64,000 nt of DNA from Trichoplax adhaerens (lineage: Eukaryota; Animalia; Placozoa), in assembly GCF_000150275.1 (NCBI RefSeq), contig NW_002060944.1:3014152-3078151 (forward strand). The letters run 5' to 3'. Below are positions 1-64,000 of the stretch, piece after piece. A model generated the notes under the pieces. That model saw only the letters and a list, made by a program, of their open reading frames with translations. It was not told where the DNA came from and searched no databases. Both the position numbers and the translations under genes were made by a program. Position 1 is the first letter of the stretch, and each line of letters begins with the position of its first letter.

Positions 1-736
1 CACATTGTTAGCAGATTGATGGCAGTTTAAGTCATCGGGAATATTAAATATTGCAATAACAGTTTTATGACAACAAGAGTCGAATATCATTTCCATTCTA
101 GTCAATGAGCTTGAATTTCATCAATGACAGCATCCATTTCATCAGGCAATATCACTGCTCAACATACAGTATACTGTATAACTGTAATGACTTGCAGTAT
201 TTCTACGCCACTACTAGATCAAATGACCTTTGCGATCATTCTAATTAGCTATCTACATCGTATCTATTACATAATGATCTTGTTTTATCGCTAAGTTTAC
301 CTTATAGTCTACCATCGTTGTAGCAATTGCCCTTGCTACAGTCCGATTGAACACAATCCTACAGCAAGAGACAACTTTTAGAATCATTAAATCCTGTCAA
401 TGTCAATAATAAGTTGTAAATATCCTTTCGACGTCTCTTTCACACCAGTTGCAATCGATGGATCTTGCTGTTAATGTAGAGAGATACAGTTAGTTCAACA
501 GTTATAAGTGAGAATACAACGCTGGCACTGCAACCTCAAGCAGATCGATAGACCAACCAGTACGAAGATTCCCTGGTGATGATAGGATGTTTACAGTCTG
601 TGCATGTGCAGTATTCACAAGTGCAAAAGCACTAACTGGTTCTAGACTTCTAAATGGCGAATTGTAGGTGTGGTTATCATGTTATTACAGTACCAGGGAC
701 CACTGGCAACAAAGCAAAAAATTCCCCCCCCCCCCC

Positions 737-1110
737 TTTTCCGTAGCAATTTCCCTACCTAATTAAAACCTTTTCCTTTCTGACAGTACTGCACTTATTG
801 GAGGAAAAGGTTTTCCGTAGCAATTTCCCTAGCTAACTAAAGCCTTTTCCTTTCTGACAGTACTGCACTTATTGGAGGAAAAGGTTTTCCGTAGCAATTT
901 CCCTAGCTAACTAAAGCCTTTTCCTTTCTGACAGTACTGCACTTATTGGGGAAAAGGTTCTCCGTAGCAATTTCCCTACCTAATTAAACCCTTTTCCTTT
1001 CTGACAGTACTGCACTTATTGGGAGAAAAGGTTTTCCGTAGCAATTTCCCTAGCTAACTAAAGCCTTTTCCTTTCTGACAGTACTGCACTTATTGGAGGA
1101 AAAGGTTTTC
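737..1110. repeat. Tandem minisatellite, 74-nt unit x5, each unit with an internal inverted repeat
   Basis: 'ccgtagcaatttccct' recurs at 741, 815, 889, 962 and 1036. Each unit contains CCTTTTCC...GGAAAAGG around a CAGTACTG palindrome. A poly-C run (723-736) precedes it. Confidence 0.95.
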
Positions 1111-1809
1111 TCCTCTTTATTCGAGGTCAAAATTTTTTGGACGTTTACTGTCGATGTACCTGTACACAATCTGGTTGGCTTGGTACTACACTGCGTGGTT
1201 ACAGTATGCTTTCCAATAGCGCAAAGTATTATTTTACAAGTTGCTAAAATGGAATAATAATTTTAGGCAAAATTGTAATCCATATGCTCACATGATTATG
1301 CAATATACGATATAGACTCAAAAGCATGTATATATATTGTCATGTACATTATACAGTAGAGTTCACCTTGTTGAAAGCTTTGTGCGCCTTCATGCAGTAC
1401 TTACAATACTGTATAGAATCATAATCATAATAATTACCATGACAAGATTGGAGAACAGTAGATGAATTAATTCTACACAACGGAACTAAAAATAAGGAGG
1501 GTCCTTTGTTAATTGTTACTCAAAAAAATGCTGATTTTGTGCTGTTGTGAATGAGTCCAGGCAGTGCAACCTATACTTCTCGCGCCGCATTAAAATGCCC
1601 ACTAGAATCTACAGTGTAATCAAGATTTGTAGGGTGAATGAATGAATGTAAGGGGAATTGAATGTGGTGTTCAAGATCGTTTAAACAGGTGCAAGCACAA
1701 GTACGCCAAGAGCCAGTATGATATACTCGTACAGTAAATGGTTTTCACCTCACGACGCCTCGTAAATGTGCAGATGGAATCTAGTATTCAAGTAGTGCCT
1801 CACAACGAG

Positions 1810-2900
1810 AATAGGATGCATCCAACGCTATTTCGTTGGTTGCATTCTCGTCAATAACGATAGGCTTGAATTTACTTCATTAATAACTGGTTGCATTGCT
1901 ACATGTAAACCTGCAAAATACGAAATGTTTACCAATGTACACTGTACAGGTACAACTCTACTCTACAGAAAGCTACCGTTGTGCAGATACCCATATAAGC
2001 ATGGCTTCTTCTATACTCAGTACGTACGCTTATGTCGGTATGTAAATTAGAACAGTAAGCATAGGATGCATCCAACGCTCTTTCGTTTAATGCATTCTTG
2101 TCATTAACTATAAGCTCCAATTACTTCATTACTGGTTGCATTGCAACTTGTAAACCTGCAAAGTACGAAATATTTAACTCTGCTTGAAAAAGTAGTGTGT
2201 GCACATATAACATACTTTAGGCATGTAAATCAGAGCAACGAGCTTAGGATGCATCTAATACTATTTCCTTGGATGCATTCTTGTCCATCATCCTAGGCTC
2301 GAATTACTTCATTAATAACTGGTAGCATTGCTACATGTAAACCTGCAAAATACGAAATGTTTAACTCTGCTCGAAAAAGTAGTGCGTGCATATATAACAC
2401 ACTGTAGGCATGTAAATCAGAGCAACGAGCTTAGGACGCATCTAATACTATTTCCTTGGATGCATTCTTGTCAATCATCCTAAGCTCGAATTACTTCATT
2501 AATAACTAGTAGCGTTGCTACATGTAAACCTGCAAAATACGAAATGTTTAACTCTGCTCGAAAAAGTAGTTCGTGTATATATAACACACTGTAGGCATGT
2601 AAATCAGAGCAACGAGCTTAGGACGCATCTAATACTATTTCCTTGGATGCATTCTTGTCCATCATCCTAGGCTCGAATTACTTCATTAATGACTGGTAGC
2701 ATTGCTACATGTAAACCTGCAAAATACGAAATGTTTAACTCTGCTCGAAAAAGTAGTGTGTGCATATATAACATGCTGTAGGCATGTAAATCAGAGCAAT
2801 GAACTTACGATGCATCCAACACTCTTCCCTTTGATGCATTCTTATAGGCTCGATTACTTTATTAATAACTGATTGCATTGCTACTTGTAACTTGTAAACT
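1810..2900. repeat. Tandem satellite, 187-nt unit (about 4 regular copies plus 2 diverged upstream copies)
   Basis: The 'ggatgcatc/ggacgcatc' anchor occurs at 1814, 2064, 2247, 2434, 2621 and (diverged) 2808. The last four are spaced exactly 187 nt apart. Confidence 0.92.
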
Positions 2901-3116
2901 TATAAAATACAAAATGTTCACCAATGTAGTGCCACATTTTACAGTACTTTACACAAAAGTGCAGTGTTTTGTCATCGAGATACAGTAAGATGGAAAAAAG
3001 TAGTCTGTACACTATATACTGTAGTACTGTACATCTTGCGCTTTGAAGAATGGTATCCATTTTGACTGTAAGAGTGAAAAATTGTCCTCTAATTAAGCAA
3101 TTTACGCTGAATATTG

Positions 3117-3642
3117 AAGACACAAATTTAAGATATCGATGTTGACATGGCTGGGCCTACTGTACAATGTAAAGTTAGCTAGGCCATGTCCTATAGTACA
3201 ATTCGGGCGAGTTTCAGGATTTCAGAATGTCGTTGTGCAAATCAGGGCAACGAGCCAATTGGACCGGATAGCCAGCGGTCTGTAGGCTTATTTAAGACAC
3301 GATTTAAGATATCGAAATTGACATGGCTGGGCCTAATGTACAATGTAAAGTTGGCTAAGGCATGTCCTATAGTACAATTCGGGCGGGTTTCAGGATTTCA
3401 GGATGTCGTTATGCAAATCAGGGCAACGAGCCAATTGGACCGGATAGCCAGCGGTCTGTAGGCTTATTTAAGACACGATTTAAGATATCGAAATTGACAT
3501 GGCTGGGCCTAATGTACAATATAAAGTTGGCTAGGCGATGTCCTATAGTACAATTCGGGCGGGTTTCAGGATTTTAGGATGTCGTTATGCAAATCAGGGC
3601 AACGAGCCCAATTGGACCGGATAGCCAGCGGTCTGTAGGCTT
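3117..3642. repeat. Tandem satellite, 176-nt unit x3, just upstream of RAD50
   Basis: Near-identical units begin at about 3117, 3293 and 3469. The duplicated ORFs 3186..3461 and 3362..3577 are offset by 176 nt. Confidence 0.95.
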
Positions 3643-4017
3643 ACTGTACTTTAATTAGTTAATTAGACGAATTTATTATTGTTATTATGTAATACTGTCA
3701 ACACTTCTAGTATACGTACAGTACAGCAACAGTCATGGTCTATACTGTACTGTACTGTACAGAATAGGCTAAACACTGCTTGCACACATTCAAGCTCGAG
3801 CGCCATTTTGCACTGCAAGCACAGTAAATGTTGTAGGTAAATTCCAGAAATTGTGACGTTTACTGCTTGTATTGGTTTCAATAGAAACTTGCTCAACTGC
3901 AACAGTTACTCTCCCAACCAGCAGGCGAAGAAATTATTACCAAGTGGGCTGGAAATAGTTTAGCAATCTGCTGGAAATTAAGTCGATTCTACGGAAGAAA
4001 TCAAATGCAACCAAGCC

Positions 4018-7000
4018 ATGTCGTCGATCGATAGAATGCTGATCGTGGGCATACGTAGTTTTAGCCCGCAAAGTCAACAAGGTGGTGTTATCGAGTTTGG
4101 CAAACCACTAACTGTTATTACCGGTAATAATGGTGCTGGCAAAACGGTAATTGAAGGATAGTATTCCTTTCTACTGTATTGTGCAGTGATAGCAATTCTA
4201 AACATAGTTATTACCGCTTGTTTCTGGACACGATATACTTTACTGTATACCAGCAAAGTCATGAGCTTCTCAGTTCGATATCGATGGGCAGTTTGTCTCT
4301 TTCAACAGATGATACCGATCTCCAATAGTTTGTTACACTCTGTAAAATGACACAGTTTGTTTGCAATAGAATTACATTGAATTGAAAAAAAATGAAATTT
4401 AAATGTTGCTCGACGCTCAACTGCGCCTATCATCATGCGTTACATTGAATAATAGCACTGGGCAGTGTGCATATTCATTATTCAGCTTCTCTACCAATCC
4501 TTTCATTAATGAAGCTAATTAAAGTATATACAGTAAGGTTAATTATCGCTGCATTCTGTATCTAACGCTGTTATGCTAACATTTCTTTTTTAGACAATCA
4601 TTGAATGTCTGAAATATGCAACCTGTGGTTATACACCTCCAAATACTAAAAATGGAGCATTTATTAACGATCCAAAGGTATGGCTAAAACAAAATCTCGG
4701 CTTAAAACAGTTCTTTTATTGCGTTCATTGCAATGAAAGTTTAAAATCATCTTCGAATGCATCATTTTTAATTCGATGAAGCTGCTCTAAGTGTCTCTTC
4801 TGATCAGAGCAAAAACATCTCTAATATAGAACTGTAGTTCATTGTATGCTATTGTACACTACAATACGAAGCCCTGCACGTTATTATTCTAATCTTAGCG
4901 AATATTTATGCCACACTACAGTATCGAGGATAAGTGTACCTGACATTAACGCCACTTTCTACTTACTCACTATATACAAGCTCTTGCTGTAAAGTATGAT
5001 GTTGCTTCCAAATCTAGGCCATTAAATTAGAAACTTATATTACGGCACATATAAGTAGCGCAAATGTAACAATAAATAGATACGCCTCTATAATAAATTA
5101 ATTGATAAAAGTCATTATGCATCTACCTTCGATCGATTGTCTTAGCAGTTGATATTTCGTATAAGCAGATAATTTATGCGACATAATATTTGTCAGGTTG
5201 CTGGCGAAAGAGAAGTTAAAGCTCAAATCAAGTTGAAATTTCATGATGTTAGTGGCAAAAGTACTGTTTGTGTACGCTCTTTGGTAGCGACGCAAAAGGT
5301 AAACAACTTTAAATATAGATAAATGATTAATTGCTCTAAAGTAATAGAAAGTTTTATAATAGATTGATCAGTTATTAATCAATGACTAGCGTGACTAATT
5401 GTATTGAAACGGTCACAATTTGCTGTATATCTTACCATTGATTTCCGCCAACTTGAAGGGACGGAGTGATAGAGTAGAAGTGAAAACATTGGAAGGAACG
5501 ATTAGTCGTACGGAACATGGAGAGGTAAAAAGTGATCTAATGTAGTGGTAAGATGGTATCATTATAAGGCACAAATTATATTAACCTTCGAATGTGACTA
5601 ATTCATTACAAAATTTAGAGAAGCAGTATTAGCTCAAAATGTGCTGAAATGGACCGAGAGGTATCTAATGGATATTTAAGTTTATTTTAAATTTCAATGG
5701 CAGTATTCTGATATACGTATTATACGTGTTTACAATGTTATATATTAAAACGATAAGGTTAAAAACAAGCCTATTTCTTACAATTAGGTACCTTTTCATT
5801 AGCAATGTATATTGTTGTTCATGACTATATTGTAATACTCATGCATATAGATGACTACGCTATTGGGAGTTTCGAAGCCAGTGCTCAATCACGTTATATT
5901 TTGCCATCAAGAAGATTCGACCTGGTTAGTTATTTATTTGGAAGTAATTTAAACAGATGAGTTATTCCCTAACATGTCTTGTTATGAGCATTATATTGTT
6001 TTTCTTATTTTATTATCGATGGCTAACATCAGGCAAAAATGTTTATTTTACGAGTACATAACTGGAATCGGATCTCATGTTAATCTAGGCCTTTGCAAGA
6101 AGGAAAAGCACTTAAAACAAAATTTGACGATATCTTCGCGTCGACTAGGTTGATTTGAATTATTAAGCACGATTACTTACATAATTAAGAATACTAATTA
6201 ACTCGTAAGCTCCACCATGTCTAATCTGTTACAATTCTATTCGAAAAGGTATATTAAGGCTTTGGATGCTATAAAGAAATGTAGCAAGGAACAAGTACGA
6301 CTCTGTTAACCTTTACTTGAGTAAGATACGTCTAGTATAACCTGCTATTATCTTGCAGAACCAATACGTGAAAGAATTTAATACTGAATTAACCTACCTA
6401 CTAGAAAACAAGAAAAAATCTCAAGAAGTAAAAGAATCTTATTTACTATTTAATGGAATAATGTAGATTCCGTAAATAAATGGAATAACATCGTAATATT
6501 TTAAGATAAAAAATTGAAATATTTTCGCTTTACGACAGATTAAAGAAGAATTAGAAAGTACGCAAATGCAGTTGAGGGTTTTGGAAGATAATCTACGAAA
6601 GATTGTAGTAGAGCTTAAACCGCTGCAGGTAGAGAATATGAGCAGTATTATTAGATAAGTTACATTCAGATTATTATATTTAATTGAATGCTAATAAAGA
6701 GTGTAAAATATTACTATTTTTTAATTATCTACAGGAGGATGTTTATTCATTGGAAGACAAGTTACGCAATTATCAAAAAATCGAAAATAACATCGGTATT
6801 ATAAGATAGTATTTTTACTGAATATTTGTAGTTTTAAATATTCTAAATTCTAATCTCGAATTTAGAATCATATAACGCAGTCAAAAAGCAGATACTAAAG
6901 AATCAGGAAAATTTAAGAAGTAAAGTTAGGAAATTAATGCCTGGTAAGCTTGAATATCAAATAAATATATTATTATAAAATGAATAAATATCAAGATATT

Positions 7001-10000
7001 AATTACTTGACCGTTCTACATTCGGAGAACATTTAAAGATGTAATAATAAATAAGCTATCGTCTTATTAAATCACAATTATCGCTAATTACAACCAGAGA
7101 GCTTAAACGAATTGAATGGTCGCCTGATTGAATTTGATAGAACAGTTGCAAACGCCGAAGCAGAATTAAAACATGTAAAAATTTAAAAATTGGAGTTCAT
7201 TTCATTTCATGCAAGAATAGCAAAAACCGCCGTATTTTCATTATTTATAGCAATATTTTAATAATTATTTGATTGTCTGATAGTTAGAAAAACAACTTCA
7301 GAACAAATCCGAGCAAAGTAATCGAGAAAATCAAAATTATCAATCAATGTACAGAGAATATTGTAATGCGATACAAGCGTCAAAGGTGTGTCCCTATTGC
7401 AATATCAACATCTTGTACGATATAGCTCCTTTATGAATTAATTAAAAGACTGCAACTGCCTAAAATGTGGCACTTACGTTAATTTCTTAGACTAACAAAC
7501 AAACTCTTGAAGAATTGGATAATATCATCTTAAAAGTTGCAAGATCGTATAATTTTGCGGGTATCGTATCTTAGAATGTGATAGATGTTGTCCAATAATT
7601 TTAACGTCCTTATAGACATTATTGTATCTGTAGCTCAGTCTCATTAGATGTCTGCTGTCTAAACAGATTTTGGTCAAGCCCCCTTTTCAGTTGATCAGGT
7701 GAAGAGATTTATGGAATGTATGAAACAAAAGTACCGTGCTGTTATGAAAGACGAGGAAAGTGTGAAGGTTTGTGTTGTCTTAATGTAATTAATGTTTATG
7801 TAGCCTATTACAAGTACTTGCACTCCATTACATTAGCGGTGAGTCTTCGGTATAATTATATAACTATTAATTGGCATTATTAGAATGATTACAATAAAAA
7901 ACTCACTGATATCCAAGTAAAGATCACCGAGCAAGAAAAAATGCAGATAAAATTTCAGGAGGCCGAATTGTTACATAAAGCTTCACAGGTATTTTAATTT
8001 TCACAGAAAAATGTCTATCAAAGGAAGTCTACTATAGTTTGTTACATATGTATTATAAGTTGTTATGATAATTAGGTATAGCCGTATAGGTGATGATCAC
8101 TCACTATATTTTTTCTATAATTTCAGGAAGAATGTAAACGGAAAATGACGAAGATAGACAAGGAACTAAATAATATAAGCTTTGCAACATCTGAATTAGG
8201 CAACATTGAGAAGGAACTAAGGCGATATGTTCGTAGCTAATTTTCTGAGCAAAATTGTAAAAGAAGCAAAGTCCTAAATTACTTTTTTATATTTTCGGGT
8301 ACGAAAATTCTTAGGAGCGAGAACTGGATGATGCTAGATCCGAAGAAACAGTCAATGATTTAGAACAAGATATTGGTAAATTGAAAAAGGAAAAGACTAC
8401 GCTTAATGATAAGCTTATGGAACTCAGGTGATCTTGCTATTCAGTAATATTATGAGTACTTAAGTCACCTTGCAGTAAATTAATCGCCTAGAGACTATTT
8501 CTTATAGAAATGAAATGGTGAATTTGCAACGATTTACAAGCCAGCAAGCTAAAATAGAGCACTTAAATAAAGATAAAAATACCAAAGAAAGGGCTATCCA
8601 GCAATTGTTAGTTATGACTTCCTAAACCGTGAATTTCGATGGTTATAATTATTTTATATGATAGTTACTTACAAAACTTTTCCTTACTTAAAGGAAGTTA
8701 CTATATGCGGATGATCTAAATGCAATCTTTGGCTGTATACCGGAACTAGTAACAACAAAGCTTTCGGATTATATTCGGTAAAGTTAGTCACTAGTAAATT
8801 ATTAATTGTATGCTTTAAGTTGTTCTTCAAGCAACTACGTATTTCATATTGTTTATTTCGTCAAAATAACACGATTAAGGGGGAAAGAAGTGGAATTTGA
8901 AACCTTATCACCCAAAATGAAGAAAGCTCAACAAAACTTATCCTCAACAGAAACTTTCCTTGCGATTGAACAGTACGTTGCTAGAGTTAGCATTCCATTA
9001 ATCATGTATTTGTCAAGCTTATTGAAAATTGTTTTTATAGAGATAAGCTAGAAAGAAAACAGAGGACCTTAACGGGTATTTATAGAAAATATTTGAATCT
9101 ACGCGTATTCTGCAATATTTTCAAATATGTTAGTTATTGCTATGTGATGATAAATCCTTTGAGATTTAAAAAATATGCGTAACTAATCCGTGCTATTAGA
9201 ATTACAAGAAAAAGTCTTCGAAATCTGTGGTAACCAAGATTTTGACTTACAACTTGAGAGGCTGCAATCAAGCTTGGAAAAATTGCGAATGTAAGATAGC
9301 TCCTAAATATTTTGTTACGTTCGATTCAAGTAGAAGTCAACTTTGACCTCTTTCTAACTACAGAGAAGTTGGTGCAATTAATGCGTCCCAGCATTTTTTT
9401 CAAAAGTATATCATGAAACTAGAAGAGCAAGATTCACCTTGTCCCCTTTGTCATAGACGATTTGGTAGCCGGAGTGAGAACGCAAGTTTAGTAAAAGAGG
9501 TAATCCAAAATATTTCAGTTTCAGTACGAGTCATCATTGTCCGTAAGACTAACGTTATCTCGATGAATACAAAATATTGAATACCTTTATTTTTTTACTG
9601 TCTCTTGCTACGTTATCCCTTTATGAGTGTACTCTTCTATTTTAAGATACGCACAAAAGTCGAAAGTATACCTTCTAGGCTATCACAGCATAGAGAGAAA
9701 ATTGAACTCCAGCAGAGTAAATATGAAGACTTCTTGCAGTTAAAGCCAGTTAGGAATCAGGTTTGTTGACGATCTTGATGTACTGTATTGACTTATATTA
9801 AAAGGTTACGCTAAGTAATGTATTGTATGAATGATTTAGATAACTGCCCTTGAAGATGAATTACCTGTCATAAGGGCAAAAATTAACGATTACCAAGGAG
9901 AACTTCAAAAAGAGAAAAAAAATTTTGATGATGTGGGAGATATTATCGTTTCGACATGCCTTTTATGAAACAATTAGCTAACAATTAAACGTTTTTGTAT

Positions 10001-13000
10001 TTAAAGATTAAAGAAATCAAGTGCCTATTAGATAACGAGCTAGCGGTTGCTAGAAAAATTGCGCCACAAATGGAAACAATGAATGTGTATGAAAAGGAAC
10101 TGAAAGACTTAGAAAGAGAAATTGTTTTGCAGACAACTCAATTAAATGTGAAAGGTGATTGTTAACTTTTTATATTGCTCTCAGTACGAGTGACAAGTTT
10201 ATTTGATTTTGCAGCTCACAGGATTTCATATTTCTCCTTCAGGTACAGGTAATACTAAACGAAATCTGCAAACTGTTCACAGAGAGCACGAAGAGTTGCA
10301 GTCGAAATGGTGCTGAAACATTTCAGTATAGTTACAATGTCTTTATAATTTTACTAATACTCGTAATCTTTCTAACTGGTAAAAATTATTATGATAGTGA
10401 TGCGTTATCAAGAACGATTGATCGAAAGAGTCAATTAATGCTTCAGCAGCAAAAACATATATCAGATCTGGAAAGAATAGCTAATGACCTGAAGGCACAA
10501 ATGGTACAAATTCCTTGAACTTGGCTTAGTGATATTACGGAAGATATTTAAATCTTTATTGAATGATTATTTTTATGTTTTTATCTAGTTTCAATGCCAA
10601 GTTAAATTGCAAGGTGTTAACCGTCTGCAAGATGAAAAGACTAAATTAGCTGTGGAGATATCTGACTTTGAACGTAAAATTATGGTAACACTACATTTTC
10701 TTGATTCTCATGCACTATATCAATGTAAGTAAGATTACTAATAAATTGCTAATTTGCGGTACTAGGAAGCAAAAAGCCAGATCAAGCCAATAGCGGTTAG
10801 AAAGGAGCAGTGTTTGGTTTAGTGATAAGGCCAAACCTCATGTTTATTTTTAAAATTCGTACAGAATAGCTTAGCAAAACTCAAGAAAGAGAAGTGGGAT
10901 CTAGAAAATCAATGTGAAGAAGCAAGAGAATCATTTCGTGATAAGGTTAAGCAGCAATTTTTACACCTGCACAATTTAACACATTTGTTTGAAATCACCA
11001 CTTTGCAATCATATATTGCCTAAGCATTAAGTTGTTAATGTACTGTTTAAAGTGCTATCATAAAATAACGTTCTAAAACATGCTAAGATTAGGCTAACAT
11101 TTATACTTTTTTTATTATCCTTTCAGTTGAGTGAAGTTAAAGAATTGGGCGACAAAGCGATATCATTAAATCGAGAAGTTAAAAAGTAATTCTTGTTAAA
11201 CTTTGACTAATTTGTAATTCTTGGAGGTAATTAAGTATTTGAAGCTGATTTCGTTATGTACTTTCATATATATTGTGTAGATATAAAGATAGTGGCTATG
11301 AAGCCAAAGTAGTCGAAGGTGAAGGGGAGATGCAAAGAATGAAAGAAATTCTAGATGACCTTGCCGCTACTCGCGAAAGACTATCTCGCAAGATCCAAGA
11401 AAGTGGGAGCTTTATCACTTCTCGAAAGGTATGCATTTATATTTATTTATCACAGAATCAAACTTCGCATTAAACTAGCGGTGATAACGGTAAAATGAAA
11501 TGGCTGAAAATTATTTATACCGTTAAATGCTTGTTCTTATAAATGATCTAATTTGATTGAGTAGTTAGAGAAACGATGTCTTGAAGACAACATTCAGATC
11601 CGCCGTAACGAAAAGGATATTGAAACGTATGAACTGAAGATTATCGAACTTAATCAAGAATTAAAAGGAGAAAATGTACCATCTATAAGAAGGTTTGAAG
11701 TTATTTCCTAATATACGAATGTCTACTAACTTTAATATGATTTGATATTTATTCTGTTTATCGTTCCTTTTGTAGTAATTTACAGAAAATAAAATCTAGA
11801 GAAGCAGAATTATTAAAGGAGGTATTTAAAGCGCTTATACGAATTTCTGATTGATTCTGTCATTAAAAATCGGAATTCTATACTACTTCAAAAGCGATCG
11901 AGAATTGATGGCCTAATGGCAGGACTAAGAGAGAAAATTAATAGCTCTCAGCGAAATTTGAAATCTCCAATGTTTGCGAATGCCGAAAAGGATTTTTTTC
12001 ATAAGCAAATCGATATTACGGTATTAAATTAAGCGAAGAGTTGGCTACTCTTATTAGGATTAGTGTAACATAAAATTTTTTCGTCTTTGTATAGACTACT
12101 GAAATGGTTATCAAAGATTTAAGTCAATATCACAAAGCTCTAGATCGGTACGTAGTAAGATAATAAATAAGAACATTTAGAAAGCTTCGATTATGTTTAT
12201 CAGTACTTTGCATTACTCGGCACGATCAATTTATTTTGATCAAGTACCTTTTATTGACATGTTCCCATAAATTCTTATTATGAAGAGCAATTATGCGCTA
12301 TCATTACTCCAAAATGGTAGAGATAAATAAAATTATTCGAGAACTTTGGATTAACACATATCGAGGAAGTGGTAAGTTTAAAAGTGACTATTTATAGTTC
12401 GAATATATGTAGCAGTTACTAATCTTGGAATTTTAGTTCAATTACGAATTAAAATTGTCATCTCTAACTTTTATGAAATATTAGATTTAGGCAGTACGCG
12501 TTTTAAAATTTATGACTACAATTATTATCATTTTAATAGATATTGACACAATCGAAATACGTTCAGAAGAAGAACAGGATGCAATAGCCGCCGCTGCTCC
12601 ACGTTCGAGAAGAAGTTACAACTATAGGGTACGACTGAGGATTACTGTCAATAAATGATCAGCCAATGCTTTAAATTGTACTATTAAAAAATATTGTTCC
12701 CTTGTAATGTTGTGTAACAGCTAGACAATTTATTGTAAATTTCATTTACTGGAGACATACAGTATTTAAATTATACTTGTATATATAGTACACGTATAGG
12801 ATGCTAGTGGCTTATTGCTGCATATTTATATCAAACTTTGCGGTCGATCGTTATATTCAATTGTCACTAAATTATAATTTAGGTTGTTATGCTAAAAGGT
12901 GATATTGCGCTGGATATGCGGGGAAGATGTAGTGCCGGACAAAAGGTAATTAATTACGGCAGATGATGTTGATTTTTACCAAAAAGATTTAAACCTTGCA

Positions 13001-13537
13001 AATTAATGCTATCTAATGTTTCACGTTACTGCTATGATAATCTAGAAATGTAAATAATGTCTTTCAGATCTTGGCTTCACTAATTATAAGACTAGCCCTG
13101 GCGGAAGCTTTCTGCATCAATTGTGGTATTCTAGCCTTAGACGAACCAACCACTAATCTCGATGAAGAAAATATTGAAAGTTTAGCACAGTCTCTAATTG
13201 AGTACGAATTGCTTGATGTATTTTCTTTTGACTATTCAAATCACCTGTGTTATCACTGAAATATCTGTAAACTTTATTTAATAGTATTTTACACAATCGT
13301 TCAAAGCAAAGAAATTTTCAGTTAGTCATTATTACACATGATAAACAATTTGCCGTAAGGCTGAGGAGATCTGGATTTACCAGCCATTTCTATCACGTTT
13401 GGAAAGACTCCACGTAAGGCGAATAACTTTAATTCAGTCCAATTGGGGCCATATTTTTAATACAGTTGATTTATTTCTCCAGTAAAGGAAATTACTCATC
13501 AATAGAGCAAACCGATACGGAAAATATCCCAGCGTGA
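4018..13537 (+). CDS. RAD50: DNA repair protein RAD50 (about 45 exons)
   Basis: Exon 1 reads [18 protein letters not shown]...[12 protein letters not shown] (Walker A), spliced to TIIECLKY. Also present: [12 protein letters not shown], long coiled-coil exons, zinc hook CPLC (9440-9451), signature [10 protein letters not shown] (~12916), Walker B/D-loop [12 protein letters not shown] and H-loop VIITHD. Stop TGA at 13535-13537. Confidence 0.97.
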
Positions 13538-13764
13538 TGGGCAATAATTGCGAATGATGACGAAGATCAGTATTAATTTAAGTACTGTGGAAGTTTACTT
13601 CTATCTAACTATCAATTTTTTCGATAATGAACAATGGTAACCAACAAAATACAGTAATATTATAAATAGTAGTACAAAGCAATAACTGGATCGTTGTCTA
13701 TCTGAATTATAATACACTAGAAATGGATGTAACATCTAATTTGGCATCAGTAGCTGTTGCATGT

Positions 13765-16243
13765 TTAGTGGCATTTATCAATTAATGTCCCTCTTGCTTT
13801 TTTGACTTCTTCCTGGAATGCCTAATGATTTCAATTTTAGAGGCACAATAAAAATCAGTAATCGTCAATTAGTTTCATAAATAACAATACGGTGGCAATT
13901 ATGATAGTAAGCGGTACCATTTCAGCAATTCTTTTCCTTGCTGCTTCTTTTCTGTTTAATTGTTGTTCGATGACTTTCGCATTTGCAGAGTAAGAATTTT
14001 CAACTTCCCTCTATCAAATAAACAGTAGCACCGAAAGAAGAAATTAGGGTCATGTTGTAACAGTAGAGGCTTTTATTTATCCGATTACTTTACCACATTT
14101 ACCTGCTCAATTTCATCTTCTTCTTCGTCTATGGTCGATACAGTGATAGAACTATATTTTCCCATGTCTCTTGTATATTTTTTCATCATAACCTGGAATA
14201 ACGGTAAAATAAAAACATGAAATTCAAGAAAGTCCGTCTGATCACTTTTCAAATCGGAATAAATTTTAATTCGATGCTTGCAGGAAATAGTCTACATTCA
14301 GATTGGTGGCATGAGGTTATTCAAATGGTATGTAATACATTTCTGTACCTTTTTATTATTGCTACTGTTAACAGTTTGAGGAACACTAGTCTTGATAGCA
14401 CCACCACCGCTATCGATGAGGGCACCTTCATTTATATGGAAAGGAAAATATTTCACTGAGTTTGATTGTATACTAGTCGTTCAAATACATCAGTACGTAA
14501 GTCCATTATCTTAGACGATAACTATCCTACGAGTACGCGTACATAAGTTTAGCCGGTTATAAATCACATCTAAAAGAGATTACAGTCTATTCCATAGGAT
14601 ACTTAATCAAGAAGATGAAATTAATGCAGATACAATTTCAAATAATTTGCCTAGTCGGTAGATTAATTATTCATTACCATTGAGAATGAATAGGGTAGGA
14701 CTGTCTTTCTCTGTGTGTTCATAGAATAGGTCAAGATTACACCTATTAATAGTAAATAGACCCATGACTTCAAAGATACGAGTCTATTACACAGGATATT
14801 GATATATGTGTATGGAGAGATTTCATGCGTTAGTTCTATGCAATCGTGATATTATGTTCACCTACTTGATACAACACTTTCTAAACTGTTGTTCGCCATG
14901 GCTATCGGACCTGATGAGTTCAATTGACAAATACTGCAGTTAGATATTTATTCAAGGCTTAGACCATTAAATATCTTTCTGCTCTTCATAATCCACTACA
15001 GCACGCGTATGACAGTTTCATCAAGCGCTACAATCTTGATTCAATTCTTAATAACTAATGATACTGGCAGAGTTTACTAGTTTATCCATTGTTGGAATCA
15101 TTTTTTGGTTCTATGACTAACCACCAACTATGATTTTAATGGTCAAGAATGAAAAAGGTGACAGTAGTCATGATAGAATTATTTTACCTTTTCAGAATGA
15201 CAACTTTACCATCGTTACAGAACATCTTGCATTCTTGTTTCTTCTTATCGACAACTCGAGCGTGATCGAGTTTTCTTAGCGGTAATTCGGTTAATTTTTT
15301 GTCTTTTCAAAGATAAATAGTATAAGTTTAAAATGTTGAAATCACGTATAGTAGAAAAGCTAATCATGCTGCAGTATTACTTGAAAGAAGCTAAATAAAT
15401 CATAATCTATTATCGCAGTAGGAGTAGAATAATACTATTAGTAGCAATCAGTGTATCTTTTGTACAAAGTCATATGCTTTGATGATATGAGGCATTGTCA
15501 AGAGTTTTTGCATCTTACTGGACGATATATTACTGGTCAATCATACAGTACAAATAGTAGGAGCTTTGATGCTAACTTCTTGCACATTTGTTCATGTTCT
15601 CTTTGCAATAATATTGATCCATTAGCATGGCGTCTGATATCGAAATCCAGTAACTGAATTGATTGACGGTGAAACCCCTGTACTACTTACTACCTTTCAA
15701 TTTTAACTTGGCACTGTAAGGGCTAAAATGACCAAGTTAGTCTATTCGTCAGTCCATAAGCAAAAGTAGGGTAAAAATAATGTAACACCAACGATAGACA
15801 ATTGACAGTACAGTAAATTAGTCAACTACGAGAATAGCTGTTTGTTTGAACATGTCCTACAAGTTAGACACTGCCTTGAGAATTTAATGATGGCGCTTGC
15901 CATGTACGGGTATAAGGAGAGTATGTAGTCGATGATAAAATACATCCTACTGTGTTGTAATAGAAGCTTTCAATCCCGCATAGAACATATTCAAATGTTA
16001 GTAGAATTATGATCAAAAGGTTGACTGAGCACTTGCGTTACTAAGCAATAGTACAGTACAATTGGGCTTTCTCCTTGCTCGACTCCTTCCACTGCAAATT
16101 AGAATTGTACGATGGATACCTATGATTAGCGCCATTTGACCACAGATGCAATAGTAGACGAATAGAGTGGCATTTTTATTGCTATATTCTTCTTGATCTC
16201 TTGTATCTGAGCAAACAATGCTACGAGAGACAACTTTAGGCAT
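13765..16243 (-). CDS. STEEP1: STING ER exit protein / UPF0428 (CXorf56) homologue, multi-exon
   Basis: N-terminus [20 protein letters not shown]...[12 protein letters not shown]. Later exons read [63 protein letters not shown] and [12 protein letters not shown]. All match the family as I know it. Confidence 0.93.
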
Positions 16244-16299
16244 GGCTGTTAACGTTGATAAATTGGAAATCCTTGTCGACTGGCGAAGTTCTCGCAGGA

Positions 16300-17340
16300 G
16301 CTGTTTTCCAGAGTACAGTACTGTACTGTACAGTGTACAGGATAGGCTGGAAGCTGTTATTTTGGACTTGTCTACCAGAGGACGACGGTCGGTTATACAC
16401 TGTCTAAGGGTCTCTACTGTAGTAAGGGTCTGTATACTACAGTGCACTACACTAGTAGTGATACCGTACTCAGTACTGTATTATACGCTACAATGTACTC
16501 AATCAGATCCAATGATAGTACTGTACTGTGATACTCGCTCGATCTCACGCTCTGGTCCGGTCCGGACCAGATTCGGTCACTACAGTACGTAGCATGGAGT
16601 ACTGTATTCTGAATACTGTATGTAAAATTAAATTACTGTACAGTACAGAGCTAACACCCGCTCATGTGCGGTGTTAGCAGCCACTCCAAAGTACTGTAGG
16701 ACCCAATTTTTGGACTATGTACAGTACAGTACTGTACAATTGTAGTGTACAGTACAGTAGTGTACAACCAGTGGTACAGTGTTCCTTCTTTCATCGCTAG
16801 TGATAGTACAGTATAATAAAAACAAAACAATATCATGATTGGACGGTACTGTAGCGTCAATGCTACCATGCGTCAGCACATCCAAGTAGTCCATGGTGCA
16901 GCACACTACAGTACGTACTGTACTGTACAGTACACTACAGACCCTTCTAAGAGTCTCTTATTCAAAAACTAACCCATGTCCTTGAGTGTCCTTGACGAAG
17001 CCAAAAATACAGGATTGGACTAAAGTCCTTGTGGTAGTCCTCCAAAAAAGTCATCGTGAGAACGTACCTTTATAAGGGTCTCTTATTAACGTACAGTACA
17101 TTGCCACTTTCACTTTTTTGGACCAGATGCATGTCAGAGACTGCGCCTCTGTCCATACAAAGTACTGTGAAAATGAGCGTGACAACCAGACGTAGGGTCA
17201 TCAACTACGAGACGTGAAGTCAAAGCAAGTCATGGTGCGGTACAGGTCAGGCCTAGGTACAGTACTGGATGACAGTGGACGTCCTGATGGGCATCGTCCG
17301 TCCGTGTGATACGTCCAGTACGATACTCTACAGTGTTCAG
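16300..17340. promoter_or_regulatory. Divergent STEEP1/CDK9 intergenic region with TACAGTA/CAGTACTG-rich tract and palindromes (putative bidirectional promoter)
   Basis: Head-to-head ATGs at 16243(-) and 17467(+), dense tactgtacag motifs, and a 21-bp palindrome at 16551-16571. Promoter function is inferred from position only. Confidence 0.5.
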
Positions 17341-17466
17341 TACGCTTAATCATGCGGCGTATACAGGAGACAGTGGAGTAGAATTACACCAGTTGAGCGT
17401 CGATTGGCTTCTTTTTCCCATCATTCTGCTTAGTTGATCGTCTTGACGCCATCTTGAGTGTTCCCG

Positions 17467-20400
17467 ATGAGTAAAGAGCCGTATAATTATCCTTTTATTC
17501 ACGATGTTGGCAAGTACGAAAAAATTACCAAGATTGGCCACGGAACATTCGGGTAATAGATAAATGACACAACCTTGATACTTTCTTACGGTGCTGCTAA
17601 CACTAATTAAAAGGTTACTTTATACATGAAATGAAAAAAAAAAAAATCCACAATAAAAGGATCTACAGTACAATAAAAATATCAACGATTCGCAGGGGCC
17701 TACAAGTCAATATACGCATATTTTCCAGTTGATCTTTTCCATGTATGTGTACCTAAAAATGATAACATTTCAACTACCATGCAATCCATTTCTTCACTGC
17801 TTGTATGTGCTGCTTACACCTTGTCATGGTAGTTTTGATGACGAAGGTAACCAAAAAAAAAAAATGGAGAAAATGTTGATACATTCGTAGGTTAGCAGTA
17901 ACTGATGGTACTATACGCATCGGTGAGATACATACTCTACTTGTATGCATCTAGGTCTAATAGAAAATAATCCTAGCTGTAGTGTAGACCACCCTAATTA
18001 GAAAGCTCTGCTAATGCATATCAATGCCAAGATTGATTCCACTGTACAATGGACATACGCGTTGAACCCTACTCTCGGCGATGTCATATTCTATCAAAAG
18101 TGTTGAATGCTCGATACTATAACTGTAGTCGACAATGTGCTCGTCTAAAATAACCAAAATCCAATGGAAATGGGTGTAGAGACCTTCAATCAGAAGCATT
18201 ATTCATGGCACTGCTTTAAAACTATACGCTACTTTTGCAAGAAGGCCAAAGTTGTAAAGGAGCTTGTTAAGCACGGCTTACATGCAAGTACTATCAAGCA
18301 CAAGCCAATCACTAATAATAACTGATCACGACCGATTGCTGTTTTACCGTTCTGTAGAGCTAATATCGACTTTTCCCTTGTACAGCACATTATTCGTACA
18401 GTAGATTAGTAAGCTTCAAGCACCATAACCTTTTTAAGCTAGACTGGTAGAAAATAATTCCTTTTATATACAGTACGAGTATACTGGATTGTGGAATGAT
18501 ATAGTAGTAATGGTTGAAATGATGACTGTAAGACTTGAATAAAGTGAACCTCATGAAACTTTTAATAAACCTCCTGAGATAATAAAATAGCAATCAATAA
18601 AACGCTATACTTTGGCCATAGATGCCCGGTAGCGTACACAATCGAATATTTGTCAATTTATGCTATATGCTGAGTACTATCTTTCTTGTGCAAGCTCAAC
18701 ACTTCAGTGTATGATAAGAATTGTATACAAGTCGGCTTCTTCAATTCCCATTTGAATCAGAGTAAACGACCAAGACATGAAACACATAAAACCCTCGAAT
18801 GTAGTACAGTATATTGCTTCATGGAATAGAGTTGTTGTGTTATATAACTATAGTAGTAAAAGTGCCGTCGATTTTAGAAATGAACATTTTCGACATTCGC
18901 TCTTGGTGTATACAATAGAATATGAATTGATCAGTTTCGCGAAATTGGAAATGATGCCTATCAAATGTTAAAATTTTTGATATAAATGTCAAAGTATGTA
19001 AGCTATCGACTTAATAAGAGCTCCAGCTATAGTAATGCTGTACTGGTTTCATATCTTCCGAAATAGCGAAGTATTCAAAGCTAGGAATCGCATCAGCAAA
19101 GAGTTTGTGGCGCTTAAACGTGTCTTGCTAGGCAATGAAAAAGAAGGGGTAACTGTCTTGATAGATAAAATTGATTAGTATACGTACCATAATTATGAAA
19201 GGATAAATTAAATGTAAATAGTATATTGGATTGCTTGATAATAATTACGATATGTAAATTTACTGGTAATTCAAGCGTACATCATACAAATGATTTATAT
19301 GCTTATTTCACCATATATTTTTAGTCAATACTGTACGTTCTACTGTGCTATTCATGTCGTAAACCATGTGTAACTAGATGAGCACGTATAGTTCTTTGGG
19401 TCGTAATCGTAGTCCGCGCTGTAATTAATGTTCAGAGTGTAGAATTGCTTAAATTGTATTCGATAGGGATCATCATTTTTCTTTTATAGCCCTACTTGAA
19501 AAGTAAATTACTTTAGCAAAGCAATGTTTGCAGTATTATCCATTATCACTGTTCTACTGGATATGTAATTACAGTATAGCTATGATTAAAAATACGTAGA
19601 TACCAGAGTAGGTACTTTACTTACAAATATATGGTGTAGAAATGAAAGAGACTAGGATGTAATTACTGTAGCTTTCTATACAGTGGCATATTACGTTAAA
19701 AGATTGCAATGATACTATACGTGTATATTTAATGCTTACCTTTTTTCATTGTATCAATATTTCATCTGGTAGTTTCCTATCACATCGCTCAGAGAAATTA
19801 AAATTTTAAGAGCTCTCAAGCATGACAATATTGTGCGTCTACAGGAAATTTGCCGATCCAAAGGTTAGTCTAATTTAAAAGATATTGTGTGTGTATAGAA
19901 AAATATTATCATAAACTAAGTAACCGTAAAGCGACAAAATTGCTAATCACTGCGAGGTCGTAATGATCTATTAAAATCATGATGGAATGATGCAAGGACA
20001 AGATTCAACGGAAATTGTATTATTCAGTATTAAATGTAAAGATTTATACAGTGTATGAGTTACTTTGACTTAAAATCGAATAATATTCAAATTATTATCG
20101 TCACTTCATTAATATTCATATGTCTATATTTAAATTAATTGTATCAAACCTATCTTGCTATTATAATGATAGGTACCCCGCAAAGTCGTAAAAGAGGCAG
20201 TATCTATCTAGTTTTTGAATTCTGTGCTCATGATCTTGCCGGCCTATTACAAAATCCACAAGTTAAATTCAACCTCTCGGAAATTAAGCGCATGATGAAA
20301 CATTTATTAAGTGGATTATTTTATATACATAGCAATAAGGTCTTGCATAGAGATTTGAAGGCGGCTAATGTTTTAGTAACTCGTGATGGCGTCTTAAAAC

Positions 20401-21002
20401 TAGCCGATTTCGGTTTAGCGCGTGTTTATAGTCGTAAAGAAAAGACTCACTGCTTTACTAATCGTGTTGTTACACTATGGTATCGAGCACCGGAGTTACT
20501 ACTTGGCTGTCGTGATTACGGACCGGCCATTGATATGTGGGCAATTGGTTGTATTATGGCTGAATTTTGGACTCGTAGTGCTATCATGCAAGGGAATAGT
20601 GAAACTAATCAGTTGACGTTAATCACTCAATTGTGTGGCTCAATTACTCCTGAAGTCTACCCAGATGTGGATAAATTAGATTTGTTTAAAAAATTTGATT
20701 TACCAGCTAGCCAAAAGCGCCGTGTCAAAGAACGTCTATCTCATTATGTCCGTGACCGTCATGCCTTAGATTTAATTGATCGTTGCTTAACGATCGATCC
20801 TGCTAAGCGAATCGATAGTGACTCCGCCTTAAATCATGACTTTTTCTGGTCTGATCCTTTACCTGCCTCTAAAATTAGCTGTTTAAGCCGCTTGAATGTA
20901 TCAATGTTCGAATTTCTAATTGATCGCAAAACAACTAATCCACAGCATCGACCGGAGCAGAGTCAAATGTCTCAACAACCTGGATACGACCGTGTCTTTT
21001 AA
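17467..21002 (+). CDS. CDK9: Cyclin-dependent kinase 9 (P-TEFb kinase), 4 exons: 17467-17552, 19067-19148, 19773-19863, 20173-21002
   Basis: KYEKITKIGHGTFG|EVFKA...VALKRV..NEKEG|FPITSLREIKIL, then HRDLKAANVL, DFGLAR and TNRVVTLWYR. CDK9-specific segments WTRSAIMQGN, LCGSITPEV and RIDSDSALNHDFFWSDP are present. Confidence 0.95.
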
Positions 21003-22359
21003 ATGTTGTAGATAAAACCTATGTTAATATAGTGAGAGTAATAGATATTATAACAAAAAAATTGAGTTCAACTGATTTGCTGTTGCTAAATGTCGTACAG
21101 CGGTATCGCATTTATACTAAATTTCTACTAAATTTTGTATCATAGTCACGAAAGGAAAACTAGCGTCATAACGGTCTCGCTGTATAGTTATTTTATGATT
21201 TTTTAAAGAAAATAATTGTTAACGATTACTTCAATAATCCTATTGTATGTATAAAGGATTTCAAATTTTTTGTTGCCATAATTCCTTTATTTTTGGCAAA
21301 TTAATATTATTCAGAATGACTAAAATTACGAATTAATAGATCTTCATAGATCTGGCTTCTGCGAGAACATTGTCATCTTATTTGATAGTAATGTTCGATA
21401 AAGGATTGATTGCAACACTTATATCGACAGTACACATACGTACGCGTATTTATAGAGATATGTATAAAAGGCGTTTAAAGGATAATATGTATACGGCCTT
21501 CATATACTTCATTGGTATTTTGTCTTGATAATAAAACTGGTTCACTATATTGTAGTATTTTGACGTGTTTGGATGGTTACTTACTTACTCATTATAATTG
21601 CATAATTAGTTTAGTCATGGATTTCACGGTCGATTTACATTATCTGAAGATTAGCTTTACTTCTGATATATTTATGATGTTAAGACTTTGTTACCAAATA
21701 CTTTCCATTTCGTCTGTTCATCAGTGTTTTGCACATGCAAATTGATGTGACAGTACTCTTTACGGTACCTAAACATATATGTTTGTCTATTCACTCCTGT
21801 TACAGTTACAATTTTGGTCAATATACCTTAATTGCTGACTTGATAAGCAAGGAGTTTACGATGAAAACTAAATTGGATACCATCAATAAAAAGGAAAACT
21901 TCCATTGTATCATGTTTGCAATTTTATTACCTGTTGCAGCTTATATTGACATATTGTAGCATTTCCAAAGAGTCTTATTGTAGTAGCGAAAAGTACTTAA
22001 AAAAAATTTTGAATGCACACCTCTTGCTAATATTGCTTTAATAGCTCTATAGAATATGAATTGAAAGCCTGAAGCAGTAACGTGACATGTTGCCAACGCA
22101 TGTTTACGGTTACCATTTATCGAATTTTGTACATTATAGCCTTAAAGCAAATATTGTAGAGTGTTAAGCGATATCGATCGAAGACTTTGGTGATTTGATA
22201 AGATTAACTCAACCCTAACCCCAACCCTAACTTTACGTTTGCCAGCCTTAATTACTAAGAATTATAGATATGTAAATTTTGTACTGGATGAGATGTAAAT
22301 AACAATGAGAATCAATTGGTGTATGAACAATCCAATCAGCTGGACTGTATACTACGACA

Positions 22360-24537
22360 CTAAACAGCATCCATCAATTCCATCATTTGATTAGTCCCGC
22401 AGATTTTTCGTCTGAGGTATGATTCTTCAGTTTCAAGACTGCCATGGACTTGATGCCATTCGAAATACGGTATCTAATAATGTAGAAATAATACGTGCAG
22501 TACAATAAGTCATCATATACTCTTATACGACACAAAAANNNNNNNNNNNNNNNNNNNNNNNNNNNNNNNNNNNNNNNNNNNNNNNNNNNNNNNNNNNNNN
22601 NNNNNNNNNNNNNNNNNNNNNNNNNNNNNNNNNNNNNNNNNTATAATTTGCCATCCCAAAGCTTTCAACAAACGATGTTTGAGTAATGTGTCACCTAATG
22701 GTCTTCGTGTCTTATATGCAAAATGATGGGAGCCATCAACCTCCACAGCTACTTTACGTAGTGGATTCCTTTAGTAGCATAATTAAACATTAGCAACACT
22801 GGCTTTCTTTGAAACGACTTTATCAGGAAAACTAAATCCGTAACAATCTTTTTAAATATATTTGGTCATAAAGTGTAAGTATCATTACCGCTTAGTATCA
22901 AGGACAGCAAAGATGTCCTCATTTAGACGGATACTATCAAAATCACGCCATAATAGAGCCCGATTTCTGTCATCCAAAACAAACGCCATATCGAGGCTGT
23001 ACCCACATTCTAAAGATATTTCAGAACCAAAGTATTGTTTACCACCAAAAATTCTTTCCATAGCCTGCTGAACCTCAATCTCTATCGTCGATGTTATCCG
23101 CTGTAAATTGGCCAAAGTTTTAATAATTTGATTTCGTAGTGGTAATGGCAAAGAAAACTCGGAAGAGCCATCTCCGTATTCCAGTTTGACTGCTAAGTCT
23201 ATTTGGCATAACTGCACCTTATCTACACGGCTTAGTCCGGAATTCGATTGACATTCTAGCGTTTGTAGATGATCATGATTAAAATATATATATATATATG
23301 TGTATTGTACATTTATTAATAAAAATACTAATTAAGGTGTACGAATATACTATCTTTATAGCTAGCAATTGTGCAATGACTGTATTATATCATACTCTGA
23401 GTAAATGAACTTACTTTGTAAGAAGGTTGGATCGAATACCTTAGCAAAGAGGGGACGATGATACCGTTGCAAGATCGCCATAGACCATGCAATGTTTAAT
23501 AAAAACTTTGGATTATAGTTATCATATGACCGGTTTAATAGATTTTCTATGGCAGAAAAGAATTCTTTACTATTGGACGGTTTAAAATTAACTTTTGCAA
23601 AGGAGTATAATACTTGCGCAACATCATATTGACCATACTGTTGATGATTATTCATAAAGTGCTGGCCAACGGCCTCAAATAACTCGCGATTATAAATGAG
23701 GTGTTTAGCAAATGCCCAAGCTATGACTCCAACAGTATATGGTGACCAATTTGAAAGCTTTAAGATTGAAATTGCTGCTATGTCGAATATTAATTCCATG
23801 TTAAAGACTCTACATTTAGTGAGCATCAATACTAGATTACGAATGCTGATATCGTCAAGATGATTAAGATTACGACAGGCATGATCAATCAAGGCTGACA
23901 GTAGTGGTTTATGTTTAGTTTTATTTTTAGCTACGCCATGATAGAGAGGAATTATATCTTGTAGATTAATATCCTTTATATTTCGAGCTAATCTTTGCTC
24001 TAATTTATTTAGAAATTGAAATTTACTACCGCGTTCAGCAAACAATTGAAATAGCTTAGTCATAGTCGATAAATCATCAATACTATCTAATTCTCGTTCA
24101 GTTCTTTTGGCTAATGCTTTAGTAAATCTGCTCCGAATAGGAACATGAGGAGAGGAAGAAATATGCACCAAGTTTAACCAAAGTTGTTTATCCATATTGT
24201 GCAATCGACGGCAACATTCATCCTCCACGTTAATTTGGAACCACTTTCGAAGTGTTAGCGGCTTGAAAGATCTGGATGTCCATGAAGTGGAATGCGTAAC
24301 AGCCATAATCTTGACTAGTTCTTGATCATTTAATTCGTGTATATCTTGCTGTGAGTATCGATTTGCATTGTATAACTCCTGTTTGATAGCAGTCGGACTG
24401 TTTAATTGATCAACAATACCAAATAAAAAATTGCTACATCTGCGATAACTTGATAGGGGTAAATACGTGAAAGTTAAAGTATCTCTGGAGTGTGCTACCA
24501 TGTTCACCACTTTACGGTAAACTTTATGCATAGCCAT
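22360..24537 (-). CDS. FAST kinase domain / RAP-domain protein A (FASTKD-like), 4 exons, assembly gap inside
   Basis: A large exon 1 carries helical repeats (PYTVGVIAWAFAK, QYDVAQVLYSFAKVNF, LLNIAWSMAIL). Exon 2 has GYSLD; exon 3 has RAP motif VAVEVDGSHHF...TLLKHRLLKALGWQII; the last exon reads IPYFEW...MDAV*. The N-terminus is basic and presequence-like. Confidence 0.88.
22539..22641. other. Assembly gap (N run)
   Basis: Run of n characters. Confidence 0.99.
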
Positions 24538-25838
24538 TCTTGCCTATAATCGCCTTATTAATCAATTGGAGATCAGGTAGCATTTCATTTTTTTCCTTGA
24601 TCATTAATTCTCAAGTTGAGTTGAAAATTGAAAAAATACCATGGTATCATAGTCGAGAATGAATTTTAAGATAAAACGAGCACTTGGTTGAAGCTAACAC
24701 CTATTTTGGATTTGCCAAAGTGTATGGAAGAAGTATGCTATAGCTCAATTGGCTTCCAAATGCGTGTCCTTGTTGCAACAATCTCGCCAATAAATTTAAT
24801 TTGATTACCGTAGCGTAGTTCGTCCTGGCGAGGCTAATCTCCACGTCCTTGAATTCTGTTGTGCAATCCGATTGAAATCGATGAGCTTCTAGCTCGACTC
24901 TACCAGTACTTGTGAATTTGCAATGATGATTACCAGCTGTGTAAGCTGATTATTGACCTCTACTGTGATCTTCCAGTCTTACTTAATGGCTAAATCGAAG
25001 GCTAAACTGCTTAATCAACCAATTGCGGCAATCAAGTAAACGTGCAATCAGCTATAGCCAGCAATGATCTCGTGAGACTGGACTATTGCCTTGTTCATTG
25101 TAGTGGTACCCATACCATCCTTTATAATACACAGTCTACTATAACACCGTCTTTCGTAAGCCTGCAATACCCTGTTGCACGATACTTCTGCATGGTGGCT
25201 AGACCACCTGGTACTACATGCTACACTAAGCTAATTTGAAATGCACAAATCTGACTGCTGTGGCTCGGATCCTTTACAGTTGTCTAATCATATTATTTAT
25301 TAAGTTAAAGGTTGAGTGGATCGTAGATGCCGAGCTGCCTCGATAGTTTATCCTTACTCTTAATTCAGGAATAATGTTGTTGCATCAGCCAACAGTAAAG
25401 TCCTATGCCCTAGTTGGAGCGAGATAGAAGCATTTCAAAGTACAGTAGAGAGAGAGGATATTTCTGCTAGCGTTGGTTTTGGTGAGCGATTGTGGAATCG
25501 CGATCGCTCGCTTGCAAGCGAGCGAGTTCAATTCGTTATTGATGGAGAATTATTTAATGGCTACCAGATAGCGACCTCTTATAGCACCTGTATAACCTTA
25601 CACTGTGTGACAACTTGTTGCAATTTGAATATAGGGATATCATCACTGCAGAATTCAAGATCCTCAAGTACTTTTATCGAGCAACTTGCTGTGTATCTCC
25701 TATCGATCCATTGCTAATTTCAGTTTTGCAATCGACTACCAGTAGTTGAAAGTGGCAACAATCATTTTGGCTATCGGATTATTATAGTAAAAATAGTGTG
25801 TTGGGCGTGTAAATGTTGCATCACAAACTGTAATCAAC

Positions 25839-28404
25839 ATGCTGTCTAGTCGTTTACTACTGCTGTTGTTGGCAAGACGAGGAATATCTGCTGTTACAAA
25901 TACTGCCAAATATAGAAGTACCATTGCAAGTTATGATAGCACTATGCGCTGCTTAACTAGTGTCAATAAATATGAATTTTTACTAAAGTTTTACCCTCGC
26001 ACACTTACAACAGATCTATTCCAGGATAGCCAATTGCACGATGAATTACAACGATTAACAAATTGTGCATCTATTTTACAATTTATTAAACGAAATAAAC
26101 AATTCTACGATCCTGCTACAATAGTACTATCATTCTCCAAACTTCGTCACAACATGGATAACTCCTATTCACTTTATAATCAAAAGGATTTCCAAAATTT
26201 ATGTCAATTAACTTGTCAGAAATTAACTTTATTAAATGACGATGAATTTATTTCTCTATCATCATCCTTAGCAGGTTTTATCAATAAGAATCGATTTATT
26301 ACCGATAAGAGTGTGATGCGATTATTTATTGATATCCATACAAATGCGGCCCAACGATATCCATCTTTTAGTAACAGCCAACTCTCTCATATGGCATGGT
26401 GTCTTATACAGTATTCCACGATACCTAAATTAAATAATAAACTCTATTTAAATCAGCTGGTAGCAGTGGTGGAAAAAAGAGTCACAAGCTTTAATAATCC
26501 AGTTCATATCGCTAATTTAATGTGGGCATTATCAAAAGATCAATTAAACATAGACATTTTTCAACAGTTACAACAACAAGCAATCAATAACATTAATAAA
26601 TTTAATCCAATCAGTATATCCATGGTATGTTATTCGCTGGCTTTATTCGGGGATAGATCGGAACAACTGTTGACGGCAATTGAAAATAGAATGCTAGCAA
26701 TAATTAATTTATTAGATCCACAAAGTATCGCAAACATTGCTTGGGCTTTCGCAAAGTTAAACTGGTTCAATGATGAAATCTTTGGATTCATTCAAAAACG
26801 TACATTAGACAATATTGGCAAGAGAACGTTACGACCACAGTCAATTTCTAACATCATTTGGGCCTTTGCAAGCATGAATTATGATGATCAGCAATTATTT
26901 ACTGCTGGTTGTTTGCATTTCTTACATAATCATCAGCATTATAATATAGACGACCTATGTCAGTTAATTTATTCACTGGGGAAGATGAATTTTAAACTGG
27001 AATTACCAGCCAGTAAAAAATTCTTCCCAATCGTTATTCAACGATTAGAAGATCTGATGAAGCGACAAAATCGCTACACTCCTAAATTTTATAAGCAAGT
27101 TATTAGTGCAACTTGGTCACTGATAATAATGGAACAATTTCCACCTCGATTAATATCTAAAATTCTCTCCGATCAATTTATAGAAGGTAAAGATATTATA
27201 AAATAGGCATTTATCGCTATTGCATATGTCTGCTATTATGAAATTTTTCAAAAATTGTCGCCATATGTAACTAAATCATTAATGGAATAATACTAGCATG
27301 CAGTCCTCTACTTTTATCATAAATCAATAATATCATAGGTGATACAGTATACATTACAGTAATAACAATGTTGATGATTTTAAGGTTGATATAATAATAT
27401 TTAATTGAGTCTACTTCGTTTGCTAGATGCAACTCCATATATTTCACAAATAGAAGCAACTCAGTTATATCAAATAGATTTAGCCACAATATTAGAATCA
27501 GGCGATTCAAGCATCCAATGTTTATCGCCTGTAAATAAAAGGAAATTTGTTCAAGCGTTTTGTGCCGTTACTACCTCATTGTCGTCATTGGAACAAAATG
27601 TTGTGCCTGCCATTCACCAATTTGTAGGTGGAGATAGATATTACAGGTTACAAGTTGCAACGCCATTTGGATATAGCATCGATATTGAGCTACTATTAGA
27701 CAAGGATAAAAATCTAATGCCTATCAATGAGATTCTTCCTGCAGCGACATCAACAGGCGATAACATCGAGATGAAGATAACCAACCTGATAACAAAAGTA
27801 GTCACGGAATCCATGTTAGTATATGCGAATGATATAAGTATTGTAGATTACTGCATCAGTTTTCGCATTCTTCCGATTCTGCAAAAAGATACTCCAAAAG
27901 GAGTCATTGAACTAGTTTCGTTACTGATGTTATACCGATATTCTTACTTAGATAAACTGTCATTATGTTACNNNNNNNNNNNNNNNNNNNNNNNNNNNNN
28001 NNNNNNNNNNNNNNNNNNNNNNNNNNNNNNNNNNNNNNNNNNNNNNNNNNNNNNNNNNNNNNNNNNNNNNNNNNNNNTATATACATTAATACTTGTATAC
28101 TGTATATACGAGTAGGACTCATCTTGACTATGAAAGAATTGCAATTGAAATCGATGGTCCAGTTCATTTTGCGTACAAATCCAATCGATATTTAGGTCAT
28201 ACCATTATGAAAACTAGACATTTGTCATTATTAGGCTGGCATGTTATAAGGGTGAGTTATAAGTAGTTTGTAATTTTCGATAATCGCATTGACAATTTAA
28301 TCTCGAATTTTTTATTATTTCAGGTTCCGTACTATGAATGGAATAAATTAAATGATCTCCCTGAAATTGACCGATATCTGAAAGAGAAGTTATTTCAGCA
28401 GTGA
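25839..28404 (+). CDS. FAST kinase domain / RAP-domain protein B (FASTKD-like), probably 4 exons, assembly gap inside
   Basis: Presequence-like start MLSSRLLLLLLARRGISAV; 36-39 aa repeats such as PQSIANIAWAFAKL and PQSISNIIWAFASM; GYSID; RAP exon RIAIEIDGPVHF...TIMKTRHLSLLGWHVIR; last exon VPYYEW...KLFQQ* with stop at 28402-28404. Confidence 0.9.
27972..28077. other. Assembly gap (N run)
   Basis: Run of n characters. Confidence 0.99.
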
Positions 28405-29003
28405 TCAAGATCTTATCTTACATGAACATTAATAAGTACGAATACTAATTGGAGATAGAGTTACTTCGATGGACTTCATGTACACTTGGATCGTCAATTA
28501 AATCAATATCTGCATATGCTGGCATACACCGTATGTCGCATTCATTTATAATGTGAATATGGTGTATTAATCATACTTAAGTGTTTATTCCGACAAAAAT
28601 AAAACCATTGTTACAAAAATTCAAGATTTTTTAATATTGTCCATCAACTGCATTATACTGTATCTGATTTAATTTATATTGAATAGCATAGGATAACAAG
28701 TCATAATACGTTTTAATAATTTTTTTTTTTCAAATTTAGCATTAGTTTTTAAAAGTGCTAGTAATCAGAGCTCTACATACAAGCCAATAAAATTGCAATT
28801 TTAAGAGAACGTCAGCTCAACATGTTTCGTGACGTCAATCATAAGTATAGTGTAATTATATGTAGCATAGCATATAGGGAGAACTATGCTCTGCAGAGTA
28901 ATAACTAAATTCTGCTCAGAACAAGTTCGATATTTAAATGATGCACAAAGTTGCCTATAATAATCAATTTGTTCTGATTTTAAATAAACAGCAACCAATA
29001 TGG

Positions 29004-31202
29004 CTAGTTCTCACGGTTAATGTTCATAGGACCATCGCCAAATATCTTCCGTTTCATATATTGCTTGCGTTCATCATCGGTGTTAAGTTCTTCCCAATCA
29101 AAGTATGGTACCTACGCAAGTTTATTCATTCCATTTAAAATGGGAAAGGGCAATTAAGAACTATTATAAACATTAAAAATACCTGAACAACGGTCCAACC
29201 TAAAAGTCTCAATTGCCGATGCTTCATTTTAGATTCACCAATTAGTTTTGTTGAATTATGAAGAAAGTGATATGGCCCATCAACTTCAATAGCTATCCTT
29301 TTGTAGTGGGTTGGCCTACGTAGATGTATAAGAGAAAATATAAACGCTAACATCCTAGCTAATAGGGTATCATTTTGTACAGGTGATATTTACTTATTTT
29401 TGCTGCGAAGGACATTAACTTTCGGTTCCTGTAAAACGTTGTTCAAATCTGTCATAATTGCAAGATCAACACTATAACCATATGCAGTCTTGAATTCCTT
29501 CCAATAATAGTGCGATCCATCAAATAGGTATTCCAAAGTTCTTTGAACATTATGTTGAAAGACAGATCCTTTTGTAGAAAATTTTTTGAGTGGTTTCAGA
29601 AAGTGGTTTCTATGCGAATGGGATAAACCTTGTAATTGCAGTTCAGGTCTTTCCAGTTTAGCGGCTAAATCAATCTGAAACATTTGCACTTGGATAGCAC
29701 CAGTACCAAAACTATGAATCTCTATAAATTACAGAAAAATAGCCACGACCATGATTAAAAAGATAATAGTAAAAAGGGAGCCATGGCGAAGTATTGCCAT
29801 AAATATTATTATCTACGCGTACATTAAGGTTAACGATCGTATCCTACTAACCTGAAACAATTTTTTCATTGAACAATGCATTAATTGCTCGATGAGGAAA
29901 GGTATCCAAGATAATTAAAGACCAAATGGATGTAACAATGGGTGGAATAATCATATTAGGGGTAGACTTTATGTAATATTCGATTTTAGATATTAATTTT
30001 CGTAATAATGCAGGTTCAGGTAAATGATTCCACCTAGCAAATACATATAAAATATCGCCAATAGATTGTATCGAGAATTCATAGAGTGCTCCTTTATCGG
30101 TCAGGTGAAGTCCAATTGCATCAGCTAAATCTTTATTATAATATCGTAAGCTTGAAAGAGCACGAGCAATCTGGCTAACAGAATAAGTACTCATATTATT
30201 GATATTTTTAATTACATAGTTTGAAATTTTTTCAAAGAGGTCTTCAACAACTAATGGGCGATAAGTAAACGACCTCATCAAAGACAGTACATGCTCTTCA
30301 GATAAGCCGTCTAAGTCTAGATGAGCGGCACGTTGTCCAAGCATTTCTCGAAGTTCTGGGCAGCGTCGATTTAATCGATGAAAAGCATTACAAACATCGC
30401 AGATTTGTTCAATAGAAAGTTCATTGAAGTGGTTGGCTATCCAGCTTTCAAGTTTACCAACAACTGATGATTTAATGCCATAGTGAGCAAAGACAGTAAA
30501 ACTACGCATCAACAATTGCACATCCTTTCCTTCATGAATAATAGGTATTAGCATATTTACAAGTTGCTCATTGATCACTTTTAGTTTTAATCTTGATCCT
30601 ATTTTTAATTCAAGAATAACTAATAAATCCAAAATAGTTAAGGATTCAATACGACGCTCTAGCGTCAGTATAATGTGATTTGATAACTGTCCCAATTGAG
30701 CACTGAGTGTGTCGCCTATAAGAGATTGAATTTTTAGAGCACATTTTAACAATTGCAATAATTCATCTGTATTGAAATGACCAGCCTTTCGTTTCGCAAA
30801 ATCACATAATAAATTAAATTTAGGATTATTTGGTAGCGCGGTAACAATTCTCAAACTGGATGTACGGCTTGCATTAGCATAAATTTGATCCAATGAAGCA
30901 ATTACATCACTACAACCATATCGATACTGATATTTAAAAAACAGATTTAAAACACTAATGACTGTTTTACATTTCTTGATATCTTCGAAGGGAGCTAATG
31001 AATTTGGTTTGGTATTCGTATCGTTGTTGTCAGCCTCTTTGAGTAAGGTGTTAGCATAATAACGTTGCCATTTCAATAAATGCCCTTGCAATCTTGGATT
31101 GTTATCATAATTATAGATGCTGCTCAAGTTGAAGGTGATTTTAGGTAAGCTATTATATGAATATCTGGCGATGCGCCCAATTATTCGTTGTAACTGATTC
31201 AT
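29004..31202 (-). CDS. FAST kinase domain / RAP-domain protein C (FASTKD-like), 4 exons
   Basis: Presequence-like start MNQLQRIIGRIARYS; helical repeats; exon 2 has GYSVD; RAP exon RIAIEVDGPYHF...KMKHRQLRLLGWTVVQ; last exon VPYFDW...NINREN*. Confidence 0.9.
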
Positions 31203-32019
31203 ATTTTAATTTGAAACTGGGATTGTACCATTTGATTGATAAGGTGCAAAAGTGGGTACTATCGTCAGGTCAAGTAGAGAATTGCAAAAGGCAACAATCA
31301 CTAATGTTAATGCTTAATCAAGCACAGTACCTTGAGTGTACAAGTGATCCTTGTGATGTGATGGCCATGTTCTTGATGAATCGGTGTTTACCAGTATTTG
31401 CAGATGAATGATTGATGACTATGATTGGTTAGAGCTTGAATATAGTACCTTCCAATTCAGCCAATGGATTTCAATCAATACAAGAGTATACAGGTTTTGG
31501 ATGATTATTATTTACTTTCCTCTTGCACGCTACCTTTGCCAACTTTCAACTTATAGGCACCATTCACTCACCATTCAATCTAGTCTTGGTCTCCACTGTA
31601 GCAAAGGTCCAATGAATAGCAAATGGCAATAAACTCGCTTACAGCTATTACCAATATTACGTGACTAAGAGTAATGGTTGCTGTACCTTTGAATCATCAA
31701 TAAATCGACAAGAAAGGATGCTGTTGACTCCGTAGTAAGTGGAGGTCTGGCGAGGTTTGCACTTGTGTCAATTGGATGTCTGCTAGGATGGCAAGTTTTC
31801 CTTGTGCCAACGGCCTAAAACGTATTATTTTACCATTCAAAGAGTTCTTTCCACCTTGAGCTACCTCGGAGAGAGTGTGGCCGCAATAAGTAGAACGTCG
31901 ATTAATGAATTTGGAGCTAAACCAAAAGAAGTTTGGATGTACACTCCATTTGCATGTAAAAGATGAAAGAAGATTGTGGGAATGCAGTGCGGCAATTTGT
32001 CATCGTCTTCCAGGTCGAG

Positions 32020-33190
32020 CGGTGCGAAACGGTACGGTACAGTATAGTAGTACGAACCGGTCCAGCCTCGATGTCTCCATACAGTAGTACTGTACTGTAC
32101 TGGATGTCCCTCATTGAGCATCATCCAGTACAGTACTGTACAGACATCGGGCTCGAGATGGACCAAGCGTACCGTACCGTACCGTATCGTACCGTGATGA
32201 CAGTCACTGGTCACTGTCTACTGTACACTCACTCAGTGAGTGTACAGTGTCTAGTGTCCAGTCTATTTTGGAACACGTGTGATTTCAGGCTCTACAGTGT
32301 ACAGTAGAAGAGGTTTACAGTATACAGTACTGTACAGCACAAGAGTCAACAGTACTACACATGGTCGCGTATTCAATGAGAATGTGGCATGTGGCTGGAC
32401 AGTGGTCAGATGTCAGCAACTGCCCAAATAGGGTACAGTACTTGTATTGTACAGTGTACTGTACACTGTACACTGTACACTGTACTGTCAGCAGAAATGA
32501 ATCATTCAACAAGTGCCTGCTGCCTGCTTTGAGTACTGTATGCCAAGCATAAATTACAGATTCTGGGGCGTGATACAGTAAATTGGATATTCCAATTTTG
32601 CATCAATTTGTACCAAATAGATGTACCAAATTGATCGCAAATCTACGTGTCGTGCTACTAGTACGACCAGTAGACTAGGACTACTAGTACCACTAGTAGA
32701 CTACTTACTAGTACCACCAGTAGAACCACCAGTAGACTACTTACTAGTACAGTACAGTGTACCACCAGTAGACTACAGTAGTACTCCTAGTACCAAGTAC
32801 TGTAGACTAGTACTACTTGTACTGTACTGTACAGTACTGTACCACCAGTCTACAGTACTACAGTACTACAGTACAGTATTATACTGTACTGTACGGTTGG
32901 CAATTTTCAACGCACCTTTTTATCGACTTGGAAATTTGGACAGTACTGTACAGTACACTGTACTGTACGACTACTGTACTCAGTACTGTACAACCAAAAT
33001 GATGAAATCGGCAGCTCCGACCCTACAGTACTGTACCGTACCTTACAGTGATATGTACTGTAGTCAACGGACTTTCAACTGTAGCTTGGGTCCACAACAG
33101 ATACACGACATACAGTACACTACTGTCTACACTACTGTATGTGACATGCCAACTCAACCCTAGTATTGCCACTGTAGCCCCCTTTCGCCG
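32020..33190. promoter_or_regulatory. Divergent FASTK-C/ATP8 intergenic low-complexity TACAGTAC/TAGTAC tract with nested inverted repeats (putative bidirectional promoter)
   Basis: About 1.1 kb dominated by tactgtacag, gtaccgtacc and tagtaccacc motifs, with hairpins at 32029-32180 and 32220-32248. It lies between head-to-head genes. Confidence 0.5.
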
Positions 33191-33294
33191 ACGGTAAGTA
33201 AACCTGCGACTCGCTTGGACTGCGATTGAAATCGCCATCTTGCTTCCATATTTCATCTTATCTTTCCTGGTTTACAATCAACTAGCGAAAGAAC

Positions 33295-34154
33295 ATGGTA
33301 CGAATTGAACCTGTGAAATGCTTCCATGCTATCAAGTTTGAACCACTAAATTCATTTTTGATTCATTTTATTACAGCTATATAATTCCAGAATTCTGTCC
33401 AGTATCCTTCGTAATGGCCGCATCGCTGGCCTAATCAATGTAAGTTCATGGTGTTGGTACAGTACAAGGCAAATGTTGTCAAAATGTCTTCTGTCAACCA
33501 GATGCGTTACTAGCAGATTTGAGATAGTTCACTATTCTTTCTATATGTACAGTTGTATACCATCATCTTATCATGAATGACAACTTGTGCTGTTTGTTAC
33601 CGTCAAATTCTCTTCAATTCAATATTAGGGAGCCCAGCGTCATCACTCAACTGGTGCACCTCTCGCTATTCGATCATTAGCCGCTCCAGTCCATGATAGG
33701 CAAAGTAAAAAATACATTTCAAATCATACATACCTTGACTACGATAAATAGCTTTTGGGGCTAACTCTTTTTTTGGATAGAATCCTATTTTCTGTCATAT
33801 GAATATTGAATAATAATCGTTCATATGTCATTCTACTGCAATCTTAAAAAGATATACAATCCAATCTTCTTTTCGCTAGACAATTTACAATGGGTTAGAA
33901 ATTTACAAACAACCAGTATCAGACAGTCTGGTATGCCACAACTGGACGTCCCAACTTTTATGCATCAATATGCCTCCTTTTGCCTCTGTCTTTACATATT
34001 ACATGCCATCATAGCAAGGAAAGTCCTTCCCAGGTATTTGCAAGGTCAGAAAATCCGACAATTCGCTGCTGCTAATGCAACTGCTGGAACTGTCGAAAAG
34101 TCCCAGTCAGTTAAAAAAGGCATGGAAACTATGAAGAAGATTTTAGAGCAATAA
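33295..34154 (+). CDS. ATP8: Nuclear-encoded mitochondrial ATP synthase F0 subunit 8 (A6L) precursor, 138 aa; exons 33295-33297, 33377-33439, 33629-33704, 33880-34154
   Basis: Three GT-AG introns splice in frame (phases 0,0,1) to give M|LYNSRILSSILRNGRIAGLIN|GAQRHHSTGAPLAIRSLAAPVHDRQ|NNLQWVRNLQTTSIRQSG-MPQLDVPTFMHQYASFCLCLYILHAIIARKVLPRYLQGQKIR...KKILEQ*. ATP8 hallmarks present: MPQLD (33933), T-F..QY, one TM helix, LP..(K)xR and a basic tail. AATAAA at 34308. Confidence 0.85.
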
Positions 34155-34966
34155 CAATTGTACTTCAATATATTGTACTTATAGTTACGTACTTTGCTAA
34201 CGTTCTAGCTTTAGATCGTTACAGTCAATGCAAAATGTTTTTTCTAACTGTGCTTGATATTGTTATGATGTAAATCCTGCAAGGGATGCATTGCCCAAAT
34301 GGGCCTTAATAAAAAAGACAATCGATGAGTAAGAACTTCCCTTCGTGTAGTAGTTTGCTTAAATGGCTTAGTTCAAATTGTGGTATAATACTTCCAAACG
34401 TCAATATTAGTTATCTTTAACATTCCACTTTCTATGCAACTTTCTTACTCTTATGGTTGCGTTACTGTGATATAATGCAGCAACCACAAAGTTGCAGACG
34501 ATTTTCAGTGTTGTAAGTAATCGGTCGACTCGATACTCCACAGTAATGGCAATTTCAGTCCATACTATTGAGTACTTTCGATTTTTGTACTTGAACTAAT
34601 GCATAGTAATATTTAAAGTACTGCAGCAATTCACCATTAAGAATTTGCATGGTTAAACTCTTCAAGTGGTAAAAGGTACCCTTTACATAATTACTAAAGG
34701 GGATCAATATCCAGCAATAAATAGTAACTTGTGGTTAAGTTTAAATAATAATACTAAACGATGTATATTAGCAATAGGGTCCAATTTCCTATCAATATAT
34801 CGTACAACAACTGCCGTGACAGTGTTGTATGCATTGCGTTGTATCGAGTATAGCAAAGCAGGTTTATTTCTTTCAGTAATAATGAATTATACAGTATTTA
34901 CATCCCAACGAGATAATCATAATCTCATAACACATTTTTAGGACAAAAAGAACCAAATATTGTTTG

Positions 34967-37173
34967 TCACCACCAAAAACTAACAGAAAAACTAATATCC
35001 AAAGACCGCACATAATGCCAACAACGGGGCGGAATATAAAGTAATTGTCCTGGCTCTATGATGCATTCTAGATACTCAGCATTCGCGAAATTCGGATAAT
35101 TTTCAAAATTAGGAAATTCCACATCCACCTGCAATACAATACTTAGCAGTTAGTTTGGTAACTAATTAGTCAAAATTTTTTTACAAATCAATCGGAAGTA
35201 TTTTATTTGAGCAGATCAATGTCTAACCTGACTAGTATTTGATAACAGCTTAGTAGGATATGGATACACATTCTCAGATTCATGCTCAGGATACAAACGT
35301 ATGTACTTTCTACCCATAACCTATCAATGCGCATATATCTTCATCAGTAACAGCACAAAAATTATAAAGTAACTGCAATAACTACACGTATACGAGTAGA
35401 ATAAATTAATGACATAGCTTAGTCACAGCTGCCATCTACGTAAATACAATAAAGAGCAAAAAAATGGAATAACCTGAGCGAATAAATTATGATATGGATC
35501 ATGATGAAGCGGAGAAATTGTGCCTTGAGGCCCAAACCAAGCATTTGTTAAAACTGTTGCATCTACGTCGTCGTTGTTGTCGTCAATAATGCAACAATAA
35601 TCTGGAACACAGATGTCTGTTCTTAGTTCTGGAATCTGCGCTTAGTCATAGATATGAATTTATAAGAAACAATTTTTGGTAACTTAGCATTAAATAGTGT
35701 TCAAGTAGAAGATATAGAAATTAGTAGATCCTATTTCGTGTTTGAAGTATAGAATAAATATTACTAGTAGATTAAAATCAATCAATTAGCCCAGTAATAA
35801 TCCAATAATATATAGAGCAATAAACGCAAGTTGATGGCATAGTCTAGTGCTTTAATGATATGTTTAAATATGCTAAGTACTGTAAATTGAAATTTATTGA
35901 ATATTTTTGTGACGACCTGTTCAAAAAGTTGATGTTGTGCAAGATAACCGGATTCCTGATTGGATTCCTACATATGTTGATTTTGTTGAAATAATTAACA
36001 TCTTAATGTTTTATTATCAGAAAAGATACCCTATACTATATCAATAAATTATTGCTACTAGAGCGAAAATTTTTAAAACAATTACAAACCATAGTAATGA
36101 ACTCATCGATAAACTTAGATAATGGCATCAGCTTTTGCGTCCAACTATCGTCAGTATATCTAGTTCCGATTTCAATTGGCACTGTCCTATGGCCAGCAAT
36201 ATCTTTTAAGCGTTGTATGCTTAATATTGCCATTTAGAAATAAAAAATTTCTATGGTTATAGAGCATTTACTTTAAACTCTATAAAAATAACTGTTTGGA
36301 TTCTTTACCTCCATCTTCTAGCTCCTAAAGCTGGCCAATGATCAATAACATCAGTTAGTATTACAGGCTCCTTCGTACAGAAATAATGTTTTCTAAAGTA
36401 GTCCAATGAAGGACAACTTAATTGTGTAATTTGCCTTTGAGGATCGACTGCAACGTGCTTCCTCCTTTTATATCGATCTAAATAACTCTGCGTCAACAGA
36501 AATTGAGGTTAGCAGAATTAGTAGCTAACAGAAGAAATTCCAATAAACACAATATCCCACGATGCATCAGATATTCTTAAAGTCGAAATGAAGTCAATTT
36601 CATTAATTATAGGACAACAACAAAAGTAGTATAACTTATACTCGAAACGATTGGTATATTCTAAGTTAAATGCATCATATTTACATCATCACTATCGTCA
36701 TTACGGTGATGATCACCAGCATTAGCAAGAGCGTCATCAATGCTCGTAGTCTGTTTGCATGGATGTATGCGTGCGGCGGCTGCTGATATAATATCGTTCA
36801 AGATATTATCTAATATCGGAGCACCCATAAGCAGGCCATAATCTGAAGCATGTATGCACTGTTCCAACTTTCCCATAGCATAGTAGGCTGCAGCTTTATA
36901 AATTGCTCCATAAGTATAAACCTTTCTCCATATCACAGGTACTTCCTTCCAATCACCAGTATTGAGCATTTCCCAGACAATATCAAGAACACATTGGGCT
37001 AGTTGTAAACAACTCTCGAAACGTTCCTCTTTAAAACGCTGCGAGCATATCAACAGGATATCCAATATTCTTTGTCCGCCATAATCCGTTACATTTTTGA
37101 ACTTGTTAATAGTAATTTCTATCTCCTTATCATCTTGCAATCGATGGAAAATTTGCTTCGGTAATGCCGACAT
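34967..37173 (-). CDS. KDM8: JmjC domain-containing protein 5 (KDM8/JMJD5) 2-oxoglutarate oxygenase, multi-exon
   Basis: Motifs [90 protein letters not shown] (HxD) and [21 protein letters not shown]. Confidence 0.96.
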
Positions 37174-39106
37174 AACGAATTTTGGATGCTTAAACTTACA
37201 GTCAGGCCAATTTATGGTAAAAACTTTTAAACTTTTATGCGACCTGGACTCAAGCGTCTAAACTTACTGTCGGATTACTGTCTTGTACGTTAGCAAGGTC
37301 ATTCTGTAGTTCTACCTGTATGCATAAACAGTAGAGTATAATATTTGGTAAAGTTCAATCATTCTGAAAGTAACCATCAGAAGTTTAAGAACCGATTGCT
37401 ATATAATATTCCCTAGAGGTGCCAAATCTGGATTTAAAGTCGCCGGCACTGGAAACAAACTACCCTTCCTATACAAGTCTACATTATAGCTCAAACTACT
37501 GGGATGGTGAGAGGTGACAATATGAGCATTGCCCCTTAGGCATTAATCCCTTAAAAGTACTATACTTTCTTACTCTGTTTCACGGTATCATACTGTAAGC
37601 AATACAATGTTCTGGATTTGGAAATCTATAATTCCGTAGCAATTCGATCTGTATGAAATCATCTATATGCTATCAAGCAAATGCTGGACAATATTTATGA
37701 TTTTGCTTTATAGAAAGGTTCTACCTGCCTTTTTGTTGTTTCATTGTGAATTTATCAGCAGAGTAGTCCCTTTCTGTACTTACTTAGAGGCCAAAATCGG
37801 GAGTATCTAATTTAGTTTGATTACTGGTGCATTGTAACAGTATTCAAATTTTAGCTGTAGGAATGAAATTGCTCCATTAATGCCATTAAAGTACTGCAGT
37901 AGTTTACATGGAATTATGATCACTATTCGCGGATTCTATTCAACAGTAGTACACGTACGATGTTGAACATTATACTATCACAAATACAGTACCTTTATGT
38001 GACATTGCTAATTAATAGATTGCTAAATTCTCCCCAGGCTAGTTCCGGTGTTCAGCATGCAGCAAGTCTGTGTTGTATCATTCGAGCAGGATATAATATT
38101 GTAGATATTCACATAATTGAACGCGTTATACTGTACACTATATACTAAGAATTAATCGTTTTGTATGATTTTAACCATGAGACTTGCTTAAAATTTCAAT
38201 TATTATTATTATCCCACTTTCCTGCATAATAATACACTGTGTTCATTTCCGGACTCTGAAAGCATCCAATTCAGTTTTTATTTTATGCTTATCAATATAT
38301 AATTAGTATGCAGAGAGCATCATCTAAAGCTAGAACATTATAACAATTCTATATCCTATTTACAATGATTGCTGCATAAACTTCGGCGCATAAAAACAAT
38401 ACTTGCAATTTTGAAAATTTTACGACCTAAAATGATTTACCAGCACGGTTATATGAGAATTCACACACTACAGATTCTATATAAAACTATAACTCCGTAG
38501 CGTTCATTGTAATGGTCTGCTGTTCCATGCAAAGCAATAAAACTATACCACCCATCAATAATATAGTCAATTAATACAGACTTATTAGAACAAAATTAAA
38601 ATCTAATTACAGCCCAGCAATTGAAAATAACTTAATCCATGCTTTACAAACGTTATTATATTAGCGAAAATAACGAAAGAGCAGTACTATTATTCCTAAT
38701 TTTTGGCTTAATTTATACATTCTAGCCAGGTATCATAGCTTATGAAAGAAATTTTGACACAGATTAATCATTATTATAAAACAAAATTTGCATATTAGAA
38801 CTGTCAATCACGAACATGATAATTCAATTTTAGTATAACTTAACATCTCCAAAGTTATAAATTTCAATTTTATCCAAATAGAACGGATTCATATTATTTC
38901 CATGCAAGCCATCCTGGTTCAAGTTGTATTATTAAGCCATGACTAGGTTAATTTTCGCTCTTAAATAGCACTGAATCATGTGAATTGAATTGCATTTATA
39001 GCAATGTTTCATATTCGGCATGTCTAGAAAATTATCGAAGGATTTAATATCAGTTTCTGAACTATTTAGCACATTCGTCAATGTGAATATTCCTGCATGG
39101 TGTCAC

Positions 39107-40554
39107 TTACATATTATCATCTGATTCTTGTAGGACTTCCAGCATCTTTTGTCGCGTACTTTCGGCCAGACTTCCAGTATCATCTAAGCTTAATCCTTCC
39201 GTGTCGATTGGATCCAAGACCGTCACATACATGTTACCTTCTATTTTGTGGATATTAATAGATACACAGCACTTTAAATTATAACTAATAATTATAATGA
39301 GACTTTTATAGTCCATACAAATCATAAATCAACAAGTATGTACTAGAATCATACAGGGTAACAAAATCTTACATGTACTATATAAAGATGTATGACATAC
39401 AGATACTGATTACACTTAACCTCGTCTCAACTTCTTTTCCTTTCGATTATAGAATTGCTCATAAGGTCGAATTACAACGGGCACAATAGGTATCTGTTGC
39501 ATAGGCCAAACCACACATTAAAAAGGCAACTTTATTCATCAATCATGAGTAGCGCAATGCCTTTATCGCCGTTTGTTAACGATTTCTACTCGTTACAACG
39601 AATTAACTATATATACAGTACTATGCTACTCGTACACCCTATATAATTATGGCTCACTATCAATAAGTCATTTCCTGTACAGCACTGTAAAGGATGGTTC
39701 TGCAGAATTGCCATCAATGCGCTATTACTATAAGACTGTAAAACATTTGCAGTGAAGTGAAATAGAGTACATACATATTTAGCGTTGTATAGTACCTGTG
39801 CTCTAAGAGCTATGTGAAAAGCTCCTTTTTTAAACGGTAACATTCCTTTACCAGTTTGATTTCTCTTCCCTTCTGGGAATACCCATAAATTAAACTGTAT
39901 AAAATAGCACATATTTTTTAGTCATCTTTTTGCTAACGTATTATAAATACAATTTAAGCAATTTCGTTAGCATCCAGAAAGAGTTGGACTGCAAACTGGG
40001 CCTAATCTACTACGAATCTAAAACGATATTCAATATTTACTGACCGATTTCTTTTTCATTTCTTGTATAACTTTATTTAGAGTTTCTACAGCACTGGCGT
40101 GATCTCCACGATCAACGAAAACGGTATGGGTAAGCCATGCTGCTTGTCCGATTATTGGTGTATAGAGTAATTCTTTCTTAGCTACAGCAACCGTTTTTGG
40201 TGGAACAATTCGAAGCAATGGATAAAGATCTAGCGAACTTTGATGGTTGCAAACGATTATATAAGGGCTTTGACATTGCTTGAAATGTTGCAAACCGCGA
40301 GCCTTAACCTTTATATTTAATATTGGTTTAAGTAACCACAATAACGGAATACCAAAGAACTTTGATATATAATAACTGTTTAAATTACGGGGATATACTA
40401 GAGCGATGATCGATACAACATTGGCTAGAATTATAACGATTAGGGTAAAACATCCGAGTCTGACGTAAAAACGTACTGCGCTGGATAGCCAATACATTGC
40501 TGTAACAATTAGCAAAATAGTTACGGCTACGTAGTAGAAATTACTATCGCCCAT
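39107..40554 (-). CDS. 1-acyl-sn-glycerol-3-phosphate acyltransferase (AGPAT1/2-like) paralogue A, at least 4 exons
   Basis: NHQSSLD (motif I), VAKKELLY, VFVDR (motif II), VFPEGKR (motif III), PFKKGAF and IPIVPV (motif IV). First ATG at 40554. Confidence 0.93.
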
Positions 40555-40763
40555 ACTAATCGCAAGTATTAAGCAGCTCCTTTCGAGATAGTAAACCCAA
40601 TTGTAAATATCTGTGCGTCCAGCTTGTAAACTTTTTACGGTCAAATTGGGATTTTGATCAACAGTTTAGACGTTTCGACTTTAGGCCGTCTCATCGAATT
40701 GATAGAATTAAACTAGACAGCGAAACACTATGATCAGTATCAGCAATGCAATGCAAACAGTAA

Positions 40764-41084
40764 ACAATATAGGATACAATCTGATACAATTGGAACAAAA
40801 ATTGTTATAGCTAATTGATGTCCAATGCATTCTGCAAGGGTGACATTATTTTTGTTTCATTTTTATATTAAATAGGAATAGGGAGCAGAATATTTGTCTA
40901 TTTGATTACCTTTTTCTCTCTCCTATATACAACCTGATACAATTGGAACAAAAATTGTTATAGCCAATTGATGTCCGATGCAGTCTAAAAGGGTGACATT
41001 ATTTTTGTTTCATTTTTATATTAAATAGGAATAGGGAGCAGAATATTTGTCTATTTGATCACCTTTTTCTCCCTCCTATATTGT
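40764..41084. repeat. 153-nt direct duplication bounded by an 11-bp inverted repeat
   Basis: 'ctgatacaattggaacaaaaattgtt' at 40781 and 40934. ACAATATAGGA (40764-40774) and TCCTATATTGT (41074-41084) are reverse complements. Confidence 0.8.
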
Positions 41085-41314
41085 AAAGTACGTTAATGTT
41101 GCTATATTGCTGAATCCATCCACTGTACACTATACCGTGAAACACTGCAACATCAGGTGATCTAGACGTTCATTTACCGTTCTGTATAATGTATATATAT
41201 ATTGGACAGTGTCCACGATTTCTTAAGAGGGAAATTCTACAATTCCCTTCAAGTGTCAACATAGAGGTAAACGTAAAATCTCTGTTTACCTCGATGTTCT
41301 AAACGAGGCATACC

Positions 41315-41464
41315 GAAGATAGTATGGTTTATATTATGAGTCATAGAGATAGTGAAGATAGTATCGCTTATATTATGAGTCATGGAGATAGCGAAGACAG
41401 TATGGCTGATATTATGAGTCATGGAGATCGTGAAGAGAGTATGGCCCATATTATGAGTCATGGA
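41315..41464. repeat. Minisatellite, 39-nt unit x4, each with ATGAGTCAT
   Basis: Units start at 41315, 41354, 41393 and 41432. Confidence 0.92.
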
Positions 41465-44400
41465 CTATTAGATGCACCGCAATTTAGTAGTCCTTGACTC
41501 AAGTACAGTACAGTGTCATCAAGTGCGATTCTTACACAGCTTTAAATGGGAATGCGATATTATACACAGCACTGGAGTAATTAATTAAAGTGAGCACAAA
41601 AAAATTACATGTATAGTGCATGGAGCTGAAAAATTAGGCTTCCTATTTTTTCCTACTTTATTCTTTCTTATTGGATGACCTACACCAAATATTATTTAAA
41701 AATATGCATCTGAGAACTAATAACGTGTACTGTACAGTGAGCTAAGTTAAGCTTTTCCCCCAACACACTAGGACGAGCATTTACTCTATTGTACACCTAT
41801 AAATATAATGCTCTACAGTATATCGCTTAGAGCTGGATATGCAATTCGGATCCAGCTAGATGTAAATCAAGCTACCGTTATTTACAGAAATTACAGTTAA
41901 TTTATCCAAAATAATTGCATTAATTCTTCCATTGCACATTATTTATTATTATCATAATTGCTGTACTGTAGTTGATTTTCAACAATTTCGACTCTTCACT
42001 AATTATAATCACACTGAAGTTATTACTAAATTTTCGAAGAAATTGGAGTAGATGAGTGCTCTACAAACATCATCACTTTAATATACTCTATTGGGGTATT
42101 GCATAATGAAATATAGGTTGCAATAAGAAATTAACCAGAGCTGCCTTGTAAAGGACCTAGCTAATAGTACCGACGCATGGCCGTCCTTACTAAAAATGAT
42201 TGACTTATAGGAATCAATTTTCATCTTGCAATCTTACCGCATTGTAGACGGGTTATACACATACAGTAGCTGGTTACGACAATAATGACTTGAATTAGCA
42301 TTTAGGCTTTGAAATCATTTCAATTTGCTATGAACAAAAAACTGGGTATTAAGTATCTTAAAAGCTATAAAATATTCTTTTTCCCCTTTTAATTTAACTT
42401 AAAGAGTACCTAATGAAACGCTTGCTAACCGATCGATAAATCAAAGGTATAAGATGAATATCGATTAACAATTATATTACCATACCTGCAAATTAAATCA
42501 ACTCATGCCTTTTCCTAGTAGCCCATAATGTATAATATAAAATAAAATCGACTTCAAATCAAATGTTATTTTTAGATACGTAGTATGCATGCAGCTTAGT
42601 CAATCGTACAAGATCTTAACCATAAACGAATGAAAGGTGCCATAAATATTTATAAAGATTTCTTAAAAATAACTAACTGTAAGGGATTGAAATCATATAT
42701 CAAACGATCTCAATGCATAGAAATTCCTAGTACAATTGGTCTACGGCTAAATTCTGGTATCAGAATTAAAGAATAACAAAGCCAAGACTATGGAATTGAG
42801 TACTATAATTAAGAATTCGCCTTTCTGAACTGGCAAATAATTATGATGAATGATAAACAATATTTATATCGGACAAAAAAATAAAAACAAACATCCGTAT
42901 ATAAATAAATACATATTTAAGATAAGAAAATTATTCAACTAAAATATCTTCAAGCCTGGTTATTCTTGCTTACGTTCGTACCGTAATTTCGTATATACTT
43001 ACAATGTACGAATAACGACTTATGAACTACCGTTAAACTTCAGATAGTCTTTTATGTCGCGTAATAATGCAGCAATTACCAACTTTATGTAGTCTCTGTA
43101 AGAGGAATGTCTAATGTTGTAGAGCACACTACTATTAATACTAGAATACATTCCACTCGATGTAACAGTACCGTATCATCCAGGTATAGGTAGAACGTAC
43201 CTGCGGAATTATACTGTTTTGCTACTACTTCCGAAGATCATATCAGCTTGTACATTTATACGATCTCGGACTTGGCCCAGAGTAAGCATCATTATTTAAC
43301 CTGATTTATATGCGTTACTATTGTTTCAGAGCAGTTACTGTAATAGCTTACTAAATGTAGATACCATACACTACGCGCCGTGTTATTGATATAATATGCT
43401 GAATTAATAATTTGAAGTGAAAATATTTTAATAATGCAAATAGAATTTGTAAGAAAAAGCTGTAAAAACTTTGCTAAGTTGCATTACGCTCAGCAAACGT
43501 ACGTTATTACATATTTATATGTATAGCAACGTAACGTAGATCCGTATCTCCAACTGAGGTGAGTGAAATATCTATCCGGAGATTTCTAATGTGGCATACA
43601 AGTAACAATGAAAAAGTATCAACAGCTTAAAAAATAATCGCGAATTTACGACTGTTAAATTCTATTCAGTAACTGGCAGAATCCTATAAATTAAATTAAA
43701 TTTCTGGAATCACTCTATACAATACTGCATATATAAATATACAAAAAGATTCTATGCTAAAACGCCGTATGTGTTAAGAAATCTCGATTACTAGATGAAT
43801 TTGCTAGATCATGGCAAAGCACAATCTCAATATATTTGCAATATTCTACGACAGTCAAATAGCGTACAAATGGGGTAATATTAACAACCCAAGGGTCAGA
43901 ATTTATTTCCTGTATTGCCCGTAATTATATTATAGTACAATTACAGAACAAAATAAAATCGCCATTAATTTCTGATTCATCAAGCACAAAAATAAAAATT
44001 CTATTCAATTTAAATCAGACTGAAAATCTTTAGCGTTGACATAAAATTGATATCTGATTCATCAAAATTTAAAAATATGATATTGTTAAAAGTTGAAAGC
44101 TAGGGGTAAAGATAAGCTTTACGAAATAGCAACTACGGTAATTCGTATTGATAAAACAATCTTCAGTTAAAAAGTTAGATGCAAATTGGTAATAAAATAT
44201 AATTTACATCACCTAATGTAATTGCTTTTAAGTGTACATACATAGTACCAGCAATGTATTCATTTAGGAACTGTTCCTTTATTACAATAACGGTATGTAA
44301 TCCGAAGCTCTGCAATCATTTGAAAGACGATGACAATTAGTATGTACTATAAAATTTAACAGTTAACTATACTATCCACATATTTGACTTTGTATCTTAA

Positions 44401-44478
44401 AGGAATATTGTTATACCATATGAAAAAGCCCGATAGCTAATACATACTCATATACGATAATAATACAATCCATGGTAC

Positions 44479-46258
44479 TCACATTCTCTTTTCGCCTCGC
44501 ACTTTCAACATTTTTTCTCGAGTATCTTCCGCTAATCTAGTAACATCATCGCTAGTTAGATCCTTTGTTTCGATAGGTTCCATTACTGTTATGTACATAT
44601 CACACACTAAATGTAAAGAAATAGAAATGATGCAGCTTCAAAACAAAAATTCAATTTCACGGAGGCAAATGATCAATTAGTACACAAATATAGTGCTACT
44701 ATTGTCAATGCGAAAGTTTCCAACAGGACCTACCTCTATCTAGTTTCTTTTCATTGTAGATATAAAAATCACTATATGGAGCTATAACAATAGGTATTAT
44801 AGGAATCTGCCAAAGCACGCATTGTACATATAATGCATAAGGAAGAACAGGTAAAATTAATTTCTTAACTTAGTAACTTTCAAATAAGTCGTTTATCGAA
44901 GAATCATAAAGACTATCAAGAAACACAAATACGATTACATACGGTATCTAATTTAGTCAGTTTGTCAATATCGTACTATTATTAAAGTTGGTCGTAGCCA
45001 CTACGTGCTTAGCTTACGTTGACTATTCAATATCAAGCTACCAAAGGTAATTGTTCGTCTAAATTTTGAACTGTATGCACTAGCTTATACAGTACTCCCA
45101 CTAGCTACAATATACGTATATCAGCTGCCATTCAATATGTTGAGCCTGTCAATGAAAATGCATGGTTCATACTCTAACATCTACACATATTTGTCGTAGG
45201 ACGCTAGTAAATTAAGTTGGTAACGTAGATATATTATTTCTTTTAAATATAAAGACGAATGTGAATATAAAGTGTAAAGAGTTGTTACCGTTTAATATCA
45301 TAAAAGCTAATGCAATATACGCTGATAGGGTACGGTCTCTATTTTTTATATGACCTGATGCTTTTGACAATTTTCTTGATTAATACCTATACGACTATAC
45401 TATCTGAATTTTATACAATCACATTATCAATATAAGGATCATATAGTGTATAACCATCACTGTTACCTGAGCCTTAACAGCTAGATGAAAAGCCCCTTTC
45501 TTAAACGGCAGTAAACCGTCATGCTTGAAGTTTCTTGTACCTTCTGGGAATACCCATAGATTGAACTGGATTTTTATAAGACAACATTAGATTCATGTTA
45601 TAATACTGTTGCTACTTGAAGATATTATTCTGCCTCAATTACATCACATTAACATACAGAAACACGTTAACATGTTTAGATAGCAATTGATTAGATGCAT
45701 TAAGTTTGGAGTAACCTATACAATTATATATTACGTTACCTTTTTCTTTTTCATGTCATCGATGACCTTGTTAAATGTTTGCATGGTAGTATCATGGTCT
45801 TTTCGATCAATGAATACTGTTTGTATTAGCCATGCAGCTTGGCCAAATACCGGCACATAAAGTAAAGCTTTCTTCGCTAATGTAACGGTTCTAGGTGGAA
45901 GAATTCGGAATAATGGATATAAGTCCAGCGAGCTTTGGTGATTGCACGCTATTATATACGGACTGGAGCATTTGTAGAGGTGTTCTAGACCACGTACGCG
46001 AACACCGACTTGTAAGATAGGGCTGACCAACCAGAACAGTGGTACTCCACAATATTTAGCTAAGAAGTAGTTATTGATGTTGCCAGGTTTGATGCAAGCC
46101 AATAAAATTAAATACGCAGCACACATGAAAATAACTGCATGATACGTTACAAGCCTGACATAAAAGCGGCAAGTACTGGATAACATATGTGCCAAGCATA
46201 ATACCGCTATCCCCATGGCAAGCACAGTATGATAATCGTAAAGAGCACTTAATGACAT
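44479..46258 (-). CDS. 1-acyl-sn-glycerol-3-phosphate acyltransferase (AGPAT1/2-like) paralogue B, at least 4 exons
   Basis: NHQSSLD, VFIDR, VFPEGTR, PFKKGAF and IPIIPIV. Exon structure matches paralogue A. Confidence 0.93.
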
Positions 46259-47494
46259 GTTGTCATCTGATTAGAACTGTACATTAATTTGCCAAAAACG
46301 CCTTTGGTAGGTGTCAATCCCGTCGTAATATACTCCTAACACGCCTGGAAAAGGAGCCCCTGTGCCGAATATCGATCTAAATGACATGAAATCGTGATAG
46401 AGTTCGGTAAGGATATAAAATAATATACGCCCTATACTTGCAGTAGCTATAGCTGACTTAAAGTAAACTAAGCAGTGTGTGCTTTACTGATTTTAGCAAT
46501 GTTTCAATCTATATCGAGAAGGCAAGGCAAGAATGTAATTATACTCTGTTGTAATATGCTGATCTTAGCAAAAGTTTGTAGTGTCAAGATAAAGCAACGT
46601 TGACTTTCTACATCGTAATACGTAAAATATTGCAGTGTAATAACCTATGAACTTCTTACCTAATGGCAAACTTTGAAGGAATTTCTACTTTTAGCCATAC
46701 CTATATTATTTTGAAAGATGGAAATGTTACAATAGTTTTGAAGTATTTAATGACTTCATTACGAGTATAACATGAGATATTCAAATTCAGATCACAGATC
46801 AGCATGTATAGAAATCAATGATTTCACTGCTTAATATACTTTTACTGTAGTACTGACATGCTATGCTCAAACAGTCTCTCTTGCCTCCTTCATGCTGTAC
46901 TTTAAATAAATAAAGAGTAAATAATATCAAATAGAAATACTTTGCGAGAAGATGCGGGAAGGTTTGATGCAGCACATTAGGCCAGTTTGTGAACTTTCCG
47001 CTACAGTATTACCGCGTAGACTGTACAGTACAGTATACTGACGACTACAGTATACAGTACTGTAGTCATACTGTAGACTCGATGATTGTAGTTCATTAGC
47101 ATACGCCTTCTACAACATGGCATACAGCCTAATAGCTCTTGTCGTTATGGTTTAGAAGTGATATGAACTTAACCGTAATGATGTCTAATTTAATTACATA
47201 CATCATGGACTATTAGAATTATTTTATTGTAGTAGACCATGTAAACATTCACTGAATGAATAATTGCCAATTTCCGTAAAAGAGCTATGAATCACGTTGT
47301 ACTGTACTATGATAGCTCGTGGCAGGGGGCCCTTTTAGGGCTTCCTCTAGTACTGTCCTTTTTATAGTAGAGTACATAAAAGTTCGCTTGTAAAATACAT
47401 CACTCAGTATTCTCGATTTATATTCACAGCAGAGGTCTACAACGTCTAATGAACTATGTCCCATCCCGTTCCATCCCAAATCAACTCCCTACGG

Positions 47495-47900
47495 TAGCTC
47501 AGACCGTTCTATCAAGTCTAATGTACTGTCTATGAGTATATATTTGAAGTGGTTCGCTTATATTCTTTATAAAATGTATGTATCATCAATTCATACGCTA
47601 ACTCAGACCGCTCTATCACGTCTACAGTATAATAATACATGGTGACTACAGATTCCCGACGACCGATATTAAAATATCTAAATTTCAAATTCAATTCTTC
47701 AAGTTTAGCCATATAGTCCATGGTATATATTTTAAATGGTTCGCTTAGAAAATATATCACCAATTTATACATTAGCTCAGTCCGCTCTATCACGTCTACA
47801 GTATAATAATATATGACGACTACAGATTCCCGACGACCGATATTAAAATATCAAAATTTCAAATTCAATTCTTCAAGCTTAGCCATGTAATCTATGGTTT
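47495..47900. repeat. Tandem repeat, about 174-nt unit (2 copies plus 1 truncated)
   Basis: 'ctcag(a/t)ccg(c/t)tctatca' at 47498, 47602 and 47776. Confidence 0.85.
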
Positions 47901-49279
47901 AGTGTAGTTTAGTTTCAATTTTCGCTTCATTTACGTCTTTAAGCTAAAAATAAATATATTATATCAGTACATCTCGTTCATTTATCTGGTAAATAGCGAT
48001 ACCTAGTAGTGGCGCGTAAACATACTGTAAATACTCTACCGGTTTCGAGAATACTAGTGGAAGCCACACTCGTTATTATACGTGCTGGATTTGTGCGTAC
48101 TCTACGCGTATCTACTACCGTATTTGCACATTTTACTACATCATTTCTTGCAGTCTCTGCAGTCTACTCTTGACCCAACTCGTACAAAGCATAGAAATTT
48201 CGCATTGAATCCTAAAACTGTTTCATTGATAGACCAAGTTGAACACAGTACATCCCAAGTGTACTAATGCCAGCAACAATGATATCATTATATTTCAAAA
48301 CATTCTTCGACAACGATGTACCATTTTATTCTTTATTGCAGCAGCACAACAGCGTCCCATAATTGCTTAGCAACCCAATTGATATCTTCAATCTCAATGA
48401 CAGACGAAAAGAAGACAATACTAACAGTATTGACTTCTAACAGGACAATCCCAACCAAATGGTACAAATTTACATAACAAGAGGCAATTACCCACATCAA
48501 TTTTTGATATGCAGTACTAAAGATGATTGGTAGTCATTTTCCTTCTCCATTGTCTTATCTCCTACACTTAAATCGAAATTGTCATTTGAATAGCAGATCG
48601 TGAAAAAAGACAATATCATCATTCCATTCATCACATGGATTAAGTCCTTCATTACTATTGTAATTTTCATCATCAAAGAACGGTTATTTAAATTGTAGTT
48701 GATTTTTATTCCATTCTTAATCGGAATAACAAAGTCTTTCCAGTTAACCGATTACTGTTTCATTAACGTAGACTTCTATCTTGGCTATATGCAGTACTCT
48801 ATCATAATGTTCGTTATGTGCAGTATTTACAGTCTTAATTTAGGCTATCAGTCAACAGTAGTAGAGAATGAAGGTTGATAATTATAATAACTATTATTGC
48901 CAATTGCGAAGGCGTACCGCAGCGATATAGAAATATTGCATCGATAGTATCAATGCACTCTATATTCCTATAGTGTGTTTTGTAATGCGTAGCAACCGAT
49001 CTACGGGGTATAATCTACGTGTACTACGTAGAATATAGTCTATTGTAACTTTCTCCTACTTATTTTGACTTTCAACTATAGTCCGTTAATAATTAATCAA
49101 TGATAGCGTAGTATTTACGGACCTCATCATTACTGATATTGAATTGCTATTAATTGTATGGGTAAATGAATTTCAAGCCAGAATAGCCTATAAATCAGGG
49201 AAAAGATTGTTGTTCCATGATAATCACTCTTATCAATTATTCCCGCAAGACTGTAACAAAATTATGATTATAAAGTGGA

Positions 49280-52200
49280 ATGTATAATATGAGATTTAAT
49301 CGTGTGAATCTAGACGATTTACAACATTTTATTACTCAAGGAGATGAAGAAAAGGTAGCTGCTATCCTTCAGCGTTTAGTTGACGATGTTCACATTAAGA
49401 AGGACATTTGTACATCCTATTTCAATAATGTAAGCAACAAATCCAAAATTTTACTGGGCTTATTTAAATTACTGCAATCACTAAGGCCAAGGTAAGCTAG
49501 TGTTAAGATCCTAACTTTCAATTTTTGTAATGCGATATCTTAGAACAAGGAAGTTATTGCTACTATTACATTCTATCAATAAGGAATCGATTTTTATAAA
49601 TAGTAGATGCAATAACCAAGTCTAGCCGTCATTTCGTTATAGTAATCTGCATCTTTAAAGTAAAACTTACTCCTAGTTTATTAGTAAAATTAAAACTAAA
49701 CAAATTGCAGTTATTGTGATTGTCTGTTATTGGACTCTCTGAGTAGAAGGGTTGGCGATACTGAAAACTATTGACGATGTTGATGTAGTCCTGTAACACG
49801 ATATGGGCAGAAGCTATGCCATGACAGTATCAACCAAGTCTTACTTAAACTTCATTAGAGTCTTATGAATTTTCCCAATCTATCGTTACCTATATTCTAT
49901 AAAACTTCATCAGCTTTTATCATTTTATCGCTTAAGAATGTTCATATCGTATTTCGCTTAATCTGAAATAGAATCTTTTAAAAATGAATTAACTACTATA
50001 TTCCATTTTCATACACAGCCGTATCAAACACTTTCTACGCTTTACGTAACCCTTTAAATCAATCTATTTTGACGCTATCTGGCATTATTTTTTCTCCTTA
50101 AAGAGATAGATAGCTTTAAAACAAAACGATTGGCCTATAAAATATTGATCTTTCTCATACTAATTAATGTTTATTCTTCTTCACTGGCTGATGGTTATCA
50201 TTCTTTATTTACCGATATTCTACCTATAATAACTACTATAATAGGACAGAATCGATTTCAATATTTTGAAAGATCTGTAATTTCTATCGCTCAAATCCTA
50301 AAATTGTCGTGATACATTATAATATATGATCAAAGAAGTAGGAGTGTTGTTGTAGAAGGAATGAAATTTAGATTATCTCTTAGAGTTAAAATCATAAAAC
50401 TATGATTGTACTTATAAGCGGTAACACCAAACTTACCTTTTTCGTAAACCTATCCTACTTATATATATACACGTAGTTTAAACAGTATATACGAACATAA
50501 AAGCTGTTTCATCTCAGCCATTATTCAGCCTACTTAAAACATACACAAGTAATAACTTTTTTATCGCAAGAAGAATAAACGGTTTCCTTGTTAACAAAAT
50601 CACCTTTGTTATTAAACCCAAATCAACTGAGTTAACAAACAGTGTTACTACATATTCTGATTATTTTTTTTGAGTAGGTTAGCTGGGAATGCATCTTATA
50701 TTATCGGTACCTTGGCTGAAAGTGAAGTTTATCGACATGAAATTATGAATTTGTTGTTAAATTCGTCTAAAGGTGCCATCAAAAATGCATTAAAGAATTT
50801 AACCTCTATGATGCTTGCGGATGACGATGAGACCATTATTAACGCTGCCGGCACCCTAGGAACTTTGGTAAATCAATAACAATGAAAATAAACCTTTATT
50901 ATTGTTATATTTACTTCTTTTACTAGATAAATATTACAGTAATCGGTCGCAATTGCTGTTTCAAAGTGTTAGATGGCCAGGAAAATGGCAAATACCTTGT
51001 ACTTTATCTCTTAACTTGTGATATTTTAAGGGAGCATAGAAAGCTGACGTGTTAATGATAACACATTTATTATTACAACAATATTATAATTACGTAAAGT
51101 TATGTGGTTGTAATGCAGTATATGAATTTTATCCTATTGCATTCTTCACTCCATTATGTCGTTAGAAATGTCATCATAGATTATAGGAGAATTTAATACA
51201 ATAGCAAGTTAATTTACTTATTATTGTACTTCTTATAAAATTACCGTAAAGTGTACATTATAGTATAGAGTGCTGTATAGTTATATCGAATTATTGAAGA
51301 TACTGTAGCTTAAATTCTAATTAAAGACCGTATAGAATACGATAACTTAAGCGAATTAGCATTTGTAATAGTTAACTACCGTTAAGATAGTGAGGGATTA
51401 ATCTTCATTCTTCTATTAACAAATACACAACTAGCAATTTATATACCACGGCGAGAGAGTGCAAATGACAATATAATAATATAATTTTGTAAATATATTT
51501 CTAGAACTTGACCAAAGTGACTACGTCACTATAATAAGGACATTGATTAAAAATTTTATGCCGTTATAATTTTTTTGAGCGATATTTTCTAACAGTGAAT
51601 CTACACTTATTTATATTCCATTACAGGCTGAAAGTTCAGAAGGTCGTAACTGGATAGTGAACCAGGATATAATTTCTCATACTATCAGCTCAATAACCAA
51701 TCTCCTATCTTCTAGAAATTTGTGGATAGCAAATAATGCTGCCCTTGTTTTAGCAAGGTATATATATCCTCCTCATCTATCTCGCATTTAAATTATACAT
51801 GTAATAGAGTAATGGATTAAGGAAGTAAGTGTATTGCCTTGAGTGTATATATATACAAAGTTAACGAATAATTTAATTTGCGTAGACTGACGATTTCAGA
51901 AGTAGGTTGCAAAGTTATAATTAATCATCGCGATTCAGATCGCATATTAAGCGAATTAATAGAGGCCTTAGGTGCTGATAAAGCAGGTATATAAATGAAT
52001 TGAATTTAAATGAATTCAAGATACTCACTACCTTGTAATTCTTAGAGTCAATCCATGACTGATATATTCCACTGGTATTTCAATTTTAGGAAGAGGTATG
52101 AATGCAGCCTTTGCTGTTGGTAGAATGTGCGATATTAAGGAGTCTAGATCTAAGCTATTAGCTCTTGATAATAGCCCAAAAATGGTACGTATAGTAATGG

Positions 52201-55200
52201 ATGTTTTAAATTTTCCGAATTTCTTACGTTGTCAATTCACCATTACTTGAATAACTAGAATATATTTGTAGTTACTAACCTGTTCTCTATCGGTAATTCA
52301 ATATTTTCATAGCTATCATCATTAGCTGAAATGTTAGCTTGTCCTGATCTGGGTTCTGGCAAAAATGCTTGTTACGCAGTTAGTTGTTTAGCTGCTAGTG
52401 AAGACGGTCATGACCAGACTGTCCACAGCAAGCATGCTGCCTTTATTTTTATTCAATTGGTTAATTTATTAAATACTAACGATGCAGAAACTGGATGGTT
52501 TGCTGCTATGTAAGTAAACTTTCACTTTCCATATTGGTCAAGTTATGTTTCTACCTAGCTAAATAATTTTTAAAATATTATTCGTAAATATGTATCAATT
52601 GTTAATTTGTCCTATAATATCCTAGGACCTTAAGAACGCTTGCCTCACGTAAAGATGGACTTTTACAATTAAGGAAAAATAGTACCATTGTTAAATCAAT
52701 ACAGGTACAGTAATTCTGGTCGTTAATAAGAACTGTGCGGCTAATGGCCCTCTCTAATAACTCATAAATTAATCAACATATTCTGAAATCGCTCTTACCT
52801 ACTTTTCAATTATAGGAAGTATTGCAAAAGAAATTTGTAAGTAGCGATATCAAGGCTGAATTAGAAGAGGCCTTGAAGTTGTTGGAAAGATTACAGAAGC
52901 CACCACCTCCTGTCTTGCAAGGTTTGCATTCATTTTAAGGCACATTTTGTGTGCGGTACTCTTCGGTCTTTTACACTTAATCGTTCATGAAGAAACTGAC
53001 TAAATATGTAGAATTATAAGAACACTGTAACTGTTTTGCCTCTGTTTATACAGTAATTTTTCGCTCTATACATAAATGAGCTTTAAAGCTCAAAACAGTT
53101 AGTGTGATACTGGTAACCAGTTATAACAGTTTATACCATTACCGTACTAGACTTATAGAATTTGAAAATAAGTACTATATTATATTTAGTTACGGATTAA
53201 ATTGCTCTACAATGTAATCTAAAGTACTCACGAAAGCAAATTAGGCTAAATTAAACTATGGTAATAATACTACTATCCTAGGTAAAATCTAAAGTCTCGA
53301 AGTAAATCAACTTGATATCACTTCAATTAATTGCTCTCTAGATAATTTCTGTACTAGAGAATTTCAATGGTGTGCGTAATGAACTACAGCTATTCTTTCT
53401 GATTCCATATAATCATGCATAATTATATGACAAGTATATTTAGTTATGAAATCGTTACAGGATCATGGAAAGATTAGTGCAGCTAATGCTCTTGTACTTT
53501 CTCACACGAAATAGGTAATGGAGAGGATGCAATTATTATAACATGGAATGAAACCGTGCAATATAATGGCCTTCCTGTAAAATATAAACTTCAGCAAGGT
53601 AAACTGGCCTATTTCAATAAGCTGATTCTCTTTTTCTATGTCATGAAATCTAATATCATTACCCTTTTCAAATACTGTATATCATCACTTTCTTTTTTGG
53701 CTATCTAGGAGATCAAAGTGTTTATGTTGGTGAGGATCGGACATTTACTCTCAGCAAGTTAAAACCGGATACTCAGTATGAATTTAGATTAAAGTTGATC
53801 AGTGAGGGAGATGAAAGCCCCTTCAGTGAAATAGCCTGCATTAAGACTCCAGAATCAAGTATGACAAGTTTATAGTGTGTCAACAATATTAAAGTTACCT
53901 TATTTTGCTCGTAATTTAAAGCTTTATTCTAGACTTTTCAATCGCATCAACATTCTCAATTTTCAATTTCTACTAGCGCCATCAGCTCCAGTGGAACTTG
54001 AGATACAGTCAGTGACTTCCTGTAAAGTTGAACTCATCTGGAAAGAACCCCTGGAGAAAAATGGAAACATTGTAGCATACGAGATCTATGAAGGTAACTC
54101 GGAAATTAAGCGTATTGCATATTTATAAATTGTTATTATGATCGGTAAAAATAGAAAATAGTAATGAAGAGAGTATTCTAAAATAAATATACGAGTATAG
54201 TATAAAGAACACACACTCAACTCCGTTTCTAACATATAGGGAAAGGATTAATTGAAAAAACCAAAGTACCACTTATAAGTATTCATCATCTTTATCCTAA
54301 CAGAACATACCTATTCGAGGCAAGCATGATTTATGATTCTATTTGCGTTGCTAGTGCTAATATTTGAAAGTATTTTCTTAGGTTGCTGCTTGTACCTCAG
54401 TTGGTAGCGGTCCAAAAGCAAAAATTGAAGTAACAACAAAAAATGGTATGGTAAATAGTTCGAATTTTTATTTCGTACCGCACCATACTTAGATTTTAGA
54501 GACTTCATTAACGAAAACTAGTGAGAGATAATATCAAACTGTTTTGTTTCTACTCCCAGATTTCATTTGAATATCCTATAATTGTAATCATAAGCATAAC
54601 TATTGCTATTTGTTTCGCACTAGCATCACAGTCAATGCCTAAGCCAAGTCTGAATACTGATGGAGACAATGTTACCATCAGTTGGAAATTTCCAGAAACT
54701 CTGGAAGAAAATGTGAATCAATTTCAACTGCTAATAGATGGAAAGGTAAGATATTATGTTATAGTATCTTTTTCGGTAGCTTGAGAAATATCAAAGAGGT
54801 TCTGAGATTACTTTCAATAAATTTTTCGTTACCGTCAATTTATATCGGCGTAAATAGCTGTAAATATTACTTATAAATTTTTAAAGAATTACCGAATACC
54901 TATAAGTATATTATCACTATCATTAAAACGTGTGAATACTTCTATCGAGCTGCCATAATATTCTCTCAGTTATCACTTTGCGATTGATCTAATTCCAGCA
55001 CTACATTCTATATTATTCGGTTTCAATGGTATGGAAAATTAAGCCAAGCGAGACTGCTAAGGCCTATCGAGCAGCAATAATATATCTCACTTTCGTTTAA
55101 CAAGTTGATCTATCGGATAATATTCATCAATTGTATTGCTGCTCATAGAGGATTTTAACTCACGCTAAAATGGAGGCCACATCTGTATCTACATCCCCAA

Positions 55201-58200
55201 CATGCTGTAAATAGTGTAAAGTTTAATGCAGATATCCTAGTCAGCTGTTACGATTTGGTTACTGCTAATCTTTAAATCAGCTACAATACGCTAAATTATC
55301 ATGATTACATTATGGTAATAATTTCAAAGGAAATCTTAGTTGTTTGGTATATAATTTTATATTACAAATTATTCTGTCCCGTTTATGCTCACTATTAGGA
55401 TTATTATATTATATCACAGTATATAATCTGGCATATTCCTAATTTTAATAATACATCACCCAATGCTCTACGTTTAAAGAAGATATCGCGCTATTACTAC
55501 TGATATTGTACTGTAATTTAAAATTTGACATCTAACCCAATCCTTAGTTAAAACCGTATCTTGATATCTACCGTTTGCAAGTGTCAATTCAGCATCACGT
55601 ATTAAGTAAAATTTAAACTTGCTATTTCACAATATTTACAGTAATTATAATTATTAATGATATTAATTGAATTGTAATTTAGATTTTGATTCATAATTAA
55701 ATTAAGATTTATATCAAGAATATAAATTTGGATATACAATTATTCCTTTAGGTAGTATACACTGGACAAGAAACACAATATAAAATGACATCCGCACCGA
55801 TCAAAAATAAAGAATATAAATTTAGAGTAATGCCATTTCAGACCGTAGCTATCGAAATTATATTTTGCATATTTCATGGATAATGCTTTCAATTAAAATG
55901 CTATAATAGAGAAAAGCGTCATAAGAGTAATGTTAAGATATTGGTTCTCCTTCATATCTTAGGTTTATTTATGGACAAAGGAGGGTGAAATTATACAGAG
56001 CGAAATCTTAGTTACAGCCATATCATTACAACTAGGTAGAGTAGTGTGCTATTAATCAGTCTTTCCTAGTGAAGCTAAATCTATTAACTATTCAGAAACT
56101 ATTGCATATATTTAAAGAAAGAGTGGCCTAGTTATCTCCATGAGATAGAGAATTAAGTATATTTACTATTATTAATTTGTACAGAAACTACTGATACAGT
56201 AGATACAAAAGACTATAGTGAATATCTGGAATCTCAGGAAGGTAATAATATATTGAAATTATTTAGCAGAAGAGTTTACTGACAGTAGAACTTCATTAAT
56301 TTTGTCAGTACCGACTAAATTCATTTCATTTTGGCAATTTATAGTTACAAGCGTTGATGAAGTAAATTCAGAAGTAGATACAATTAAATCTAGCCGAACG
56401 ACGACGAAATCGGAGACGAAAACCTCGAAGGTTAAACAACGGAAAGAAAAGAAAACTTCTAAAAATAAGAATGCCAAATCTGCAACGGAAAGTAGCGTTG
56501 AAACAGAAATAAAAGGAAAGGTAAATTGATACGGAATTACGAGGGGAATTCATTGCGTGTAGGTTGCAAGAAGTTATTAAGAAAAATTCAATTTTGGAAT
56601 TAATTACAATTTTTAAATGATTTGTAATCTGTAATAGCAGGAAAAGTCAAAAAGTACGAACAAGAAAGCAAAACAGCCCAAGAATCATTGTCATCCAGTG
56701 AAAAAATCAAAATCAATTAGTCATCATAGCAGCCATCGGAAATACAGCGATTCATACCTTAGCAAAGACGATAGTCTAGATAGCATAAATCGTTTACTTG
56801 CTAAGATATCTTATGATGACCTCAAAAGCAAAGACTCCTCTCAGAGTTTAACAAATAGTAGCTCGAATTCATCGAAAGAGACTCGTCCAACTGTCGTTCG
56901 TACATCTAGCAATCAGCAAGATCGTATAAAAGAGAAAGTTAAGGTATTTTCGGCTTACGATAAAATAATAAAAATACAATATGAGCGATTCTTAGCTATT
57001 CCCCTAACTGTCTTACTCAGACTAAAAAAAATTTTTATCCTAAATATGAATTTATTGTAATAAATTATTACACTACAGCAGCGTACATGTAGTAATTTAG
57101 AATTGAAGACTTGCTATAAAATTATTGAGTAAAGTGAGTAAAGATTTTCATTCTCTAACATGGGAACTTTTATTGCCTGCTGGTAAATGTGGCCTTATTA
57201 AAACATTTATAATTTTTATTTTATATTTCTTTTAATTAATTGAAGCTTATCATTACAATGTTGTTTTGATTCGTACTGATTAAATATTACACAAGATAAA
57301 CTAATTCATATACCGGTTCAGGAACTTATTCATTCACATTAAAGTACCTATATGATTTGTTACCGGAAATAAATTGAACATTCCGATTCTCTAGTTTTAA
57401 CCATATCATTTCACTTATAATATTCCTATCTTGTACAGTACAGTGCCAATAGATTTTTAAAGCATCAAAACTTATACGTTTATATGTTCACATATACAAA
57501 TTTTGACTGTGTTATACTTTTAAATTTTGATAGTCTATCAAGCAAATGGTTTCTGCTAACATTAATGCGAAATCAGCTCGCCCCAAGAGTATGTCTAAAT
57601 CAGGTAAACTAGCTACTATTTTTGCTCTCTATAATGGCAACCTGAAAATAACTAAATTGTATCAAGGTGCTTTATTTTATACGACTGTACTAAACTGATT
57701 TCCATAATATTATCGATGTTAATCGATCAATGATTTATAACTGTATTCTCTTATTACTCTATAGCTTCCTTAGATTCCATTCGAGAATTACATCTGGTAT
57801 GTGAAGATTTACTTCAATATCTCCTTTATAAATCAGATTTTGGAATAGTACTGTAATAATATTTCTTCTAAATAATTAATTAAAGAACTTGAATATAAAT
57901 AATAATCACTTTAGAGTTTCTCATAGCTAAGTTTTCTTTTGCTAGCCAATATTTCAACTCTAATTTATAAAATTAACTTCTAATCTCCATCAGAAAAAGC
58001 ATCGTTCAATCAAATTACCACTCGAAAATTCCAGCCGTTACAGTGTGTTACAGCCATTAGAAAAAAAGCGATCCGGAAAGCCAGTTGAGCAAAGTAAGAT
58101 TTAATTTGAAACCGGGATAGCTAGCGATAGTAATAATTAATAGGTTTCAAGTGAACGATACAACTACAGTCTTCAGAGCAAAGCAAAATAACTAATAATT

Positions 58201-59734
58201 AAGGAAATCGTAGAAGTTTCGTAAGCTTAACTCCACCAACACTCTCTTAAAGGTGAAAATAACGTGCGCTATAGCAGTGGAAATGGACAAAAATCAATAC
58301 CAAGTTATCATGCTGTAGACAAGTAAAATTACAGTTAATTTTTACTGCAATGATCTTTACTAACAATTTGATATTAAATAAGTACGATAACCATGATATT
58401 TCAAGGTTAATCATCTAAAACTAATCAATTTAATTGATATTTTATAAATTAGCATTGATTTAGAAAATATGACTTCATCTAGCCCTTGGCCAGGACAACA
58501 CTACCAGTATGTTATAGCCAGATAGTTTGCATTTATGTTGCTCACATTTGTGTTGACTTAGAAATTATCATATAGATCTGAACTATGTTATAGACTTTAT
58601 TTAGTCTTAATTAAAATTACTACATCTACTTGATTGGTAGTTCTTATATGTGTATTCGTCTATTTCATCTGCATTCTCACAGAAATGTAAACGTTCCTGA
58701 CATTTTTTACGGCTGTCTTATAATTATATGGTCTTTTCTTTAATTCAGTACCTTATAATACATGAATGACTTAACTGCACATTTTTCTAGTCTTTCTTCT
58801 CCTTTTCTGTGTAACTCATAATTCTATAGAGCAGCTCGTAATGGAGAGAATTTACTTATTTTAAGTATAGTTTTGATAGGAAGAAAATCTTGTTAATGTA
58901 GTCATAGAAAATAGCAATTTACAACATCCTCTAATTAAATTCTGTATAAGCAATACTACTACAGTATGCCCTTAAGTTTATATTATTATTAGATAGAAAG
59001 GAACTATTATTGCCTGTAAATCTCAGTAGAAAGCAAGATATTATTAATAAGTATTAAAGCGAAGTGATAGCAGTTTTAAAGTGAATTAATTTCTGTTTGA
59101 TGATTGTTATAATAGGGACTACGAAGATTCAAGTGATTCTATCTTCACTAAGGAAGATGATTCAGCAGGGTTAGTATACAATTTATGACTACATATGATT
59201 AAAAAATTCATGAGAAGACTGCTTTTATCCTACGTGTTTGCTAGGGGTAGGTTCATAACAAAGTTAAATTGATAATTTTGTTATTATAATTTCTGCGATT
59301 GTAGCTATTCAAAATGGAGCTACCCTAATCATCCCCATACACCGTCATCTAAAGATCCAGTAGTATTGCAAAAATATAATTTGGAGTTAAAATTGCATTC
59401 ACAAAGCGATATTAAAGCAATGCCAATTAAGAAAAGATTTATACCTATGCGAATGAAACCTGTTTTTGAATCGCAAACAAATCCTATCGGTTCTAATCCC
59501 AATCATCATAATAGCAACAACAATAATAATAGCAATAGCAGTAATCCCCATCAGCGCATAACGAAGGCTAAAGCTAATCTGCCAGAGTTGGGTTCAGCAA
59601 GCAGTAGTACTTCCAATAATAGAAGTTATCATTCAGGTAATCATGGCAATGAAAGGATTAGCGCTAATTATTTTACTGGTGTGGCTACCATTCCACCAAT
59701 TGATCAAAAATCTCAATTAAGTAAGCTGTCATAA
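49280..59734 (+). CDS. Uncharacterised protein: armadillo-like repeats + three fibronectin type III domains + low-complexity Ser/Lys/Asn tail; multi-exon, true start unresolved
   Basis: ARM-like exons: LAGNASYIIGTLAE, IINAAGTLGTL, IANNAALVLARL, GMNAAFAVGRMC, KNACYAVSCLA, WFAAMTLRTLA. FN3 exons: ITW...LKPDTQYEFRL, PSAP..L...LIWKEP..NG.IVAYEI...LYPNRTYLFEVAA, and VTISW...YKFRV. The last exon ends at 59734. Confidence 0.75.
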
Positions 59735-61649
59735 AGGAAATACCATACATGTTAGGCTCAGCTTCTATTTTTTTATTCTATAATGTGATAGAAGATAAAA
59801 ATACTTTTATTTATTAATCTTATTTTCTACCACATATAATAACGAATCGTCTCATCCTATTTAACTTATCACAAAATTACACGTACAGCAATAAAATCGG
59901 TCATCCAATAACTGTAATACGGATAGAACTTATTGCTAATCTAGCTGGCTTATTAGTATTCAGAAAGAATATTGGGTATCTTAAATTAATAGGCATTGTA
60001 ATTAAGTCATTTTATTCTATTTTGATACGATTCTATCTCATAATTCCACTTCGAAGTGTTACCACTAAAGTATTAGTATCTGTTATCATAAATTATCATG
60101 TTCTTATAGCTACAATTTCAACCTTGTTATTACTAAATACCTGTATTATTATCCTATCAAAGTACAGATGCTCTCCTATTCACTAATTTGAAAGCAGTTT
60201 TAATGTAGGGCATCCTTCCAAAAGCACTTTATCGCAGCTGCTTCTAATCGTTGATAACTAAATTTCAATTATCATAATCGATAATGGTTCCTGTTTAATT
60301 ACTATATATAAATGATTTAAACTCTAGATCATAATTAATAACAATATCATTTCTGATTGACCTGGAATTATTTAAGCATAATCCGGTAATGTTGTTAAAT
60401 ACTATACATATATATCTATCGTAATGGCTATAAATGGCTATAAATATAAATGTGTATATATATAGTGTGTGTGTATTCGAAGTTATGAATATCCAGTTGA
60501 TATATATATAAGGAACGGGAATAACTAAGCCATACATATATAACGCGATATCTTTTAGTATTATATCGTAATTACCATTAATTATTGCTATCGATACTCC
60601 AGCTCTCGAAATAATCTACTACAACATTAACCGATTGGTGTAATTGAATATTAATCATCATTTGGTCTGCTTTATAATTTAATAAATGTTTCAGATACAC
60701 ATGGAGTCTTAAGCTATCTGCAAGATATTCCATTTTCAATATGTTAATGATTAGGATACCGAGTGAAAATATTAAAATTGCGTTTACATTTACTGTATTT
60801 ATTACCAAATTTCAGGAAATAGATTAAATGAAATCTATATGTCGTAGAAATGCACTAGTTGTTATCGTAGAAAGTTCTAAATAAATTTTTTACATTTTGA
60901 AACTCAAAGATTGCTCAATAGTAATTTGTTTGACTATGTATTTAAAAGTCTCGTACTAATTGTTAGAAGACAAGCAGAATTAATCTACTCGTATATTTTG
61001 CACTATAGATTAGTTGCTGTGATAAAGCATAGTACTGTAGAAAACTTGTATTTTATATATGCAAAATTGTTACTGTCAACCCTTACTAAGGAATTGGACA
61101 ATCTTAAGGAATTACAAGTCATTCCTTAATTATTTCTTGGGAATGTGTGGTCAATCTTTGAAATGGTACTAACAAATACATTTACCCAAAAGACTTTTAA
61201 CTTTAACGTCACACAATACATAAGAGTATTTATTCTGATTATGGAACTAACTTACCTGTGCTGTTCATTGCAAGACAAAACAAACAGAAATAGCTTTAAC
61301 AGTTACGTAGCTACTGCCCTAGGATGCCTGAAGTTGAATTGGATACTCCTTAAGATTGCCTAATTCTAAAGATTGATAGTAAAATTATGATTCATTTATC
61401 GTAATTAGTTTATTATCACAACATATAGAATTACGGTAACATAAAAACAAGCTGATGAAAACTACGTATAATCACAATATTTGCAATCTTATGTGTCTGC
61501 TGCCATATAATATCGTAAAAGCAATAGCTAATTGAGCGGATACGAATTAGGGATATCCTCTAATTCTATGATATATTTTAGTTACAGTAGATAATATCTT
61601 ACTACAATATTATACTAATAAACAGCACATTATTAATTATAGTACGCAC

Positions 61650-63060
61650 TATAGAATGAGCATTATCGTAATCTTAACATGGTGCCAGATCTTGCTGAGA
61701 AGTTGTATATTTTCATAAAGTTTGGAAATGAGCTTTACTATAAACGAATACAATGGGCTATTTGTATGAGATCTAGTAGTCTTCATCACTTTATAAGCAT
61801 GAATATTTACCCTCTTGTAATGAGATCATTTCTTCTAGACAGAATAATAAATTATTAACCTCTAATATTAAAGCTAATATGATAGACTTGTGTGTTTAGA
61901 ACACCCAGGTAGTAAGCTGATGACTGGGGGAAAATTGAATCTCGGTACGGTAAGCTTTATTTTATATAGATAGTGCGTGTTTTTCTTATCGTGAATTAAA
62001 TTAATGAATGGGTTTACTCATTTAGACCAAGATAAACCTTGGCAAGCTATAGAAAATGTACTAACATTGCTTTAACAGTACAAGATTTTCCTTATCGATC
62101 GATTTAGCTGATACAACATAGTTCATACAGATCGCCCTGTTAAAATACAGTTTTAATAACCGAATTATACCTTGTATGCAAGCATTAAAACATTTCACAA
62201 ACGATAAGAAGGCTTAAATTTTCGTCAATTCAAGTAAATTCAAAAGTAAGACTTCTTGGAATTTAGCCTATGTAGTCTAATTGGCTTTTACAAAGACCTA
62301 GTTTTCATCATTTAAATTCTACGTGAAATGTCATTAATTCTTGGAAGAGAAAATAGTTTACCGCAATTTCAGGGCGTGTTGCTCTATATATTTATCGGAA
62401 TTCGTAGTTATTAAGAACTTTATTGAGTCTACAGTCGATATAAGATAAAAAATCATTCTTCACTCATCGTAAGCGGAAGAACATTATCGTTATTTTAGCA
62501 TGGTATCAGATCTTGCAAAGAAGTTACAAATTATCATAAAGTTAGAAATAGGTTTTACAATCGGTAATTACAATACGCTATTTGTACGAGATATTATAGC
62601 AATCGCGTTATGGGCATGCATATTTTCCCTGTTGTAATGTGATCATCTCATCTAAGGTAGAATAACAAATCATGAACTCCCCTTTCAGGGCTAAGGTGAT
62701 CGATTTATATATGTTTAGAATACCTAAGTAGATGACTGGGAAAATTTTGATATATCAATCTCAGTCTGCATTACTGCATACTGGTACATGTTTTCTTTGC
62801 GAATTAAAGAATGAATTTACCCCCTTTAGACTAATATAAAGCTTCATAAGTCATTGAAAATGAACTAATATAAAAAGCCAACGCTTTTACCATTTCAAAT
62901 TTTGTTTCATCGATCCATTATAACTGATATAACACGCTTCACGTACATCAATATATAACATGGATTTAATTATAAGTTATACATTGTAGACAGGTTTTAA
63001 ATTTTACAAACCATAGAAAGGCTTGAGTGATTCAACAATCCACACAAGGTCAAAAGGTAT
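61650..63060. repeat. Diverged direct duplication, period about 820 nt (possible decayed gene fragments)
   Basis: 'cattatcgt...catggt..cagatcttgc...aagtt' at 61661 and 62482, with further collinear blocks (gatgactggg, tttagac, gaaggctt). Confidence 0.75.
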
Positions 63061-64000
63061 GTCTTATTAAATTCTACACTTTTTAGACTTGTCGATTGTT
63101 ATAACGCCTTGTTTATTAACAATTAAATTTTACGCATAATATCTATTAATTTTTGTAAGAAAAAATATTCTATCGCATTTTTAGAGTATGTTGCTTATCT
63201 ACCTTTTATTGCTATTTAATTCGTGTATCTACTGTATATTCGAGTTAGCATCCCATTTCTTATACTTCATCTACCACAAATAGCCTTTTTTTATGAGTTA
63301 TTTCTTAATTGATCCTCATCAGCATGTACAATCTGAATAAGTTAAAAGTTACTTTTTGCCACCCTAACTATACATTTATGTTGTTATTTTCCCCAATAGC
63401 TGTAAATTATAGCAGAACTCGATTTATCTTAAATACATTATCACAATATAAGTGAAGTAGTTTAATCACATTAATCGATACGTGACTACAGAGAAGGAAA
63501 ATTTTTCACCGAGATGCTTCTTCATTCTCCATACGTTTGCACGGAATTGACAATTTTAATATTTGCGTTTGGTTGGATTTCAATCAATGGTAAGTTTACT
63601 CTAGTTTAGGTAATAATATATCAACGATAGTCACATATGACTATGATATTGGCGTTAAAGATTAAAAATCAACTAAATTATTGCTCAAAGTAAAGTATTA
63701 GAAATATTTTCGCATCACATAACAAAATAAGCATACTATGTTCTATTTTGATTATTGCAAAGCAAATCAGAAAGATAGTGTATTTCAAGAAATTTACCTG
63801 TCCTTATTCTATACTTGCATAACTCATGACTATAACATTTTATTCACGCTATAATATCGTACTGGTATATCTAGGTAGAGCAGTACCTATGGAAGTCAAT
63901 TTAAATTGTAACTTTGAGACGAACTTTTGCCAATGGGAAAATAGCCGGCATTTAGATTCTAAATTTGCATGGGTGAGGAATAAGAGCGAAACTATCACGC

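What the first reader, a model, noticed from the sequence alone, without database searches (positions are those of the whole stretch)
33295..34154. Spliced nuclear ATP8 gene with a mitochondrial presequence: apparent functional transfer of the 'missing' atp8 to the nucleus
Seen in sequence: four exons with canonical GT-AG borders join in frame to a 138-aa protein. It has a 65-aa Arg/Ser/Ala-rich leader with a single acidic residue, then MPQLDVPTFMHQY, a hydrophobic helix, KVLPRYLQGQKIR and a basic tail, followed by AATAAA. The ORF track shows only the last exon. Established knowledge: MPQL(D) and LP..K.R are diagnostic of ATP synthase subunit 8, which is normally mtDNA-encoded in animals, and published placozoan mitogenomes are reported to lack atp8. 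Inference: this is a functional endosymbiotic gene transfer, not a NUMT, because it has introns, a targeting peptide, the standard code and no flanking mtDNA. I know of no characterised nuclear atp8 in an animal, but I cannot check the literature here.
Basis: partly seen in the sequence, partly recalled or inferred. Interest (0 to 1): 0.95.

Follow-up and report, generated by a model that had tools for sequence, protein, structure and literature searches.

The report
Nuclear, spliced atp8 gene in Trichoplax
The ATP synthase subunit 8 gene that placozoan mitochondrial genomes lack sits in the Trichoplax nucleus as a spliced, expressed, conserved gene with a mitochondrial-type leader, so it looks moved rather than lost; import and assembly are untested.

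Summary
The window is Trichoplax adhaerens nuclear DNA.

- **Gene model:** four exons (33295-33297, 33377-33439, 33629-33704, 33880-34154) total 417 nt, giving 138 codons plus a stop.
- **Splicing:** transcript contigs from three runs in three studies skip exactly the three GT..AG introns. A fourth run holds the unspliced locus.
- **Family:** the last 73 residues (MPQLD, one helix, LP..K.R, basic tail) match Pfam YMF19, the ATP8 family, just above its curated cut-off. A profile of three placozoan orthologues finds only one protein outside placozoans among 1.84 billion. That protein is a mitochondrially encoded atp8 lying next to atp4 and cox1 (hhalign probability 96.9%).
- **Leader:** the 65-residue leader has 8 Arg and 1 Asp. 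It ends in an R-10 processing motif two residues before the ancestral Met.
- **Conservation:** a diverged placozoan has the same exon layout, intron phases and downstream gene. dN/dS is 0.08 for the mature part and 0.16 for the leader.

Import, cleavage and assembly into complex V are inferred, not shown.

Nuclear atp8 is already reported in a demosponge (2025) and in Pleosporales fungi. I found no report for placozoans, which a 2025 paper still lists among lineages that lost atp8. This is a new member of a known kind and of solid specialist interest.

The parts
33192..33294 (+). 5' UTR. Transcript contigs begin at 33192-33243. It holds no upstream ATG and contains the conserved motif CGCCATCTTG at 33233-33242.
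   Evidence: the motif is conserved in L016
33295..33297 (+). Coding part of exon 1: the start codon only, with A at -3.
   Evidence: the same ATG|GT split occurs in L016 at 405-408
33298..33376 (+). Intron 1 (79 nt, phase 0, GT..AG).
   Evidence: skipped in contigs of X11, X13 and X9
33377..33439 (+). Exon 2: leader residues 2-22, LYNSRILSSILRNGRIAGLIN.
33440..33628 (+). Intron 2 (189 nt, phase 0, GT..AG).
33629..33704 (+). Exon 3: leader residues 23-47 plus the first base of codon 48.
33705..33879 (+). Intron 3 (175 nt, phase 1, GT..AG).
33880..33932 (+). Start of exon 4: the end of the leader, residues 48-65. The R-10 motif RN|LQTTSIRQ| lies at 33897-33926 and is followed by SG.
33933..34154 (+). 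ATP8 proper: 73 residues plus TAA. It has MPQLD, a helix that is hydrophobic at about 33957-34016, LPRY..QKIR, and a basic C-terminal tail.
34155..34335 (+). 3' UTR. AATAAA lies at 34308-34313. Transcript contigs end at 34316-34335.

Best explanation
This is the functional nuclear gene for ATP synthase F0 subunit 8 (ATP8/A6L) of Trichoplax adhaerens.

**Shown here**
- It lies on a nuclear scaffold between nuclear genes.
- It is transcribed, its three spliceosomal introns are removed, and the transcript contigs end shortly after AATAAA, which is consistent with polyadenylation.
- It is single copy.
- Its exon layout, reading frame and protein sequence are conserved in a deeply diverged placozoan under strong purifying selection.
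- Its C-terminal 73 residues belong to the ATP8/YMF19 family.

**Inferred**
- The 138-residue precursor is made in the cytosol and imported through TOM/TIM23 by its Arg-rich, nearly acid-free 65-residue leader.
- MPP then cuts after R54-N55, and the intermediate peptidase (Oct1/MIP) removes the octapeptide LQTTSIRQ. That leaves SG-MPQLD...
- The weakly hydrophobic helix is inserted from the matrix side (conservative sorting, Oxa1-type), with the N-terminus facing out. The protein then joins subunit a and the peripheral stalk of complex V.
- The gene left the mtDNA before the sampled placozoan lineages split. This explains why all placozoan mitogenomes lack atp8.
For: - **Splicing:** contigs of X11 (an RNA library by its record), X13 and X9, from three studies, show all three joints with GT..AG ends. 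X1 holds the unspliced locus.
- **Family match:** PF02326 YMF19 scores 23.2 bits (cut-off 22.6) on the mature part. The alignment runs from profile position 1 at the Met. P0003 scores 28.6 and P0002 24.7 bits.
- **Remote homologue:** profile A1 run against 1.84 billion representatives finds only P0005 outside placozoans, at E 3.8e-4. P0005 scores 71.7 bits on YMF19 and lies on a contig followed by Mt_ATP-synt_B and COX1. hhalign of A1 against P0005 gives probability 96.9% over 63 columns, starting at the N-terminus of both. BLASTP gives 36% identity over 44 residues, including the LP and K-I/V-R-x-F motifs.
- **Weaker leads:** the only PDB hits are ATP synthase protein 8 chains, and they are weak. 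The nearest Atlas clusters are cnidarian ATP8, which is a lead only.
- **Copy number:** the gene is single copy in the genome.
- **Orthologue L016:** it has the same four exons and the same intron phases, and also encodes 138 aa. Its downstream KDM8-like gene is syntenic.
- **Selection (Nei-Gojobori):** dN/dS is 0.08 for the mature part (dS 1.41) and 0.155 for the leader (dS 1.03). Introns are 60-65% identical against 77% for the coding sequence.
- **Leader:** composition and the R-10 motif end two residues before the Met. The same motif in nuclear ATP9 ends exactly at DIDSAAK.
- **Literature:** placozoan mtDNAs lack atp8 (PMC1781491, PMC5633667).
Against: - The Pfam score is only just over the cut-off. 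The full-length precursor scores below it (20.6 bits).
- The animal model PF00895 gives no hit.
- The amphipathic moment of the leader is no higher than that of shuffled leaders (1262 of 2000 shuffles reach it).
- No targeting predictor, proteomic data or localisation data were available.
- The mtDNA of this animal is not in the assembly, so its lack of atp8 is taken from papers. One of those papers notes that a very divergent atp8 cannot be ruled out.
- All read evidence comes from Logan contigs. Contigs show joints but not expression levels or exact transcript ends.
Confidence: 0.88

Rival explanations
1. It is a small nuclear-encoded membrane protein unrelated to ATP8. On this reading, the MPQLD start and the helix resemble ATP8 by chance or by convergence.
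For: The profile scores are marginal. PF00895 gives no hit. The predicted structure is a single long helix and cannot discriminate between families.
Against: Three orthologues each pass or reach the YMF19 cut-off. The alignments start at position 1 of the profile and at the Met that follows a processing motif. The only hit outside placozoans among 1.84 billion proteins is a true mitochondrial atp8, with hhalign probability 96.9%. The ATP8 slot is otherwise empty in placozoans, according to the literature.
Confidence: 0.05
2. It is an ATP8/b-type gene that did not come from the placozoan's own mtDNA. The source would be the rickettsial endosymbiont (the N-terminus of atpF/b') or the mtDNA of another eukaryote, and the gene later took over the ATP8 role.
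For: The assembly contains an endosymbiont contig whose b' gene starts MPHLDLTYFF. The best remote hit, P0005, comes from a metagenomic mitochondrial contig of unidentified origin (atp8-atp4-cox1), which need not be animal.
Against: The match to the endosymbiont b' covers only 30 residues at 33% identity. The match to mitochondrial ATP8 covers 44-63 residues and includes the LP and K-R-x-F motifs. The mature length of 73 aa is typical of ATP8, not of b'. The nearest Atlas clusters are cnidarian ATP8. About 60 alignable residues cannot resolve a phylogeny, so this rival is weakened but not excluded.
Confidence: 0.04
3. It is a NUMT or a decaying transferred copy without function.
For: None beyond the mitochondrial ancestry of the mature part.
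Against: The gene has introns that are spliced out. It has a leader and an intact frame in at least three lineages, with dN/dS of 0.08-0.16 at saturated dS. Its nuclear flanks are syntenic. The assembly contains no COX1 or other mtDNA.
Confidence: 0.01

Closest known systems
Nuclear atp8 of the demosponge Niphates digitalis (Lavrov et al. 2025, PMC11886574)
   Same: Both are animal atp8 genes missing from mtDNA and found in the nucleus. Both precursors are 138 aa. Each has an N-terminal targeting sequence followed by a few extra residues before the ancestral Met (three in Niphates, two here).
   Different: The phylum differs, so the transfer was independent. Here the leader is about 63-65 residues rather than 41. 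The three introns all lie in the leader-coding part. The transfer appears to be shared by diverged placozoan lineages rather than confined to a sub-clade of one order.
Nuclear atp8 and atp9 of Pleosporales fungi (Stemphylium lycopersici, PMC5626475)
   Same: atp8 and atp9 are both absent from the mtDNA. Both are present in the nucleus with N-terminal extensions predicted to be targeting peptides. Placozoans also have both genes in the nucleus.
   Different: These are fungi and the event was independent. In animals atp9 had generally already been transferred.
Mitochondrially encoded ATP8 / YMF19 (Pfam PF02326; example P0005 on an atp8-atp4-cox1 contig)
   Same: They share the MPQLD start, a single helix, the LP motif, a basic stretch, and a co-linear alignment over 63 columns.
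   Different: The mitochondrial form is encoded in mtDNA without a leader or introns. The helix of P0005 is more hydrophobic: the best 19-residue Kyte-Doolittle mean is 2.23 against 1.6-1.9 in placozoans. That is a single comparator.
Nuclear atp6 of ctenophores (Mnemiopsis; Pett et al. 2011, cited in PMC5633667)
   Same: It is an F0 subunit gene of a non-bilaterian animal, moved to the nucleus and reported to have gained introns and a presequence.
   Different: It is a different subunit. In ctenophores atp8 itself has not been found in either genome (PMC5924465).

Membership tests
ATP synthase F0 subunit 8 (ATP8/A6L/YMF19; PF02326, PF00895, PF05933) | Profile match above the curated threshold | tested here: met
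   PF02326 scores 23.2 bits on the mature part (cut-off 22.6). P0002 scores 24.7 and P0003 28.6 bits. The margin is small, and the full precursor P0001 scores 20.6, below the cut-off. PF05933 is only weak (E 0.2). PF00895 gives no hit.
ATP synthase F0 subunit 8 (ATP8/A6L/YMF19; PF02326, PF00895, PF05933) | MPQL(D) at the N-terminus of the mature protein | tested here: met
   MPQLD lies at 33933-33947, invariant in three placozoan sequences. It comes two residues after a predicted processing site.
ATP synthase F0 subunit 8 (ATP8/A6L/YMF19; PF02326, PF00895, PF05933) | Small size with one N-terminal membrane helix, followed by a charged, basic C-terminal extension | tested here: met
   The protein is 73 aa. 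Its best hydrophobic window is residues 79-97 of the precursor. The mature part has 9 R+K against 4 D+E. The model is one continuous helix from residue 6 to 72.
ATP synthase F0 subunit 8 (ATP8/A6L/YMF19; PF02326, PF00895, PF05933) | Homology to a bona fide mitochondrially encoded atp8 | tested here: met
   P0005 sits in an atp8-atp4-cox1 context. hhalign probability is 96.9% with E 1.3e-10. In the library of 1.84 billion proteins the E-value is 3.8e-4.
ATP synthase F0 subunit 8 (ATP8/A6L/YMF19; PF02326, PF00895, PF05933) | Physical subunit of the F1F0 complex, contacting subunit a and the peripheral stalk | not testable with these tools
   This needs proteomics or a structure. The Trichoplax partner proteins were not in hand for a complex prediction.
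Functional mitochondrion-to-nucleus gene transfer | Nuclear location with nuclear neighbours and no flanking mtDNA | tested here: met
   The gene lies about 3.05 Mb along nuclear scaffold C1413. The KDM8-like gene downstream is syntenic in L016. The assembly contains no COX1 anywhere.
Functional mitochondrion-to-nucleus gene transfer | Expression as a spliced nuclear mRNA | tested here: met
   Three GT..AG joints appear in contigs of three runs from three studies. The contigs end 8-27 nt after AATAAA.
Functional mitochondrion-to-nucleus gene transfer | N-terminal mitochondrial targeting presequence | tested here: inconclusive
   The composition (8 R, 1 D, no K or E) and the R-10 motif fit a presequence. 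The amphipathic moment is no better than that of shuffled leaders, and no TargetP or MitoFates run or import assay was possible. The leader is itself under purifying selection, with dN/dS of 0.155.
Functional mitochondrion-to-nucleus gene transfer | Purifying selection on the nuclear copy | tested here: met
   dN/dS is 0.08-0.13 for the mature part and 0.12-0.17 for the leader, across three pairwise comparisons.
Functional mitochondrion-to-nucleus gene transfer | Gene absent from the organelle genome | not testable with these tools
   The mtDNA is not in the assembly. The literature reports no atp8 in any of four placozoan mitogenomes (PMC1781491) and lists it as lost (PMC5633667, PMC11886574).

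The most novel reading that the evidence does not exclude
The 'loss' of atp8 that has been treated as a synapomorphy of Placozoa is in fact an unreported functional transfer to the nucleus. It would have happened in the placozoan stem lineage and would be only the second case known in animals. The transferred gene gained a three-intron leader ending in the same two-step (MPP plus Oct1/MIP) processing motif as the nuclear ATP9 precursor. This would give a natural, phylum-wide template for how the ATP8 helix is made importable.
Probability: 0.65. Interest if true: 0.62.

Novelty: new member of a known kind. Interest (0 to 1): 0.58.

Why it matters
- **Resolves a published gap.** Every placozoan mitogenome paper reports atp8 as missing, and a 2025 paper still lists placozoans among lineages that lost it. 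ATP8 is a structural part of the peripheral stalk and membrane domain of complex V. Whether these animals do without it or import it is therefore a real question.
- **Changes how the character is scored.** A nuclear, spliced, conserved gene shifts the trait from "loss" to "transfer". That matters for how mitochondrial gene content is scored in early-animal phylogeny.
- **Adds an independent animal case.** This is a second, independent animal example for testing ideas about why some genes stay in mtDNA, such as hydrophobicity and importability.
- **Offers a natural precursor design.** The precursor is relevant to allotopic expression of ATP8.
- **Corrects an annotation.** TRIADDRAFT_63638 is mis-modelled and TrispH2_003950 is labelled "hypothetical protein".

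Tried and rejected
tblastn of the three leader exon peptides against 10 kb holding both nuclear ATP9 genes gave nothing beyond a few-residue motif. A whole-genome search with P0001 found no second copy of any leader exon. The shared R-x-L-Q-T-[ST] is the generic R-10 processing motif, so this idea is rejected as evidence of shuffling.
- **Other atp8 candidates in the genome.** The best YMF19 hit, on contig C663, is the b' gene of a bacterial contig carrying tgt, atpB and atpE. The hit on C1414 is AT-rich, full of stops and not a gene. The PF00895 hits all have E above 0.8.
- **More orthologues.** A scan of JGI metagenome contigs with A1 found none.
- **Separate nuclear subunit b.** PF05405 gave no match in the exon-by-exon six-frame search. 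This is uninformative, because introns split the gene.
- **Amphipathic moment of the leader.** It is not above that of shuffled leaders.
- **Fold search.** Not run, because a single 67-residue helix matches any long helix.
- **Joined exon model.** Exons were searched by reference. Whole-protein calculations used the database protein P0001, which equals the exon translations except for K120N.
- **An unrelated literature hit.** One of the three identifiers searched was an accession I guessed from memory. Its single hit is unrelated and is not used.

Full report
**What is in the sequence**

The window is nuclear DNA of Trichoplax adhaerens. It maps to G000:C1413:3014152-3078151 in a 105.6-Mb assembly of 1414 contigs. 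The closest database proteins carry Trichoplax names.

- The ATG at 33295-33297 is followed directly by a GT donor.
- The remaining exons are 33377-33439, 33629-33704 and 33880-34154.
- Exon lengths are 3+63+76+275 = 417 nt, i.e. 138 codons plus TAA.
- Intron phases are 0, 0 and 1, and all introns are GT..AG.
- The 5'UTR covered by transcripts (33192-33294) contains no other ATG, and A stands at -3.
- AATAAA lies at 34308.
- The mechanical ORF list shows only the last exon, 33825-34154.

Each exon was translated and searched by reference. Whole-protein calculations used P0001 (Trichoplax sp. H2 TrispH2_003950, 138 aa, "hypothetical protein"). P0001 contains the exon translations in order with one difference, K120N.

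**Is it spliced and expressed?**

Yes. Logan contigs of three runs from three different studies each carry all three joints with GT..AG ends. The joints are 33296/7 to 33376/7, 33439 to 33629, and 33704 to 33880. The runs are X11, an RNA-Seq library by its record, plus X13 and X9.

These contigs run from 33192-33243 to 34316-34335, ending 8-27 nt after the AATAAA. A fourth run, X1, holds the unspliced locus in one piece. Contigs cannot give expression level or exact transcript ends. X11 and X13 carry T at 34100, the H2 allele (K120N), while X9 matches the window.

**Is it ATP8?**

The 73 residues from 33933 match Pfam YMF19 (PF02326, the ATP8 family of plants, protists and many non-bilaterian animals). 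The score is 23.2 bits against a curated cut-off of 22.6, and the alignment starts at profile position 1 on the Met. Fungal ATP8 (PF05933) matches only weakly.

Two orthologues score higher, P0003 at 28.6 and P0002 at 24.7 bits. The full precursor P0001 falls just below the cut-off at 20.6. The bilaterian-trained model PF00895 gives no hit.

A profile of the three placozoan sequences (A1) was run against 1.84 billion representative proteins. It finds one protein outside placozoans, P0005, at E 3.8e-4. P0005 scores 71.7 bits on YMF19. It lies on a 3.7-kb contig directly followed by Mt_ATP-synt_B and COX1, so it is a true mitochondrially encoded atp8.

Further comparisons point the same way:
- hhalign of A1 against P0005 gives 96.9% probability and E 1.3e-10 over 63 columns, N-terminus to N-terminus.
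- BLASTP gives 36% identity over 44 residues, including the LP and K-(I/V)-R-x-F motifs.
- Against solved structures, the only hits are ATP synthase protein 8 chains, and they are weak (E about 1).
- The nearest Atlas clusters are cnidarian ATP8, scoring 0.81, which is a lead only.
- The AlphaFold model is one helix from residue 6 to 72 (mean pLDDT 70). That is compatible with ATP8 but not discriminating.

**Nuclear, single copy, conserved**

The mature part and the whole of P0001 each hit the genome only at this locus.

A Logan contig from another placozoan (L016, 5.4 kb) has the same architecture. The ATG is again split from exon 2 by an intron, and the same three intron positions and phases are present. 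One extra codon in exon 3 is balanced by one fewer in exon 4, so the product is again 138 aa. A metagenome contig, L020, shows exon 3, the intron and exon 4.

L016 is co-linear with the window through the downstream KDM8/JMJD5-like gene on the minus strand (window 34969-37173).

| Nei-Gojobori, window vs L016 | dN/dS | dS |
|---|---|---|
| Mature part | 0.08 | 1.41 |
| Leader | 0.155 | 1.03 |

Introns are 60-65% identical against 77% for the coding sequence. So both the ATP8 part and the leader are under purifying selection across a deep split. A NUMT or a decaying copy is excluded as far as sequence can show.

**The leader**

Residues 1-65 have 8 Arg, no Lys, one Asp, no Glu, 7 Ser and 6 Ala. 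Residues 54-63, RN|LQTTSIRQ|, fit the R-10 motif RX|(F/L/I)XX(S/T/G)XXXX|, and SGMPQLD follows. By established knowledge, this motif marks a cut by the matrix processing peptidase followed by removal of an octapeptide by the intermediate peptidase.

One of the two nuclear ATP9 genes ends its leader in the same motif, SRG|LQTSAAVK|. There it falls exactly before DIDSAAKF. From my own knowledge, that is the conserved mature N-terminus of animal subunit c.

Beyond this generic motif I found no similarity between the leader exons and either ATP9 locus, and no paralogous leader exon anywhere in the genome. The origin of the leader is therefore unknown.

The hydrophobic moment of the leader is not above that of shuffled leaders, and no targeting predictor was available. 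Import is therefore well motivated but not shown.

**Mechanism proposed**

Shown: the gene is nuclear, spliced, conserved and homologous to ATP8.

Inferred steps:
1. The precursor is translated in the cytosol.
2. It is imported through TOM/TIM23.
3. It is processed in two steps, leaving SG-MPQLD...
4. The N-terminus is exported from the matrix to give the N-out, C-in topology of ATP8.
5. The protein assembles next to subunit a and along the peripheral stalk.

The placozoan helix carries His, Cys, Tyr and Ser. Its best 19-residue hydropathy is 1.6-1.9, against 2.23 in the mitochondrially encoded P0005. That fits the idea that transferred genes lower their hydrophobicity, but it rests on one comparator.

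All three introns lie in the leader-coding part. The mature part and the last 17 leader codons share exon 4.

**The mitochondrial side**

The assembly holds no COX1, so the mtDNA is not in it. I could not test its content directly.

Signorovitch et al. found no atp8 in any of four placozoan mitogenomes, with the caveat that a very divergent gene could be missed (PMC1781491). Later papers treat atp8 as lost (PMC5633667, PMC11886574).

The strongest YMF19 hit in the assembly is not organellar. Contig C663 carries tgt, atpB, atpE and the start of a b' gene (MPHLDLTYFF). It is an AT-rich bacterial contig, probably from the rickettsial-type endosymbiont known in Trichoplax, a link I draw from my own knowledge. 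That b' gene matches the nuclear protein over only 30 residues.

**Comparison with what is known, and novelty**

Functional nuclear atp8 with a targeting peptide is known in two groups:
- Pleosporales fungi (PMC5626475).
- One animal, the demosponge Niphates digitalis. Its precursor is also 138 aa, with a 41-aa targeting sequence and three extra residues before the Met (PMC11886574).

In ctenophores, atp8 has not been found in either genome (PMC5924465).

Ten full-text searches found no paper reporting a nuclear atp8 in placozoans or naming either gene model. The library lacks most subscription journals, so an earlier mention cannot be excluded.

The H1 gene model TRIADDRAFT_63638 (P0004) uses another 5' exon and an internal acceptor. 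It therefore lacks MPQLD and the helix, which would hide the gene from proteome-based searches.

I file this as a new member of a known kind. It is a second, independent animal case, apparently phylum-wide, and it turns a reported loss into a transfer.

**Verdict**

Confidence is 0.88 that this is the functional nuclear atp8. Interest is 0.58: it matters to people working on animal mitochondrial evolution, but it is not a new kind of thing.

Noticed in passing
G000:C663 (L003 1-1869; L010 1498-1647): This 2-kb AT-rich bacterial contig inside the Trichoplax assembly carries tgt, atpB, atpE and the start of atpF/b' (MPHLDLTYFF...). It is probably from the rickettsial-type endosymbiont. It gives the best YMF19 hit in the genome and could be mistaken for an organellar atp9-atp8 pair.
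   Followed up: partly
G000:C1414:10149726-10149914 (-) and 10154896-10155084 (+) (L005, L004, L015): Two nuclear ATP9 (subunit c) genes lie head to head about 5 kb apart. They share the same mature part (DIDSAAKFIGAG...) but have different leader ends, ...SRGLQTSAAVK| and ...SQRN|.
   Followed up: partly
window 33295-34154 versus P0004: The JGI model TRIADDRAFT_63638 (115 aa) has a different N-terminus and skips the first part of exon 4. It therefore lacks MPQLD and the membrane helix. RNA contigs support the 138-aa model instead.
   Followed up: yes
window 33233-33242 and 17447-17456: CGCCATCTTG occurs twice on the + strand, against 0.01 expected. The copy in the atp8 5'UTR is conserved in the orthologous locus L016 (about 345-354). 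It may be a core promoter or initiator-type element.
   Followed up: partly
window 32443-33150: Short tandem repeats built on ACTGTAC/CAGTAC units lie directly upstream of the gene. Similar repeats lie upstream of the orthologue in L016 (250-306).
   Followed up: no
window 34969-37173 (-): A KDM8/JMJD5-like gene (ARM_KDM8_N) lies downstream, with its 3' end facing the 3' end of atp8. It is co-linear with L016, and the best exon shows 57% protein identity.
   Followed up: partly
window 34100: A G>T difference (K120N) appears in transcript contigs of X11 and X13 but not X9. It is the Trichoplax sp. H2 allele, so these runs come from a sister lineage or strain.
   Followed up: partly
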